Assembly: GCA_023250205.1 (NCBI GenBank)
Contig: JAHFBE010000003.1
Location: 1-56,450, forward strand
Source: Candidatus Melainabacteria bacterium
GTDB lineage: Bacteria; Cyanobacteriota; Vampirovibrionia; 2-02-FULL-35-15
Reading direction: 5' to 3'
Length of the DNA stretch: 56,450 nucleotides
Shown: positions 1 to 56,450 of the stretch, piece by piece
How positions within the stretch are numbered: the first letter of the stretch is position 1
Layout of the letters: each line of letters begins with the position of its first letter
The notes under the pieces: model-generated
Told to the model about the DNA's origin: nothing
The model's database searches: none
Seen by the model: only the letters and a program-made list of their open reading frames with translations
Position numbers and translations under genes: made by a program

Positions 1-827
1 GTTTTGGAACAAAAGCAGGTCTTGCTCCAATGCACACATGGCTTCCTGATGCCCACAGTGAAGCTCCTACACCTGTAAGTGCCTTGTTATCCGGAGTACT
101 TTTAAAGTGTGCTTTATATGGAATTATCCGATTTGCAATTTTAATTAATCTTGCTGTTGACAGTAATTTTACAAGTCATCTTCTCTTGTTCTTTGGGCTC
201 TTGTCAATAATAGTTGCAACCCCGTTTATTTTAGTTCAGAAAAACATTAAACGTCTTTTGGCATACAGTTCTCTTGAACATATTGGAATAATAACAACTG
301 GTCTGGCATTTGGAAATTCGCTTTCTGTTTTTGGTGCATTTATTCACATTATTAATCACGCAATTGTTAAATCACTTATGTTTTTTACGGCAGGAAATAT
401 TTCATTAAAATTCCACACTAAAGATATGGATCATATTAAAGGAGCAGCTCAAATTGTTCCGCTTAGTGCTTTTGCTCTTATTCTTGGAGGGCTTGCGCTT
501 GCAGGTGCACCACCATTTTCAATTTTTATAAGTGAGTTTTACATTCTTGCCGGTGGAATTAAAGAAAATCATTTAATTGCAAGCGGACTGATTATTTTTC
601 TCCTTACAGTAATCTTTGGAGGGCTTCTTTATCATTTCCTTAAAATTACTATAGGACCGATTAATGGTCTAACAAATCTTTCTAACGCACAACTTGGAAG
701 GTCAAGCAACTTTCCTGTTCTTATATGTCTTTTTGTTATTGTTTTACTTGGAGTTTCAATACCATCTCCACTATTCCGTCTTGTAAATGAAGCAGTAAAA
801 ATATTTAGCATGGGAAATACGATATGA
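1..827 (+). CDS. hyfF: Hydrogenase-4 component F / NuoL-M-like antiporter-type membrane subunit (5'-truncated)
   Basis: The frame is open from the window start: FGTKAGLAPMHTWLPDAHSEAPTPVSALLSG and KRLLAYSSLEHIG are proton-conducting subunit motifs; very hydrophobic; overlaps the next gene by 4 nt. Confidence 0.9.
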   Translation, partial: FGTKAGLAPMHTWLPDAHSEAPTPVSALLSGVLLKCALYGIIRFAILINLAVDSNFTSHLLLFFGLLSIIVATPFILVQKNIKRLLAYSSLEHIGIITTGLAFGNSLSVFGAFIHIINHAIVKSLMFFTAGNISLKFHTKDMDHIKGAAQIVPLSAFALILGGLALAGAPPFSIFISEFYILAGGIKENHLIASGLIIFLLTVIFGGLLYHFLKITIGPINGLTNLSNAQLGRSSNFPVLICLFVIVLLGVSIPSPLFRLVNEAVKIFSMGNTI

Positions 828-2440
828 AGATATTAGTTGAAAAAGATATAGAATTTTTAGTCGAATGTCTGAAAAAGACACTTAATGTTAATGTCAAGAT
901 AAATGGAGTTAACCATCTTCAAATTACCCTTGAAAAGAACTATTTACTTTCTGCTGTAGAATATATTTCTCAAAATTCTGAATTCAATGCACATTTAATT
1001 ACAATGCTTGCATCTGATGAAAGGGAGTTAAACGGGAACTTTAAACTCTATATAATATTTTCAGTTATTCAGCCAAGGACAATTCTTACTCTTGAAATTT
1101 TATTAGATAAAGATAAACCTTCTTATCCAGCCCTTTCTGAAAAAATCCCTTCGTTAAACTGGCATGAAAGAGAAATTCATGATTTGTTTGGAATTGTACC
1201 CGATGGAATTGAATTAGATCCGTTGGTATTGCACAGAGACTGGCCTCATGGAAAATATTTTCCTCTGCGAAATGATTTTCTGCTTAATAAGCAGTTTCCA
1301 TTTGGAGAAGTTAATCATGAATTTAGTCAACCTCATGGAGAAGGTATGCACCAGATTGCAGTAGGACCTATTCATGCAGGAATAATTGAGCCTGGGCATC
1401 TTAGATTTTGTGCAATTGGGGAAGAGATTTACAAATTTGATGCTCAGCTTTTTTATACACATAAAGGGCTTGAAAAAATGGCTTATGGAAAAAGTGTTGA
1501 AGAAGTTCTTGTTCTTGCAGAACATACCTGTGGTATGTGTGCTTTTTCTCATTCAAGTGCATTTTGCCAGGCAGTTGAAAATCTAGGAGGTATTAAAATT
1601 CCCCGGAGAGCGGCTTACCTTAGAACAATTGGCCTTGAAATGGAGAGAATTAGCAATCATATGGCAGATCTTATGGCTATCTGTTCTGCTGGTGGACTTA
1701 GTTTTGGGGCTAGTCATGCCGGAAGACTTAGGGAATTTCTAATGGGACTAAATCATGACTTTGCAGGACATCGTTTTTTTCGAAACTTAAATACAATTGG
1801 CGGATTGAAAAGAAATATTTCTGATGAGTTCTGTAAACTACTCCTGGAAAAACTTGAAAAATTTAAACCTCAATTTCAGGAATGGGAGCAACTAATAACA
1901 AATAATGATAGTCTTCTTGACAGACTTGAGCTTACAGGATTTTTATCTAATGAAAATGGACTTAAACTTGGGATTGTTGGTCCTGCTGCAAGAGCTTCAA
2001 ATATTGACAGAGATGTTAGGCGTGATTATCCTTACTTTGCTTATGAAGATTATGTTGTTAAAGTGCCGATATATGAAGATGGAGATGCTTTAGCACGCAT
2101 GCAGGTCAGAATTGATGAAGTATATGAATCTTTAAGGCTTATTAAAAATTTAATTAACAATCTTCCTTCTGGAAGCATCTTAGATCATAATTCTCTAAAA
2201 TACCCTATTCATACGCCTTCTATATCAATAGTTGAATCTGCCAAAGGTGAACTGTCCCATTTTATTATGCTTGGTGAAGAAAATAAAGTTTTTCGCTGGC
2301 ATGTAAGAAGTGCTTCATATATGAACTGGAGAGGAGTAGTACAGGCAACTATGGGGCAGGACAGATTTAAAAATATTGTTCCAGATGGACCACTTGTAAA
2401 TAAAAGCTTTAATTTATGTTATGCCTGTGTGGATAGGTAA
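824..2440 (+). CDS. hyfG: Group 4 [NiFe]-hydrogenase-like / Ehr large subunit (NuoC+NuoD-like fusion, HycE/HyfG type)
   Basis: WHEREIHDLFGI, VGPIHAGIIEPGHLRF, YTHKGLEK, EHTCGMC, ELERIxNH-like EMERISNH, C-terminus NKSFNLCYACVDR. Confidence 0.9.
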   Translation: MKILVEKDIEFLVECLKKTLNVNVKINGVNHLQITLEKNYLLSAVEYISQNSEFNAHLITMLASDERELNGNFKLYIIFSVIQPRTILTLEILLDKDKPSYPALSEKIPSLNWHEREIHDLFGIVPDGIELDPLVLHRDWPHGKYFPLRNDFLLNKQFPFGEVNHEFSQPHGEGMHQIAVGPIHAGIIEPGHLRFCAIGEEIYKFDAQLFYTHKGLEKMAYGKSVEEVLVLAEHTCGMCAFSHSSAFCQAVENLGGIKIPRRAAYLRTIGLEMERISNHMADLMAICSAGGLSFGASHAGRLREFLMGLNHDFAGHRFFRNLNTIGGLKRNISDEFCKLLLEKLEKFKPQFQEWEQLITNNDSLLDRLELTGFLSNENGLKLGIVGPAARASNIDRDVRRDYPYFAYEDYVVKVPIYEDGDALARMQVRIDEVYESLRLIKNLINNLPSGSILDHNSLKYPIHTPSISIVESAKGELSHFIMLGEENKVFRWHVRSASYMNWRGVVQATMGQDRFKNIVPDGPLVNKSFNLCYACVDR

Positions 2441-2447
2441 ATTTTTT

Positions 2448-2999
2448 ATGCTGAATATTTTAAAAATGATAGCCAAGACAAAAATTGTGACAGAGAAATC
2501 TCCTCTAATTGAGTCAATTGATTTTGAAACTTTGCAAAAAGATCTATCAAGGTTTGAGAAATTAGATTATGAGGTTAAAAGAGCGCTCAGTAAATCATTG
2601 ACTATTCGTCATTTGGATAGTGGTTCTTCTAATGCCGAGGAAGCAGAACTTCTTGCCCTTTCAAACCCTGTTTATGATATTACTCGCTTTGGAATTGATT
2701 TTACAGCTTCACCACGTCATGCAGATGTGCTTACTATAAGTGGTCCTGTTACAAGACAGTTAAAAATTGCAATGGACAGAACTTATAATGCAATGCCCTA
2801 TCCAAAAATTGTCGTAGCAGTTGGTGATGGTGCATGCAATGGTTCTGTTTATCAAAATACATATGCTTGCCTGGGAAGAGTAGATCAATTTTTACCCGTT
2901 GATATTTATATTCCGGGAGATCCACCAACACCAGAGGTAATTTTAAAAGGACTTTTAATGTGTAAATTGATTTTAATTGAAAAGAAGGGTAGGTTGTGA
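2448..2999 (+). CDS. hyfI: NuoB/HycG/HyfI-like small subunit lacking the canonical Fe-S cysteines
   Basis: RHLDSGSSNAEEAEL, FGIDFTASPRHADVL, GPVT, VAVGDGAC, IYIPGDPPTP. ATG 2448, just after the hyfG stop, is preferred over 2421. Confidence 0.85.
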   Translation: MLNILKMIAKTKIVTEKSPLIESIDFETLQKDLSRFEKLDYEVKRALSKSLTIRHLDSGSSNAEEAELLALSNPVYDITRFGIDFTASPRHADVLTISGPVTRQLKIAMDRTYNAMPYPKIVVAVGDGACNGSVYQNTYACLGRVDQFLPVDIYIPGDPPTPEVILKGLLMCKLILIEKKGRL

Positions 3000-3589
3000 A
3001 AATGGATAAAAAAGATAGTTTATTAAAAGTTGATGTCTTGTCAATCGGATTATTTGGATTGGCAGTGGGTGCTTTGACTCTAGGACTTGTGCAGATTGGA
3101 ATTATTCCACATAATGACGATCTGGCTATATCAATCATCTGTCTTATTTTTGGTGGTATTGTTCAGATTATAGCTGGCATGATTGATGTAAGGTATCATG
3201 ATCAGCTTGGTGGAACAGCATTGACTATGTATGGATTTTACTGGACAACTGTTTTTACAGTTAAGATTCTTGGTTTAGTAGAGGGATTTCACTGGGATAA
3301 TGTGCTTTTCCTGCCACTTGTGGTAATCTATGCAATGTTTTCAGCGATAATGATTTACTTAACGGGTCATAAATCCAAGGCTTTAATGATACTTCATGTT
3401 TTCATTACTGTAGTTTTTACTATTGATATTTTTATTAAATTAAATTATCCATTTGAATATTATGCAGGTATAGATCATATTATTATTGGTCTTCTTGCAC
3501 TTTATCATGCAATGGTTACACTGATAAATAAATTCACTGGCAAAGCAGGATTTTTATTAGGAAACCCTCCATTCAAATTCAGGAATTAA
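2996..3589 (+). CDS. satP: GPR1/FUN34/YaaH (SatP-like) acetate/carboxylate channel
   Basis: IGLFGLAVGALTL, FGGIVQIIAGM, GTALTMYGFYW; about 6 hydrophobic helices; overlaps hyfI by 4 nt. Confidence 0.75.
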   Translation: MKMDKKDSLLKVDVLSIGLFGLAVGALTLGLVQIGIIPHNDDLAISIICLIFGGIVQIIAGMIDVRYHDQLGGTALTMYGFYWTTVFTVKILGLVEGFHWDNVLFLPLVVIYAMFSAIMIYLTGHKSKALMILHVFITVVFTIDIFIKLNYPFEYYAGIDHIIIGLLALYHAMVTLINKFTGKAGFLLGNPPFKFRN

Positions 3590-4136
3590 TTATATAAAGT
3601 TTATTGTCTTCTATGTTATATAACATAGGCACAAAGATAATCGGAGGGTATTTCTCTTTTAATCTTTTACTTTCACTTACTATAAATTCTTTTTCATTCT
3701 CTATTTCAAAGAAGGGAGCAAAAGAATTAAAGTGATTTTCTGCCTGTTCTTTAGTCCAGCTAGCATTTTTAACAAGTCCATCTACAAATTTTTCTTTTTT
3801 GCTGGTTAGATTTACCATTCCACAGTTTGTATGAGCTATAAGTGCTACAAATTTAATATCAGCAAAGCCAATTGCAAAGGAGAGCTTGAATTCATTACCA
3901 GTAATCCTTGCTCCTGCCGTCCTTAAGATATATGAAAATTTACCAGGTATGTTAAGCTGCTTTCTATTATCCATGCACATTACTATAGCCATCTGTGCAG
4001 TATCGTAATCTTTAAATGGCATTTCAAGATTATGATATTTAAGTAAATCAGCAATTGGAGTATTTAAAAGATTATTAGGAATATCTTTTTCATTACAGAT
4101 ATCTATAAGCTGATATTTTGAAGTAACATCTTTCAT
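3579..4136 (-). CDS. Beta-class carbonic anhydrase
   Basis: Zn-binding motifs CMDNR (CxDxR) and HTNC (HxxC), plus RTAG. Confidence 0.85.
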   Translation of the reverse strand: MKDVTSKYQLIDICNEKDIPNNLLNTPIADLLKYHNLEMPFKDYDTAQMAIVMCMDNRKQLNIPGKFSYILRTAGARITGNEFKLSFAIGFADIKFVALIAHTNCGMVNLTSKKEKFVDGLVKNASWTKEQAENHFNSFAPFFEIENEKEFIVSESKRLKEKYPPIIFVPMLYNIEDNKLYIINS

Positions 4137-4150
4137 AATAAATTAAAACA

Positions 4151-4558
4151 TTATGCCCAGAAAGAAATAATCTCTGAATAAGTAGATAAAAGCTCGCTGT
4201 TTATAGCTAACTGATAGCCTATTAAATGAAGTGCACTGATAAGTACCTTTGAAATCTTTTTTGACTCAGTAAGATAGTAATATACTTCTTTACCCTTTCT
4301 TTCTTCAACAACAAGCTTATTTACTTTTAAAAGTGAAAGATGTTGTGAAACATTTGACTGGCTTATGTATAGTTCATCTTGTATTTGATGAACGTTTAAA
4401 CTTTTTTTCTTTTTTAATAACCATAAAATTTTAACCCTTATTGGATGTGAGAGTATTGAAAATAAATTCGAAACAGAATTAATTTGTTCCTCAGGGGTTT
4501 TATATACAACTCTTTTTTTACTTTTCATTATGGGTTCTATTATATCAGCTAGTAACAT
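4151..4558 (-). CDS. ArsR/SmtB family transcriptional regulator
   Basis: LFSILSHPIRVKIL...SQSNVSQHLSLLK...EERKGKEVYY winged HTH. Confidence 0.9.
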   Translation of the reverse strand: MLLADIIEPIMKSKKRVVYKTPEEQINSVSNLFSILSHPIRVKILWLLKKKKSLNVHQIQDELYISQSNVSQHLSLLKVNKLVVEERKGKEVYYYLTESKKISKVLISALHLIGYQLAINSELLSTYSEIISFWA

Positions 4559-4595
4559 ATTCTAATATTCGAATGTGTTAAAATCTTCAGGTATC

Positions 4596-6131
4596 ATGAA
4601 TCTAAATCGTAAAAATTACTCTATTGACAAATTTAAAGCTGACTTTTTCTCATCTATAGTTGTATTTCTTGTTGCGCTTCCTTTATGTCTTGGAATTGCT
4701 ATAGCTTCAGGAATGCTGCCAGCAGCAGGTTTAATATCTGGAATTATTGGTGGAATAATTGTTGGTAGTTTATCTGGTTGCCCTCTTCAAGTAAGCGGAC
4801 CAGCTGCTGGTCTTGTAGGTATTATTTATGAAGTAATTCAAGAACATGGTATTGAAAGTCTTGGAGCTATTGTTTTGTTTGCGGGTGTTCTACAAATAGT
4901 TGCCGGTATTTTAAAACTTGGACCATGGTTTCGAGCTGTTTCTCCACCAGTTATTCATGGAATGCTTGCTGGTATTGGAATCCTTATATTTTCCAGTCAG
5001 TTCCATGTAATGGTTGATGATCTGCCAAAAAGTTCTGGGATTGAAAATATACTATCTCTTCCTACCAGCTTTCTTAAGGGAGTAACTCCGCTTGATACTA
5101 CCAGCCATCATTTAGCTGCATTAATTGGATTAATAACTATTTCCAGCATGATTCTCTGGAGATTTATGCCAAAGAAGTTAAAAACTATACCTTCTGCTTT
5201 AGTTGGAGTCTTGATGACTACTTTATTAGCACATTACTTACATTATCCTATTAAGCATGTTTTAGTTCCTGAAAATATTTGGAGTGCTATTAAACTTCCA
5301 TCATTAGAAAGTTTTTCTTGTCTTTTAAGCTGGGAGGTATTGGTTGAAGCTTTAACAGTGGCATTTATTGCTAGTGCTGAGACTTTGCTTACTTCCTCTG
5401 CAATAGATAAAATGAAATCAAGTCACAGGACAAATTATAATAAAGAAATTATTGCTCAGGGTATTGGTAATTCTTTAGCGGGCTTAATTGGAGCAATTCC
5501 AATAACAGGTGTTATTGTACGTAGTGCAGCAAATGTTACTGCAGGTGCTAAGACACGCGCTTCAGCAGTCTTTCATGGAGTATGGATCTTGTTGTTTGTT
5601 GCTTATTTTTCTCGGTTACTAGAAATGATTCCTACGGCTGCCCTTGCTGCTGTTTTAGTTTATACAGGGTATAAATTAGTAGATTTAAATGCAATAAAAA
5701 ATCTAGCTAAGATTGGTAAGAGTGAAATAGTTATATATTTTGTAACATTATCTGCCATTGTTATGACTAGTCTGCTTGAAGGAATTCTTATTGGAATAGT
5801 ATTTTCTGTGATTAAACTACTCTATGATTTCTCAAAACTGGAATTAAGAATTGAAAAAGAAAAAGAGGAAAATATAGTTCATTTCTATATTAATGGAAAT
5901 GCTACTTTTATTAATCTTCCAAAGTTTGCTGATGCTCTGGAAAGTATTGTTCACGGGAAAGAAGTTTTTGTTCACTTTGAAGGACTTGTTCATATTGATC
6001 ATGCAAGTCTGGAATTTATAATGAACTGGGAAAAGCAATATGAGTCTGCAGGGGGAGTTGTTTCAATTAGATGGAATGAACTTGAAGCAAAGTTTAACAA
6101 ATCAAAAGCTATTAGTCGATCAAAAGTTTAA
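4596..6131 (+). CDS. SulP/SLC26 anion (bicarbonate/sulfate) transporter with short STAS-like tail
   Basis: VVFLVALPLCLGIAIASG, QVSGPAAG, EIIAQGIGN, TGVIVRSAAN. Start is either ATG 4596 or GTG 4575. Confidence 0.92.
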   Translation: MNLNRKNYSIDKFKADFFSSIVVFLVALPLCLGIAIASGMLPAAGLISGIIGGIIVGSLSGCPLQVSGPAAGLVGIIYEVIQEHGIESLGAIVLFAGVLQIVAGILKLGPWFRAVSPPVIHGMLAGIGILIFSSQFHVMVDDLPKSSGIENILSLPTSFLKGVTPLDTTSHHLAALIGLITISSMILWRFMPKKLKTIPSALVGVLMTTLLAHYLHYPIKHVLVPENIWSAIKLPSLESFSCLLSWEVLVEALTVAFIASAETLLTSSAIDKMKSSHRTNYNKEIIAQGIGNSLAGLIGAIPITGVIVRSAANVTAGAKTRASAVFHGVWILLFVAYFSRLLEMIPTAALAAVLVYTGYKLVDLNAIKNLAKIGKSEIVIYFVTLSAIVMTSLLEGILIGIVFSVIKLLYDFSKLELRIEKEKEENIVHFYINGNATFINLPKFADALESIVHGKEVFVHFEGLVHIDHASLEFIMNWEKQYESAGGVVSIRWNELEAKFNKSKAISRSKV

Positions 6132-8317
6132 TCTCTAAATCCTTCTTTAAGATTATTTGCAAATTTTAATATATTGTTCTTTATTTCTTCAGTAACTTTT
6201 TTTGCATTTTCAACAGCATCTTCAAGAGCTTCTTGTTTAGACTTCTTAGCTTCTTCCATTTGTTTTTGCTCGGCTTTAGCTTGTTCTTCAGCAGCTTTCT
6301 TTGCATTTTCAATAGCTTCTTGTTTAGACTTCTCAGCTTCTTCCATTTGTTTTTGCTCGGCTTTAGCTTGTTCTTCAGCAGCTTTCTTTGCATCTTCAAT
6401 AGCTTCTTGTTTGGATTTCTCAACTTCTTCGGCTTGTTTTTGCTCAGCTTTAGCTTGTTCTTCAGCAGCTTTCTTTGCATCTTCAATAGCTTTTTGTTTG
6501 GATTTCTCAACTTCTTCAGCTTGTTTTTGTTCAGCTTTAGCTTGCTCTTCAGTAGCTTTTTTCTTGGCTTCTTCCATAGCATTTTTTATTGCTTCTATGG
6601 CTTGTTTGATATTTCCTTGATTGTTACTAGCAGTGTTTAAGACTTCTGGTATTGAAGGAAGAGGATTAGCCATTATGACTGGCTGAGTAGTGGTAGTAGT
6701 TGCAGGAAGAGGATCAGCCATTATGATTGGTTGAGTGGTAGTAGTAGTTGCAGGAAGAGGATCAGCCATTATGATTGGTTGAGTGGTAGTAGTAGTTGAA
6801 GGAAGAGGATCAGCCATTATGATTGGTTGAGTGGTAGTAGTAGTTACAGGAAGAGGATCAGCCATTGTAGTTGGTTGAGTTATTGTGTTTGCAGGAGAAG
6901 AAGAACTGATATTTGTTATTACTGGACTTGGGGATGGATTAAAATTAATTACAGTTGGGATTTGGATAGTGTCTGTTGAAGTTGTTGAAGCTGTAGTAGT
7001 TGGCTTATTAGATGCATTATTATTTGAAGGACTATTGGACATAGAGCCTCCAGTATCCAGATTTAAAACAACATTATTATCAGAGGTAATGCTTCCTGTA
7101 GGTGCAATATATAAACCTCTAAGAATAGGTGGATTTTCCAGATCATTTGTAGTTAATCTTATTCTTAATTGAATATTACTGCTTGGAGCTATATGAAAAT
7201 TTTGAAATGTAGGAGTTCCATCTCCAAAAGTCTCTATGGTGGATTTAAGTTTGTTTTGTTTGTCTTTTTCTGCAGAATAGATTAGGATATTTTGTTTATA
7301 TGATTCAGTGGTGTATAAACCTAGTTCACAGCCATTTAAGCAGAGACTCATATCAGGGTTTAAATAAAACTCAAGTCCATTGCTTCCCTTTGGTCCTGCC
7401 ATTCCTTGTAAAACTTTGAAATTATAAAAATCTTTATTTTTTAGTGATAATGGGAACTCATAACCAGTTGATGTTGCATACTTAATCATGCCTACACTTA
7501 ATTGAACTAAATCATCATTTTCTGATTCTTCTTTTGATCTTGGCGACCATATTACTGTACTGGAATCAACTCTTTGAGACCAGGTAGGTGCACTTACTTT
7601 CTCAGGTCCAACATAGGTAATCCTTAAATCACTTTCTCTTCTTGGTTCACTCCAAAAAATGCCACTGATCGCTGCTTTAGAATTGTCCTGTGGAGCTATT
7701 TCAATTGTTAGTGTTCCAACTGAGCGAGGATCGGGTGATTTTACTAATAAGTTTAAATAACAACCAACTTTAAATTTTGTATTTTGAATATAAGTAATAT
7801 CTCCTAGAGCACTATTTGCATAAGATAGTTTTAATTTAATTTGTTCAGCAGGATTATTAATAACAAAGGGATCAAAATATAAATTTAATGGGATCCAGGT
7901 AATGAAATCATTATTGTTTTGTAAATCTATCATTATGGAAAGAGTTTCTCCATCAAGTGAAGAAGATAAATAATATTTATTTCTTTCACCATTTTTAGAA
8001 GCACTTTCTGGAGTACTTATACTAATTGAGCTGCTTTCCTGAATAACACCGGAGTAAGTTAGGTTTGTTATATATGGAGGTAATTTTGTTTGCGTATTTG
8101 ATGGGTCAGCAAGCCAATAATATGAATACTCTGTACTCCATGCTCCGTTTAAATCACAATTTGTTTTTGGGGCTGATTCCTTTATATATGATGGATTTAG
8201 GTAAGTAGCATTTGAAATTTCTGGGGCAGTTTGAGCTAATACTTGGCCAGTACAAACTGCTGTAAGCAATAAAAGAATGTATAAGATATTTAAGTTTGAC
8301 TTTGTTTTAGTTTGCAT
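6128..8317 (-). CDS. Secreted hypothetical protein with a Thr/Pro-rich linker and a TolA-like Lys/Glu/Ala coiled-coil tail
   Basis: 729-aa ORF with an N-terminal signal-like segment (ILYILLLLTAVCTGQVLA) and two internal repeat arrays. Confidence 0.75.
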   Translation of the reverse strand: MQTKTKSNLNILYILLLLTAVCTGQVLAQTAPEISNATYLNPSYIKESAPKTNCDLNGAWSTEYSYYWLADPSNTQTKLPPYITNLTYSGVIQESSSISISTPESASKNGERNKYYLSSSLDGETLSIMIDLQNNNDFITWIPLNLYFDPFVINNPAEQIKLKLSYANSALGDITYIQNTKFKVGCYLNLLVKSPDPRSVGTLTIEIAPQDNSKAAISGIFWSEPRRESDLRITYVGPEKVSAPTWSQRVDSSTVIWSPRSKEESENDDLVQLSVGMIKYATSTGYEFPLSLKNKDFYNFKVLQGMAGPKGSNGLEFYLNPDMSLCLNGCELGLYTTESYKQNILIYSAEKDKQNKLKSTIETFGDGTPTFQNFHIAPSSNIQLRIRLTTNDLENPPILRGLYIAPTGSITSDNNVVLNLDTGGSMSNSPSNNNASNKPTTTASTTSTDTIQIPTVINFNPSPSPVITNISSSSPANTITQPTTMADPLPVTTTTTQPIIMADPLPSTTTTTQPIIMADPLPATTTTTQPIIMADPLPATTTTTQPVIMANPLPSIPEVLNTASNNQGNIKQAIEAIKNAMEEAKKKATEEQAKAEQKQAEEVEKSKQKAIEDAKKAAEEQAKAEQKQAEEVEKSKQEAIEDAKKAAEEQAKAEQKQMEEAEKSKQEAIENAKKAAEEQAKAEQKQMEEAKKSKQEALEDAVENAKKVTEEIKNNILKFANNLKEGFRD
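6216..6564 (-). repeat. Four intragenic 87-bp repeats (KKAAEEQAKAEQKQ[A/M]EExEKSKQEAIEDA)
   Basis: The 29-aa unit appears 4 times in the translation; the DNA copies are near-identical. Confidence 0.9.
6654..6880 (-). repeat. About five intragenic 48-bp repeats (QPIIMADPLPxTTTTT)
   Basis: ggaagaggatcagccattatgattggttgagtggtagtagtagtt recurs every 48 nt. Confidence 0.9.
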
Positions 8318-8546
8318 AAGGAACCGGTAGTGCGAGTAAGCGCAAGGCTATTAACCGGGATTTAGGTAAAGATTCAATTAAAGTAGATTGGAAAAAGGTT
8401 AAAAAATGCAATTGAAATCTAAAAACTTTTTAATAAATCTAAGAAAAGCTCAAAAAATGCACTTTATTAAGTTACTTTAGAATGAAAATGGGTAAGCCCT
8501 ATAAGTGCTTTTTATACCATTTGTGGAAATCAATCCAACACTTCAT

Positions 8547-8629
8547 GTCATTGCGAGCCGAATGAAATAAGGCGTGGCAATCTCCTAACGTTTTGGAGAT
8601 TCCCACGTCGCTTTGCTCCTCGGAATGAC
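8547..8629. repeat. REP-like palindromic element, GTCATTGCGAG family, copy 1
   Basis: gtcattgcgag...ggcaatctc...gagattccc...ctcggaatgac; intergenic, downstream of rpe. Confidence 0.85.
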
Positions 8630-8661
8630 GTGATATGTTGGTTTATTTTTCGCGTTCGGTA

Positions 8662-9330
8662 TTAGGTTCTCATTTGAGCTATTGTTTTTTGAATTTCAGA
8701 TTGTGATTTAAGACTATAAATAGCATTACCAGCCACCAAGACATTAGCACCTGCTGATCTAACTATTGGAGCAGTTTGTGTGTTTATTCCACCATCTACT
8801 TCTATATGTTTATCATTTAAATTTGCTTCTTTAAAAAGCTTTTTTACTTCTGAAATCTTTGGGACAACAGAACTAATAAATCTTTGCCCACCAAAACCTG
8901 GATTTACTGTCATCACTAATACAAGATCAACAATTTCTAAAACATATTTTAAAGAATCTATAGGCGTATGAGGATTAAATGAAACTCCAGCCTTACAACC
9001 AAGTTCTTTTATATAGGTAAGAGTTCTTTGAAGATGTGTACACGCTTCAGCATGAATAGTAATAATATTTGCTCCGGCACTTGCAAAATCTTTTATGTGT
9101 TTGTCGGGATTAACTATCATTAAATGAACATCGAGTGGTAATTTGGTGATTTGTCTTATACACTTAACGACAGGTGCACCAATAGTAATATTAGGTACAA
9201 ATTGCCCATCCATTACATCTACATGAATCCAGTCAGCACCAGCATCTTCTACTTTTTTAATCTCATTCTTTAAATCTGAAAAATCTGCAGACAGGATAGA
9301 TGGGGCAATTAGTATTTTTGAGTTTGACAT
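8662..9330 (-). CDS. rpe: Ribulose-phosphate 3-epimerase
   Basis: IAPSILSAD, IHVDVMDGQFVPN, LVMTVNPGFGGQ, IEVDGGI. Confidence 0.97.
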   Translation of the reverse strand: MSNSKILIAPSILSADFSDLKNEIKKVEDAGADWIHVDVMDGQFVPNITIGAPVVKCIRQITKLPLDVHLMIVNPDKHIKDFASAGANIITIHAEACTHLQRTLTYIKELGCKAGVSFNPHTPIDSLKYVLEIVDLVLVMTVNPGFGGQRFISSVVPKISEVKKLFKEANLNDKHIEVDGGINTQTAPIVRSAGANVLVAGNAIYSLKSQSEIQKTIAQMRT

Positions 9331-9390
9331 ATAAATATTTTAGCGCATAAATAAGGGTGTGCTAACAAATCGAGGATAAACAGTATAAAT

Positions 9391-9519
9391 GTCATTGCGA
9401 GGAGACACGAAGTGTCGACGCGGCAATCTCATTTTGCAATACTGTTTATGAGGGAACCTTGCGAGCGGTATCTTAGTGTGAGATTGCTTCGTCAGGACTT
9501 TGTCCTTCCTCGCAATGAC
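9391..9519. repeat. REP-like palindromic element, copy 2 (expanded loop)
   Basis: gtcattgcgagga...cggcaatctc [~50 nt] gagattgcttcg...tcctcgcaatgac. Confidence 0.88.
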
Positions 9520-9552
9520 AGATCGGTTTTATAGTCTGCTAACATTTTAAGC

Positions 9553-10455
9553 ATGAGAACTTATAAACTTCTTCAAGTAGATGCTTTTACTGACAAATTA
9601 TTTGGTGGAAACCCGGCTGCTGTGGTTTTTAATGCAGAAAGCCTTTCAGATATTGAAATGAAGCAGATAACTAGAGAAATGAATCTTTCAGAAACCGCAT
9701 TTATATTACCAAGTGAAATCGGGAATTTTTGCTTAAGATATTTTACTCCTTCTGGAAATGAAATAAAGTTTTGTGGACATGCAACTGTTGGTGCTTTACA
9801 TGCAATTGCTTCAGAGAATGAGTTTGGAATTACTAAAGCAGGAACTTATCCTTTAAAAGTAGAAACTAATTCAGGTTTAATGGATATGTTAGTTGATTAT
9901 AAAAAAGAAAATGAAATCTCTATTCAGTTTAATTCTCCAGAAATTGATTTAGTGATTGATAAATATAGTCATGAAGTAAATGGAGAAGCATTGGGAATAG
10001 ATATTCAATTAATAGATAAGAGTGTTCCAGTAATGCGTGATAGAACAAATAATTATGTCTATTTAAAAGTTAAGTCGCTTAAAGATCTTGAAAGAATAAA
10101 TTATGATGTAAAAAAAGCATATGACTTTGCATTTAAAGATGGAACAATAATATTTTGCATAATGGTAAATGAGACATTCGATAAAAAAAATCAAATTCAC
10201 TCAAGGTGTTTTGCACCACTTGTCGGTGTAAGTGAGGACCCTGCTACAGGTTCAGCTCAAGGAGCGCTTGCTGCATATGCACTGTTAAATAAACTTATTT
10301 CAGAAAATGGGGAAATAATAGGATTAGAACAAGGACATTTTATTAATAGACCAAGCCAGATTAATGTAAAGCTTATAAAAGAAAAAGAGAAATTTAAAGC
10401 AACTGTATTTGCAAGAGCTATTTCTGTTTTTAAAGCAGAATTAAAAATTAATTAA
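9553..10455 (+). CDS. PhzF family isomerase/epimerase
   Basis: QVDAFTDKLFGGNPAAVV, MNLSETAF, FCGHAT, EDPATGSA. Confidence 0.93.
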   Translation: MRTYKLLQVDAFTDKLFGGNPAAVVFNAESLSDIEMKQITREMNLSETAFILPSEIGNFCLRYFTPSGNEIKFCGHATVGALHAIASENEFGITKAGTYPLKVETNSGLMDMLVDYKKENEISIQFNSPEIDLVIDKYSHEVNGEALGIDIQLIDKSVPVMRDRTNNYVYLKVKSLKDLERINYDVKKAYDFAFKDGTIIFCIMVNETFDKKNQIHSRCFAPLVGVSEDPATGSAQGALAAYALLNKLISENGEIIGLEQGHFINRPSQINVKLIKEKEKFKATVFARAISVFKAELKIN

Positions 10456-10580
10456 GGTCGTTTCTTCTTTTCACGGTCTGGATAAAAAGAACGCATTAGT
10501 TTGTTCCACATAAAAAAAAGGGCAGAATATCCTACTAATAATCCAATGATTCCTACTTTATCTGCTTCTGTTATTTCCAT
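10452..10580 (-). CDS. 42-aa single-helix membrane peptide (absent from the ORF track)
   Basis: Manual translation MEITEADKVGIIGLLVGYSALFFMWNKLMRSFYPDREKKKRP; AAGGA just upstream; hydrophobic core and basic tail. Confidence 0.5.
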   Translation of the reverse strand: MEITEADKVGIIGLLVGYSALFFMWNKLMRSFYPDREKKKRP

Positions 10581-10592
10581 ATGTGTTTATCC

Positions 10593-10808
10593 TTATTTTT
10601 TATCAAGTGTAGCACGGGCTATTTCTATATGATGGAATCCATAATATGCAGAAATTAATGCGACTACAGTATAAGTGATGTTATAGGTTAAATCATGTTC
10701 CTGGTAGAAAATAATAGGATCTATAAGTATTTTTCCTAAAGGTGTAAGAAGTACAACCCCAAACATCCTAAATGTATCAGCTCTAAATTTCTCTTCTTCA
10801 GAAATCAT
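10593..10808 (-). CDS. Small two-helix membrane protein
   Basis: 71 aa with two hydrophobic stretches; co-oriented with the 42-aa ORF at a 12-nt gap. Confidence 0.55.
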   Translation of the reverse strand: MISEEEKFRADTFRMFGVVLLTPLGKILIDPIIFYQEHDLTYNITYTVVALISAYYGFHHIEIARATLDKK

Positions 10809-10906
10809 GCCTGAATTGTATCAATAACACTATTAACATTATGTAACCGTGGGTTACATAAAAAATTAAATTTGTGGAGGCATAATTCTAGTAATTTTTA
10901 ATTAGA

Positions 10907-11572
10907 CTATTTACTATGGCTTGGCATCTTTAGCATTACTTCATTCCAGTCAGCTAAGAATTTTTCCAAACCTTTGTCTGTAAGCGGGTGTTGAATCATT
11001 TGTTTGAAAATAGGATAAGGAATAGTTGCTACATGTGCACCAGCTTTTGCAGAATCCATTACATGTGCTGGATGTCTTATGCTTGCAGATAAAATCTCTG
11101 TTTTAATTTTTTGAATTGAAAACACCTGTGCTAAATCTCTGATTAATGACATCCCATCCTGGTTTATATCATCCAATCTTCCGACAAAGGGACTTACATA
11201 AGTAGCGCCAACACTTGCGCATAAAAGAGCCTGATTGACTGAGAAGCATAGAGTCATGTTTACTTTGATGTTTTGGCTTGTAAGTGCTTTGCATGCTGCA
11301 AGGCCATTTGGAATAGTTGGGAGTTTTACTACTACATTCTTATGCCAAGTGCTAACTTCTTTCCCTTCTTTAATCATAGAATCTACATCAGTACTGATTA
11401 CTTCTGCACTAATTGGCCCATTAACTAATTCACAAATTTGCTGGACTACCTGTTTAAAGTCTTTTCCTTCTTTAGCAACCAGAGAAGGATTAGTAGTTAC
11501 ACCAGATAAAATGCCCCAGGAAGCAATTTCTTTTATGTGTTCAATATTTGCAGAGTCTATGAAAAATTTCAT
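10907..11572 (-). CDS. tal: Fructose-6-phosphate aldolase / transaldolase (TalC-FSA type)
   Basis: [42 protein letters not shown]. Confidence 0.93.
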
Positions 11573-11618
11573 CTTTTATCTCCAATAATAATTCCTGTAA
11601 TTATAGCTTTAAATTAAC

Positions 11619-11750
11619 GTCATTGCGAGGAGCCCGTTTAACGGGCGACGAAGCAATCTCATAAACGTCACAGGTCATTCTGAGAATTAGCGAAGAATCT
11701 TCTAATGTTTTGGAGATTGCCACGCCTCACTTTACTTGGCTCGCAATGAC
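11619..11750. repeat. REP-like palindromic element, copy 3, with a nested half-element (gtcattctgag...gcgaagaatct, 11674-11700)
   Basis: Outer arms gtcattgcgag / ctcgcaatgac; inner arms gcaatctc / gagattgc. Confidence 0.88.
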
Positions 11751-11791
11751 GTGTTACAAAATATTATTGGTTTGCCATATAAGTAATTCAT

Positions 11792-11819
11792 GTAAAGGCA
11801 ATTCATGAATTGCCTTTAC
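11792..11819. repeat. GTAG-type short palindrome gtaaaggcaattcatgaattgcctttac
   Basis: Perfect 28-bp inverted repeat upstream of secD; resembles GTAG-tagged REPs. Confidence 0.7.
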
Positions 11820-11848
11820 GATTTAAAATTATGATATCCTAAAATCTT

Positions 11849-13354
11849 ATGAGCTTTTTAAAACAAAATTTTCGTTTTTTTATAATAATAATTACTCTTG
11901 TTGTTTCTTTCTTTTCATTCTTTTCAATTTATTTTACAAGCTCATATAAGCACCTAAAGCAATTAGAATCAGAACTTTCAAAAGCTAGAGAACAGAAAGA
12001 GTTAATCTTAACTAATAGTGTTGTTGGTTTAAATGAAACACCGATGGAAGATCCAATACAAAAGTTTAAGCAGGAAAAGAATGCTTCCAATCAAACAATA
12101 AAAGAAATTGATACAAAAATAAAAGGATCACAAGTAGTTTTTACAAATCCGATTTTTACAGTCCTAACCCAATTAAAACTTGGCTTGGATCTTGTAGGAG
12201 GAGCACAATTAACCTTTCAGGCTTTAACAGGGAAGGATGTTCAGGAAGTAAATAAAGATACTATTGCAGGGCTAATTAAGGTTTTTGAAAATAGAGTTAA
12301 TGCTTCAGGTACTACAGAAGCAATTGTCCAGCAAGTTGGAAAAGATCGAATTCTTGTTGAAATTCCAGGGGCAGATCCTGAAATAGTAAAAAGAAGACTT
12401 TTAAAAACAGCATATCTTGAATTTAAAGAGCCTGCAAAGTTTGTAGATGGTAAGCCCGGTGCACCTGTTGATCTTAGTAAATCAGAGCAGTACATTTGGT
12501 ATGAAAGTGGGATTACTGGTAAAGATCTTAAAAAAGCACAGGCAATTACAGATGGGGCAGGGAACTGGTTGATTGCGTTTTCACTTAAGGGACCAGCTAT
12601 TGAAAAATTTGGTAGATTAACAGAAAGATTAATTGGTAAGCCTCTTGCAATTTTCCTTGATGGAAAATTAATTTCAAGCCCTACAGTTCGTTCTGCAATT
12701 ACTGGTGGTGAAGGTCAAATAGAAGGCAGATTTACAGCAGAAGAAGCTCAGGATTTAGCAGTTCAGTTAAATGCAGGTGCACTTCCAGCACCTGTAAAAA
12801 TTATTGAAGAAAGATCTGTTGGTGCTACGCTTGGTCAGGATTCTATCGATAAGAGTCTAAAAGCAGGTATTTATGGGATATTGATTGTGATTTTATTTAT
12901 GATTCTCTTTTACAGGTTGCCTGGTTTAATTGCAAGCTTTGCCCTTCTTTTATATACTTTGGTTACTATTGCTATATTCGAACAAACAGTTACTCTAACA
13001 ACAGCAGGAGTTGCAGGTTTTATATTGAGCATTGGTATGGCAGTTGATGCAAATATTCTTATATTTGAAAGAACAAAAGAAGAACTTAGAGCTGGAAAAA
13101 GTTTCTTTAATGCTATTGATGCTGGTTTTGATAGAGCCTTCACTAGTATATTTGACAGTAATATAAATACTCTCATTGCATGTTTTGTCCTTTTAATTTT
13201 TGGAGCTGGAATTGTACGAGGCTTTGCTATTACTCTTGCAATCGGTGTTTTAGTTAGTATGTTCTCAGCAATCTTTGTTACAAAAACTCTTCTTTCACTT
13301 ACTACAAAGATCCAGGCATTTAGAAACCCTGTTTTGTTTGGGATAAAGCTTTAA
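11849..13354 (+). CDS. secD: Protein translocase subunit SecD
   Basis: LGLDLVGG, VGATLGQDSI, IGMAVDANILIFER, RAFTSIFDSN, GFAITLAIG. Confidence 0.96.
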   Translation: MSFLKQNFRFFIIIITLVVSFFSFFSIYFTSSYKHLKQLESELSKAREQKELILTNSVVGLNETPMEDPIQKFKQEKNASNQTIKEIDTKIKGSQVVFTNPIFTVLTQLKLGLDLVGGAQLTFQALTGKDVQEVNKDTIAGLIKVFENRVNASGTTEAIVQQVGKDRILVEIPGADPEIVKRRLLKTAYLEFKEPAKFVDGKPGAPVDLSKSEQYIWYESGITGKDLKKAQAITDGAGNWLIAFSLKGPAIEKFGRLTERLIGKPLAIFLDGKLISSPTVRSAITGGEGQIEGRFTAEEAQDLAVQLNAGALPAPVKIIEERSVGATLGQDSIDKSLKAGIYGILIVILFMILFYRLPGLIASFALLLYTLVTIAIFEQTVTLTTAGVAGFILSIGMAVDANILIFERTKEELRAGKSFFNAIDAGFDRAFTSIFDSNINTLIACFVLLIFGAGIVRGFAITLAIGVLVSMFSAIFVTKTLLSLTTKIQAFRNPVLFGIKL

Positions 13355-14069
13355 AAACCATCCACATAAATTTAGGCAGGGATTTTAAAATTCTTGTTGT
13401 TCTTTTTGGTTGTGAAACTGCTCTGTAAAACCATTCAAGATGATTATCTCTAAACCACTTTGGAGCTCTTTGTACTTTTCCTGCCCAGACATCAACACTT
13501 CCACCTACCCCAATAAGAACACTTTTTGGGAATAAGTGGGAATATTTATTTATCCATACTTCCTGTTTTGGGCTTCCAAGAGCAACAAGAATCAAATGAG
13601 GATTTTCATTTGCTATTTCATCTGCAATTTCTGAATCCCTTTCTACACCTTTGTACCCATCAATTGCTTTTACAATATTCAAATTTGAATATTTATTTTG
13701 TAAATTAAAAACAGCTCTTTCAAGAGATAATGGGTGACTTCCAAATATTGCAACACTCTTTTTTAGTTCACTAGCATATTCTAAAATTTTCTCTGCAAGT
13801 TCAATTCCCGGGACACGTTCAATTTTTATTTGTTCTTTTTTGTTTAATGTTTTATATGCCCAGACAATTCCTGTCCCATCTGGGACTATCAAATTAGAAT
13901 TATTTATAGCTGCCTGAAGTTCTATATTTTTTATAGCATTGACAATCATTTCTGGATTTAAAGTAACTATTTTTAATTGCTTTGGATTTAAAAAAGCTCC
14001 TCTTGCAAGTGCTGCTACTTCGTCCAAATTAAAAGTATCTATGGGTTGATTTAATACACTTTTTCTCAT
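13320..14069 (-). CDS. tagA: WecB/TagA/CpsF family glycosyltransferase
   Basis: VTLNPEM, LIVPDGTGIVWA, ERVPGIEL, LVALGSPKQE, RAPKW...LEWFYR. Confidence 0.92.
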   Translation of the reverse strand: MRKSVLNQPIDTFNLDEVAALARGAFLNPKQLKIVTLNPEMIVNAIKNIELQAAINNSNLIVPDGTGIVWAYKTLNKKEQIKIERVPGIELAEKILEYASELKKSVAIFGSHPLSLERAVFNLQNKYSNLNIVKAIDGYKGVERDSEIADEIANENPHLILVALGSPKQEVWINKYSHLFPKSVLIGVGGSVDVWAGKVQRAPKWFRDNHLEWFYRAVSQPKRTTRILKSLPKFMWMVFKALSQTKQGF

Positions 14070-14167
14070 AAGTAGTATTATAACCGTTTAATATTAAATA
14101 GATTTAGTCGTTGAATCCAAATTCAAGATTTCTTTAAAAACTAATTTACTAATGTTATTGGAATGAG

Positions 14168-17100
14168 TTAGTTGCCTTGTGAACATTGTGGGGCACAGCT
14201 ATTTGTGCACTGACATTTATTTGAATCAGGATCAATGCCATTACATCCAGCATTTGTACAGCAGGTACTGAGTAAATTAATGTTGCAATTGTTAGGGTAA
14301 GAACCCGATGAACTACTTGAAGAATTTGATATGCATACACCATCGATGCATTTATTACAGTCAATCTGTTCTTCCGTAATCTCTCCCATACTGCAGAAGT
14401 TCTCCATCAATTTGCAGCCTTGTCCTTCGCAAGAATTAACTTGGGTAATTGTATTATTATAGGAATAGCACTCATCATGTGACGTTTGTATATTAGAGTT
14501 AAGTGCTCTTGTAACACTTCCTTTAGTTCTATAATTTCTGCCACCATCAGTATCAATGCAGGAGTTTACGGTATTAATGCAGGAGTTTATAGTATCAAAG
14601 CAGGGTTTTTGGCTTTGGTTGTAGCATGGAATGTATATAATAGTTCCTTGATTAACAGCCAATGCAGAAGTTACATTTTTCTCAATATCCCATGAATATG
14701 AAAATACTTGGTAAGTATTATTGTTATACTCAATCGAAGGAAACAATGGATTAGTGACGAAGCCCTGACTATCAATTAGGGGAGTTCCAGAACCCGGGAC
14801 AGAAGGATCAGGCAGATAAGTTTGAAGTTGCCCAAATGATTGAGTCTCTGGATCATATTCATAAGCAATTATATTTGCACTGTTAGGAATTCTTCTATAG
14901 AAGTATCCTACATTTCTAACTGTATCCCATCTCGTGCTGTATGGTATCCAATAATTTTGTTGAACCCATGCCTCACTATCTAATGATCCTGCTATAGTAA
15001 CTGAGTTTGTAAGGGGATTAAATTCCCAGATATTTGTATCGTAACTATCTACTCCATGCCTATATCCATCGTAGCCAGTGTATGAAGTGGAAGTTTTACC
15101 ACCAAAAATATAAAATACTTTTTTAACATGATTCCAAAGTACATGATGGGATTCCATTGGTATAGGCAGTCTGCCAATGATATTTGAATCTCCTGTAAAA
15201 AAATTGCTTTCTATAATTTCATCTGAAACAGGAGGTGGATCTCCTATCCCTATGTCGCCAAAAGTATAAGATACATTTTTGTCCGGGTTCCAGGCTCCAC
15301 CTGAATATGATGGAAGTACTGTTATTTCACCATTGCACTCGTTTTGTTTACAGCTACCATCCATGCATTCACTGCAACTATGTTCTTCATATGTAAGCAT
15401 TCCATCAGGATCGCAATAATATTCTCTTAAAGAACAATTTGTACCAGAGCAGTAATCATCTGGCTGACCGTAACATCTATCTATATGCTCACCTGTAGTT
15501 GATGTTGTAACTGAACCTCTTGTTTCATAGTTTACCCCGCCATCTGTATCATTGCACATAGAACCGGAAAGAGGAGATACCATGCCAAGATTAGAAGGAG
15601 AACGATTACCTGTTACAGCTATTGGCTGGCTGCATATATTGGGATAGTTTGTATAACAAAGTTTGATAAGTGAACCATTTTGAACACCTGGATCTAAATA
15701 ATCTAGAGCTAAAGTGTAAGGAGTGCTACCTGTATCTTGACGAGAAATATTATATTCATAATAAGGACCACCAGGATAGTAAGTACCAGAAGAACCAGAA
15801 GTATACGAAGAGTAGATTTCAGTACCAGAAGCTGATTTGAGAACAGTTCCCAAAGTATTGTTTTTTGCATATCGTAGAGTTAAGTAATATGGAATATTAA
15901 AATCTGCACTGATTAAAACAGGAGGCAATGGTGGAGAACCAGAAGAAGATAGTCCACCCGATGAAGAACTGCTTGAGGAAGATGAACTTGATGAACTACT
16001 ACTCGATGACGAGGAACTGCTTGAGCTAGATGACGAACCAGTATTTAGAGAACAAGGAGAAGTATTTAAAATTACTGAAACATCTCCAGCATTATTAAGA
16101 AGCACCACATCTAATTTATTATCAGAATTAACATCACTTGCAAGAATTGAATTGACTTGATTATTTACTAACCATACTCCTCCTGAAAAGGTTCCATCTC
16201 CATTACCAAGGGTTATTGCTGCACTATTTGGAGTACTAGTTACAAGATCTATTTTACTGTCTGAATTAAAATCACCTGTAGCGATTGTTGATATAGCGCC
16301 AAAATTATAGTTTGGACCTGAAAAAGTACCATTCCCATTCCCTAAAAAGAGTGCACTGTTATTATATCCACTTCCAAGGATAGGTGCGCCGTTCAAAACA
16401 ATTAAGTCTATAGAATTGTCAGAATTAAAATAACCAGAAATTATATCGGTAGGATAAAAAGGAAGATTTATATTACTGGTATTAAAAGTACTATTTCCAT
16501 TACCTAAAAAGATTAAAAGTCTTTTGTTTTCATAACTAATTGTAGCTAGATCCTGTTTGCCATCTTTGTTATAGTCGTTGGTAATTATTTTTGTAGCAGT
16601 AGTCCCTAAAATAGTGGGGGCTGAAAATGAACCTAATCCATTACCTAGATATCTTGCGATGCTTCTATTGCCGGAATGAGCAACAATCAGATCTATATTG
16701 TTGTCAGAATTAAAGTCACCGGCAACAATTGAAGAAGCCGAGAGATCTGCTGTAAAATTGTGAACATTTCCAAATGTACTATCTCCATTTCCAAGTAGTA
16801 CAGAAATGTAGTCACTGTTTGCATTAGTAACAGCAAGATCAGGTTTGTTATCGTTGTTAAAGTCACTGCTTACAATTGAAGAAGGGTTTGTTCCTACAGT
16901 AAAGTTAAGTTTATTTCCAAAAGTACCATTTCCATTGCCAAATAGTAATGAAATATTGCTACCTCCTATATTTGCAACAGCCAGATCTATTTTATTATCA
17001 GAATTAAAGTCTTTGGCAACTGCTGAAAATGGATTAGTACCAGCTGTAATGTTGTTAATATTTCCAAATGAAAGGAGACACGTTGCACCTGATGATGAAC

Positions 17101-20100
17101 TAGAAGAAGATGTGCTAACTAAAGGACAGGTTTTAATCTTACCTATTTTATTTCCAAAAGTTTCAGTAAACCATAGATTTCCATCTAGTCCTGAGGTAAT
17201 ACCATATGGACCATTACTGGCCGTAGGAATAGTGTACTCAGTAATAGTACCGGTAGTTGTAATCTTACCTATTTTATTTGCACTGTGTTCAGCAAACCAG
17301 AGACTCCCATCTGGTCCTGAGGTAATATAATACGGATAACTACCGGCAGTAGGAATAGTGTACTCAGTAAATGTACCAGCAGTTGTAATCTTACCTATTT
17401 TGTTTTTATAAGTTTCAGCAAACCAGAGGTTCCCATCTGGTCCTAATGTAATACCATGTGGACTACTACTGGCAGTAGGAATAGTGTACTCAGTAAATGT
17501 ACCGGTAGTTGTAATCTTACCTATTTTGTTTCCAGAGTTTTCAGTAAACCATATATTTCCATCTGGTCTTGAGATAATACCCCTTGGGGAGCTGCTGGTA
17601 GTAGGAATAGTGTATTCAGTAATAGTACCGGTAGTTGTAATCTTGCCTATTTTATTTCCACCTTGTTCAGTAAACCATAGATTTCCATCTGTTCCTGGGG
17701 TAATATCATTTGGATAACTACCAGCAGTAGGAATAGTGTACTCAGTAAATGTACCGGTAGTTGTAATCTTACCTATTTTGTTTCCAGAGTTTTCAGTAAA
17801 CCATATATTCCCATCTGGTCCTGAGGTAATACCATATGGACCACTATTAGCAGTAGGAATAGTGTATTCAGTAATAGTACCAGCAGTTGTAATCTTACCT
17901 ATTTTATTTCCATTATATTCAATAAACCAAAAATTTCCATCTGATCCTGAGGTAATACTCTGTGGATTACTATTAGCAGTAGGAATAGTGTACTCAGTAG
18001 TGGTTGTACTACATCCAGAGGATGAACTTGATGAAGAGCTAGGGCAAGCTAATATACATCCTGTGCAACCGTTGGAAAGAGTAGGATATTGATAACTACA
18101 TCCTGGTTGTAGTTGAGGGCAAGCTGGTGCAGCACATACTATTCCTGAGCTGGAAGAAGATGACGAACTGCTAGAGCTAGAAGAAGAGCTGGAAGATGAA
18201 CTGGAAGAGGAGGAAGAACTAGAGCTTGATGAACTGTTAGATGAGCAAGAACTAGTACTTAAAGAACAAGGAGAAGTATTTAAAAGGACTGAAATATTAT
18301 TGTTTTCTGGATTAGTAACTGCAAGGTCTACTTTACCATCATTATTAAAGTCACCTGCAATTACTGAATAAGAACTTGAACCAACAGAGAAGTTAATAGC
18401 ACTGCCAAATCCTCCGGTTCCATTTCCTAAAAGAACTGAAACATTACCTGTACGATTAACAACAGCAAGATCTACTTTGCAATCATTATTAAAATCACTA
18501 CTAGTTATTGATGAATATGAATCAATAGGAAAGTTAGTAGCACTGCTAAATCCACCCGTTCCATTTCCCAAGAGTATTGAAACATTATTACTTAGAGCAT
18601 TAGCAACAGCAAGATCTACGTTACCATCATTATTAAAATCATTGCTGGTTACTGATCCAGGACGTGAACCAACAGGAAAGTTAATAGCACTACCAAATTC
18701 ACCTGTTCCATTTCCTAAGAGTATTGAAATATTGTTATCAGTATAATTAGCAACAGCAAGGTCTGCTTTGCCATCATTATTAAAATCACTGCTAATTACT
18801 GATATGGGAAATGAACCAACAGGAAATGGATTAACTAGATAATTCCCTGTGCCTGTTCCCATTCCTAAAATTATTGAAACATTATTGCTGCCTGCATCAG
18901 CAATAGCAAAGTCTGCTTGTCCATCATTATTAAAATCACGACTAATTATTGATGTAAGAGATGATCCAACATAAATAGGAGGGAGACTAACAGAACCTTG
19001 GAATCCGCTTACTCCTAGTCCTGAAACAAAACCACTGCCTGCAATAGCAAGGCTTCCTATATTAAAACTGGTTATTGATGAAGGATATGAACTATATGAA
19101 CTAACAGGATAGCTAGTAATATCGCTGAAGCCTAGTGCACTTCCTAAAAGTACTAAAATACTATTGCCACATGTAACTGCAAGGTCTGCTTTGCCATCAT
19201 AATTAAAATCACTGCTAGTTGCGGATGTAGGATATGAACCATATGAACCAACAGGAAAATCAATAGCATCGCTAAATGATGGAGTGTTACAAGATATACC
19301 AGATGAGCTGCTTGAAGAAGTTGAAGGAACAGTAAAAGAAAAAGTTTTTTGAGTAGTTTGACTCATAGAATCAGTAACTTTAATAGTAGTAGAGAAATTT
19401 CCTGCTTGTAATGGAATGCCAGTAATAATACCTGTATTTGATACGATGCTTAAGCCATTAGTTAGAACGCTAGTACCAGAAATAGAAGACCAAGAATAAG
19501 GAGAGGTACCACCCGTAGCTTGTAAAGAATAATTGTAAGAGGTATTTAATATGCCATTAGGAAGGGAGGAGTTACTAATAATTAAAGGTGTTCCACTTGA
19601 AGAAGAGCTGCTGGAACTTGAAGAAGAAGATGATGACCCAGAAGAAGAACTAGTAGAGGAAGCCCCAGAGCAACGAATTTGAACAGCATCGATTCCAGAA
19701 TAGTAAGATTGAGGAGTAGTGTTGATTAAAACTTTAGCAACAGGGGTAGAAGTTAAAGGGAAAGAAACAATGAGGTCATAATTACTAGGACAAGAAGAAG
19801 TATCATTTACATTTATAATATTTCCAATCTGATTTCCACTTTGATCTTTGAGAATAATAGATTTAACAAAGCCCGAATAGTAAGCTTCTTTGATAAGAAT
19901 GGAATCAGCAATAGCAGGATTAGGGAAAGAAACTTCAACAGTAGCGGATTGACCAGCAGTAGCATTTAACCAGACATTGGTAGTTTGGTCAGGGCAGACA
20001 CTACAGCCAGTACATTGAGGAGCACCAACTATATTAGAGGCAGGATAGGAATCATAGGAATTGCTTGCAGTTGCATTACTAGCCCATTGAGTGGCTATAC

Positions 20101-22555
20101 AACTTTGAGAGTTTCCAGAAGAAGAACTAGAAGAGGAAGAACTTGAGGAAGATGATGATGGAGTAGAGCATGGATCAATAAAATAATTTATTTGGATACA
20201 CTGCCCGTTTGTACAATTATATCTTTGATAAGTTATTCCATTTTGGCAAGTACCTAATGGACAGTTTGAGTTTGATGTACATGTAAGTCCACTGCTTGAA
20301 GAAGACGATGAAGAAGAACTTGAAGAGGAAGAGCTTGATGATGAAGAACTCGATGATGAGGAACTAGAAGAAGAAGGTAATGAGCATGTGACAGATGTAC
20401 AGGCACCATTTGGATAACAACATCTATTCCATTGACAATCAGGACTAGAACCTGTTTGACAACTGGGGATTAAACCGCTACTGCAGCTTATCATTATGCA
20501 GCCGGAAGAGCTTGATGAAGAAGAAGAACTACTGGAGGAGCTAGAGGAAGAAGCTTGAGGAGGACAAATCCCAGCGCGAAGAGTTTGAGAAGAGGAATTA
20601 AGACAGAGAACTTCAGAGTTGTTATTCATGCTGGAGCAAAGTTTTAAGTCAGTAGCTTCATCACACATGAAGGAGGCACCATTATTACAGACTGGCATGC
20701 TATCAACACAGGTAGGAATGTTAGAAGGATTTACATTTCCACAGCGAGCAAAGGTAATCTGTTGAGTAGTTGAATTAAGACAGATAGGCTCAGAATTGTT
20801 GTTCATAGCAGTACAGAACATAGAGGAGCCAGTAGGACAAGAAGGAGTAAGAGCAGAATTAGAACACATACTCATGCCATCCTCACAAAAAGCTCTGTTA
20901 GTATCAGCAAGATGGAAGGAGAAGGATTTAGAGAGAGAAGATTTAAACTTATTAAAGGAACGAGAGCTTAAAGAAGAAGAAGATTTAGGAAGACAAGAGG
21001 GAGTCTCTTGAAAAGATTGTTTACCAGTATTAAAATCAATATTAAAACATCCAGGTTTACCAGAATCAATATCACAGCTAATAAAAGTACCATCAGGACA
21101 ATGAAGGTCAAAACCATCACTACAATATGCATCGCCATCTTTACAAGCAGGTTCTAAGGTAGCTGAATCAAGAGAAGAAGATTTTTCATTAACAAAAAAC
21201 CTGATTTTACCACTAGAAGTAACAAAGACAAGGTCATCTAAGGAATCATTATTAAGATCTCCTCTGTTGACTGAGAGAGGAGAAGAATTAAGATCAAATT
21301 CAATAGAAGGAGCAAAAGAACCATTGCCATTTCCCTTAAGGACAGAGAAGTTATTGGAAGAAGAATTAGCAGTAATAATATCTAAATTGCAGTCATTATT
21401 TAGATTAGCAAAGGTAAAGCCATTAGCTATCCCAGCAATAGGGAAGTATTTAATGTTTCCAAAGGTCCCATCACTCTTACCTAAAGAAACCGCAATATTA
21501 TTTAAATCCTCATTACTTACAGAAGCTATTAAATCTAAGACACTATCGTTATTCAGATCAGCGGTAGAAAGAGAGAGAGGCTTAGAGTTAAGGGAGATAA
21601 CATTACTACTAACAAAAGAACTATTCCCATTACCAGTAAACAAAGTAATGTTATTGTCATTTGATGCAATAGCAAGATCAAGATTGCCATCGTTATTAAA
21701 ATCAAGAGAAGTGAGAGAGGTAGGAGCAGAATCAGAATCTAAATCAACGTTTTTAACATTACTATTTAAATCTAGAATTAGTGAGGTACCATCACTATTA
21801 ATAACTAAGATATCGGAAGTACCACTGTTATTAAAATCCCCAACAGTAAGAGATTTGGGAGAAGAACCAACTTTGAAGTGGAGAGGTTCAGAGAAGTTAT
21901 TGTTCCCATTATTTAAAATGACAGCAAGAGTCTCAGAATCTTTACTAAGTAGAATAAGATCTAACAAATCATCATTATTCAAATCATAAACAGATAAATC
22001 ATTGTGAGAAGAATCAGAGTTAATTGATTTGCTATTTGAGAAGGAACCATCAGAATTACCCAAGACAAGAGAAATAAACTTAACTGAGGAGTCAAGGACA
22101 AGTAAATCAGAAAACCCATCGTTGTTGATGTCAGAAGTAGTAACAGAGGATGGAACAATACCAGAGATATCGAAGGATTTATTTGTAAAATCTATTGAGC
22201 TATTTCCATTATCAGGGGAGTTGCATGAAAATGAATCAAGTATCTTTTGATTGTGATTAATGATTTGAGAAGGAATGAGAGGTTTTGTGTCATCAAGAAC
22301 ACTTGTAGGTTCTTGTTCTGGAAGAGGTTCAGGAGTAACAGAAGGTTCAACAGTATCTTGAAGTTCTGGGACTTTATTAATAGATTGAGAGGGGATATCT
22401 TGAGAGATAGTAGTTACTGAAGTTACATCAGAAGGGAATTTAAAGAGGTTGGGATAATTAAAGTCAAAAGCAGCGAGGGTGGGGAGATTAAACAAGAAAA
22501 TAGAGAGAACACTGAGGAGTGATCTAAGGAGTTTTAATTTACCGATTTTCTTCAT
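14168..22555 (-). CDS. Giant (2795 aa) secreted modular protein: FG-GAP/VCBS propellers, Cys-rich modules, discoidin-like domain, He_PIG-type Ig domain, Vgb-like 7-blade propeller, DTDGG modules, poly-Ser linkers
   Basis: N-terminal signal; many DFNxDGxxDLAV motifs; LPNGILNTSYNYSLQATGG; seven TEYTIPT...GPDGNxWF repeats; at least six long Ser tracts. Confidence 0.88.
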   Translation of the reverse strand: MKKIGKLKLLRSLLSVLSIFLFNLPTLAAFDFNYPNLFKFPSDVTSVTTISQDIPSQSINKVPELQDTVEPSVTPEPLPEQEPTSVLDDTKPLIPSQIINHNQKILDSFSCNSPDNGNSSIDFTNKSFDISGIVPSSVTTSDINNDGFSDLLVLDSSVKFISLVLGNSDGSFSNSKSINSDSSHNDLSVYDLNNDDLLDLILLSKDSETLAVILNNGNNNFSEPLHFKVGSSPKSLTVGDFNNSGTSDILVINSDGTSLILDLNSNVKNVDLDSDSAPTSLTSLDFNNDGNLDLAIASNDNNITLFTGNGNSSFVSSNVISLNSKPLSLSTADLNNDSVLDLIASVSNEDLNNIAVSLGKSDGTFGNIKYFPIAGIANGFTFANLNNDCNLDIITANSSSNNFSVLKGNGNGSFAPSIEFDLNSSPLSVNRGDLNNDSLDDLVFVTSSGKIRFFVNEKSSSLDSATLEPACKDGDAYCSDGFDLHCPDGTFISCDIDSGKPGCFNIDFNTGKQSFQETPSCLPKSSSSLSSRSFNKFKSSLSKSFSFHLADTNRAFCEDGMSMCSNSALTPSCPTGSSMFCTAMNNNSEPICLNSTTQQITFARCGNVNPSNIPTCVDSMPVCNNGASFMCDEATDLKLCSSMNNNSEVLCLNSSSQTLRAGICPPQASSSSSSSSSSSSSSSSGCIMISCSSGLIPSCQTGSSPDCQWNRCCYPNGACTSVTCSLPSSSSSSSSSSSSSSSSSSSSSSSSSSSSGLTCTSNSNCPLGTCQNGITYQRYNCTNGQCIQINYFIDPCSTPSSSSSSSSSSSSSSGNSQSCIATQWASNATASNSYDSYPASNIVGAPQCTGCSVCPDQTTNVWLNATAGQSATVEVSFPNPAIADSILIKEAYYSGFVKSIILKDQSGNQIGNIINVNDTSSCPSNYDLIVSFPLTSTPVAKVLINTTPQSYYSGIDAVQIRCSGASSTSSSSGSSSSSSSSSSSSSSGTPLIISNSSLPNGILNTSYNYSLQATGGTSPYSWSSISGTSVLTNGLSIVSNTGIITGIPLQAGNFSTTIKVTDSMSQTTQKTFSFTVPSTSSSSSSGISCNTPSFSDAIDFPVGSYGSYPTSATSSDFNYDGKADLAVTCGNSILVLLGSALGFSDITSYPVSSYSSYPSSITSFNIGSLAIAGSGFVSGLGVSGFQGSVSLPPIYVGSSLTSIISRDFNNDGQADFAIADAGSNNVSIILGMGTGTGNYLVNPFPVGSFPISVISSDFNNDGKADLAVANYTDNNISILLGNGTGEFGSAINFPVGSRPGSVTSNDFNNDGNVDLAVANALSNNVSILLGNGTGGFSSATNFPIDSYSSITSSDFNNDCKVDLAVVNRTGNVSVLLGNGTGGFGSAINFSVGSSSYSVIAGDFNNDGKVDLAVTNPENNNISVLLNTSPCSLSTSSCSSNSSSSSSSSSSSSSSSSSSSSSSSSSSSSSSGIVCAAPACPQLQPGCSYQYPTLSNGCTGCILACPSSSSSSSSGCSTTTTEYTIPTANSNPQSITSGSDGNFWFIEYNGNKIGKITTAGTITEYTIPTANSGPYGITSGPDGNIWFTENSGNKIGKITTTGTFTEYTIPTAGSYPNDITPGTDGNLWFTEQGGNKIGKITTTGTITEYTIPTTSSSPRGIISRPDGNIWFTENSGNKIGKITTTGTFTEYTIPTASSSPHGITLGPDGNLWFAETYKNKIGKITTAGTFTEYTIPTAGSYPYYITSGPDGSLWFAEHSANKIGKITTTGTITEYTIPTASNGPYGITSGLDGNLWFTETFGNKIGKIKTCPLVSTSSSSSSSGATCLLSFGNINNITAGTNPFSAVAKDFNSDNKIDLAVANIGGSNISLLFGNGNGTFGNKLNFTVGTNPSSIVSSDFNNDNKPDLAVTNANSDYISVLLGNGDSTFGNVHNFTADLSASSIVAGDFNSDNNIDLIVAHSGNRSIARYLGNGLGSFSAPTILGTTATKIITNDYNKDGKQDLATISYENKRLLIFLGNGNSTFNTSNINLPFYPTDIISGYFNSDNSIDLIVLNGAPILGSGYNNSALFLGNGNGTFSGPNYNFGAISTIATGDFNSDSKIDLVTSTPNSAAITLGNGDGTFSGGVWLVNNQVNSILASDVNSDNKLDVVLLNNAGDVSVILNTSPCSLNTGSSSSSSSSSSSSSSSSSSSSSSSSSSGGLSSSGSPPLPPVLISADFNIPYYLTLRYAKNNTLGTVLKSASGTEIYSSYTSGSSGTYYPGGPYYEYNISRQDTGSTPYTLALDYLDPGVQNGSLIKLCYTNYPNICSQPIAVTGNRSPSNLGMVSPLSGSMCNDTDGGVNYETRGSVTTSTTGEHIDRCYGQPDDYCSGTNCSLREYYCDPDGMLTYEEHSCSECMDGSCKQNECNGEITVLPSYSGGAWNPDKNVSYTFGDIGIGDPPPVSDEIIESNFFTGDSNIIGRLPIPMESHHVLWNHVKKVFYIFGGKTSTSYTGYDGYRHGVDSYDTNIWEFNPLTNSVTIAGSLDSEAWVQQNYWIPYSTRWDTVRNVGYFYRRIPNSANIIAYEYDPETQSFGQLQTYLPDPSVPGSGTPLIDSQGFVTNPLFPSIEYNNNTYQVFSYSWDIEKNVTSALAVNQGTIIYIPCYNQSQKPCFDTINSCINTVNSCIDTDGGRNYRTKGSVTRALNSNIQTSHDECYSYNNTITQVNSCEGQGCKLMENFCSMGEITEEQIDCNKCIDGVCISNSSSSSSGSYPNNCNINLLSTCCTNAGCNGIDPDSNKCQCTNSCAPQCSQGN
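17129..18006 (-). repeat. Seven intragenic 126-bp repeats (Vgb-like propeller blades)
   Basis: 42-aa unit TxTEYTIPTAxSxPxxITxGPDGNxWFxExxxNKIGKITTxG; DNA blocks gtaggaatagtgta(c/t)tcagtaa and gttgtaatcttacctatttt recur. Confidence 0.92.
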
Positions 22556-22794
22556 TTAGTGGTGAAATGCTGGCCGATTAAGAGTTCTCTTATTTTATGA
22601 ATAAGAAGGACAAATAATAAAGGGTAGAGCGAGAATAAAAATACAAGCCCTAATAGCCAACCCTATAGTTTTATTCCCTTAGAATTAATCTGAAATTAAA
22701 GTAGTGATTAAAAACATAGTAAAAATGATAAAATTGACTACATTAAATAGGGGATAAGAGAACTTTAACCTTTTTAATAGCTTAGTTCTTATGT

Positions 22795-23892
22795 CTAAAC
22801 CAGAAAATCTCTAAGCATTTCAATATTTCTTTTATTTAATTCGTGAACTTTCTTTTTTACCAGCTTTGCTTTGTCAATTGAATGTTGCATATTTTGCCAG
22901 AAGTAGTTCCATGGTTGTTCTAAATCATCTTTCAGTCCAATCCCTACTTGGGCAGCAAAGTCAATTAATGATTTTACTTTTTGATCATAAATTAATCCAA
23001 AAACAGGTTTTTCATTTGCCAGTGGAACTAAAAGAGCATGATATCTCATAGCAACCATTGCATCACAACTTGCTAGAACTCCTGCTTGTTGTTGAATGGG
23101 GAGGTATGGAAAAGTTTCAAGCATTATTATTCTGTTTGGTTCGGAGACTTTTTTTGATGTAAGATCTTGCAATTCATATAAGAGATGAGCATCTTGTTGT
23201 GGCATGCAAGGAATTAGAACTACTTGCCAGTCTTTCATGGCATTAACTATCCTTGATAGTCTATCAGCTATAGCAGAAATATGATGACTTCTAAAATATT
23301 TATCATTTCTAATTGATACTCCAAGAACAGGCAACTTCCAGTTAACTTCTTTTATTGAGGTTTTAAAAGAGAAATCAGGCTCCATTTCCCATACAGGATC
23401 GCAGGTTACAAATACATTAGTACTATGAGGGACATACTCTGAAGAAAGAGAATCTCTTACAGTTATTGTTTTAACTGACTTCATCCCAAAATTAAATAAT
23501 TTTTGTGAAATGTTTCTCTGAAATGGACCAATACCAGCTCCAAATAAGGTCACATCTTTCCCAAAAAATTGTGCAAGAAACAGTTGTGCAAAATAATACA
23601 AAAAACTTTTTAAACTGGTTTTGTCTTGGAATACCCCTCCTATAAAAATTAACTTATCAGCACTTAGTACAGCCTGAAATACTTCAAAGAAACTCCATCT
23701 GTTTGTAACAGGAACACTATAAGCGTTGGAAGTGATATCTGGTTTGTTTGATAAAACATTTATATTTTGTCTTTGTATACCAAGCTCTAAAAGGTGCTTT
23801 ATTAAAATATGTAACAGTGCTTCATCACCAAAATTCTCATAGCCAATATATCCGCTGATTAAAACTTTTTTCATCTGTAGGTTTAGCCCCAT
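22795..23892 (-). CDS. csaB: Polysaccharide pyruvyl transferase CsaB
   Basis: LISGYIGYENFGDEALL, GGVFQDKTS, GAGIGP, ITVRD, AMRYHAL. Confidence 0.92.
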   Translation of the reverse strand: MGLNLQMKKVLISGYIGYENFGDEALLHILIKHLLELGIQRQNINVLSNKPDITSNAYSVPVTNRWSFFEVFQAVLSADKLIFIGGVFQDKTSLKSFLYYFAQLFLAQFFGKDVTLFGAGIGPFQRNISQKLFNFGMKSVKTITVRDSLSSEYVPHSTNVFVTCDPVWEMEPDFSFKTSIKEVNWKLPVLGVSIRNDKYFRSHHISAIADRLSRIVNAMKDWQVVLIPCMPQQDAHLLYELQDLTSKKVSEPNRIIMLETFPYLPIQQQAGVLASCDAMVAMRYHALLVPLANEKPVFGLIYDQKVKSLIDFAAQVGIGLKDDLEQPWNYFWQNMQHSIDKAKLVKKKVHELNKRNIEMLRDFLV

Positions 23893-24019
23893 TTGCAGTT
23901 TGACTGCTTGTTTGATTTTAAGCTTTTTGTGGCAGGTTTATCAAGAGAAGCTCTATTTTTATTACTATTAAATAATAAAATAGTAACTTTGATTTTATCA
24001 ATTAGGCCAGAAATACCTT

Positions 24020-24670
24020 ATGGAAACTGCAACTCAACAAGTTTTAACATCACCAGTACTCGTTGGTGAGCTATCGGAGTTTAACTTAGTTCATATACTC
24101 CAGTTGCTTAATGAGTGTAATGCAAATGGTGTTTTGCAGGTAAAAAAAGGTGCATTATATGGAATTATGTATTTTGAGCATGGACAAATAATAGATGCTC
24201 ATGTACTTACATATGATGGTGAAGATGCAATATATGAAATATTTCTATGGTTGACAGGTAAGTTTGCATTTTATTCTTTACCGGTTCAAAGACCAAAAAC
24301 GATTAAAAGACCTACTGAAGATTTAATACTTACTGGTGCACGATACGATGAAAGATGGAGAAAGTTGTGTAAATTAGGAATTAACTCAAAAACAATTTTA
24401 AAAGCAAAATCTCAAGAAGAAATTTCAAGAATGATCGCTGAAGAAGAAGAAGGAACAATACATCTTGCTCAGGCAGATCAGGAATTTCTTACGATCGTAG
24501 ATGGTACAAAGACTCTTGGTGAAATTGCAAATCAACTTGGATATAATAGAAGAAAATTAGTTACTATCCTGTCTTTTTTACTTACAAACAACTTTTTAGA
24601 CATTGTTTCAGTTGATAATGCTTCTCCATTTAGTGATGGTAGCCAGGCTTTTATGCCGGAATTAGATTAG
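24020..24670 (+). CDS. DUF4388 domain protein with probable C-terminal winged helix
   Basis: LVGELSEFNLVHILQLL...GIMYFEHGQIIDA...W..GKFAF pattern. Confidence 0.8.
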   Translation: METATQQVLTSPVLVGELSEFNLVHILQLLNECNANGVLQVKKGALYGIMYFEHGQIIDAHVLTYDGEDAIYEIFLWLTGKFAFYSLPVQRPKTIKRPTEDLILTGARYDERWRKLCKLGINSKTILKAKSQEEISRMIAEEEEGTIHLAQADQEFLTIVDGTKTLGEIANQLGYNRRKLVTILSFLLTNNFLDIVSVDNASPFSDGSQAFMPELD

Positions 24671-25638
24671 AAGTGATTCTTTAAAAGAATAATGATTCCA
24701 ATTAGACTACAAATTATCTGAAAAACAAAAAATTTCTTTACTACATCTGTTTCTTTCCATCCGATTAACTCAAAATGATGATGTAAAGGTGCCATTTTAA
24801 ATAGTCTTTTATCCTTTCCTAAAAATCTTTTGGAATATTTAAAACTTAGAACCTGAAGGATTACTGATAAAGCTTCTAAAATAGGAATAGTTGCAAAGCA
24901 AATTAAGAATAAATCAGCTTTAGATACAATTGCAAGGGTTCCTATAGCCCCACCAATTGCAAGACTTCCTGTATCTCCCATAAAAACTTTGGCTGGATAT
25001 CTATTAAAATATAAAAATCCAAGCAATGCACCAGAAAATATTATTGAGAAGGCTAAGAGTTCAAATCTTCCAGTGGAATAAAGTAAAACGATAAATCCAC
25101 ATAAGCCTGCTAAGGTTACAGATCCTACTAGCCCATCTAAACCATCCGTCAGATTATATGAGTTACTTGCACCAGAAATTATAAAGAAGTACCAGGCTAG
25201 ATATAAGTAGTTATTCCCTTCCTTATATAAGTAAAAGATTGAGATGCTTAAGAGAAGCTGTATTAACAACTTGCTCCACCCGGATATTCCTTTATTATGT
25301 TGTTTTCTTACTTTTAGGTAGTCATCTGTAAATCCAAGAATTGAGAGTACAAGCATTGTACTTAGTACAACAACCAGATCAAGAGTGAAAAACTCTTTTT
25401 TTATTCCACAAAATATTAATGTAATAAGAAATATAGGAATTAAAAAGATAATTCCACCTATTGTTGGAGTAGATGATTTCTTTGTTATGTGAGAAGAAGG
25501 TCCATCTTCTCGTATGGTTTGTTTTACATTTATAAGTTTTAGTATTGGTATTAAGAATATTCCAATAATAAATGACAAACTCAAGGATATTGTAAATAAA
25601 ATTAGATAACAGTAATTCATTTCATAAAAGTCGCCCAA
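24667..25638 (-). CDS. mraY: Phospho-N-acetylmuramoyl-pentapeptide transferase
   Basis: IREDGP..H..K..TPTIGG, GFTDDY, NLTDGLDGL, FMGDTGSLAIG, MAPLHHHFE. Confidence 0.96.
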   Translation of the reverse strand: MGDFYEMNYCYLILFTISLSLSFIIGIFLIPILKLINVKQTIREDGPSSHITKKSSTPTIGGIIFLIPIFLITLIFCGIKKEFFTLDLVVVLSTMLVLSILGFTDDYLKVRKQHNKGISGWSKLLIQLLLSISIFYLYKEGNNYLYLAWYFFIISGASNSYNLTDGLDGLVGSVTLAGLCGFIVLLYSTGRFELLAFSIIFSGALLGFLYFNRYPAKVFMGDTGSLAIGGAIGTLAIVSKADLFLICFATIPILEALSVILQVLSFKYSKRFLGKDKRLFKMAPLHHHFELIGWKETDVVKKFFVFQIICSLIGIIILLKNHF

Positions 25639-25873
25639 GTAACGTAGTTATGAGCTGTAACACAAAAAAACCTAAGATTGGGGAAATATCAATGCCGTTA
25701 ATTGGGGGAATAATCCTTCTAAAAGGTTCAAGATATGGGAGGCAAAGTCCATCAAGAAACCGATAAAACTTTGAATATCGCAGATCCGGTATCCATGATA
25801 AAACAACCCATACGAACATAAGGAAGGTATATCCCTGAACCAAAGTTATTAAAATCATTATTATTGAAGACAT
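25622..25873 (-). CDS. yggT: YggT family membrane protein
   Basis: LSWIP...PYLEPFRRIIPPINGIDISPILGF. Confidence 0.9.
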   Translation of the reverse strand: MSSIIMILITLVQGYTFLMFVWVVLSWIPDLRYSKFYRFLDGLCLPYLEPFRRIIPPINGIDISPILGFFVLQLITTLLGRLL

Positions 25874-25987
25874 AAATCAATTAATCTTTATATTTAAATT
25901 GCACTTTATCATTATATAATTTCTTATTTATTTATCTGTTTAAAGTTGAATTTGCTTAATAATCAGCAAGTTTCTGTTAAAAAAGAC

Positions 25988-26032
25988 TCAACCGTAGAGG
26001 TATCTCTTAGATAAAGAAACCTCTACGGTTGA
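25988..26032 (-). terminator. Strong inverted repeat, probable terminator of the Lys-rich micro-ORF
   Basis: tcaaccgtagaggt / acctctacggttga are perfect 14-bp arms; on the minus strand they are followed by gtctttttt-like T-rich sequence. Confidence 0.55.
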
Positions 26033-26055
26033 AAATTAAGCAAAGCAGCTTGCAG

Positions 26056-26118
26056 TTATCTTTTTTTCTTTTTTGCTGTTTTCTTGCTGGCTGCTTTCTT
26101 TTTAGTTTTTTTTGCCAT
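26056..26118 (-). CDS. 20-aa lysine-rich micropeptide MAKKTKKKAASKKTAKKKKR (absent from the ORF track)
   Basis: Manual translation; strong SD aaggag about 6 nt upstream; hairpin downstream. Confidence 0.6.
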   Translation of the reverse strand: MAKKTKKKAASKKTAKKKKR

Positions 26119-26148
26119 TGTTTTCTCCTTTCTTTTTTACAAAAACTT

Positions 26149-26331
26149 TTATCTAAACTTGTAAGATTCCCTCAAACTAAACGTAGGTTTTGATTTATTT
26201 TCACGTGAAAATTTTAATCTGGCCAGCGTTTGATTAATTAAAATAGAAGTTGGTACTAGTGTAAAAGCCGCTTCATGAGTGCGCTTATAAATAATTTCAT
26301 CTTTTACTTTTATTTGTTTTTTTATTGACAT
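26149..26331 (-). CDS. Possible small basic hypothetical protein
   Basis: 60-aa ORF filling an otherwise empty interval; no recognisable motif. Confidence 0.3.
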   Translation of the reverse strand: MSIKKQIKVKDEIIYKRTHEAAFTLVPTSILINQTLARLKFSRENKSKPTFSLRESYKFR

Positions 26332-26554
26332 TATGCTTGCTTTTATTTTTTTTGTTACTTAGGTTCTTAACAACATCCTTTTGCTATCTCTAATAATTTC
26401 CCAGATATCTATACCCTACCTTAATAGCAAAATAACGTTTTTTCTGAATTTAGTCAATTACACTTTTAGAAAAATAACATCATGATCAAAAATAAAGTGC
26501 AAGAGATAAACCTAAATTACATAAATAATGACTTGAAGAAAGCAAAGTTGTTTC

Positions 26555-27313
26555 TCAAAAACTCTTTTTTGTAAGTTTAATTGCTTCTTGCAGGTCGATT
26601 TTTTGTTTGTAGAGTGCCTTGCCAAGAATTATTCCGGAAATATTCCTGTGCCTGTCTTTCTTTAGTTTCATAACGGCATGAACATCTTCAATGCAAGAGA
26701 CTCCTCCAGAAACTATTATTTGTGACTTCAAAGAACTTGCAATTGCTTCCAGAGATTTGATGTTTGGACCACTTAACGTGCCATCTTTTGAGACATCAGT
26801 GTAGATAATCTGGTTAATTTTACCGAGATGTTCTTCTAGGTTATTAAGATTAATTTCAATTGTTTCCTGCCATCCTGATAAGGCTATCTGATTATTTTTT
26901 AAATCCAACCCAAGGATTATCTTTTCACCATGTTCTTTAACCACTTCTTTATAAAAATCTTTATCTTGGAATGCTTTTGTTCCTAAAATTATGAAACTGA
27001 TTCCCTCATTCAGATATTTACTGATGGTCTCTTTTGTTCTTATGCCTCCTCCGACTTGCACTTTGATTCCAGGAATCTTTGCAATTTTGTAAATGACCTT
27101 AAAATTTACAGGTAATCCTTCTTTTGCTCCGTCCAGATCTACAAGATGTAACCTTTTTGCTCCACAGGCAATCCATTTTTTTGCAATTTCTTCCGGATCT
27201 GTAGAAAATTCTTCTATTTTGTCATATTGCCCTTGCGTTAGGCGTACACATTTCCCATCCAAGATATCTATTGCTGGAATAATTTCAAAATTATTTGTCA
27301 TGTTCTCTTCCAT
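26555..27313 (-). CDS. hisA: ProFAR isomerase HisA
   Basis: IIPAIDILDGKCVRLTQG, LHLVDLDGA, QVGGGIR, TDVSKDGTLSGPN. Confidence 0.95.
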   Translation of the reverse strand: MEENMTNNFEIIPAIDILDGKCVRLTQGQYDKIEEFSTDPEEIAKKWIACGAKRLHLVDLDGAKEGLPVNFKVIYKIAKIPGIKVQVGGGIRTKETISKYLNEGISFIILGTKAFQDKDFYKEVVKEHGEKIILGLDLKNNQIALSGWQETIEINLNNLEEHLGKINQIIYTDVSKDGTLSGPNIKSLEAIASSLKSQIIVSGGVSCIEDVHAVMKLKKDRHRNISGIILGKALYKQKIDLQEAIKLTKKSF

Positions 27314-27317
27314 AATG

Positions 27318-28031
27318 CTAATGAATGGTTATTGCTTCTTCGGTTTTAATAGACTTTACTTCTGGATAAACATATTTAAAGTTGTATTTGTTACCTTCTT
27401 CTTTATAACCTATTACATTGAGTCTCACATCATTTGTCTTTAAGAGTATTGATTCATACTTTGAAATAGGGTCAAATGCGTTTGTATCAAATTTAAGTCT
27501 TGTTATAAATGTTTCATCAGGAATACAGTGTACAAAATAAAAAACCCCTTTTAGTCGATTTAAATTACTGGTTCTGATCACTTTTTTTAAGCAAAGCATA
27601 AATTCACTAGTGTTTTTATTCTCATCAATTATTACAGAAATGCAAGGATGTTTTGGGTCTATAAAGAAATCAACTATACAGGTGTTCAAATCACATTTTT
27701 TAAATAACCCTCGTTGTAGTCTGAAAACAGATATTGAGTTTATTTTTGCAAGAGATTTCCATAACTTAAACTGTCTGTTATATAGACCAGTCTGGTGCAT
27801 TTGAATGAATAAATCCTTTAAAAGATACTCAATAGATTTGGTAACTATTTCAGGGAGAATATTCTCCTCTATGTTGGTAAGTAAAATATTTTCTGTAGCA
27901 CTTTTGATTTGTGTTGTGCTGTATGATCTGGGTATTTGAGTAATCTTTTCACAGCTTAAAGCTAGGGGATTCTTTTGACTTACGCTGAATTTTCCTAGTA
28001 ATTTCTTAGAAATAAAAACAGTTTCAAGCAT
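27318..28031 (-). CDS. Hypothetical protein
   Basis: 237-aa ORF co-oriented and adjacent to hisA; no motif recognised. Confidence 0.65.
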   Translation of the reverse strand: MLETVFISKKLLGKFSVSQKNPLALSCEKITQIPRSYSTTQIKSATENILLTNIEENILPEIVTKSIEYLLKDLFIQMHQTGLYNRQFKLWKSLAKINSISVFRLQRGLFKKCDLNTCIVDFFIDPKHPCISVIIDENKNTSEFMLCLKKVIRTSNLNRLKGVFYFVHCIPDETFITRLKFDTNAFDPISKYESILLKTNDVRLNVIGYKEEGNKYNFKYVYPEVKSIKTEEAITIH

Positions 28032-28153
28032 GTTTTTAGGTTATCAGAAATTCTGACTTTAGAACAACTAGCAATTAATACTTTCAATGAGTAAGACTTT
28101 ATACATAGTCTTATTGTTTATTACTTTGTACTTCATTGATATAATTAGTAAGT

Positions 28154-28837
28154 ATGACAAAATTAGATTTTTATGGATTACACTCATATAAACTGGAAGC
28201 ACAAACATCTCCAGGTAAGCTAATTGTTATTGAAGGGACTGATGGTGTTGGTAGGACTACACAAGCATTAATGCTTAGGTCCTATCTGGAAAGTCAGGGG
28301 TATGCTGTAGTAGATACGGGTGCGGCAAGATCAGAATTAGCTGGTAAGGGGATTAAAAGAGCAAAAGAAGGCCATACCTTAGGTCCTATAACATTGAGTT
28401 TGTTTTATGCAACAGATTTTGCAGATCGATTAGAAAAACAAATTTTACCGGCATTAAAAGCAGGGTTTATTGTATTGAATGATCGCTATATTTACTCTTT
28501 AATAGCTAGAGCTATTGTTCGGGGAGTTGACAGAGGGTGGTTAAAGGAAATTTATGGTACGGCTTTAAAGCCAGATATTGTTTTTTACTTAAAAATTACG
28601 CCAAAAGATTTAATCCCAAGAGTACTTGGGTCAAAAGGATTTAACTATTGGGAAGCTGGTATGGATCTTAAGCTTGGGCAAGATTTATATGAAAGCTTTG
28701 TTAATTATCAGACAAAGTTAATTGGTACATTGGATGAAATGGCAAAAGAATATAATTTTATTGAAATTGATGCTACTAAAGAGCCTCAGGATGTATTCCT
28801 TGACATAAAAAACAAGTTAAGTGATATTTTGGTTTAA
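28154..28837 (+). CDS. tmk: Thymidylate kinase-like protein
   Basis: LIVIEGTDGVGRTTQ, LFYATDFADR, VLNDRYIYS, KPDIVFYL. Confidence 0.8.
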   Translation: MTKLDFYGLHSYKLEAQTSPGKLIVIEGTDGVGRTTQALMLRSYLESQGYAVVDTGAARSELAGKGIKRAKEGHTLGPITLSLFYATDFADRLEKQILPALKAGFIVLNDRYIYSLIARAIVRGVDRGWLKEIYGTALKPDIVFYLKITPKDLIPRVLGSKGFNYWEAGMDLKLGQDLYESFVNYQTKLIGTLDEMAKEYNFIEIDATKEPQDVFLDIKNKLSDILV

Positions 28838-28891
28838 GACCATTTCTGTGGAAACTATTTCTGATTTCTGATACTCTAATTCTCTGAAATT

Positions 28892-28964
28892 GCCGATGTA
28901 GCTCAGTTGGTAGAGCAAGTGCTTCGTAAGCACTGGGTCGCAGGTTCAATTCCTGTCATCGGCT
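28892..28964 (+). tRNA. tRNA-Thr(CGT), CCA not encoded
   Basis: gccgatg/catcggc acceptor stem, agctcagttggtagagc D-arm, agtgc-ttCGTaa-gcact anticodon arm, ggttcaattcc T-loop. Confidence 0.95.
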
Positions 28965-29085
28965 TGAAAAAGATTTTAAGCGAAGATTTTCTGAAAACGA
29001 AAATCTGAGCGTAGTGAAGGAAGTAGACTGTAGATCTGTGCAAAGCTGATTTTAGTCTCTGCTAAAATCAGCGGTGTATAAAAAC

Positions 29086-29137
29086 AGCAAGTGCTTCGTA
29101 AGCACTGGGTCGCAGGTTCAACTCCTGTCATCGGCTT
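29086..29137 (+). repeat. 52-bp direct repeat of the tRNA-Thr 3' part (att-like duplication or pseudo-tRNA)
   Basis: Matches 28914-28965 with one mismatch (aattcc vs aactcc). Confidence 0.92.
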
Positions 29138-29144
29138 TGAAAAT

Positions 29145-30731
29145 ATGCTTACCCGTCGCCAATTTAACAAATTATTATTAGCTACAGCTTTATTCCCTAC
29201 TGTTGCGTGTACTCAATTAAGAAAAACAAATTTTATTCCTGGTGTTCTTAGATTAAATCTAGGTTTTGAACCAGATACACTTGATTGGTTAAAGGCTACA
29301 GACTCTTACTCATTTGATGTGATTACAAATATAATGGTTGGACTTACAAAGTACAACAATGAATTAAAATCCATTCCTTCTTTAGCAAAAGGCTGGAAAA
29401 TATCAAATGACGGAAGGACTTATCATTTCTTGCTGGATAAAGATGCTAAATGGTCAGACGGAAGACCGCTGCTTGCTGAAGACTTCATCTATAGCTGGGA
29501 AAGAATTTTAAATCCAGAAACTGCAGGACCATACGCATACTTACTTTACCCAATAAAAAATGCTGCCTTATATAATACTGGAAAAATCCAAGATCCAAAA
29601 CTGCTTGGGTTTAAAGCGATTAACGATGGTGTTATTGAAGTAAATCTAGAATCACCGCTTGCATTTTTTTTAAATCTCACGTCATGGGCAGTATATTTCC
29701 CTCAAAGAAAAGACATTGTTGAAAAATATAAAGATGACTGGACGGAGCCGCAGAATATGGTGACTTGTGGTCCTTTCTTACTTGACAAATGGAAACATGA
29801 GTATAAGTTGTCCCTTAAAAGAAATCCTTATTATTTAAATCCAATTCCACTCCTTGAGCAAATTAGATATTATATGGTTCCTGAGCAATCCAGTGCATTC
29901 TCTCTTTATTTAAACAATGAGCTTGATTTTATTGACAATAGATCTATTCCAATTAGTGAGATTGAAACAGTAAGGAAAATGCCTGAGACAGAAATCTACC
30001 CCTTGCTTCGAGGAACTTATATCGGTTTTAATGTAAATAAACCCCCATTTGATAACAAATATGTTCGAGCAGCATTTTCTCATGCAATTAACAGAACGGT
30101 TTTCCCAAAAATATTAAAGCGCGAGGAAGCTCCAAGTTCTACCTGGATACCTCCTGGCTTAAAGGATTTCTACTCTCCTGATATAGGTTGTAATTTTGAT
30201 GTGAATAAGGCACGTGAGTTTTTAGCTAAAGCTGGTTTTCCAAATGGAAATAATTTTCCTAAAGTGACAATGCATTTCCCAACCAGAGAAGATGCAAAAT
30301 TAATTGCTGAGTCTGTACAGGCATTATGGAAAAAAATATTAAATGTTGATGTGGAGATCGTTAATCAGGAATGGAAGGTTTACCTCTCTACACTTCAAAG
30401 AGATCCTCCACATATGTTCAGGATGAGCTGGGGAGCTGATTTCCCTGATCCAGATACCTTTATGACTTTATTTACAAGTACTTCAGGAAACAACCATGGC
30501 AGATGGAAGAATAAAACTTATGATGAATTAGTCTTGCAGGCTGCTACTACACTGGACTTATCAAAAAGAAAAATTTTATATAAAAAAGCTCAACAACTTC
30601 TACTGGAAGAAGATATTGCAATTGCACCATTGTTTTTTAATACTCAGGTTTTATTAAATAAGCCATGGGTCAAGAATCTTAAATTTAATGCAATGGATTT
30701 AGTTTTTTGTGAAGATATCGCTGTTAAGTAA
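29145..30731 (+). CDS. oppA: Oligopeptide ABC transporter substrate-binding protein with Tat/lipoprotein-type signal
   Basis: MLTRRQF...FPTVAC signal; EPDTLD, AKWSDG.P..AEDF.YSW.R..NP, GPFLLDKW, WGADFPDPDTF. The ORF-track GTG at 29091 lies in the tRNA repeat, so ATG 29145 is preferred. Confidence 0.92.
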   Translation: MLTRRQFNKLLLATALFPTVACTQLRKTNFIPGVLRLNLGFEPDTLDWLKATDSYSFDVITNIMVGLTKYNNELKSIPSLAKGWKISNDGRTYHFLLDKDAKWSDGRPLLAEDFIYSWERILNPETAGPYAYLLYPIKNAALYNTGKIQDPKLLGFKAINDGVIEVNLESPLAFFLNLTSWAVYFPQRKDIVEKYKDDWTEPQNMVTCGPFLLDKWKHEYKLSLKRNPYYLNPIPLLEQIRYYMVPEQSSAFSLYLNNELDFIDNRSIPISEIETVRKMPETEIYPLLRGTYIGFNVNKPPFDNKYVRAAFSHAINRTVFPKILKREEAPSSTWIPPGLKDFYSPDIGCNFDVNKAREFLAKAGFPNGNNFPKVTMHFPTREDAKLIAESVQALWKKILNVDVEIVNQEWKVYLSTLQRDPPHMFRMSWGADFPDPDTFMTLFTSTSGNNHGRWKNKTYDELVLQAATTLDLSKRKILYKKAQQLLLEEDIAIAPLFFNTQVLLNKPWVKNLKFNAMDLVFCEDIAVK

Positions 30732-31029
30732 TGTTGATAAGAATTGCTAATTTATACTTCTTTGAAGTAAATATCTGTACGACTAAAGATAAGTCTATGG
30801 TACAAATAGTGCTACCCCTAATGAATGTTTTTTAAACATAGAATTTTCATTTTTTTATTAAAGCAGCAAGTGTATTTTAATCAGTAAACATATGCTTTTT
30901 GGCAATATTGCGAATGTTAAGAATATCAACTAAAAATATGAACAATTTTTTTATGATTGCATCTTTGTATTAGATACCATTGTATGGTATGAATAATGTA
31001 AGGTTAATTAAGAGCAGGTAAAGAAAATT

Positions 31030-31443
31030 ATGGCATTGCAAACTCAAACAAAAAGATATAGAGAAGTCACTGATGAATCCGGCAAAGGGAGACAATTATC
31101 CGGTTTGTTCAGTATTATTAGTAACAATCTTTTACTTGCAACAGAAGTCTTAAGAGCTGATTACAAAGTAAAAGCAATCTCAGAATTAGAGTTTCTTTCA
31201 TATGAAGCAAGACTACTTGCAAAAGAATTAGCTTCTCATACATGTAACTTAAGTCATGAGGATTTAATAGAAAAGATTTCTTTTCTTAAAAATAAAATGT
31301 TAGCACTGGTTGGAGATTTGACAAATGAACTTGCAAAATTAGATGCAAATAAAAATTCTGATAAAAGAGCTATTGAAGATTTGATCTTAGCAAAGAGATT
31401 ATTGAGAGACTCCCAAAGAGGATTGGTTACAATTCAGTATTAA
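31030..31443 (+). CDS. Hypothetical alpha-helical protein
   Basis: 137-aa ORF after an AT-rich promoter-like gap; heptad-like leucine pattern. Confidence 0.6.
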   Translation: MALQTQTKRYREVTDESGKGRQLSGLFSIISNNLLLATEVLRADYKVKAISELEFLSYEARLLAKELASHTCNLSHEDLIEKISFLKNKMLALVGDLTNELAKLDANKNSDKRAIEDLILAKRLLRDSQRGLVTIQY

Positions 31444-31448
31444 TATTG

Positions 31449-34400
31449 TTATTGTACGCTTTCTAAAAGCAGGCTTTCTGGTGTGGTGGTTGCTTCTAGT
31501 TTTCCATCCTGAATTTCTTCAGGGAAAACTATTCCCCCAATATCTGCTCCTTTTGGAGTAATAATATTAAATAGTTTTACTCCAGGCTTGAGGTTGTTAC
31601 TATCAATATTTGCATTTAATGAAAGTTTCTTTCCTGTAACTTTAATCCTTGTAATTGTAATTCCATCACTTGGGACAAAAGTAACATTTGTGAAAAAGTT
31701 ACCTTTACCAAAAAGTTTTTGAAGATTTCCGTCGATGCTAGCAACTCTTCCAATAAAGCTCTTTCCGGTTATAGTTAATTTTAATTTTGTACCATTATTC
31801 TTTATTTCCGAAAGAATTGGTTCTTTAATTTGAGGTCTGCTGACAGATTTATTCTTTACTTTAACTTCTGGAGGTGGAGTTATGTTAAGTGCAATAGAAG
31901 CAAGAGAGTCATTGTTATTAATTATTGAGGCATTAGCATTTCCTTCATTTGCATCACTTGGAACGGTAAGTGTAGTTATTAAATCAAGAGGAGTACCGTT
32001 AGTTGTCTGAAATTTGTAAAAATTTCTTGTACTTATAGTCTTATCAATTGTTTTTAGAAAAGCAAAACCAACAATAAATGTTCTTCCTGCTGAGTCAGTT
32101 AAAACTACTGTATATAAAGTCTGTTCATTATCTACAGTGATCACGCTTCCGTTTTCATTATTAAAAGTAACCCCGGATGCAAAAGAAAAACCTTTTGAAA
32201 TAATGGATTGATCTGGATCAGTGTTTGTAACACCTTCTACTGTTGGAGGTTCAATTGTTGCCGGTTCTCCTTCTGGTATAGGCGGTGGGTTTGCAAGCTC
32301 AATGGATGAAGTCTTTCCAATATTTAGGATGTTGCCATTTGTATCAGTTAACCCATCTAAAAGAGCATCATTTAAGTTGTCAAAAGAAGTAGGTAGGGTG
32401 ATGACTTCTTTCGTATTTTGGAAATCAGAACTAGAATTCATTCCTCCAGAGCTTCCTGAGACAGGAGGAGTATATGAAACTTTTATATTTGTAGTGGATT
32501 TATTCCCCACAGAATCTGATGCAATAATTGAAATTAAATTTTCCCCTGGCTTTAATGTTAGATTCTGAGAATATTGATTATTGGCTGATACAGAGAGATT
32601 TTTTCCATTTAATGTAACTGTATCAACTGAAGAATTATCTACTACAGTAAATATTAGTGTAACTATTGAGTTATCTTTGAAAATTTGTCCATTTGATGGA
32701 TTTGTAATGCTGATTGTTGGAGGTGTTGTATCTGCAAGAGTTGGGCTTGAAATCTGCACCTGGCTTTTATTACCTGCTTTGTCGATTACTACAATGCTGA
32801 CAGGGATTGAGGTTACTGTAGTACTGAAATTTACACTTTCACCCTCTGTAAAAGTTACAGGAGTTGAATTAACTATGATAGATGAGATGTTGGTTCCTGT
32901 TCCATTTGCAATACCGGAAACTTTAAATTGTGTTCCACTGCTTTCTATATTTGCTGATACTGTAGGAAGTATAGTATCTAAAATTACCTGAATAGTTTTT
33001 TCTGCAGTATTATTAGTTTTATCTTTAGCAGTGATAGTAATTTGAGCTGGTCCATTAGTAGAAAGTTCTATCTCGCTTGAAAAGTTAACTATATTTGAAA
33101 CTGAGGTAGTATCAGTAGTTAAGGTAGCATTGTTACCACTAACTAATACGCTACTTACTTGAGAACCTGTCCCATCTACTTTTCCTAACACTCTGATTCT
33201 TTTTGTATTGTAAGCAGAAGAATCTTTAGGGGCTAAAACAGTAATTTCTGGGGGGAAAGTATCACTAATAGAACTAGCATCTTTAACAAACTGGAAAAGA
33301 TCCTCGTATTTGCTTGAAGATAATAAACCGCCTGTTATTGATTTTGCAGTTAAAGTAATATCACTTAAACCAGTTTGTGGAGTCTTTGGTGTTACACCGA
33401 TAATAATCTGTCCGGTTCTTGAAATACTAGTAGAAGGAGAACAGACAGAGCCGCCTTTAAAACAAACTTTTACATCATTTGAAAATCGAGTAAGATCAAT
33501 AAAACCGTTAATAGTATAAGAAGTGTCTCCATTAATAGAACCGGTATTCGGTAAAATACTTTTTAATATTGGACCAGAGTTTAGATCAGAAATTATGCTA
33601 ATAGAAGCCTCCGTGTTTGTATTTGGAGTGATAGTATAACGACCAAACGGATCAATTGTTAAAAAACTCTGAGCATTATCAGAAGAAACAGCTAACTCGG
33701 CAATTTGTGATAGATCCTTATAGTTTAAAATCCTCAGCTGTTTCAAACCATTTTTCAGTTCAAGAATATAAATCTTATTTTGATCAGGAGAAATATCTAT
33801 ATCTAATGCAATGCTCTCATCAAGGAATATTGAAGAAGCAGATTGTGAAATAGAATTATCACTTGCAATAATAGATTTATATACTTTAAATCCCGTTGAC
33901 TTTTTAAATACCCCACCAACTGAAATTATTGTTTTTCCATCAGGGCTTATTGTAGAAATTGTAGGACCATCCTGACTTTTATCAAGAATAGAAGGTATAA
34001 GCTTGTTATTAAGCAAATCTACATAATATAGAACATGAATTCCGCCAAAAGAAGAGAGAACAGCTTTATTTCCAGAAAGATCAAAATCAATTCTGTCAAG
34101 AAAATCATCTACTGCAAATCCAAAATCCTCATTAATGCTAAGAGTGGATAATGAATTATTTGCAAGATTATATATAGAAACTGATTGACTCAGATCTGAG
34201 CTATAAGTAATAACTGCTTGTTTTAGATTTGGGGATACACGTACAGACTGTACTTCATCAAATAAAGATGTTCTGTTAGATATAGAATCTGAATCTATAT
34301 CAATGATGACTAATTCTGGAGAAGAAGAGTTTAGTGTTCCTGCAATTAGTTTCTTTCCTTCTGGGGTTAAAAAAACAGGTATGCTAATTTGTGTACTGTT

Positions 34401-34892
34401 TGAACTTATACTTAAAAGTTCTTTTGAAGTATTACTTACAAGGTCTACAACTTGAACTAATGTATCTTCTCCCTCAGTTGCTTCTCTATAGACAAGGGCT
34501 TTAGAATTATTCTGGCTTAAAGAGATATTTAAAAGAGGTGAAACTGATGAATTTTTTTGAGCTAATGGTATGGTTAAAACATCAGTAAAAACCCCAGCAT
34601 TAAAATTGAATTTTCTCAAACTAATAGGACTTTGAGACTCTGCTATTAAAATAAATGAACCGTCACTAGAGATAACAGCATCATTTGGTCTTTTAAAGCA
34701 AGCATTTGTAGTGCATGGCAAGGTAGCTACTTTTTCAAATCTTATATTGCTTATTGTTGAATAATGCTCGTTCAAAAGGATTTTGTCTGTAAATTCTGCT
34801 CTAGCTCCGGAAAACAAGCTGCTTAAAATTATAATTATGGCTAGTAACAAATTAATACTTACAGAATCTTTTATTTTATTTACGGATTTCAT
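31449..34892 (-). CDS. Secreted protein: N-terminal beta-propeller, IPT/TIG domain, several Ig-like (DTxPP) domains
   Basis: Signal-like N-terminus; ISPDG(K/Q)-type blades; GPILKSILPNTGSING; DTFPPEITV, DTILPTV, DTTPPTISI. Confidence 0.8.
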   Translation of the reverse strand: MKSVNKIKDSVSINLLLAIIIILSSLFSGARAEFTDKILLNEHYSTISNIRFEKVATLPCTTNACFKRPNDAVISSDGSFILIAESQSPISLRKFNFNAGVFTDVLTIPLAQKNSSVSPLLNISLSQNNSKALVYREATEGEDTLVQVVDLVSNTSKELLSISSNSTQISIPVFLTPEGKKLIAGTLNSSSPELVIIDIDSDSISNRTSLFDEVQSVRVSPNLKQAVITYSSDLSQSVSIYNLANNSLSTLSINEDFGFAVDDFLDRIDFDLSGNKAVLSSFGGIHVLYYVDLLNNKLIPSILDKSQDGPTISTISPDGKTIISVGGVFKKSTGFKVYKSIIASDNSISQSASSIFLDESIALDIDISPDQNKIYILELKNGLKQLRILNYKDLSQIAELAVSSDNAQSFLTIDPFGRYTITPNTNTEASISIISDLNSGPILKSILPNTGSINGDTSYTINGFIDLTRFSNDVKVCFKGGSVCSPSTSISRTGQIIIGVTPKTPQTGLSDITLTAKSITGGLLSSSKYEDLFQFVKDASSISDTFPPEITVLAPKDSSAYNTKRIRVLGKVDGTGSQVSSVLVSGNNATLTTDTTSVSNIVNFSSEIELSTNGPAQITITAKDKTNNTAEKTIQVILDTILPTVSANIESSGTQFKVSGIANGTGTNISSIIVNSTPVTFTEGESVNFSTTVTSIPVSIVVIDKAGNKSQVQISSPTLADTTPPTISITNPSNGQIFKDNSIVTLIFTVVDNSSVDTVTLNGKNLSVSANNQYSQNLTLKPGENLISIIASDSVGNKSTTNIKVSYTPPVSGSSGGMNSSSDFQNTKEVITLPTSFDNLNDALLDGLTDTNGNILNIGKTSSIELANPPPIPEGEPATIEPPTVEGVTNTDPDQSIISKGFSFASGVTFNNENGSVITVDNEQTLYTVVLTDSAGRTFIVGFAFLKTIDKTISTRNFYKFQTTNGTPLDLITTLTVPSDANEGNANASIINNNDSLASIALNITPPPEVKVKNKSVSRPQIKEPILSEIKNNGTKLKLTITGKSFIGRVASIDGNLQKLFGKGNFFTNVTFVPSDGITITRIKVTGKKLSLNANIDSNNLKPGVKLFNIITPKGADIGGIVFPEEIQDGKLEATTTPESLLLESVQ

Positions 34893-34961
34893 ATTTAATT
34901 GGTTAAAAACCTATAGGAATGCATTTGCTTATGTTCTACCAGTCTGTTTAATTTTTCCTAT

Positions 34962-35065
34962 CGCCTTCCTTGCTCATTCTTCGCTTGTCAGGCTTTGCAT
35001 AGTGCATCTAGAGAGCTTCTTGTAATGTTATCCAGATTTTACCGAATAAATCGGATAAAATCTTA
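34962..35065 (-). repeat. 104-bp structured dispersed element, copy A
   Basis: Its reverse complement aligns with 42026-42129; contains the hairpin agattttatccga-tttat-tcggtaaaatct. Confidence 0.88.
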
Positions 35066-35156
35066 TTTTATAAACAGCTTATTTCGAAATGTTACACTAG
35101 CTAGGTAATAACATTTGTGATCCCTGACACTTTAATATTAATATAAAAATTTCTTT

Positions 35157-35840
35157 ATGAACAATCGCACAGCTGCAAGAGAAATAGTGATTTTGGCCCT
35201 CCCACAATTGCCAAAAGATAATACTAAACTGTCAAAATTAGGATTTGAAGAAATTATCCTTTCGTTAAGCAGATCATTAGGTGACTATGCGAAGAAAAAT
35301 TTGACCTCCGTGTCATTAGATCTTCAAAAAATAGATAAGTTCTTATTAAATGCTGAAATAGAGCATCCTGACAATGAAGAGCGTACTTCACAGATAAAAC
35401 CAGTTTTAATTCCGGATACGAAAATCTTAAAAGAGCAAGTCGAAGCAATTAAATTTGCTGCTACTGAGCTTGTTAATATTCTAGAACTTCCTGAGTTAGT
35501 TATTCATATAGGGCAAAAGCCAACAATAGAATATGCAATGTTGCTTTTTGAAAATTATTTAAACAACAAAGATAAAGTTAATGAAACTATTGAACAGGCA
35601 GCACAACACCGAGATAAAGATAAAAAGTGGAAATTAAGTAGAATGGTTCGATTAGATAGAGACATTTTAAGAATCGCATCAATAGAGCTTTTGTTTTTAA
35701 AAGATACTCCTACTGAAGTTATTTGTGATGAAGCAGTAAAAATTGCAGATAAGTATGGTGGCGATGAGAGTAAGAAATTTGTTAATGGTGTTTTGAGAGA
35801 TATTGTTGAGCTTTCTAGGGGTCAAAAAGCAGCTTTATAA
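35157..35840 (+). CDS. nusB: Transcription antitermination factor NusB with long internal insertion
   Basis: MNNRTAAREIV; WKLSRMVRLDRDILRIA, CDEAVKIADKYGGDESKKFVNGVL. Confidence 0.9.
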   Translation: MNNRTAAREIVILALPQLPKDNTKLSKLGFEEIILSLSRSLGDYAKKNLTSVSLDLQKIDKFLLNAEIEHPDNEERTSQIKPVLIPDTKILKEQVEAIKFAATELVNILELPELVIHIGQKPTIEYAMLLFENYLNNKDKVNETIEQAAQHRDKDKKWKLSRMVRLDRDILRIASIELLFLKDTPTEVICDEAVKIADKYGGDESKKFVNGVLRDIVELSRGQKAAL

Positions 35841-37048
35841 ATGCTCTCTACCATTTCTTTTGTAACAGGCTGAAGAGGATTTGTTATGGCTGCAATGTCA
35901 TTTATTGCATTAGGTACCATTACTGCAATGTCACTTTCCTTTACTCCACACTCGCTAAGTCTTGCTGAAATCCCAATATCTTTATTTAGCTTCTCAATTT
36001 CTGAGATAAATTTTTCACTTGCACCTGCTTCATCACTGGAAAAAGGATCAAACCCAAAAGATGTAGCCATTATGGCATATTTTGGTGCTGCAACTTTTTT
36101 GTTTGCTCTTAAGACGTGTGGGAGCATTATTGCATTTGCAAGTCCATGAGGAAGATTACACTGAGCTGATAACTGATGTGAACATGCGTGTACTAAGCCA
36201 ACTGACTTTTGGTTAAATGCCATTCCGGCAATGGTAGCTGCAAGAGACATATTGATTTTGGGAATTGCATCTTGCCCGTTTAAATATGCTTTTTTAAGAT
36301 TTTGATAGATGAGCGCAATTGCCTGAAGCGAAAACATGTCAGCGACAGGATTTACTCTAAGAGAAATAAAAGCTTCTATTGCATGCGTTAGTGCATCCAT
36401 TCCGCACATAGCTGTAAGTTTCTGAGGACATGACATGGTGAGCTGAGGATCTACAAGAGCAATTGTGGAAATCAGTGGGTAACCTAAAATAGTAATTTTT
36501 TCGTGTTCACTTGAAATCATTGCAACTATCGAGACTTCAGAACCAGTTCCACTTGTAGTTGGAATACTGATTTGTGGTGGTAACATTTCATGAATAGCCA
36601 TTATTGTAGATTTTGTTGCATTGTAATCAGAGGGCTTTCCTCCTTGCTTGGCTATAAGTCTTATAATTTTTGCTGCATCAATAACGCTTCCACCGCCAAT
36701 TGCAATTACTGTGTCTGAGTTTGTACTTTTAAATCTTTCAGCTCCTTTAATAATTGTTTCTTCATTTGGGTTAGGTTCAATTTCATTAAATATGGTAGAT
36801 TTAACCCCACTTATTTCTAAATATTTTTGAATTTTAGAGGGAAAACCAAGTTTTTCAATCTCTAAATCTGTAACTATAAAAACATTTTTTGCTTTTAAAA
36901 ACAGAGATAAAAACCCTACTCTGTTTAAGCAGCCATATCCAAAAATAATTTGCGGTGCAAAACTAAAACCAATTACTCCTGTGTCCAGAATCTGACCTTT
37001 AATAGAAGGATCAATTAATGGAAGATTTATTTCATCTGTAACAGGCAT
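35822..37048 (-). CDS. Iron-containing alcohol dehydrogenase
   Basis: IGGGSVID, PTTSGTGSE, GMDALTHAIEA, GLVHACSH...HGLANA. Confidence 0.93.
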   Translation of the reverse strand: MPVTDEINLPLIDPSIKGQILDTGVIGFSFAPQIIFGYGCLNRVGFLSLFLKAKNVFIVTDLEIEKLGFPSKIQKYLEISGVKSTIFNEIEPNPNEETIIKGAERFKSTNSDTVIAIGGGSVIDAAKIIRLIAKQGGKPSDYNATKSTIMAIHEMLPPQISIPTTSGTGSEVSIVAMISSEHEKITILGYPLISTIALVDPQLTMSCPQKLTAMCGMDALTHAIEAFISLRVNPVADMFSLQAIALIYQNLKKAYLNGQDAIPKINMSLAATIAGMAFNQKSVGLVHACSHQLSAQCNLPHGLANAIMLPHVLRANKKVAAPKYAIMATSFGFDPFSSDEAGASEKFISEIEKLNKDIGISARLSECGVKESDIAVMVPNAINDIAAITNPLQPVTKEMVESIYKAAF

Positions 37049-37090
37049 AGGATATATTCTAACCGTACAGGCAGCAAATTTTATGAAAAC

Positions 37091-37561
37091 TTATATTTCC
37101 AAATACATCCTTGCATCGTCAAGCTCAGTTAAAGATCGCTCATCTGTAGAGAAATCTGCTGCAATAGTATGTTTTGCTGCAGGAAACCCACCCCATGGAC
37201 CCTGGAATAAGCGAGCTAATGCAGCACCAGTTTTATTTGATGTATCTATTAAGAAAATGATTTTAGGATCTGTTTTCCCTTCTGTTGGTACTCCTATAGT
37301 ACTATCTCTTCCAAGCTCTCTACTAACCGCAACATTGTAATTTTTATCAATTGCTTTTACTAATGGTCCAAGTGTTTCCATTAAATCCTCTGTACTATCA
37401 CTATCTTTAACTGTATATGTATCTGTAGAAATTACTAAGACAGATCCTTTTTCTTGAGCTTTACTTGTTTGAAGAAATTTTTGTGCCACCAAAACTGGCT
37501 GTGAAAGACTGCTTCCATGTGCAATAACAACGACATCCTTTAACGAATTAAGGTTAATCAT
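37091..37561 (-). CDS. Hypothetical protein
   Basis: 156-aa ORF with aaagga SD upstream; alpha/beta-like pattern; family not recognised. Confidence 0.6.
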   Translation of the reverse strand: MINLNSLKDVVVIAHGSSLSQPVLVAQKFLQTSKAQEKGSVLVISTDTYTVKDSDSTEDLMETLGPLVKAIDKNYNVAVSRELGRDSTIGVPTEGKTDPKIIFLIDTSNKTGAALARLFQGPWGGFPAAKHTIAADFSTDERSLTELDDARMYLEI

Positions 37562-37776
37562 ATTAATATTGTCCTTTCAATAACTGTATTAAAACATAGG
37601 ATACAGTATTTGTTTATTTTTGTGGTTAAGAGATTAATAGAGAAATGTCTTCAGTTGTTTTTTTATCGGAGGTTATAAGAACATCATCTATATAATTTTT
37701 GTGATTTATTTAAATACATTTTAAATATTAAGATGATCTGTTAGTTTATTCTCAATATAAAAACACTAAGGATTTT

Positions 37777-39390
37777 ATGAACACACTTAGGATCAATAAT
37801 ATTGGTGAAGAAAGATCTTTTGGAAGGCTTTTTTCAGAGCTTGCTGAATCTTCCGGTAGAAAAACATTTGCCAGGCCTATATATAAAAAATTTGAAGATA
37901 GTAATGAAATCTCTTCTAGTTCTGGAGGAAATAGTGTTTTGCATGAACCAGCTATTGCTAGCAGTGTTTTTATGACGAGGAATGTTCCTTCTGGAATGAC
38001 TTTAGAAGACTTTGCAATAGCTACTGAAGAATTTCGTTTGATAAAAGATTCTAGATTAGGTGAATATGATCAAATCTCTATTCAGGATTTTATGTTGGAA
38101 AAAATGATTTGTGAAATATTAACAAAAAAACGTCAATGCCCCGAAAACTTACAGGAAGATCAAATATTTGCACTGAAAGATTATTTTTTGGGAGTAAAGA
38201 CTTTTAAAGATGTTGGCTTGGATCTTGCACAAGGAGGTTATATTAGTCGTAAAGAGCCGAAAGGCTCAAGAGATACAGCAAGTTTCCGTGTAAGTGAAGG
38301 GATAAATGGATTAGTAGAGTGGTTAAAACCCTGCGGAGCTGATATTGAATCAATTGCAAAAGTTTTAAAAAGTTTAAGAGGAAAGCAGATTAAGCAGGAA
38401 CATGATAAATGGCTTGACTCCCTTGAAAAATGGTTTAAGAATCCAATGGATATTCCGGAGAAATTTGAATTTGATAAAGGAACCTTTAAAGATAAGCTTT
38501 TCATAGATAGTTTTCTTAAAAGACTGAATGTGTTTTTTGTAAGATCTTCTTCTAAAGGTGTTATAGAACCGGTAATTGAAAAGCATGGTTTTGTTTTAAA
38601 AGTAGGAGAAGAGAGATATCTTGTTGCAACTAACAAAGGAAGGAAACTTCCATTGCCAGAGAGCGGTAGCGTAGATGAATATTTAACTCAAAGAGTAAGA
38701 AAAGGAAAGATGAACTTAATTATGCTTCTTCTAGGGTACTCATGCGAATTAAATAAAGCATTTAGACCGATTACAGTATTCGACCATGCGCCATATTTAG
38801 GCAAACATGTGGATCTTCGTTTTGGTGCTAATAATGCTAAAGACTATAATAACGGGGCAGAAATAGTAGTCCCGAATTCTTTTAGAGGAAGTAAATTGTT
38901 TCCTTATGTTTCTCCTGAAGATATTAATTCAGGAAAAATGAGAGTATTGTTTTATGAACCAAAAGAGAAAGATCAAACGAAACCAGATTTTAATAAGCCA
39001 GTCCTTGAAGTCTTGCTTAAAAGTAGAGATGAAGGTGATTATGAATCTAATTATCTGGGAAGTCATGCAGATTTTGAATTTAACCGTGGGGCAAGAAATA
39101 AAGTACCCCATGATCTTTTAGGATACTTATTAGCTAAAAGACAAACACTTCCACCATTACCGCAGGTTTGTAATGTTGCTGATGCTCGTGGATATAAGTC
39201 TGTGTCTCTTGCTCATAATCAAATTGGGATTCCTTCCGGATTTTCTCATGAAAAAGTTAAAATTGATATTTATGGTTCAAATGGAGAAAAATTCCTTGGG
39301 TTCTGGTCTCCTGAGCAGGATACGAAAGAGTCAGAACCATTTCTTTTAGTAAGAGCTACACAGTCAGGGTTTGTAAAAGCTTTAAATTGA
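37777..39390 (+). CDS. Hypothetical protein, paralogue 1 of a tandem pair
   Basis: 537 aa; collinear motif matches to 39480-41039. Confidence 0.75.
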   Translation: MNTLRINNIGEERSFGRLFSELAESSGRKTFARPIYKKFEDSNEISSSSGGNSVLHEPAIASSVFMTRNVPSGMTLEDFAIATEEFRLIKDSRLGEYDQISIQDFMLEKMICEILTKKRQCPENLQEDQIFALKDYFLGVKTFKDVGLDLAQGGYISRKEPKGSRDTASFRVSEGINGLVEWLKPCGADIESIAKVLKSLRGKQIKQEHDKWLDSLEKWFKNPMDIPEKFEFDKGTFKDKLFIDSFLKRLNVFFVRSSSKGVIEPVIEKHGFVLKVGEERYLVATNKGRKLPLPESGSVDEYLTQRVRKGKMNLIMLLLGYSCELNKAFRPITVFDHAPYLGKHVDLRFGANNAKDYNNGAEIVVPNSFRGSKLFPYVSPEDINSGKMRVLFYEPKEKDQTKPDFNKPVLEVLLKSRDEGDYESNYLGSHADFEFNRGARNKVPHDLLGYLLAKRQTLPPLPQVCNVADARGYKSVSLAHNQIGIPSGFSHEKVKIDIYGSNGEKFLGFWSPEQDTKESEPFLLVRATQSGFVKALN

Positions 39391-39479
39391 TTTGATTATT
39401 AAACTTTGCTTAGTAACTTGTAAATAGATTATTTTGTAAGAAGTTTGTAAGTATAATATAAATCAATTATAAGTAACAA

Positions 39480-41039
39480 ATGACAAGAATAGAAAAAAAC
39501 CTGGGAGTCTTGGAGCCATTTATATTAGTTGCTGCACTTAATCAAAGTTCAGCTAATGGCAATGGAGCTTCTCCTTTACAGACAATTCCTGATTCAAGTA
39601 TTACTTTTCCTGATAATTTAACATCTCAGCAGGCAGAGGTATTAGGAAAAGAACTTAGATCTATCCCTGTGAATGGAGCACCAATAGATCTTGAGCATCT
39701 TTATTTGGGGCAACTTTTAAGAGAAATATTCTCTGGTAAAAGGGATGATCTTTTAAAGAGTCTTCATATTAATGATGAAAGTAGAACGATCCTTCAAAGA
39801 AGGTTTGTAGAAGGTATATGGTGGAGAGATATTAATGAAGGGCTTGGGAAGGTCCCTGTTTCAGCTGATGCTAATAGTTCTTATGATGGTCGCCAAAATG
39901 CTGAGGGAAGAGCAAAGTATGCTATTGCAAAAATAACCCACTGGTTAGAACCTCTTGGTGCTACACCAGAAACAATGAAAAAAGTTTTGGATAATTTGTC
40001 TGAGGTTAAAGCAGAGTCCAGGAAAAATCTATCAAAAGCTGAAAATTATATAAAAAGATGGCTTGAATCTTTTCATCAGTGGATTGATGGAAAGATAAAG
40101 AGATTGAGACCAATAGAGTTTAACTTATATGATAAAGATATAGCCTCTGCTTTTGTTGGACTAATTGAGAAATTAAAAATTAAACTACCACGATTATTAG
40201 AAGAAGGGAAATTAAGACCATCAAAAGATAAACTTGGTTATGTCCTTGAAGTACAAAATGATTCTGGTGACAAGATTTTACAAAGACAATTAATGGCTTA
40301 TAATACAGGGCGTTTATTGGAACCTCCACGAGAAGGTAGTCCTCTTGATTTTTTAATTGATAGAACGGGGGGGAAGAAATTTTCACTTCATACATTGATT
40401 AATGGATTTGGACCTGTAAACTTGCTGCAAGCTCTTGATACTGTGACAATTACTATTCAGGACAGAGGAGATAAGCAAGGAACCAGAGTTATAGATTTTA
40501 GAGTTAGGAAAGATAGAACAAAAGCTGATTTAGACTTTGGCTATCAAATCCCAATTCCTAGTATTTACAGTGGGAGTTCATTAAAACCACAGATATCCGT
40601 TGATGACTTAAAAATAGGAAATAGCAAAATAACCTTTTGTGATCCAAAATCAAATAAACCAGTTATAGAAGTCATTTTTACTGAAAAGGGATATGAAACA
40701 AATTATCTTGGGAAATATGCAAATCCTGATTATTGGAGAGGGGCAACTAAAAAAGTCTCATATGAAGCAAAAAGGTTTTTGCAGGGGAAAAGAGTTACTA
40801 AACCCTTATTGCATGAACTGAATATTAATAAGTACGAAGGACATTCTTATCTTCGTTTTCTGGGTATATCGGTAGATCTTGGGAAAGATTTCTTAAAAGA
40901 CAAAGTCTCTCCTGCTTTTCTAGCGACTCATGATGGTGAGAAATCTATTGGAATATATCTAAATAAATCAGACTCTGAGCCATATCTTATTTTAAAGATG
41001 GATGGTGAAGAAGTTAAAGTAGAATCTAATAAATTATAA
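39480..41039 (+). CDS. Hypothetical protein, paralogue 2 of a tandem pair
   Basis: 519 aa; collinear motif matches to 37777-39390. Confidence 0.75.
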   Translation: MTRIEKNLGVLEPFILVAALNQSSANGNGASPLQTIPDSSITFPDNLTSQQAEVLGKELRSIPVNGAPIDLEHLYLGQLLREIFSGKRDDLLKSLHINDESRTILQRRFVEGIWWRDINEGLGKVPVSADANSSYDGRQNAEGRAKYAIAKITHWLEPLGATPETMKKVLDNLSEVKAESRKNLSKAENYIKRWLESFHQWIDGKIKRLRPIEFNLYDKDIASAFVGLIEKLKIKLPRLLEEGKLRPSKDKLGYVLEVQNDSGDKILQRQLMAYNTGRLLEPPREGSPLDFLIDRTGGKKFSLHTLINGFGPVNLLQALDTVTITIQDRGDKQGTRVIDFRVRKDRTKADLDFGYQIPIPSIYSGSSLKPQISVDDLKIGNSKITFCDPKSNKPVIEVIFTEKGYETNYLGKYANPDYWRGATKKVSYEAKRFLQGKRVTKPLLHELNINKYEGHSYLRFLGISVDLGKDFLKDKVSPAFLATHDGEKSIGIYLNKSDSEPYLILKMDGEEVKVESNKL

Positions 41040-42002
41040 AAAAGTTTTAAGTCTGCTTAAATCTAGGTTTCCACCGCTAAGTACAACAACAGTATTTTTC
41101 CCCACAGGAATCTTTCTTTCAAGAAGCGCAGCTACTGTACATGCTGCAGAAGGTTCAACTAATATCTTTTGCCTTTCAAGAAGCATTAGAATGGCATCTT
41201 TTGTTTTCTCGTCAGAGATTGTAAAAATATCATCTACATAATTTTTGGTTAAATTAAAAGTAATATCACCGACTCTACATGCAGAAAGTCCTTCAGCAAA
41301 TGAAGTGATTTTGGGGAGGGGTACGATTTTGCCTGATTTAAAACTTTGGTACATAGAATCAGCGCCAACAGTTTCAACACCAAAGATTTTTACATCTTTT
41401 TTAATTTGTTTAATAGTACTTGCAAGTCCTGAGATTAATCCGCCTCCGCCAATTGAGCAGATAATTGTATCTACTTCAGGTAGATCTTTTATAATTTCAA
41501 GTGCTACTGTACCTTGTCCGGCTACTATATCTATATCGTTAAATGCATGAACGTGTTCGTATCCTAACTCTTTTTGTAATTCGAAAGAATAATCAAGAGC
41601 ATGTTGCAGTTCTGTTCCATGAATGACGATTTCTGCTCCATAACTTTTACAGGCGTCGATTTTACAGTCAGGAACACCTTGAAACATTACGAGCTTTGCT
41701 TTAAGTCCAAGCTTCTGAGCCGAGTAAGCTACCCCCTGAGCATGATTTCCACCACTTGCTGCAACAAGACCTTTTATTTTTTTTGTTCTCAAAACTTTTA
41801 GAGTTTTATTTAATGCACCACGTGGTTTGAATGAACCAGTTTTTTGAAAATTTTCAAGTTTAAAGAAAATATTCGTACCGATTAATTCAGTAAAAGTAGC
41901 TGTAGATATTAAAGGGGTCCAGACTAAATAGGGGCTTATAATTTCATGAACTTTTTTAATCTCAGTTAAATTTAATTCATTATAGGATACTGTGGGTGAC
42001 AT
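41034..42002 (-). CDS. ilvA: PLP-dependent threonine/serine dehydratase, short form without regulatory domain
   Basis: FFKLENFQKTGSFKPRGA, AASGGNHAQG, SIGGGGLISG, LVEPSAA, VLSGGN. Confidence 0.88.
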   Translation of the reverse strand: MSPTVSYNELNLTEIKKVHEIISPYLVWTPLISTATFTELIGTNIFFKLENFQKTGSFKPRGALNKTLKVLRTKKIKGLVAASGGNHAQGVAYSAQKLGLKAKLVMFQGVPDCKIDACKSYGAEIVIHGTELQHALDYSFELQKELGYEHVHAFNDIDIVAGQGTVALEIIKDLPEVDTIICSIGGGGLISGLASTIKQIKKDVKIFGVETVGADSMYQSFKSGKIVPLPKITSFAEGLSACRVGDITFNLTKNYVDDIFTISDEKTKDAILMLLERQKILVEPSAACTVAALLERKIPVGKNTVVVLSGGNLDLSRLKTFL

Positions 42003-42025
42003 GTCTAAATAAACTCCTTTTGAGG

Positions 42026-42129
42026 TAAGATTTTATCCGATTTATTCGGTAAAATCTGGAAAACATTATTGAAAACAGTTCAGATGCACTATGCAAAGCC
42101 TGACAAGCGAAGAATGAGCGAGGAAGGCG
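42026..42129 (+). repeat. 104-bp structured dispersed element, copy B
   Basis: taagattttatccgatttattcggtaaaatctgga...agatgcactatgcaaagcctgacaagcgaagaatgagc(g/a)aggaaggcg, shared with copy A. Confidence 0.88.
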
Positions 42130-42229
42130 GATTAGAAATAAATTCTAACTCGGGATATAATACTGTGGCTTCTTTGCTCATAGGGATTATAATAGCAAAG
42201 AAAAGCTAGGAAAATATAAGAGCTTGGGT

Positions 42230-43603
42230 ATGAAAAAAAATATAGCTGAAATATTAAAGAAAATTGACAAGGATCATTACTCTTTACTTATTGATATTGG
42301 GAATGTATCTAAAGAATTAGGATTGAGATCTTATCTTGTAGGTGGGATGGTTAGAGATCTTTTACTTAGTTCTAATAATTTGGATATAGATATAGTTGTT
42401 GAAGATCATGCAAAAGATTCTCCGGCAAAACGATTGGCTGATGGGCTTGTTCGAAAGTCTTCAAATTATGAACTATCAGCAAAGCATGATCGATTTCATA
42501 CTGCCAAAGTGATTTTTAATGTTAATGGAAAAAAGATTCCAATTGATTTAGCTTCTACAAGAGAAGAAAACTATAAAGAGTCAGCTGGACTTCCTGACAT
42601 TACACTTACAAATTTAAAAAACGATCTAAAAAGAAGAGATTTTACTATAAATGCTCTAGCTGTTTCACTGATGCCAGATGATTTTGGGGAAGTTGAAGAT
42701 TTCTTTAATGGCTTAGAAGATCTTGAATTAAAAAAAATCAATATTGTTCCAAATGAAGGAAGACTACAAAACAATACATTTATTGAAGATCCTACCAGAA
42801 TGATAAGAGCTGTACGATTTGCTTGTAAACTGGGTTTTAAGATTGAGGAAAATACATGGAAGCTTCTTAAAGAGACCATGGATTCAGGAGTTTTTGATAA
42901 TTTAATTGAAAAAATCAGGGGTGATAGAGTAAAAATTGAAATCAGGTATTTGTTTAACCTGTCTAATGTAGAAGAGGCAGTTAAAGAATTTTTTGAATCC
43001 GGAATTTATAGGATGGTGTCAACGGAATTGAATTCCCGTAGTGACGCGATCAATCGCGTTACTATTGGCAATGATATGCCAAATCAATGGCTCATTTATC
43101 TTGCCATTGTTATGAAGGATTTAAATCCTGGTATGCAGGAGCAAATAATGAAAAATCTACAAATGCCCGGGGATGAGATAAAGGTTATACGGTCTGGGTT
43201 TAATGTGTTAAATAAATTGAATGGAAACAGTTCAATTAATCCTATGCTTGTTTATAGAGAATTAAAAAATTTATCTATGGAAAGCATAGTAATGGTTAAA
43301 ATGTTAAGTGTCATTGCGAGGAGTGAAACGACGAAGCAATCTCAAAATCGAGAAGAAGTTAATGAGATTGCTTTGGACTCGCGTCCTCGAAATGACATGA
43401 ATGAGTTAGCTTTGTTAATTGATGAATATCTCTCAAAGACCTCAAAAATAAAACTAGAAATCACAGGTCAGGATTTAATTAATATTGGTGTTCAAGAAGG
43501 CAAGAAAATAGGTGAAATTTTAGATAAAGTCCTTGAAATGAAAATCAAAAATCCAAATATGAGTAAGCAGGATGAGGAAAGAGAAGTAAAGAATTTAATC
43601 TAA
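42230..43603 (+). CDS. cca: Class II tRNA nucleotidyltransferase (CCA- or A-adding) with two in-frame palindromic insertions
   Basis: VGGMVRDLLL..DIDIV, RRDFTINALA, EDPTRMIRAVRFA, C-terminal ITGQDL..G..G..IG.IL. Confidence 0.9.
   Translation: MKKNIAEILKKIDKDHYSLLIDIGNVSKELGLRSYLVGGMVRDLLLSSNNLDIDIVVEDHAKDSPAKRLADGLVRKSSNYELSAKHDRFHTAKVIFNVNGKKIPIDLASTREENYKESAGLPDITLTNLKNDLKRRDFTINALAVSLMPDDFGEVEDFFNGLEDLELKKINIVPNEGRLQNNTFIEDPTRMIRAVRFACKLGFKIEENTWKLLKETMDSGVFDNLIEKIRGDRVKIEIRYLFNLSNVEEAVKEFFESGIYRMVSTELNSRSDAINRVTIGNDMPNQWLIYLAIVMKDLNPGMQEQIMKNLQMPGDEIKVIRSGFNVLNKLNGNSSINPMLVYRELKNLSMESIVMVKMLSVIARSETTKQSQNREEVNEIALDSRPRNDMNELALLIDEYLSKTSKIKLEITGQDLINIGVQEGKKIGEILDKVLEMKIKNPNMSKQDEEREVKNLI
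43038..43065. repeat. GTAG-type palindrome within cca (gtagtgacgcgatcaatcgcgttactat)
   Basis: 12-bp arms with one mismatch; GC-rich in an AT-rich gene; encodes part of RSDAINRVTI. Confidence 0.65.
43310..43396. repeat. REP-like element, copy 4, in frame in cca (87 bp = 29 codons)
   Basis: gtcattgcgagga...gaagcaatctc...gagattgct...tcctcgaaatgac encodes VIARSETTKQSQNREEVNEIALDSRPRND. Confidence 0.93.
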
Positions 43604-46600
43604 TCTTCAGATTTAGGTACAAATTTGTACTCTTTTCTTAAGCGATTTCCTTTTAACCATTTAAAGCTACGTCTGGCTTTACTTGTGATTTTCTTTGGAT
43701 CTTTAATATTCCCTTTTATTTCAAATTTAAAGTGTCTTGGAGAATTAGAAGATAAAAACGGAATAAAAAATCTTTTCTTTCCAATTGTATCTGGAATTAT
43801 TGAAATTGCTCCTGTGAATGGATTAACTGGTTTTGCTAATTCAGTTCCCGGGGTAATTTGTTTTGTAGGGATTTTTGTAGGTAGGTATCCATAAAAAGAT
43901 AATCCGATGAATGAATTATTTAAATCTATAAAACCAAAGGAATTTAAAAATAAGTCTTTTGCACGATAGATAATCTCATTTGCTTTGATTATTCCATCTT
44001 TTAAATCCAGACTCCCTTTTATTTTGTTAAAGCTACCATCTTGATATTTGAAGAATAATGAAAACACATTTTTTAAATTGAATCCAAAAATTCCCTGAGT
44101 GAAAATACTTGCAACCTGTAAACCTTTTTGTAAAAGAGCTACTTGTCCAAGCTTTCCATCAACTACGGAGAATGATAGCTGTCCTGCACTCCTTGAGATA
44201 AATTCATCCTTTGTCTTTCCTTTGCCGTCAACCATAAGAGAAAAATTTGTTCTGCCTGATAATTTATCAGGATCAAGAAATATAAATGCTCCAAGACTTG
44301 TAAGTTCAAGATCTGATGCATTTATATTAAAGTTTATTCCATTGTCTCTTGGGTCATATGAGCCAACCGCAAAAATATTTCCTGGGTTTGCATCTAAAGC
44401 AATCTCATTAAAATAAATTACTGGATTTGAATAACTTAAAGAAGCAGAAAGCGAGTTTGCATTTAATGAAGCATATTTAATATTGTTTATTTTTGAATTT
44501 GCAATACCTTGCTCAGTATCTAAATAAAGACTCAATGAACCATCCGAAGCAGTAAGCTTTTTATTAAACAATTCAGGTAATTCTAATTCTGTTACGGAGG
44601 CATTACTTGAAATTGCATACATTGAGGGAGTTCCTGAAATAGAGCCTTGAAATTCAATCTTTCCCCATGCTTTAAGCCCCATTAGTGGAATGATTGGTTC
44701 AATAATCATAAATAAACCGCATGGTTCATCTGTCATAAAATAAAGCATTAGTTCAGGATCTTTTGAATCTATCTTTTTAATACTTCCACCCGTAGTAAGA
44801 GATAGTTTATTAGCTTTGATATTAAAATCATTTATATAAAGATCCATGTTTTCTACATTGTAATCTAGCTTTGTAGATATTGCATAAGCTTTGTCTATAG
44901 GCTTTCTAATATATGGCTGTACTTCAAGCATTAGCATTTCATCTAATGTTGAGTAAACTGATAAATTAACCCAGGGAAAGGTTATGTCAAAGTTTGCAAT
45001 TGTTGGGATGAAGCCATCGGTTGTTATTTTATTTAGCTCAGGGGCGTTTATGGCTTGTAGAAGTGAAGGTATATTTAAATCAGTCCATAGCTGTCCCTGA
45101 ATATTAAAATTAGGCTTTAAATAATTTGAAACAGTTAAATTACAATTGAAATTATTGTTTTCATTAAGTGAACCCTTTAAATCATATAAGTTTAAATCCT
45201 TCTCCCCAATTACAAGTCTGCCGGCTAAGTTCTTTAATCCAAATGGAAGTAATTTATATTTTAGTTCTACATCTTTAAAATAAATATTTCCAAGGACAGT
45301 ATCAGGATGCAAAAATATATCTAGCGCAGCAATTCCTTTAAACTTTTCAAGAGCTTCTGATTGTGTACTAAGAGAGGTGGTTTTTAATTGCTCTTTTATA
45401 AAATCCCATAAATTACCCAGTTCTATATCATTAGTAACTAATCTAATCCTTGGTTTTGGGGATGATAGGAGATCCTGAATATATCCGGCAATAGCAAAAT
45501 CAGAGTTTTGAATTTTGCCATTTAAATCATCAATAATTAACTCAGTCCCCTGAAAGCTCAGACTTCCCTCTATATTTTGAATTTTGTCTGGAAACTTAGG
45601 AATGTTAAATGATATGTTGTTTAGTTGTAGCATTCCATATAAAATAGGCTTTGTTAGGGAGCCTAAAATATTTAAGCTCAAATTATTAGCTTCACCTGTA
45701 ACAGTCTCAGCAATTGGCTTAAATGGTGTTTTTGAAGTTATTAGTGACAACACATAAGGAATTACTTTTAAATGCTTTGCTTCAACTAAAAGATTTAATT
45801 TTTCATCTTCTTTCAGAGATAAATCTCCGTGAATAAAAAAGCTTTCATTATTAATTAAGCCGTTTAAATTATTAAAAGCAATTTTAGTTCCATCCAGTAA
45901 AAGCTCTCCAATTAAATTTTTAATTTCTAATGGTTCATCATGAAGTAGAAAAAGTTCAACATCATGAAAACTTAGTTTACCCATTATGTCAGGAGCAGTG
46001 TTTGGAGCATTTGCTACGGTAAGATTTACATCAAGTTTTCCGTCTGAGCTTATTCCCTCTAAGATTGAAGATTGAAACCCGGCTTCAATTAGCAAACTTA
46101 ATATACTTCGAATACTAAGAGCTTTCCCACCTATACTAAAATTACTTTTCCCATTTTCACTATTTATTTCACCTTGTACTATAAGTGGGGAACCCTCAAT
46201 TGGAATATTTAAATGATCAATAGTTAATATTTGATCATTTAAAATGAGCTTTCCTTCTACGCCATTAATTGCACTTAAAAATCCGGATTCCGCAGTTAGA
46301 TTAAAATCACTAAGTATGACTGTACCATTATATTTTGGAGCAATTAAAGGTCCATCTAGCTTTATATCGAGTTGGGCATAACCTTCATCATTGATAGGCT
46401 CAATTCTTTCTCTTGTACTTGCAGGTAATAAAGAAAGTGGTAAATATGGTTTTACAGCTTTAAAATTAAATCTATTTGTGTCTAATTTAAGATTTACTTC
46501 TGGTAGAGGCTTTGACCAGTTATAAATATAACCATTAAGAGAGTAGCTTAATTCATCGATGTTTGATCTAAATGACTTTAAGAAAATTTTATTTTGATCA

Positions 46601-47505
46601 ATAAAAGCATTTACATACAAATCTGTTTTTGGTATTTCTATAACTTGTGCTGCCTCTTTATTCTGAAAGCCAATAACAAAGTTATTTGTATCAGTTTTTA
46701 TTCTAAGCTTAATTTGTTTTTCTTTTTTGTTCTTTTTAATCCGTCCTGTACCAGTGAATTCTCCTGATACCTTTGTAATTTGAGGTTCTTTTACCAGATC
46801 ACAAAGATAACCGTACCAGTTTGAAAGCTCTAAATTATTTGCTGTGAAAAATAGATTAAGTTCACTGTTTGCCCAGGTAAACTTTTTCTTTTCGCTATAT
46901 TTCCCCTTGATTTTTATAAATGAATTATTTTTCGGTGAACCTATTTTTGTTGTTAAATCAATTTTTCTTCTTTTTGAAAAAATATTTTTTTCAAAAGTGA
47001 GATTTAGATCTTTGTATAGGATCTTTTGAGTGATTGGATTTAACTCATCAATTGAATAAATGATGCTGTTATGAAGCCTTAGATTGTCAACTTTTGGAGG
47101 TGGTCCTGTTGGAAAGACTGTTATTATGTTCCATTCTCCCTTTTTATTTCTAATCAGGTTTAAATAAAGATTTGTTGAATCTATACTGTAAAAATGTGAA
47201 GAAGAGCCAGTGATTATATTTCTTAAATGCCAGACAAATCTTGTTGGTCCACCCTGTAAAACAATGTTATTTTCTTGATCATATAAAGTGATTTTTGAAG
47301 TAGTTACTCCAAGTTTTAACTTATCCCAGTCCCATTGAAGCTCTCCAAGTTTAACAGTACAGGTAAGTTGATTCTTTAAGTTTCCTTCTACTGCACTTTT
47401 AAATTTGTTTATGTTATTTAGAAAAAAAAGGAAAAAAGTAATTAAAATGCATAAAGCAATGAATGACCATACAAGGATTCTCGTAATTGTTTTTATTGAA
47501 ATCAT
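43600..47505 (-). CDS. AsmA-like / DUF3971-type envelope protein
   Basis: Single N-terminal membrane anchor, repeated beta-rich segments, AsmA-like C-terminus (FNKIKGSLDLKDGII...GFIDL). Confidence 0.78.
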   Translation of the reverse strand: MISIKTITRILVWSFIALCILITFFLFFLNNINKFKSAVEGNLKNQLTCTVKLGELQWDWDKLKLGVTTSKITLYDQENNIVLQGGPTRFVWHLRNIITGSSSHFYSIDSTNLYLNLIRNKKGEWNIITVFPTGPPPKVDNLRLHNSIIYSIDELNPITQKILYKDLNLTFEKNIFSKRRKIDLTTKIGSPKNNSFIKIKGKYSEKKKFTWANSELNLFFTANNLELSNWYGYLCDLVKEPQITKVSGEFTGTGRIKKNKKEKQIKLRIKTDTNNFVIGFQNKEAAQVIEIPKTDLYVNAFIDQNKIFLKSFRSNIDELSYSLNGYIYNWSKPLPEVNLKLDTNRFNFKAVKPYLPLSLLPASTRERIEPINDEGYAQLDIKLDGPLIAPKYNGTVILSDFNLTAESGFLSAINGVEGKLILNDQILTIDHLNIPIEGSPLIVQGEINSENGKSNFSIGGKALSIRSILSLLIEAGFQSSILEGISSDGKLDVNLTVANAPNTAPDIMGKLSFHDVELFLLHDEPLEIKNLIGELLLDGTKIAFNNLNGLINNESFFIHGDLSLKEDEKLNLLVEAKHLKVIPYVLSLITSKTPFKPIAETVTGEANNLSLNILGSLTKPILYGMLQLNNISFNIPKFPDKIQNIEGSLSFQGTELIIDDLNGKIQNSDFAIAGYIQDLLSSPKPRIRLVTNDIELGNLWDFIKEQLKTTSLSTQSEALEKFKGIAALDIFLHPDTVLGNIYFKDVELKYKLLPFGLKNLAGRLVIGEKDLNLYDLKGSLNENNNFNCNLTVSNYLKPNFNIQGQLWTDLNIPSLLQAINAPELNKITTDGFIPTIANFDITFPWVNLSVYSTLDEMLMLEVQPYIRKPIDKAYAISTKLDYNVENMDLYINDFNIKANKLSLTTGGSIKKIDSKDPELMLYFMTDEPCGLFMIIEPIIPLMGLKAWGKIEFQGSISGTPSMYAISSNASVTELELPELFNKKLTASDGSLSLYLDTEQGIANSKINNIKYASLNANSLSASLSYSNPVIYFNEIALDANPGNIFAVGSYDPRDNGINFNINASDLELTSLGAFIFLDPDKLSGRTNFSLMVDGKGKTKDEFISRSAGQLSFSVVDGKLGQVALLQKGLQVASIFTQGIFGFNLKNVFSLFFKYQDGSFNKIKGSLDLKDGIIKANEIIYRAKDLFLNSFGFIDLNNSFIGLSFYGYLPTKIPTKQITPGTELAKPVNPFTGAISIIPDTIGKKRFFIPFLSSNSPRHFKFEIKGNIKDPKKITSKARRSFKWLKGNRLRKEYKFVPKSED

Positions 47506-47512
47506 TTTTTGT

Positions 47513-48655
47513 TTACGTTAATTTAAGGAGAATCTCATTATTTACAAATAATCCTTTGTCAGTAAGATGAATTTTATTGTTTAAAAGTTCTAAATAACCA
47601 TCATTTGATAGGTCATTTAGCAGGGTTGATATCTCTTTCTTACTTCTTGAGGATATCTCTTTTATTAAATCTAGCTCAAAACCTGTATTTAGCCTTGAAT
47701 TCAACATAATTTTTTCAAATTTTAGGTCTGTATGAAAATCAATTATATTTTCTATATTTGGATATGAAATATATGTTTCGAGATCTTTATGATTGCTAGT
47801 GCGTAAGTTATTTAAGCATCTATGAGCTCCAGTTCCAAATGCAAAAAAATCTTTGGCCAACCAATAATTTATATTGTGTTTTGATTCATATCCGGGTTTT
47901 GCAAAATTACTTACTTCGTAGTGAGTGAAATTATTTTCTTTTAAGATTGAACATAGTTCAAAATATAAGTCAAAAGAAAAATCATCAGTAGGTAATAGCT
48001 TTGGATTTTTGTAAATAAGCTCAAAAGGAGTATTGGGTTCTATTGATAAAGAATATGAAGAAATATGTTTTGGTTCAAATTCAAGTGCTCTTAGAATAGT
48101 TTCTTTCCATATTTCTTTTGTTATTCCAGGAACTGCGTAAATAAAATCAAGATTAAAATTTATTATCCCTGCTTTTTTAATTTTAAAAATTGCTTCAATG
48201 GTCTCATCTACAGAGTGTTTCCTGCCAAGAGTTGAGAGAATATTTTCATTAAAACTTTGAGCTCCAATGCTTATCCTGTTTATCCCAAGATTTGTATAAC
48301 CTTCAAGGAAATCATCCCTTGCAGTCCCTGGATTTAATTCCATTGTTATTTCACAGGCTTTGTCAAAAGTAAAAAATTGATTTAGTTCAGCAAATAATTT
48401 TTTATAATATTTAGGTTCTACTAGTGATGGAGTTCCACCGCCAATAAATATAGTTTGAATATTTTTTTTACTATAAGATCCTGTAGGAGATATAAAATAA
48501 GCTTCGCACTTTGTTCTTATCTCAGAAATTAATGATTCAAAGTATTGATCAATTAAGTGTTCTTTTTTTGCCCAAGAGGCAAAGTCGCAATATGGACACT
48601 TTGTCTTGCAAAATGGAATGTGGATATAAATGCTTTCAGCTTTAATATTTTGCAT
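47513..48655 (-). CDS. hemW: Radical SAM heme chaperone HemW (HemN-like)
   Basis: YIHIPFCKTKCPYCDF, IFIGGGTPS, NRISIGAQSF, HYEVSNFA. Confidence 0.92.
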   Translation of the reverse strand: MQNIKAESIYIHIPFCKTKCPYCDFASWAKKEHLIDQYFESLISEIRTKCEAYFISPTGSYSKKNIQTIFIGGGTPSLVEPKYYKKLFAELNQFFTFDKACEITMELNPGTARDDFLEGYTNLGINRISIGAQSFNENILSTLGRKHSVDETIEAIFKIKKAGIINFNLDFIYAVPGITKEIWKETILRALEFEPKHISSYSLSIEPNTPFELIYKNPKLLPTDDFSFDLYFELCSILKENNFTHYEVSNFAKPGYESKHNINYWLAKDFFAFGTGAHRCLNNLRTSNHKDLETYISYPNIENIIDFHTDLKFEKIMLNSRLNTGFELDLIKEISSRSKKEISTLLNDLSNDGYLELLNNKIHLTDKGLFVNNEILLKLT

Positions 48656-50071
48656 CTATTTACTTTCTCTGCTTAAAAGGTAAGCTGCATGTGTCGTGGC
48701 ACCGACATCCAATTTTACTACTACTTGTTTAAGGCTTAAATCTATTATTGATATTACATTTGTTGTTTCGCTTGTAACAAATAGCCATTTATTGTCAGGA
48801 GTGATCTTTAGATCGCTTGGAAATTGTGTTTCAACTGGTAGTGGGATAGCATCTGTAACAATCTCATTCTCAAGGTCAATGATATTTATAGTATTTGATT
48901 TTGCATTTGCTACGAATAAAAATTTATAATTTGAATCAAATATAAGAGCAGTTGGAGTTTCACCAACTGGAATAGTGTTTCTAACTTTTTTATTAATCAG
49001 GTCTAATATTGTAATGCTGTTTCCTGTTCTATTTGCAATATAAAGAAAATTATTTATAGGATTATAAATTAATTTTTGAGGATTTCCTTCTCCGAGCATC
49101 AATTGATTTTTAACGGAAAAATCAATTGAACTTAAAAATTCTAAGGAGTTTAAACTTGGACATGATATTGCAATTAAATCCAGATTTTTTATTATGGAAA
49201 ATCCTGCAGGATTTGGAGAAACCATAACGGAAAATAAAACTTTTGACTCAGCAGTTTTATATACAGTAAATTTATTTGTCAGGCTTTCAAGTATGTATAT
49301 TAGAGAGCCATCTTCTGACAGATCAATGTCTACAGGAGATGACATCGCAGAAAATTTAAGAGTATTGTGAATTGAGTTTTCTAAGGGTTTTAGAGTGTAA
49401 ATTAGATCTTTTGCAAAATCACTTACATAGAAAAGTTTGTTTACTCTGTCAAATGAAATATCCCAGGGAGCCCCTTTTGTTTGAATCTTATAAATCATTG
49501 AACTGTCACTTAGATCTAAATAAACGACTTTTCCTGTATCAGGACTTGTAAGATACAAGTATCCACTTAAGTTTAATGAAGAGAGTGGATTTGGATCTTT
49601 TTCGATTTTTATTTGTAGTCCATTAGCTAATATTGATAAATCTTCTTTCAAGGTAAATCCTTTTGGAATAACGAGATCTTTTGGGAATCTCGTGCTTAAA
49701 AAGCTGTTTCGAATTGATTCTGAAACAGCTTGTAGATCAATAATGGAGAAGCCTCCGTCTTTTTGTTTTATTAATTTGGCAAAGAACCATCCATTTGAAA
49801 GTTGAATTAAAACTGGAAAATTTTTATCAGATGGATCTTCTATAGTTGATACAATCTCAACCTTTCTGGATATATTTGGATCTTGTGTAATAAGAGGGAG
49901 ATAGATGACTTTATCATTAACTGTAAATGAATTGTCAATTTTATAAGAGATGCCTACAAATTTTTTCTTTAAAATCTCTTTTGTTGCAGGAGAAAGCTCG
50001 GTTGCATTAGCAGAAACATTTAGTAACATTAAAAATAAAATAGTTGTTAAGCAATATCGAAAACAGTTCAT
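48656..50071 (-). CDS. Secreted YncE/YVTN-type beta-propeller protein
   Basis: Signal peptide; repeated LYIAN..GNSITILD, IPVGETP, LFVANAKSNTINIID. Confidence 0.8.
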   Translation of the reverse strand: MNCFRYCLTTILFLMLLNVSANATELSPATKEILKKKFVGISYKIDNSFTVNDKVIYLPLITQDPNISRKVEIVSTIEDPSDKNFPVLIQLSNGWFFAKLIKQKDGGFSIIDLQAVSESIRNSFLSTRFPKDLVIPKGFTLKEDLSILANGLQIKIEKDPNPLSSLNLSGYLYLTSPDTGKVVYLDLSDSSMIYKIQTKGAPWDISFDRVNKLFYVSDFAKDLIYTLKPLENSIHNTLKFSAMSSPVDIDLSEDGSLIYILESLTNKFTVYKTAESKVLFSVMVSPNPAGFSIIKNLDLIAISCPSLNSLEFLSSIDFSVKNQLMLGEGNPQKLIYNPINNFLYIANRTGNSITILDLINKKVRNTIPVGETPTALIFDSNYKFLFVANAKSNTINIIDLENEIVTDAIPLPVETQFPSDLKITPDNKWLFVTSETTNVISIIDLSLKQVVVKLDVGATTHAAYLLSRESK

Positions 50072-52575
50072 ACTTCAATACCAAAGGTGAGAATTTGAAA
50101 TGGTTTAGCTTGAAATGCAATCTTGGTTTGTTTAAAAGTATCAAGGATTTCTTCACTGAGGGTTAAGGAGGATATTTTTTTATAGTCAAAATTAACTTTG
50201 ATTTCACAATTACTTAACTGTTCATTTGTAGGATTGAAAACTCTTAATATGAATATATTTTCCTTGTCTTCAGCTCTTTTTAATGAGCTTATTGTGAGTT
50301 TTGGGGAAACGGTAATAAATGAATCTAAATTAAAACAGGAATCTGATTGACTTATATTTAACGGAGTTTGATAAATCAAAGATTCATCCTGGATTAAACT
50401 TGTTTCCCAGCAATCAGCGTGTGGCAAAATTGAATAGGAGAATTCAATTTCTCTATTACATTGTGCCTCAGGTGTTTCAATCAATGAGTGGGATTTTACT
50501 GTAGAAAGTCTTTCTACTGCTCTAATTAACGTTATTGCAAAACCATTTCCATCTTTATATAGTTCGTAATCAGCAAGCCCACCGCCAAAAAATGCAAGTC
50601 CACTGAGGTCATTATTATGATCTATCCAGTTATATAAGGGTTGTGAATTCGCATAATTTATCCAATCAACAGGTGGACGAGATCTTCTTATAATTCCAAA
50701 AGGTGTGTCTGCAGTAATATAGTTTGTTTGAAGATGTGTGGGGATATGTAATCTGATCCTTTTATTTTTTAAAGTATTTTGAATATTGGTTTTAATGTCA
50801 ATCCTTCTTGAATTGCTATAACATGTAATTTCATGCTTAATATTAACTACTTCATTTGAGGTTAATAAAATCTTTTTTCTAAGATTATTTTCTTCAATGA
50901 TTCTTATATTCCACTTCCAATTTGTAGATAAAACGATTTCTCCAAGTTCATTCGGTACAAAATTATATTCATCTCCTTTATCATCTTCAATTGATAAGAA
51001 ATGAATATCTTCAAATTTGTGATTAGCTTCTTTTAGATGAACAGAAAAAGAGCCATTTTTATTTATATCTAACTTGTATTGTTCGTTTTGAAAGACCTCT
51101 CTATTACTTCCGAACATTGCTTTTCTTTCTTTTTCATCAGTAGAAATCTCATAGCTAATTATTGAATAGGGTTTAATATTTGCTTCAAACAAAATTTTAA
51201 TCTTTTGAAATGCTTGTAGTAATGGTACTTCATGTTTTGAACGCACCATTCTATAGGTCTGATAACTTTCAAGTATTTCAGGATGTATCTCCCTACTGTC
51301 ATGCTTTAAAGTTATATTTTTTATTTCTGGTTTGTTTATAGTAGGAGTAGCAGAAGCGTGCTCTGCTACTGGACCAAGTGGTAGCTCCAACTCTGCTTCA
51401 ATTACCTCTTTTCTGTAGTAATTAGTTAGATTTGTTACTTGAAGATATTGTTTTGTGCTGTCATTTGAGAATGTGGATAATAAATTTTCTTTAAGTTTAT
51501 CTAAGACCTGATTTACTTTTAAAAAACGAATTTCCATTTCTCTGTGCACTTCATCAAGAGAACATCCGCAGATTGAATCATGTGCATGGTTTTGGATTAA
51601 TAGTTTCCAAGCATATTTAATTTCATCAAATGGATAATTAAGCTTATTTTGAATGCTTAATATTGTGGCTAATGGTTCAATAACTTTTTCTAATAATGTT
51701 TGACATTTGTAATTCATGAGTTTTAAATAAACTCTGCTGGAAAGGGTACCCGCAAGAATATATTTGTTATTGTCAGAACGCAGTTCACCAAAGCAAATCG
51801 GATAGTTTTCACTATTTGGATTTGAAATTATGTTTTGAATAGCTTTAGGTAGTGTGTCCTGTTTTAATTGCCATTTCTGATTTGAATCTAAGGATTTTAA
51901 AATCGTAGGGAGATCTTCCTGTGCATAAAGATGATCACAGCCATTCATTAAAAGAATATGATTCGATAATGTTGTCTTCGAATGTGTTTCAAAAATCTTA
52001 TCTATATATTTGTGAGTATCTTTAGCTGGAACGTTTTGTGCATTGTTATACCAGTGTGTAAGAGAAATAGCTAGAATATTTTCACCATTTAATCCCACCC
52101 ATTTGTGTTCAGCAATACTATCCTGAATACCACGACCTAATATAGCGGAATTAATATTAAAACTTCTAAAAATTTGAGGAAGTTGTGCTATTTGTCCAAA
52201 CTGATCAGGACAATAACCTACAAGCATCGCATTTCCAAATTCTTTTGTGTCTCTAATACCATAGAGCAAATTTCTAATAGTGGCTTCTCCGCTGGATAAA
52301 AATTGATCTGATAAAACATACCAAGGTCCAATTAAAAGATTTCCTGACTTTACAAACTTTTTAATTTGCTCTTTTTTATGAGGTTTTATTTCTAAATAAT
52401 CCTGCAAAATAATTGTTTGACCATCCAGATGAAAGATGAAATCTTTATTCTTTTCTATGAGATTTAATAATCTATCTATTAGTTCTACAAGTTCCAGTCT
52501 AAATACTTCAAATGGCAAATACCATTCTCTATCCCAGTGAGTATGTGAAATAACATGAAAAACGGTTTGCTGCAT
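50068..52575 (-). CDS. Glycoside hydrolase family 38 (alpha-mannosidase-like)
   Basis: HVISHTHWDREWY, FHLDGQT, IGPWYVLSD, DQFGQ, QNHAHDSICGCS. Confidence 0.94.
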   Translation of the reverse strand: MQQTVFHVISHTHWDREWYLPFEVFRLELVELIDRLLNLIEKNKDFIFHLDGQTIILQDYLEIKPHKKEQIKKFVKSGNLLIGPWYVLSDQFLSSGEATIRNLLYGIRDTKEFGNAMLVGYCPDQFGQIAQLPQIFRSFNINSAILGRGIQDSIAEHKWVGLNGENILAISLTHWYNNAQNVPAKDTHKYIDKIFETHSKTTLSNHILLMNGCDHLYAQEDLPTILKSLDSNQKWQLKQDTLPKAIQNIISNPNSENYPICFGELRSDNNKYILAGTLSSRVYLKLMNYKCQTLLEKVIEPLATILSIQNKLNYPFDEIKYAWKLLIQNHAHDSICGCSLDEVHREMEIRFLKVNQVLDKLKENLLSTFSNDSTKQYLQVTNLTNYYRKEVIEAELELPLGPVAEHASATPTINKPEIKNITLKHDSREIHPEILESYQTYRMVRSKHEVPLLQAFQKIKILFEANIKPYSIISYEISTDEKERKAMFGSNREVFQNEQYKLDINKNGSFSVHLKEANHKFEDIHFLSIEDDKGDEYNFVPNELGEIVLSTNWKWNIRIIEENNLRKKILLTSNEVVNIKHEITCYSNSRRIDIKTNIQNTLKNKRIRLHIPTHLQTNYITADTPFGIIRRSRPPVDWINYANSQPLYNWIDHNNDLSGLAFFGGGLADYELYKDGNGFAITLIRAVERLSTVKSHSLIETPEAQCNREIEFSYSILPHADCWETSLIQDESLIYQTPLNISQSDSCFNLDSFITVSPKLTISSLKRAEDKENIFILRVFNPTNEQLSNCEIKVNFDYKKISSLTLSEEILDTFKQTKIAFQAKPFQILTFGIEV

Positions 52576-52685
52576 TATTTTATTCAGAATGTCTTTGAAA
52601 TTGTATACATTTATAGTTTACTTGATATCGAAGCTTTATGGTATTGCTTCTTTAAAGAGGTGTGTGTAAAGCTTTTACATATAAC

Positions 52686-52753
52686 GTCATTGCGAGGAGG
52701 TACCTTAGTACCGACCCGCTCCGCCCGCGGAACGAGGCGAGCGCGGCAATCTC
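52686..52753. repeat. Left half of a REP-like element with a GC-rich insert
   Basis: gtcattgcgagga...cggcaatctc is present; no matching right half follows directly. Confidence 0.7.
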
Positions 52754-52849
52754 ATAACGTTAAAATATTGTCACATCTCAGTGTAAACAATATTTCTTTA
52801 ATACAAAATAATTTATGAAGATAAAACTAAACTTATTGTAACTATTCAC

Positions 52850-52944
52850 GTCATTGCGAGGAGGCTCTAAAAAAGCCGACGCGGCAATCTCCTAACGTTC
52901 TTGAGATTGCTTCGTCACAACTAAAAGTTGTTCCTCGCAATGAC
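52850..52944. repeat. REP-like element, copy 5
   Basis: gtcattgcgagga...cggcaatctc ctaacgttctt gagattgcttcg...tcctcgcaatgac. Confidence 0.9.
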
Positions 52945-52987
52945 ATTATGAGCTAGCAATTTAAAAGACTGAATAGTTACAACTTAT

Positions 52988-53320
52988 TTAAGCTACTCTC
53001 ATTCCCCGAGCTCCAGCAGTTAGAGCTAGTGCAACATCATAGAAACCAAGCCATCCATCACCATTAAGGTCACCACGTACACCGGTTTGTTGATTAACAA
53101 AGTTTTGATCGTTTAATGTATGTGCCACATTATTTAATCCAAGTTGTGTCACTGGAATATTAAAATCACGACCTATTAATTGTGCTAATCCTAAAGCTAT
53201 TGGTCCACTGATATTTCCAAAATTGACTAATTGATTGGTTCCTGTTTGTCCAAATGCAGTTAACTGAGGATCTCTTTGTTGAGCCATCATTTGCATCCAC
53301 ATTTCTTCTGGGCTAGGCAT
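52988..53320 (-). CDS. Small protein with C-terminal EF-hand/dockerin-like loop
   Basis: Strong ggagga SD; GDLNGDGWLGFYD motif. Confidence 0.65.
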   Translation of the reverse strand: MPSPEEMWMQMMAQQRDPQLTAFGQTGTNQLVNFGNISGPIALGLAQLIGRDFNIPVTQLGLNNVAHTLNDQNFVNQQTGVRGDLNGDGWLGFYDVALALTAGARGMRVA

Positions 53321-53424
53321 AAATACTCCTCCACTTGTGTCTATTAAAAATTAATTGAAGATTGCTTCAATCTGCCGAGATTGTAAGTAATAATGATTAA
53401 AGCAAAGTTAAACATTAGTTAGAT

Positions 53425-54861
53425 TTAATGATTTAAAGAGTAGTCACTATGGTTTAAAAGGGTTCCGGGAACATTGTCTTTTAAACTAACAAGCCAGTTT
53501 TTAATAAAGTTCAAAGCTAAACAATCATCATGATTATATTCAATACTTAAGTCTAAGTATTTCTTGTCTTTTGTTTCTAAATAGCTGCTATACCAGCACA
53601 TTGACTGTATTGCGTTTGCGTCTTTATTTCTCCATTTAAATCCAAGTGTTTTTGCAATATTTTTCAATGAATAGCTACTGACTGGTAATATTACTGAATC
53701 TCTGACTATCTTTTCAACATTGATTAAATTTACTTTTGGAAGATGTTTCCATTTTTCTTCAAAGATTGATTGTTCGTAATGTCCGTAGTGATAAAAAGTA
53801 TAATCTTTATGCTTATCTAAAAAATTAGCCAGATCATTTGAAAGTTGCTCTTCTGATTCTTCTAGTAGTAAAGAAATAAATTCACTTTTTTCTCCAGTAA
53901 TTTTTAATAGTCCAGCCAGATAATCAATTCTTAGTAGCTCAGTCCCTTTTTCATTTAGAACCATATCACTTTCAAAATCTATGTAGATCTCTTTTTCCTC
54001 TTGTTTTATTTCAGGAGTAGATTTTATGTAAATCTTTTTTTCTTTTAGGCATTTTGCTTGTATTAATACTGTTTTCTTTTTTTCTCCTGCTAATTCTTCT
54101 ATTTCAGAGAAATCATCTTCTGTGCAGTTTGCCAGCTCTGCATAATTTTTAATTGGAATATTTAAAAGCTTTTCTTTTAGTTTTTTATTTATGCCATATA
54201 TTAATGATAAATCCTCTTTTTTATTTGCTTCTGGGAGGCAAACGTTATACCACTGACAGGTTTGACAATTTGAATCTATAAATAAATCAGGCATAGATTC
54301 AGGATCATTTAAGATTTTTCTGCTTTCAATAATTCCATTAATTACCTGTTTCATTAATGAGTAAAAATGCTTAATCTGCAAATCCATATCAAGAAGTAAA
54401 AGCCCACCGTACAAAGGGGTAAATCCTTGAATCTCTCCAAGTAGATATGAATAACAGGCAAGTTGGAATAAATATCGCTCTCTTGATGTTGATGCACTTT
54501 TAACATCAACAGGATAGTAATAGTAATCACCAAGCAGTGAGTGTCCAGGGGCTTTGATTAGAAAATCAGGAATCCCCCGGAGATCATCGTTTTTTAAGAC
54601 CCCCTGATAAATAGTTTCAACACCAGCTTTCATAAACTTTAGTGTTTCTTCAAGCCCTTTTTCGTAATCTCCAATTTTATATTTGGGTTTTTCATATTGA
54701 AAGAAATCTATAACATTTGACTCATAGGTGCGTCCAAATTTCCATAAGCGCTTTAAAAAATCACTTGGTGCAAGTTCTAGATTTTTGTCACCATATTGAT
54801 TTAAAAAAAGAAGCCTTGGGCAGCGATAATAATTTAATAGCTCTGAAACGCTAAATTGCAA
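53425..54861 (-). CDS. TM0106 family RecB-like nuclease with C-terminal RNase H-like domain
   Basis: YYRCPR, IYQGVL, GIPDFL...VDVKS, QLACYS, CxxCxW..VC, YIDFE, YSLKNIA..LGF.W, YNHDDC; TTG start. Confidence 0.9.
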   Translation of the reverse strand: MQFSVSELLNYYRCPRLLFLNQYGDKNLELAPSDFLKRLWKFGRTYESNVIDFFQYEKPKYKIGDYEKGLEETLKFMKAGVETIYQGVLKNDDLRGIPDFLIKAPGHSLLGDYYYYPVDVKSASTSRERYLFQLACYSYLLGEIQGFTPLYGGLLLLDMDLQIKHFYSLMKQVINGIIESRKILNDPESMPDLFIDSNCQTCQWYNVCLPEANKKEDLSLIYGINKKLKEKLLNIPIKNYAELANCTEDDFSEIEELAGEKKKTVLIQAKCLKEKKIYIKSTPEIKQEEKEIYIDFESDMVLNEKGTELLRIDYLAGLLKITGEKSEFISLLLEESEEQLSNDLANFLDKHKDYTFYHYGHYEQSIFEEKWKHLPKVNLINVEKIVRDSVILPVSSYSLKNIAKTLGFKWRNKDANAIQSMCWYSSYLETKDKKYLDLSIEYNHDDCLALNFIKNWLVSLKDNVPGTLLNHSDYSLNH

Positions 54862-54862
54862 A

Positions 54863-54889
54863 CTACTTTCCTAATCTTCGGTGAAATGC
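54863..54889 (-). repeat. Imperfect duplicate of the last nine codons of the 55011-55217 ORF (both read AFHRRLGK*)
   Basis: gcatttcaccgaagattaggaaagtag versus gcatttcacagaagattagggaaataa, 148 nt apart. Confidence 0.8.
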
Positions 54890-55010
54890 TTCTTTATAAC
54901 GCTCGGTGACTGCTACGCAGATCACTTCGCTATTTTTCTGTAGCGTGACACCGACGTTGCGGTTTGTCGTATATGACAAACCTCTACTTGATTCCATTAA
55001 AACACCCATA

Positions 55011-55217
55011 TTATTTCCCTAATCTTCTGTGAAATGCATTGAAAGATTGCCCTGGGTTTCCACCTTTTGATTTCCCTGGATTTGAGAACTGCTGAAAAGG
55101 TTTTGGTGGTGGAGGCTGAAATCCTTTTTTCTTGTTTTCTGCATTTGTTTTATTTTCTGTATTTGTTTTATCCTGTGGATTGTCTTTTTGACGTTTTTGA
55201 TCTTTATTTGCTGACAT
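55011..55217 (-). CDS. Small basic low-complexity protein (68 aa)
   Basis: aaaggaa SD; K/Q/N/P-rich; ends FNAFHRRLGK. Confidence 0.6.
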   Translation of the reverse strand: MSANKDQKRQKDNPQDKTNTENKTNAENKKKGFQPPPPKPFQQFSNPGKSKGGNPGQSFNAFHRRLGK

Positions 55218-55278
55218 AGTTTTAATTCCTTTTGATTTATTATACCCAAATCAATAATTATTTATAATCTGCCTAAAA

Positions 55279-55638
55279 CTACTGCCTCTTTATTCTATTA
55301 ACAGCATAATAATCAACTATTTCACCAATTGACAGTGAACTTTTATCTTCCCAATCTCTTACTACTGCAGGATCAATTTCTCCAATAAGTCTTTCAAGGG
55401 GAGCTACTATTTTATAACCAATCGTGGCACTTTCAGTAAAGAATATATCCCCATCTGGATCCCCAAGAATACTATCTTCACTTAGCTCAGTGCTTGGAAT
55501 GTTCATCACTTTAGATACAATTCTTATAACATTATGAGATAACTCTTCTCTGCTGGAAAAGAATCGTTCTTTGGGATGAACAAGTTTACGTTCAAGATAG
55601 TTATTCAAGCCAAATAAAGATTTAAGACATTTCAGCAT
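55279..55638 (-). CDS. Hypothetical protein with weak acyl-carrier-protein-like pattern
   Basis: VIRIVSKVMNIPSTELSEDS.L ... SIGEIVDYY resembles ACP helix 1 and the C-terminus; no canonical DSL. Confidence 0.45.
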   Translation of the reverse strand: MLKCLKSLFGLNNYLERKLVHPKERFFSSREELSHNVIRIVSKVMNIPSTELSEDSILGDPDGDIFFTESATIGYKIVAPLERLIGEIDPAVVRDWEDKSSLSIGEIVDYYAVNRIKRQ

Positions 55639-55780
55639 AGTAATAACAATTATAGAACTACTAAGTTAAGGAATTTACTAAATGAAACTTAATCAAAATT
55701 CACATTTCATGTTTGAAAAGTTGATTTATAATTTAAATAATCATTATTAAATTGGTTTATAAAAAACAAAGGGAGGTTTT

Positions 55781-56450
55781 GTGACTACTCAACCTGTTAG
55801 TAGAATATCTTTACCAGTGCATCAAAGCAGCTCAATTGCTTCTTATAGAAAAGAAGATCTTGATAGGCTTAATGAAACACTTAGTTTGTTTAATCAAGAT
55901 CAAAAGTCCAGAAAAATCCCTTCTGCCTGGTATACAGATCCTCAAATTTATAAAGCGGAGCTTCAGGAAGTATTTGGAAGAAACTGGATAGGAGTTGGGC
56001 ATGTAGAGCAAGCTCCTAACCCATTAACATTTTTTCAGGAGAAGATTGATAAAAAACCTCTGCTTGTTTTAAAAGATAAAGATGCAAATTTACGAGCTTT
56101 TGCAAATGTTTGCCGTCATAGTTTGTATCCTGTAGTAAAAGGAGCTAGCGGTGTTCTGGAAAAGGATAAAGATGGAAATGGAATACTAGAGTGTAAAAAT
56201 CATGGTTGGTGTTATGAGCCTTCTGGAGGACAAGTTTGCTATATCCCGGAACCAGGGAAGATGCCTGGAATTAATAAAAAAGATCTTAGTCTAATTCCAT
56301 TTGAAGTAGATAAATGGGGTCCACTTGTTTTTGTGCGTATGGAAAAAGATGATGATTCTCCTTCTCTTGCGTCTGTATTAGCACCTCTTATAGAGCAAAC
56401 AGCGAATAGGGATTTGTCTGCATTTAAATGGAGAAAGCGAATAGAGTATA
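55781..56450 (+). CDS. Rieske non-heme iron oxygenase alpha subunit (choline-monooxygenase-like), 3'-truncated; absent from the ORF track
   Basis: gggagg SD then GTG; manual translation gives PSAWYTDPQIYKAELQEVF, ANVCRH and CKNHGWCY (Rieske CxH...CxxH), WGPLVFV. Confidence 0.88.
   Translation, partial: MTTQPVSRISLPVHQSSSIASYRKEDLDRLNETLSLFNQDQKSRKIPSAWYTDPQIYKAELQEVFGRNWIGVGHVEQAPNPLTFFQEKIDKKPLLVLKDKDANLRAFANVCRHSLYPVVKGASGVLEKDKDGNGILECKNHGWCYEPSGGQVCYIPEPGKMPGINKKDLSLIPFEVDKWGPLVFVRMEKDDDSPSLASVLAPLIEQTANRDLSAFKWRKRIEY

Follow-up and report, generated by a model that had tools for sequence, protein, structure and literature searches.

An in-frame CGTC-type palindromic repeat in a tRNA nucleotidyltransferase gene of Candidatus Melainabacteria

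Described repeat systems and the Melainabacteria element

The CGTC REPs were divided by Di Nocera, De Gregorio and Rocco (2013, BMC Genomics 14:522, PMC3733652) into families CGTC-1 to CGTC-4, which occur in five phyla, none of them of the cyanobacterial lineage, and have no dedicated transposase. Intragenic REPs are documented in several species, and dimers lying in frame inside known genes encode 20-30 amino acids (PMC3733652). In the same work RPE-4 of Rickettsia was identified as a CGTC-4 REP and RPE-6 as a CGTC-1 REP. The RPEs (Ogata et al. 2000, 2002; Claverie and Ogata 2003), as summarised in PMC3733652, are palindromic, occur in frame in many housekeeping genes and add extra peptide segments at tolerant positions of proteins that stay functional.

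Two further systems combine palindromes with a nuclease or transposase gene. The GIY-YIG nuclease SsnA (Nat Commun 2025;16:2388, PMC11893778) is encoded in an NTS-ssnA-NTS architecture and cleaves single-stranded DNA specifically, the C directly 3' of the palindrome being the base most crucial for its binding. The published role of the Ssn nucleases is the control of transformation, their mobility being only a hypothesis, and in Neisseria sequence diversity is higher in genes that adjoin dRS3/NTS repeats (PMC11893778). In REPINs (PMC3116915, PMC2817692) inverted REP units and a spacer form a non-autonomous doublet, and a single-copy RAYT gene is flanked by such units.

The element described here was found in a window of 56,450 nucleotides (contig JAHFBE010000003.1 of assembly GCA_023250205.1), one copy of it lying within a tRNA nucleotidyltransferase gene. 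By its sequence it belongs to the CGTC/TGTC-tagged REP superfamily, together with RPE-4 and RPE-6 of Rickettsia and dRS3/NTS of Neisseria. It has in common with the CGTC REPs the terminal CGTC tag, often changed to TGTC (CCTC is a further form in the CGTC REPs), a stem beginning with AT and the arrangement as inverted dimers of high copy number and mainly intergenic location (here 146 pairs, 119 of them outside long open reading frames). It differs from them in its stem, 5 bp around 18-26 nt instead of 8-9 bp with a loop of 4-5 nt. A short conserved tail is present, which reads CTC where the consensus of the CGTC REPs is CCA.

In-frame insertion as in the RPEs is also found here, since 27 repeat copies lie in frame in about 23 long open reading frames and the copy in the nucleotidyltransferase gene is absent from nearly all orthologues. 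The host, however, is a Melainabacterium, free-living or from groundwater, whose genome measures 2.1 Mb, whereas that of the RPEs is an obligate intracellular alphaproteobacterium, and a decay series together with a recombination mosaic is visible here in one orthologue group. The classic case, RPE-1, is longer (about 100-150 bp) and of different sequence. With the NTS and Ssn-related motifs the element shares the CGTCATT... start, the palindrome and the conserved C directly after it, the presence of the motif on both sides of a single-domain GIY-YIG gene (about 95 aa), the co-occurrence of motif and gene across genomes, and the diversity raised beside the repeats, seen here as a mosaic block. 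The palindrome is ATTGC... in the present element and ATTCCCGCG... in Neisseria, and in-frame copies are outside the subject of PMC11893778. The REPINs are alike in being non-autonomous inverted doublets associated with a flanked nuclease gene, but carry a GTAG tag and have a HUH/Y1 transposase, in contrast to the (C/T)GTC tag and GIY-YIG gene found here.

The insertion is real but of an already known kind, because the element belongs to the same superfamily as RPE-4 and RPE-6 and intragenic REPs are on record; its phylum was not previously listed for CGTC REPs. The first-pass annotation of this DNA had proposed that the coding insertion route known from the Rickettsia RPEs operates in an unrelated lineage. 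The route itself is borne out by the orthologue comparison and by the proteome scan given below. The element is no independent invention.

The repeat family in the window and in the genome

Matches to the terminus GTCATTGCGAG with at most one mismatch numbered 11 in the window, compared with 0.29 expected, and none of 100 shuffled sequences reached this count. The copies in the window are given in Table 1; those other than the copy in the nucleotidyltransferase gene (8547, 9391, 11619, 52850 and the partial unit at 52686) overlap no long open reading frame. A search of the window against Rfam returned only the tRNA, so the repeat is not a curated RNA family.

Table 1. Repeat copies, host gene and related features in the window.
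Feature	Position	Strand	Remarks
Class II tRNA nucleotidyltransferase gene (CCA- or A-adding)	42224..43603	+	Host of the 87-nt insert
Palindromic repeat copy, codons 363-391, in frame	43310..43396	+	87 nt; 43309-43397 with the T...A tag bases
Left unit: remainder of GTC tag, ATTGC half-stem, variable interior, GCAAT half-stem, CTC tail	43310..43343	+	Copy alignment
Spacer or loop AAAATCGAGAAGAAGTTAAT, subtype AAAAACGTGAAAAAGTTAGG	43344..43363	+	20 nt
Right unit, inverted orientation, one terminal mismatch	43364..43396	+	Terminus search, fold, copy alignment
Degenerate 28-nt GTAG...CTAT palindrome, hot spot 1	43038..43065	+	In frame, SRSDAINRVTI; 11/14 positions paired
Mosaic block bounded by two repeat sites	43020..43420	+	About 60% nucleotide identity to P0002, about 92% outside
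Intergenic repeat copy	8547..8629	.	GTCATTGCGAG matches, copy alignment, ORF overlap check
Intergenic repeat copy, long form	9391..9519	.	129 nt
Intergenic repeat copy, long form	11619..11750	.	132 nt
Intergenic repeat copy	52850..52944	.	Partial left unit at 52686

In the whole genome (2.09 Mb) the paired inverted copies measure 74-149 nt, the exact left and right termini occurring 145 and 144 times. Their mean GC content is 49%, compared with 33.6% for the genome. The base before GTCATT was T in 95 and C in 48 of the 146 copies, and the mirror base after AATGAC was A in 112 and G in 30. GCAAT is followed by an invariant C, giving the motif (C/T)GTC-ATTGC...GCAAT-C-TC, and GCAATCTC is invariant in all six window copies. 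The interior enclosed by the ATTGC/GCAAT stem is variable and often has a small hairpin of its own; in isolation the half-units fold weakly, at -1.5 to -8.8 kcal/mol with z near 0 for most, in contrast to canonical CGTC REPs with their 8-9 bp. The repeat is built from two units in inverted orientation, their (C/T)GTC tags facing outward, around a 20-nt spacer, and is a member of the CGTC-tagged REP and Ssn-related-motif superfamily. The flanks of the 146 copies revealed neither a target consensus nor a consistent duplication, only the Y and R tags: a direct flank repeat is missing in 113 copies, and the 'AT' present in 27 also forms part of the palindrome. The same pair of termini was found in every member of the host's family, in Bradyrhizobium, sphingomonads and Micavibrio, which are hosts of CGTC REPs as well, and also in Rickettsiales, Bacteroidota, Chloroflexi, Patescibacteria, Planctomycetota and Microcoleus. 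A separate 28-nt palindrome family of the GTAG..CTAC type coexists in this genome with the CGTC-type repeat (25 near-perfect copies, 2 in the control).

An intact GIY-YIG gene of 98 aa (C39:23047-23340) is enclosed by left and right element arms (C39:22991...23381), and a broken one occupies the same arrangement on a second contig (C54:2896...3300). The arm-GIY-YIG-arm unit recurs in 7 of 12 loci of relatives, and across 61 genomes element and gene co-occur (13/5/9/34; Fisher p = 3e-4). The 98-aa protein matched the Pfam GIY-YIG domain PF01541 (53.6 bits) and weakly PDB entry 1ZG2 of UPF0213 (E = 0.0085), and no NCBIfam family. From their sequence and arrangement, the small GIY-YIG nucleases flanked by element arms appear to be Ssn-like.

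The proteome scan proposed in the first-pass annotation, for the VIARS-type peptide and the other frames of the element, yielded the 27 in-frame copies in three frames, VIAR...PRND (20 copies), xHCEE (5) and SLRG (2). In at least 15 of the host genes, recognisable as housekeeping genes, Pfam supports the protein to either side of the insert; among the hosts are MetH, ValRS, LigA, RecF, HemC, MurT, UbiD, two MtnA genes, a NadD-like gene and RibE. In the two MtnA paralogues the same two positions are occupied by differing copies of the element. The length of the copies in open reading frames, which make up 18% of all copies, is a multiple of three in 15, leaves a remainder of 2 in 11 and of 1 in one, so that with two length classes no single insertion rule or fixed definition of the insert explains the frame. 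Among the non-coding copies 24% are 3n long and stop-free in frame 0; with so many already open, selection can simply filter insertions. The idea of a repeat family built to be coding was rejected, since random 90-nt windows of the genome are open in a given frame 25% of the time. Weakened hairpins in coding copies were likewise rejected, the median folding energy per nucleotide being -0.484 kcal/mol in coding and -0.447 kcal/mol in the other copies.

The host gene, its insert and the orthologues

The nucleotidyltransferase comprises 459 aa from the TTG at 42224 or 457 aa from the ATG at 42230. Pfam recognised the PolyA_pol head, PolyA_pol_RNAbd and tRNA_NucTran2_2, and the translation contains the head motifs GGMVRD...DIDIV (GGxVRD...DxD), RRDFTINA and EDPTRMIRA (EDxxR), with the head, neck, body and tail of a class II enzyme. 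The top NCBIfam matches were models of A-adding and CCA tRNA nucleotidyltransferases, all under their cut-offs, the best one (A-adding) far under it at 162.9 vs 1440 bits; the best PDB match was a full CCA-adding enzyme (3H37, E = 3e-43). The AF2 model (pLDDT 84.9) is predicted to resemble the Thermotoga maritima CCA-adding enzyme over the full length, with TM scores of 0.71-0.76 to 3H38/5HC9, which together with 4WC2 are among the fold matches.

The reading frame contains no stop or frameshift, an identical protein is on record for two contigs, one of 112 kb, and the orthologue is conserved and syntenic in 11/11 genomes of the family. The dN/dS ratio against the nearest relative, P0002, was 0.135 (aa 3-265) and 0.053 (aa 398-459), and 0.05-0.26 over all segments. 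The host gene is intact and under purifying selection; it is not the pseudogene that had been considered as a possible objection, a conclusion to which the low ratios in the segments flanking the insert and the full-length fold match both contribute. The gene had also been called likely essential on the ground that the tRNA-Thr in the window lacks an encoded CCA. That lack is confirmed and is general, 32 of the 34 tRNA genes of the genome being without CCA (exceptions Val-GAC and Gln-UUG), but essentiality can only be inferred, because the genome has a second PolyA_pol-family gene, an HD-domain paralogue of 502 aa (C45) in which every head motif is present together with an HDIG domain. In several bacteria, cyanobacteria included, CC-adding and A-adding are split between two enzymes; if such a split applies here, both paralogues are needed.

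The insert starts on the first base of codon 363 (42224 + 362 x 3 = 43310) and reads without a stop as the 29 residues VIARSETTKQSQNREEVNEIALDSRPRND, in agreement with the first description of this 87-nt repeat copy. The protein on its two sides, ...MVKMLS and MNELALLIDEYL, is likewise as first reported. Its termini are of the GTCATTGCGAG type, the right one, CTCGAAATGAC, with one mismatch; GTCATTGCGAG and GCAATCTC are the invariant blocks of the copy alignment, and the tags are TGTC...GACA. The 87 nt fold as a single long hairpin (-38.1 kcal/mol, z = -7.0; none of 200 shuffles as good), of a strength per nucleotide at the median of the repeat family (rank 77 of 144), and the 5-bp ATTGC/GCAAT stem is predicted when the half-units fold in isolation. 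The spacer subtype AAAAACGTGAAAAAGTTAGG occurs also in the copies G000:C4:11303 and G001:C2:207714 and in the inserts of two orthologues, P0003 and P0004. In the AF2 model the insert would be placed in a helix-helix connection of the C-terminal (tail) part of the enzyme; residues 371-390, which separate helices 352-376 and 391-404, have a pLDDT down to 51 and 44, and the insert is predicted to lengthen a helix by about 14 residues and to contribute about 14 more that are disordered.

Comparison of 72 orthologues showed the insert to be absent from 68, including the nearest one, P0002, which has the syntenic locus and 92% and 88% amino acid identity in the flanking segments. It is likewise missing from each of the 11 species that represent the family. 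The 29 residues are thus a gap in these relatives, as the annotation had expected. P0002 offers no clean empty site because a whole block of about 400 nt differs. Three metagenomic orthologues (P0003, P0004 and P0019) carry an insert at the same codon. These inserts are 96 nt in P0003, 57 nt in P0004 and about 27 nt in P0019, where the remnant VIAKGETTD is recognised at the protein level; the 57-nt form is explained by a 30-nt deletion between AATGA repeats. All four, the copy in the window included, are in frame and stop-free, and this in-frame length series at one codon is a decay series. The carriers share the flanking residues MLS or MLC before and (M/V)NEL after the insert, which the non-carriers do not have, and their insert peptides are 69-76% identical. 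The copy in P0003 has perfect termini in a host gene only about 70% identical to that of the window. In a tree calculated without the hot-spot columns each carrier is sister to a non-carrier (support P0001/P0002 100, P0003/P0008 89, P0004/P0005 94, P0019/P0038 91), which amounts to four changes.

A second loop of the enzyme, hot spot 1, holds RDVxxNVST-type or CGTC-type inserts in the orthologues, nine of which carry CGTC-type inserts of differing sequence. Across the 72 orthologues the two loops are recurrent landing sites for the two repeat families. The block between them was seen by sliding-window identity and by blastn gaps in the comparison of the window with P0002. Its dS is 1.21, compared with 0.27 and 0.51 outside, and at identical codons 39% differ synonymously, compared with 14-21% elsewhere (Fisher p = 0.001). 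The pair P0004/P0006 shows the block pattern in identity, the step lying exactly at the end of an element, but its synonymous-site test is not significant (p = 0.15). A protein search restricted to the region found no donor of the block, giving only P0001-P0004 and P0021, none closer than 61%. The pattern suggests recombination at the repeats. Somewhat more likely than not, the allele came with the block of about 400 nt, either by inheritance or through homologous recombination, rather than by a fresh jump. It is tempting to speculate, as a tentative extension, that intragenic repeat copies serve as recombination joints shuffling gene segments between Melainabacteria lineages; the segmental exchange proposed beside dRS3/NTS in Neisseria is a parallel to this.

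Origin and persistence of the insert

The explanation preferred here, with a probability of roughly 0.8, takes the 87 nt to be a single copy of a hairpin repeat, dispersed and non-autonomous, that persists as a passenger in a functional nucleotidyltransferase. The insert would be transcribed and translated with the gene, and it persists because it is 3n long, stop-free in the frame used and placed where extra residues leave the fold undisturbed. Most likely it is a neutral or slightly costly passenger and no new functional module. The small, Ssn-like GIY-YIG nuclease encoded between two arms of the repeat may move or copy the elements by way of single-stranded DNA. Gene conversion, together with in-frame deletions between short direct repeats, may renew or erode the copies already resident.

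The history of the insert could instead be one of fresh, independent transposition into this codon in the lineage of the window, the copies in P0003, P0004 and P0019 being separate hits on a preferred target. The four changes on the tree would fit such a history, as would the perfect termini of the P0003 copy in so divergent a gene, the different copies at the same two positions of the MtnA paralogues and the nine differing inserts at hot spot 1. The carriers, however, share not only the codon but the spacer subtype and flanking residues that non-carriers do not have, the insert of the window lies inside a block whose history differs from that of the rest of the gene, and neither a target consensus nor a duplication was found; independent transposition is therefore regarded as possible but rather doubtful. 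A selected function of the peptide, such as an additional contact to the tRNA elbow, is improbable. It would agree with the position of the insert in the tail region, which contacts tRNA in class II enzymes (the 5HC9 complex is among the best fold matches), with the predicted helix extension by its first half and with the identity of the peptide between carriers. The residues that carriers have in common, however, are dictated by the consensus of the DNA repeat across all 146 copies, and about 23 unrelated proteins contain the same peptide; moreover, the insert is missing in nearly all orthologues, the nearest included, varies in length from 96 to about 27 nt and is modelled with low pLDDT.

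That the gene is decaying or not translated, CCA addition being performed by the HD-domain paralogue, is conceivable from the complete set of motifs in that paralogue, but very unlikely in view of the open frame, the dN/dS values, the synteny in 11 family genomes and the confident fold prediction; a split of CC and A addition would need both genes, and the best NCBIfam model, below its cut-off, is an A-adding one. An error of assembly or binning, with a repeat copy placed in the gene by mistake, can practically be dismissed: repeats can misassemble metagenome bins and the genome is a draft of 83 contigs, but the insert keeps the frame exactly, two contigs have the identical protein and independent assemblies from other samples have homologous inserts at the same codon.

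By these findings RPE-like in-frame insertion and the association of CGTC REPs with Ssn-like nucleases are extended to the non-photosynthetic sister lineage of Cyanobacteria. A genome of 2.1 Mb tolerates repeat inserts in roughly two dozen proteins, of which many belong to the core and one is an enzyme of tRNA maturation, and in annotation and structure prediction segments of the VIAR...PRND, xHCEE...ARND and SLRG types should be expected as repeat-derived loops. The orthologue group represents a compact natural experiment, with full, half and remnant copies at one codon, in which one can observe directly how peptide segments derived from repeats arise, are renewed and erode in frame, and in which two repeat families compete for the same two loops on either side of a mosaic block. 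Should the tentative role of intragenic copies as recombination joints be a general one, Ssn-associated repeats would favour the exchange of segments within essential genes, and in-frame repeats would be scars or tools of that exchange rather than simple products of transposition.

The inserted repeat and its host enzyme

The tRNA nucleotidyltransferase gene encodes 459 aa, the database copy having 457 aa from an ATG six bases downstream. An 87-nt repeat copy begins exactly with codon 363, and its 29 stop-free codons read VIARSETTKQSQNREEVNEIALDSRPRND between ...MVKMLS on the N-terminal side and MNELALLIDEYL on the C-terminal side. Coordinates and translation agree with the first-pass annotation, which described an in-frame copy starting at this codon and adding 29 aa without a stop. 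The terminal 11-mer GTCATTGCGAG (at most one mismatch) gave 11 matches in the window against 0.29 expected. These bound one partial and four further complete copies, all outside long ORFs. The 87 nt form a single long hairpin (−38.1 kcal/mol, z = −7.0). Both the observation and, in substance, its first reading hold up, but the repeat superfamily is an established one and already known to behave in this way.

Pfam identified the PolyA_pol head, the PolyA_pol RNA-binding region and tRNA_NucTran2_2 in the protein. Its database homologues carry Melainabacteria annotation, and the nearest solved structures are the Thermotoga maritima CCA-adding and the Aquifex A-adding enzymes; the NCBIfam A-adding model scores best, yet under cut-off. 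An AlphaFold model obtained with 26 orthologues as input (mean pLDDT 84.9) superposed at full length on 3H38/5HC9 with TM 0.71-0.76. In this model the first 14 inserted residues lengthen helix 352-376; a disordered stretch (377-390, pLDDT 44-51) separates it from the following helix, which begins at 391.

In this 2.09 Mb draft genome (GC 33.6%, completeness 86.5%) only 2 of 34 tRNA genes encode a 3' CCA, so CCA addition is indispensable. The gene had been called likely essential on the ground that the tRNA-Thr of the window lacks an encoded CCA, which is true of 32 of the 34, but a second PolyA_pol-family gene with an HDIG domain (502 aa) exists, and one of the two enzymes may add CC and the other A. 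Such enzymes share the CCA reaction in several bacteria, cyanobacteria included. A pseudogene, which the annotation had considered, was not borne out: the gene is under purifying selection, with dN/dS against the closest relative of 0.135 (aa 3-265) and 0.053 (aa 398-459). The window's family has the nucleotidyltransferase in a short form of ~420 aa. The best matches in other families of the class (G044, G049, G039, G054, G024, G013, G019; loci L035-L045) lie in open frames of 880-930 aa; cyanobacterial A-adding enzymes have this size and extra N-terminal domains.

Coordinates of the host gene, repeats and related features (C, contigs of the window's genome G000, C26 being the window; L, loci taken for comparison)
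Feature	Position	Remark
Nucleotidyltransferase ORF	window 42224..43603 (+)	
Inserted element	window 43310-43396	
Mosaic block	window ~43020 to ~43420	
Degenerate GTAG-type palindrome	window 43038-43065	in host gene
GTAG-type palindrome, 28 nt	window 11792-11819	
GTAG-type palindrome, 28 nt	C74:17075-17102	
GTAG-type palindrome, 28 nt	C49:22800-22827	
Site-1 element of orthologue P0003	L047:1645-1756	gene nt 780-891
MtnA/IF-2B-family paralogue	C7:67747-68985	L003
MtnA/IF-2B-family paralogue	C70:3129-4331	L016
HDIG-domain PolyA_pol gene	C45:4418-5926	L022:484-1992, minus strand
~105-nt block	window 42026-42129	directly upstream of host gene
~105-nt block, inverted	window 34962-35066	6.9 kb off
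tRNA-Thr(CGU), 3' two-thirds	window 28914-28974	
Duplicate of the same	window 29086-29146	172 nt downstream, 93% identity

Two other repeats were noted in the window. The ~105-nt block contains the hairpin AAGATTTTATCCGATTTATTCGGTAAAATCT plus GATGCACTATGCAAAGCCTGACAAGCGAAGAATGAGC, and its halves have more copies on C31, C81, C18, C24, C1 and C54; it is either one more small repeat dispersed in the genome or a regulatory module that is shared. The tRNA-Thr(CGU) duplication, in which a complete second tRNA is absent, is the sort of trace that integration into a tRNA gene leaves.

The repeat family and a predicted GIY-YIG nuclease

Exact termini of the element occur 145 (left) and 144 (right) times in the genome, giving 146 paired copies of 74-149 nt, with modes near 85-96 and 120-132 and a mean GC of 49%. 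Each consists of two inverted units, (C/T)GTC - ATTGC - variable interior - GCAAT - CTC, with a spacer between; single half-units fold weakly and the stable structure pairs arm against arm. The proteome scan proposed in the annotation recovered 27 in-frame copies in the long open frames of ~23 ORFs, read in three frames (VIAR...PRND 20, xHCEE 5, SLRG 2). At least 15 of these ORFs are recognisable genes, with Pfam domain matches that flank the insert on both sides or run across it: a PabB/TrpE-like enzyme, MetH, MurT, RecF, ValRS, HemC and LigA; a class II aldolase, RibE, a NadD-like protein and UbiD; and two MtnA paralogues and a methyltransferase (two inserts each) and a giant PKD protein. 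A family specially built for coding was ruled out, since just 24% of the non-coding copies combine an open frame 0 with a length of 3n; the copies within genes are thus best regarded as what selection left over. Their hairpins are no weaker than those of intergenic copies. The two inserts of each MtnA/IF-2B paralogue lie at matching positions, an xHCEE-frame copy followed by a VIAR-frame copy, with element sequences differing between the paralogues, which suggests a fixed landing site or in-place replacement of a resident copy.

CGTC/TGTC-tagged REPs, among which inverted dimers predominate, were defined by Di Nocera et al., who equated Rickettsia RPE-4/-6 and Neisseria dRS3 with CGTC families and documented REPs within known genes, with dimers contributing 20-30 aa (PMC3733652). 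The present element resembles them in tag, AT-start stem, dimer arrangement and host range, but differs from the canonical families in stem length and loop size, and we therefore class it as a divergent superfamily member. Its exact termini are also found in Bradyrhizobium, sphingomonads, Micavibrio, Rickettsiales, Bacteroidota and other phyla.

Two GIY-YIG genes in the genome, one intact (98 aa, C39) and one broken (C54), are each flanked by a left element arm on one side and a right arm on the other; of 12 loci taken from relatives, 7 show this unit. Among 61 genomes of the class, 13 have both element and gene, 5 the element only, 9 the gene only and 34 neither (p = 3e-4, a statistic that ignores phylogeny). 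The unit matches the NTS-ssnA-NTS architecture of the Ssn system (PMC11893778). Cleavage by the Ssn nuclease requires the motif in single-stranded form, and a transposon-like origin has been proposed for that system (PMC11893778).

Orthologues, landing sites and the mosaic block

The expected 29-aa gap was found in the orthologues of all the family's species representatives (11 of 11, including two congeneric ones), each of which has the repeat elsewhere in its genome, and in the closest relative (P0002), which is syntenic with 87-92% nucleotide identity around the gene. Three metagenomic orthologues carry an insert at the same codon and agree in spacer subtype and flanking residues. That of P0003 has 96 nt and perfect termini; in P0004 57 nt are left, made up of the left unit and a junction for which a 30-nt deletion between AATGA repeats accounts; of the insert P0019 retains a remnant, VIAKGETTD, seen at the protein level only. 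Every version is in frame, indirect evidence that the segment is translated and its erosion held to the reading frame.

In a tree made without the hot-spot columns every carrier is sister to a non-carrier and four changes are needed, so the history of the insert involves repeated loss, repeated gain or recombination. Window and P0002 share ~92% identity before the mosaic block, ~60% within it and at least 90% beyond. Since dS is 1.21 inside against 0.27 and 0.51 outside, and synonymous differences at identical codons reach 39% against 14-21% (p = 0.001), the block has a history of its own and not just relaxed constraint. P0004 and P0006, from one metagenome, share 93-100% identity as far as the right edge of the site-1 element; identity then falls to 77-88% until site 2 and returns to ~92%, the synonymous-site test being not significant (p = 0.15); in P0009/P0010, a pair without CGTC inserts, such a drop was not found. 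We infer that the insert probably entered or left these lineages along with adjoining sequence through homologous recombination, the joints lying at or close to the repeats. A region-restricted protein search found no donor of the block.

Among 72 orthologues two loops are recurrently occupied, site 1 (residues ~266-290, likewise a low-confidence loop in the model, pLDDT 67) and site 2 (residues ~356-398). Full CGTC-type elements stand at site 1 in nine orthologues; those of P0003 and P0004 were confirmed in DNA, with perfect termini. Many others carry at either site peptides (RDVxxNVST or VETPxxGVST) of a second family, 28-nt GTAG...CTAC palindromes, of which near-perfect examples (GTAG-NN-...-NN-CTAC) number 25 in the genome against 2 in a reversed-genome control; they look like GTAG-tagged REPs. 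Their in-frame readings in many orthologues, at both hot spots, resemble RDAINRVST or VETPRRGVST. Site 1 of L025 (G002:C30) shows a tandem in-frame expansion, DVAYGG DVAYGG DVAYGG DVACGG DVACNVST, part of the small palindrome peptide multiplied about four times, and in the left unit of the P0003 site-1 element a GTAG-type palindrome, GAGAGACGCCCCACTGGGGCGTCTGTAC, is nested wholly in frame.

The case adds a new host gene for in-frame CGTC-type repeats, a phylum without prior listing for CGTC REPs, a clear decay series that is in frame throughout, and evidence for recurrent landing sites and a mosaic block bounded by repeats.

Follow-up and report, generated by a model that had tools for sequence, protein, structure and literature searches.

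The small gene orf68 of a Candidatus Melainabacteria bacterium is followed by a second copy of its own 3' end, set behind a structured repeat, and there is about an even chance that this second copy is not a working gene end but the end of the same gene from another, functional allele, which recombination would have joined to the 3' edge of the repeat. The repeat, element E, belongs to a dispersed family with two conserved hairpins, and other members of this family are likewise followed by a duplicated end of the gene upstream. The orf68 locus lies on the minus strand of the window, by which we mean the whole 56,450-nt stretch of contig JAHFBE010000003.1 that was analysed (Table 1).

Table 1. 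Coordinates of the features of the orf68 locus and of its sister case behind tRNA-Thr, given in positions of the window.
Feature	Coordinates	Strand	Description and basis
orf68	55011..55217	-	68-aa ORF from the ORF list; upstream gene with duplicated end; small basic protein
t1, translated orf68 tail	55011..55037	-	AFHRRLGK + TAA; sequence
Element E, 121-nt copy	54890..55010	-	two-hairpin repeat family; nhmmer, covariance model R1 and folding
Hairpin 1 of E	54961..54982	-	GGTTTGTC, 6-nt loop, GACAAACC; sequence, folding, covariation over 108 copies
Hairpin 2 of E	54906..54925	-	GTGA-T-CTGC, GTA loop, GCAG-TCAC; alignment A2, RNAalifold, covariation
t2, second copy of the orf68 tail	54863..54889	-	AFHRRLGK + TAG; adjoins the 3' end of E
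48-aa ORF across E and t2	54863..55009	-	ORF list; most likely fortuitous
Downstream nuclease gene	53425..54861	-	478 aa, TTG start; PD-(D/E)XK/Cas4-like and RNase_H_2-fold
tRNA-Thr(CGT)	28892-28964	+	sister case in the same window, 28892..29139
E copy behind tRNA-Thr(CGT)	~28965-29087	+	R1
Copy of the 3' 52 nt of tRNA-Thr	~29088-29139	+	repeat of the tRNA end

The translated tail of orf68 (t1; GCA TTT CAC AGA AGA TTA GGG AAA TAA) recurs as t2 (GCA TTT CAC CGA AGA TTA GGA AAG TAG), 148 nt away from start to start and with 121 nt in between. A sequence-only reading had drawn attention to this recurrence and to its purely translation-neutral differences, and reading both 27-nt copies bears it out: they differ at four positions (10, 21, 24 and 27), three of which are synonymous changes (AGA/CGA, GGG/GGA and AAA/AAG) and one a stop-to-stop change (TAA/TAG), and both read AFHRRLGK*. 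An equally good repeat (27 nt, at most 4 mismatches, less than 300 nt apart) occurred in none of 300 shuffles of the 1.3-kb region, and four random substitutions in these tails would all be translation-neutral with a probability of 0.001–0.006. The synonymous-only divergence of the two tails is a real pattern that needs an explanation. Three of the eight sense codons differ between t1 and t2, and 30–45% of the identical-residue codons differ when species of the same genus are compared; judged by these codon counts, the divergence of the tails is close to the synonymous divergence between species of the genus to which the window genome belongs. Furthermore, t1 is a single nucleotide away from the orf68 tails of one family genome (G003) and one metagenome locus (L137), and t2-like codon choices (CGA, GGA AAG, TAG) are present in relatives without E at this site (L129, L134 and L135).

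Homologues of orf68 are found in all 12 family genomes (E-values 1e-10 to 1e-29) and at 10 metagenome loci, and the protein, which has no Pfam match, is rich in lysine and glutamine and measures 58–68 aa across the family. The downstream gene encodes a nuclease that matches PF13482 (3e-27) and, weakly, PF01930 and PF12705. Its TTG start lies 2–16 nt after the orf68 stop in most relatives and 1 nt after t2 in the window, and orf68 and the nuclease look like a translationally coupled pair of unassigned function.

In the copy of E between the two tails, a core (54989-54890) with GCGTTATAAAGAA as its last bases is preceded by a 21-nt 5' extension (55010-54990). Across the family, E measures about 95–125 nt and reads, from 5' to 3', AAGYGARG, hairpin 1, a variable linker, AATAGC, hairpin 2 and an A-rich 3' end (GCGTTATAAAAA). 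The insert is indeed richer in GC than the window (43% vs 33%), and the 8-bp hairpin that had been pointed out in it is present (54982-54975 / 54968-54961). A covariance model (R1), built from 15 same-locus and other-locus copies, matches the orf68-site copy (54890-54989, minus strand) over its full length (80.1 bits, E-value 1.4e-12), nhmmer aligns this copy to model positions 1-93, which is the whole model (E-value 3.6e-14), and its folding z-score is -2.8. RNAalifold predicts 20 pairs for the 15 copies, 14 of them with compensatory changes, and among 108 distinct copies from six genomes double (compensatory) changes occur at 19 of the 20 pairs. Standard pairs make up 92.9% of the pair cells of these 108 copies, vs 73% after shuffling and at most 49% with the partners slid, figures that are somewhat favoured by an alignment that had been fitted to the model. 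The 114 G.U cells outnumber the 46 A.C cells, and this excess favours folding of the strand on which the downstream gene is read. Such sense-strand folding is as expected for RNA or for strand-specific single-stranded DNA.

E most likely acts as an RNA inside the transcript of the gene that it precedes, and it is probably a mobile small structured repeat; it may provide the downstream gene with a leader, with a site of processing or with a -10-like box. A consensus scan found no sigma-70 promoter in the orf68-site copy, with no conserved -35 element and only a TATAAA-like 3' end. An intrinsic terminator was rejected because neither hairpin is followed by a U-run on the sense strand. A known RNA family was rejected as well, as E has no gathering-score match in Rfam 15, the best score on the insert region being that of the T-box (12.5 bits vs a gathering score of 93), and the whole window yields only tRNA matches.

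The family was found by a genome-wide search with both inserts of the window, which gave partial matches at numerous loci, and by iterated nhmmer. The second insert, behind tRNA-Thr(CGT), is matched by R1 with 45.1 bits (E-value 2e-5), and the parallel between the orf68 layout and the tRNA-Thr duplication, proposed from the letters alone, holds in that both inserts are copies of E. Aligning them and searching the genome, as had been suggested, identified the two as homologous members of one dispersed repeat family, and at a locus on contig C61, after tRNA-Leu(CAA), the 5' block of the one insert (tRNA-Thr) is joined to the 3' block of the other (orf68). The weak tataaa-N-agca junction that the two inserts had seemed to share stands in its first half, since 'tataaa' is the conserved 3' end of E, and falls in its second, since each duplicated gene end simply happens to begin with 'agca'.

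Iterated nhmmer finds 22 copies in the window's own genome (G000), and R1 finds between 0 and 64 copies in the 12 family genomes (G003 64, G011 29, G000 and G002 19 each, G009 12, G004 and G008 none). R1 has no match at E-values of 1e-9 or below in 129 genomes taken from 10 further families of the same class, and on these searches E is specific to this groundwater Melainabacteria family. Among 75 full-length copies, the 3' end of E is followed 32 times by a gene start on the same strand and twice by a gene end on the opposite strand, and the start codons mostly lie 1–13 nt past this end; the flank before E is a gene end in 13 cases and a divergent gene start in 12. In G000, tRNA genes are touched by 7 of the 22 copies. 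E points into genes: its A-rich 3' end normally precedes, by a few bases, a start codon or the 5' end of a tRNA. As an undescribed structured element in this position, it may affect the expression of many housekeeping genes. As a separate observation, the tRNA-Ala(TGC) gene of contig C81 (15386-15675; L014) lies between two inverted copies, one of which points into its 5' end and the other of which abuts its 3' end, tail to tail, and tRNA-Trp on contig C49 has an inverted copy at its 3' end.

The presence of E is polymorphic at the orf68|nuclease site. E is absent from both same-genus genomes, from six further family genomes that keep the gene pair and from several metagenome loci, in all of which the orf68 stop is followed by the nuclease TTG within 2–16 nt, and in E-less relatives a single orf68 tail lies 2–3 nt before the same TTG. 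Seven of the 10 metagenome loci have the pair with an empty site, two have another downstream neighbour, and one (L137; contig Ga0209515_10061314, 1681-1825) carries E at the same site. The E of L137 belongs to the same subfamily as the orf68-site copy, with a near-identical hairpin 1 and an R1 score of 64.2 bits, and no t2 follows it; its nuclease starts with an ATG immediately after the TATAAAAA of E, whereas E-less relatives use TTG. The nuclease can therefore follow E without any second tail. Searches by sliding-window identity and synonymous-codon counts detected no mosaic breakpoint in orf68 or the nuclease, because the sampled relatives, all at species-level distance, are too diverged (30–45% of synonymous codons differ), and no donor allele for t2 was found among them. 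The E-less site of G003 (L018) contains an extra 'cc aggaaagtaa tt' within the 16 nt that separate the orf68 stop from the nuclease TTG; these bases resemble the end of the window's t2 (aggaaagtag) and may be the remnant of a lost E and tail, or a small local duplication.

Duplicated gene ends recur across the E family. About 19 of 144 distinct copies from seven genomes (~13%) are followed by a second copy of the upstream gene's end, truncated at its 5' side, the background of the gene-end repeat scores being at most 10. This second copy is 17–90 nt long (41–55 nt in the tRNA cases) and starts 5–13 nt past ...GCGTTATA, directly at the A-rich end of E. At least 15 different genes have their ends duplicated in this way, among them tRNA-Thr and tRNA-Leu (two kinds each), tRNA-Lys and tRNA-Met (two genera each), and the protein genes fusA (four genera, in two of which the E-like variants fall below the R1 threshold), glmS, gyrB, orf68 and five others.

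The differences between the gene ends and their second copies resemble those between alleles. In 12 protein tails, 39 synonymous, 2 non-synonymous (I/V and D/G) and 5 stop-to-stop changes were counted, with boundary codons excluded and orf68 read in the AFHRRLGK frame, and 2 of the 12 tails are identical to their second copies. If 30% of changes are expected to be silent, the 39:2 excess has a binomial p of ~1e-18 to 2e-18. All six changes in glmS of G003 are synonymous, and fusA of G005 has seven synonymous changes and one stop-to-stop change. Similarly, the second copies of tRNA-Lys in G011 and G006 have their own correctly paired T stems with compensatory stem changes, and their acceptor strand fits a different 5' strand, of a type seen in G002; by their sequence, these copies are coherent alternative alleles.

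The sequence-only reading had taken the synonymous-only pattern to suggest that both tails are translated, and the 48-aa ORF to which it pointed is present in the ORF list. This ORF, which has the C-terminal FHRRLGK in common with orf68, would then be a genuine small gene or an ORF for coupling. It is open through E, its ATG lies 1 nt after the orf68 stop, its own stop lies 1 nt before the nuclease TTG, so that it could relay translational coupling, and the tail differences at orf68 are synonymous only. However, the ORF is a singleton with no homologue among 5.8 billion proteins and no Pfam match, and about 10% of E-by-frame combinations are free of stops by chance. Among the seven loci that were checked, an ORF leads into the second copy only at orf68 and in one fusA case; at the five others (glmS, gyrB, C9, L077 and L120), the frame is closed by stops within E and has no start codon, and yet the same synonymous-only pattern is found. 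Furthermore, the frame of t2 relative to E varies between loci, L137 has E at the same site without t2, and the duplicated tRNA ends, which display the compensatory RNA equivalent of the pattern and to which translation is irrelevant, would be left unexplained. The frames at the seven loci, the share of frames open by chance and the lack of a homologue rule out second-tail translation as a general explanation, and a translated 48-aa ORF at the orf68 locus is very unlikely. Synonymous-only divergence at second gene ends flanked by E must not be counted as evidence of translation. At E sites, spurious small ORFs and pseudo-tRNAs will appear in the output of annotation pipelines.

With middling confidence we propose, as the simplest process, that E-bearing and E-less versions of the orf68|nuclease region from diverged lineages recombined, homologously on one side and non-homologously where the homology stops at the edge of E. 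Both tails would have evolved in working genes before this event, which would be why their differences are synonymous only, and since these differences built up while both were in working genes, t2 would be a copy of another allele. After the event, orf68 would use t1, and t2 would retain its native close spacing to the nuclease TTG (1 nt, and 2–16 nt in relatives). Either t1 and E were imported and the resident tail was displaced downstream, or an E-less fragment anchored in the nuclease brought its own tail (t2) and the nuclease 5' end to a resident E. The direction was addressed in the tRNA Arg-Leu-Lys cluster of four genomes (G000, G002, G011 and G006), where the second tRNA-Leu copy of G002 and its downstream flank look native, being collinear with tRNA-Leu and its flank in G000, an arrangement that is compatible with either direction. 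Many of the affected upstream genes are highly conserved (the tRNAs, fusA in four genera, glmS and gyrB), and these are sequences still able to recombine between diverged lineages. Gene conversion between the two tails was rejected as the cause, as it would erase the observed synonymous differences. If the proposed import of an allele is correct, the short second copies are fossils left when diverged lineages within an uncultured group recombined, located at genes that are still similar enough to recombine, each with a datable allele.

By analogy, the closest described mechanism is 3'-end displacement, and the closest described layout is that of the E. coli tRNA-linked repeats (TLRs). In Rhs and T6SS effectors, displacement of the 3' end has been proposed to occur via homology-facilitated illegitimate recombination (Jackson et al. 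2009; Kirchberger et al. 2017, PMC5361080), in which the incoming DNA is anchored in the conserved part of the gene and the old 3' end is pushed downstream as an orphan; this type of recombination is reported to be rare (PMC5361080). The displaced ends of these effectors are kilobase-scale and comprise different toxins and immunity genes, whereas in the E cases 17–90 nt that encode the same peptide are invariably joined to the 3' edge of a single small repeat. Both ends should come from working alleles in such a displacement, and this is the signature of the protein tails (39 synonymous, 2 non-synonymous and 5 stop-to-stop changes) and of the compensatory tRNA-Lys alleles. In the TLRs, 18–19 nt of the 3' end of an upstream stable RNA are repeated after a spacer (Egan & Landy 1978; Rudd 1999; PMC8144298). 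As at E, the repeated unit directly follows a tRNA or rRNA gene and has a copy of that gene's 3' end as its own last part, and it is dispersed over several loci and of unexplained origin. The tRNA cases at E fit this layout, with 41–55 nt repeated; the orf68 locus involves a protein gene, and its sequence is unrelated to curated families. TLRs differ in that they repeat 18–19 nt of stable-RNA genes only, while the E cases repeat 17–90 nt, include protein-gene ends, and have one conserved two-hairpin spacer and allele-like copies, with no Rfam-level sequence relation.

Several features of the family bear on the age and upkeep of the second gene ends. The junction between E and the second copy falls in the same fusA codon (EPII...) in three genera, for tRNA-Lys and tRNA-Met it occupies one and the same position of the tRNA in the two genera concerned in each case, and the second fusA copies (G000_C36, G001, G005 and G007; L185, L187, L191 and L192) always encode the tail variant of their own genome (T/S, K/R). 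On contig C9 of G000 (7700-8000; L010), an 84-nt near-perfect gene-end duplication (…WWHYNHRDCEQYEILDIPIEEIK*) surrounds E, and its second tail is followed by an apparent collapsed or decayed second E (the first 18 nt, then TATAAAG), which suggests a tandem duplication of tail and element. Junctions common to several genera suggest that some of the structures formed by E and a second copy are old, and an old untranslated copy should have decayed unless it was repeatedly overwritten, was under selection in place, or arose from events that recur at preferred positions. The match between second copies and the tail peptide of their own genome fits close donors and in-place selection equally. The shared junctions, the own-genome tails and the tandem appearance of C9 keep rival explanations alive and hold the confidence in an imported allele at about one half.

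There is a tentative possibility that E is a new small mobile leader RNA element that spreads, or is maintained, via homology with the upstream gene end, and that the second copies are actively maintained, by overwriting or selection, and are not passive scars. A minicircle or a cDNA of the gene tail and E might, for example, integrate by a single crossover. Active maintenance of the second gene ends would explain both the cross-genus junctions and the own-genome tail peptides.

It is unlikely that E transposes with a long and variable target duplication (17–90 nt), with E and t2 kept by a function such as that of a native upstream region, a processing signal of the next gene or a tRNA-like 3' end. 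Perfect or near-perfect duplications would fit such transposition (65–84 nt at C9, 52 nt with one mismatch at tRNA-Thr, and 41–52 nt in the tRNA cases of G002 and G003), as would the junctions common to several genera for fusA, tRNA-Lys and tRNA-Met and the native spacing that t2 retains to the downstream start, and the repeated 3' end in TLRs is thought to matter for processing (PMC8144298). However, selection on an untranslated upstream region would not produce codon-periodic differences with a 39:2 synonymous excess, the nuclease of L137 lies directly behind E without t2, and about 87% of the E copies have no duplication at all. In addition, the second copy at L077 of G003 has no co-oriented gene start behind it, with no start codon in the next 140 nt, whereas the orthologous second copy in G002 has one after 13 nt. 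A target-site duplication of the usual transposon or MITE kind was rejected in view of the 17–90 nt length, the allele-like differences and the lack of convincing terminal inverted repeats in alignment A2 of E. Restriction-modification genes have been described as inserting with long target duplication (Furuta et al. 2010, PMC2853133), and there, too, an insert lies between direct repeats far longer than the target duplication of a transposase. These inserts are whole genes, and allele-like synonymous divergence of the repeats does not figure in the part of that description considered here.

Mobilisation by a RAYT/IS200-like transposase, as for REP and REPIN sequences, was rejected because Y1_Tnp matches do not track the copy number of E. 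The PF01797 matches are weak; they are lacking in G011 and G009, which have 29 and 12 copies of E, and present in G008, which has none, and contig C29, which carries the PF01797 match of the window's own genome, has no copy of E. E resembles REP, BIME and REPIN sequences as a short, GC-richer, hairpin-forming extragenic repeat of variable copy number with compensatory change, but its two hairpins follow each other in direct and not inverted order, its 3' end is fixed and A-rich, and it is directed into gene starts (32 to 2). To our knowledge, REPs do not flank copies of gene ends.

Genomic islands can use the 3' end of a tRNA or protein gene as their integration site, and leave an intact gene, an insert and a displaced variant 3' end. 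The layout at E is the same, with direct repeats of a gene 3' end around an insert and a replacement end that keeps the gene intact, and the repeats might be the attL and attR sites of a tyrosine-integrase island that brought a gene-end copy of its own and afterwards lost its interior. Yet the interior of the insert is a complete, conserved member of a 95–125-nt repeat family and not a random remnant, and at least 15 target genes with variable repeat lengths are affected, where one integrase would have one target. Among relatives, no larger island was found at the orf68 site, which is either empty or occupied by the same small element. The 56-kb contig carries no tyrosine recombinase gene, the seven PF00589 matches of the genome all lying on other contigs. 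Such a scar is very improbable, and an integrase att scar or cis-mobilizable element was rejected on the absence of a recombinase from the contig and the many targets; att-site duplications differ from the E cases, in which a 121-nt insert from a dispersed family occurs without an integrase.

Three further observations were made in the course of the survey. fusA occurs once in each relative, but the window's own genome has two fusA 3' ends (C36:2284-2644 and C7:74044-74391), whose protein sequences share only 88% identity. A partial E lies behind each of them, a second tail is found at the C36 copy only, and C36, a 2.6-kb contig, may have been binned in error or may represent a second haplotype. 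At C61:151-440 (L002) of the same genome, E is followed by a second tRNA-Leu(CAA) copy with an extra GC-rich insert of ~33 nt in the T-arm region. Finally, the order of a tRNA cluster is Arg-Lys-Leu in G000 (C53:34327-34665) and Arg-Leu-Lys in G002, G011 and G006 (L122, L161 and L065), where E and a partial tRNA copy follow the cluster, and this rearrangement seems to be linked to E.
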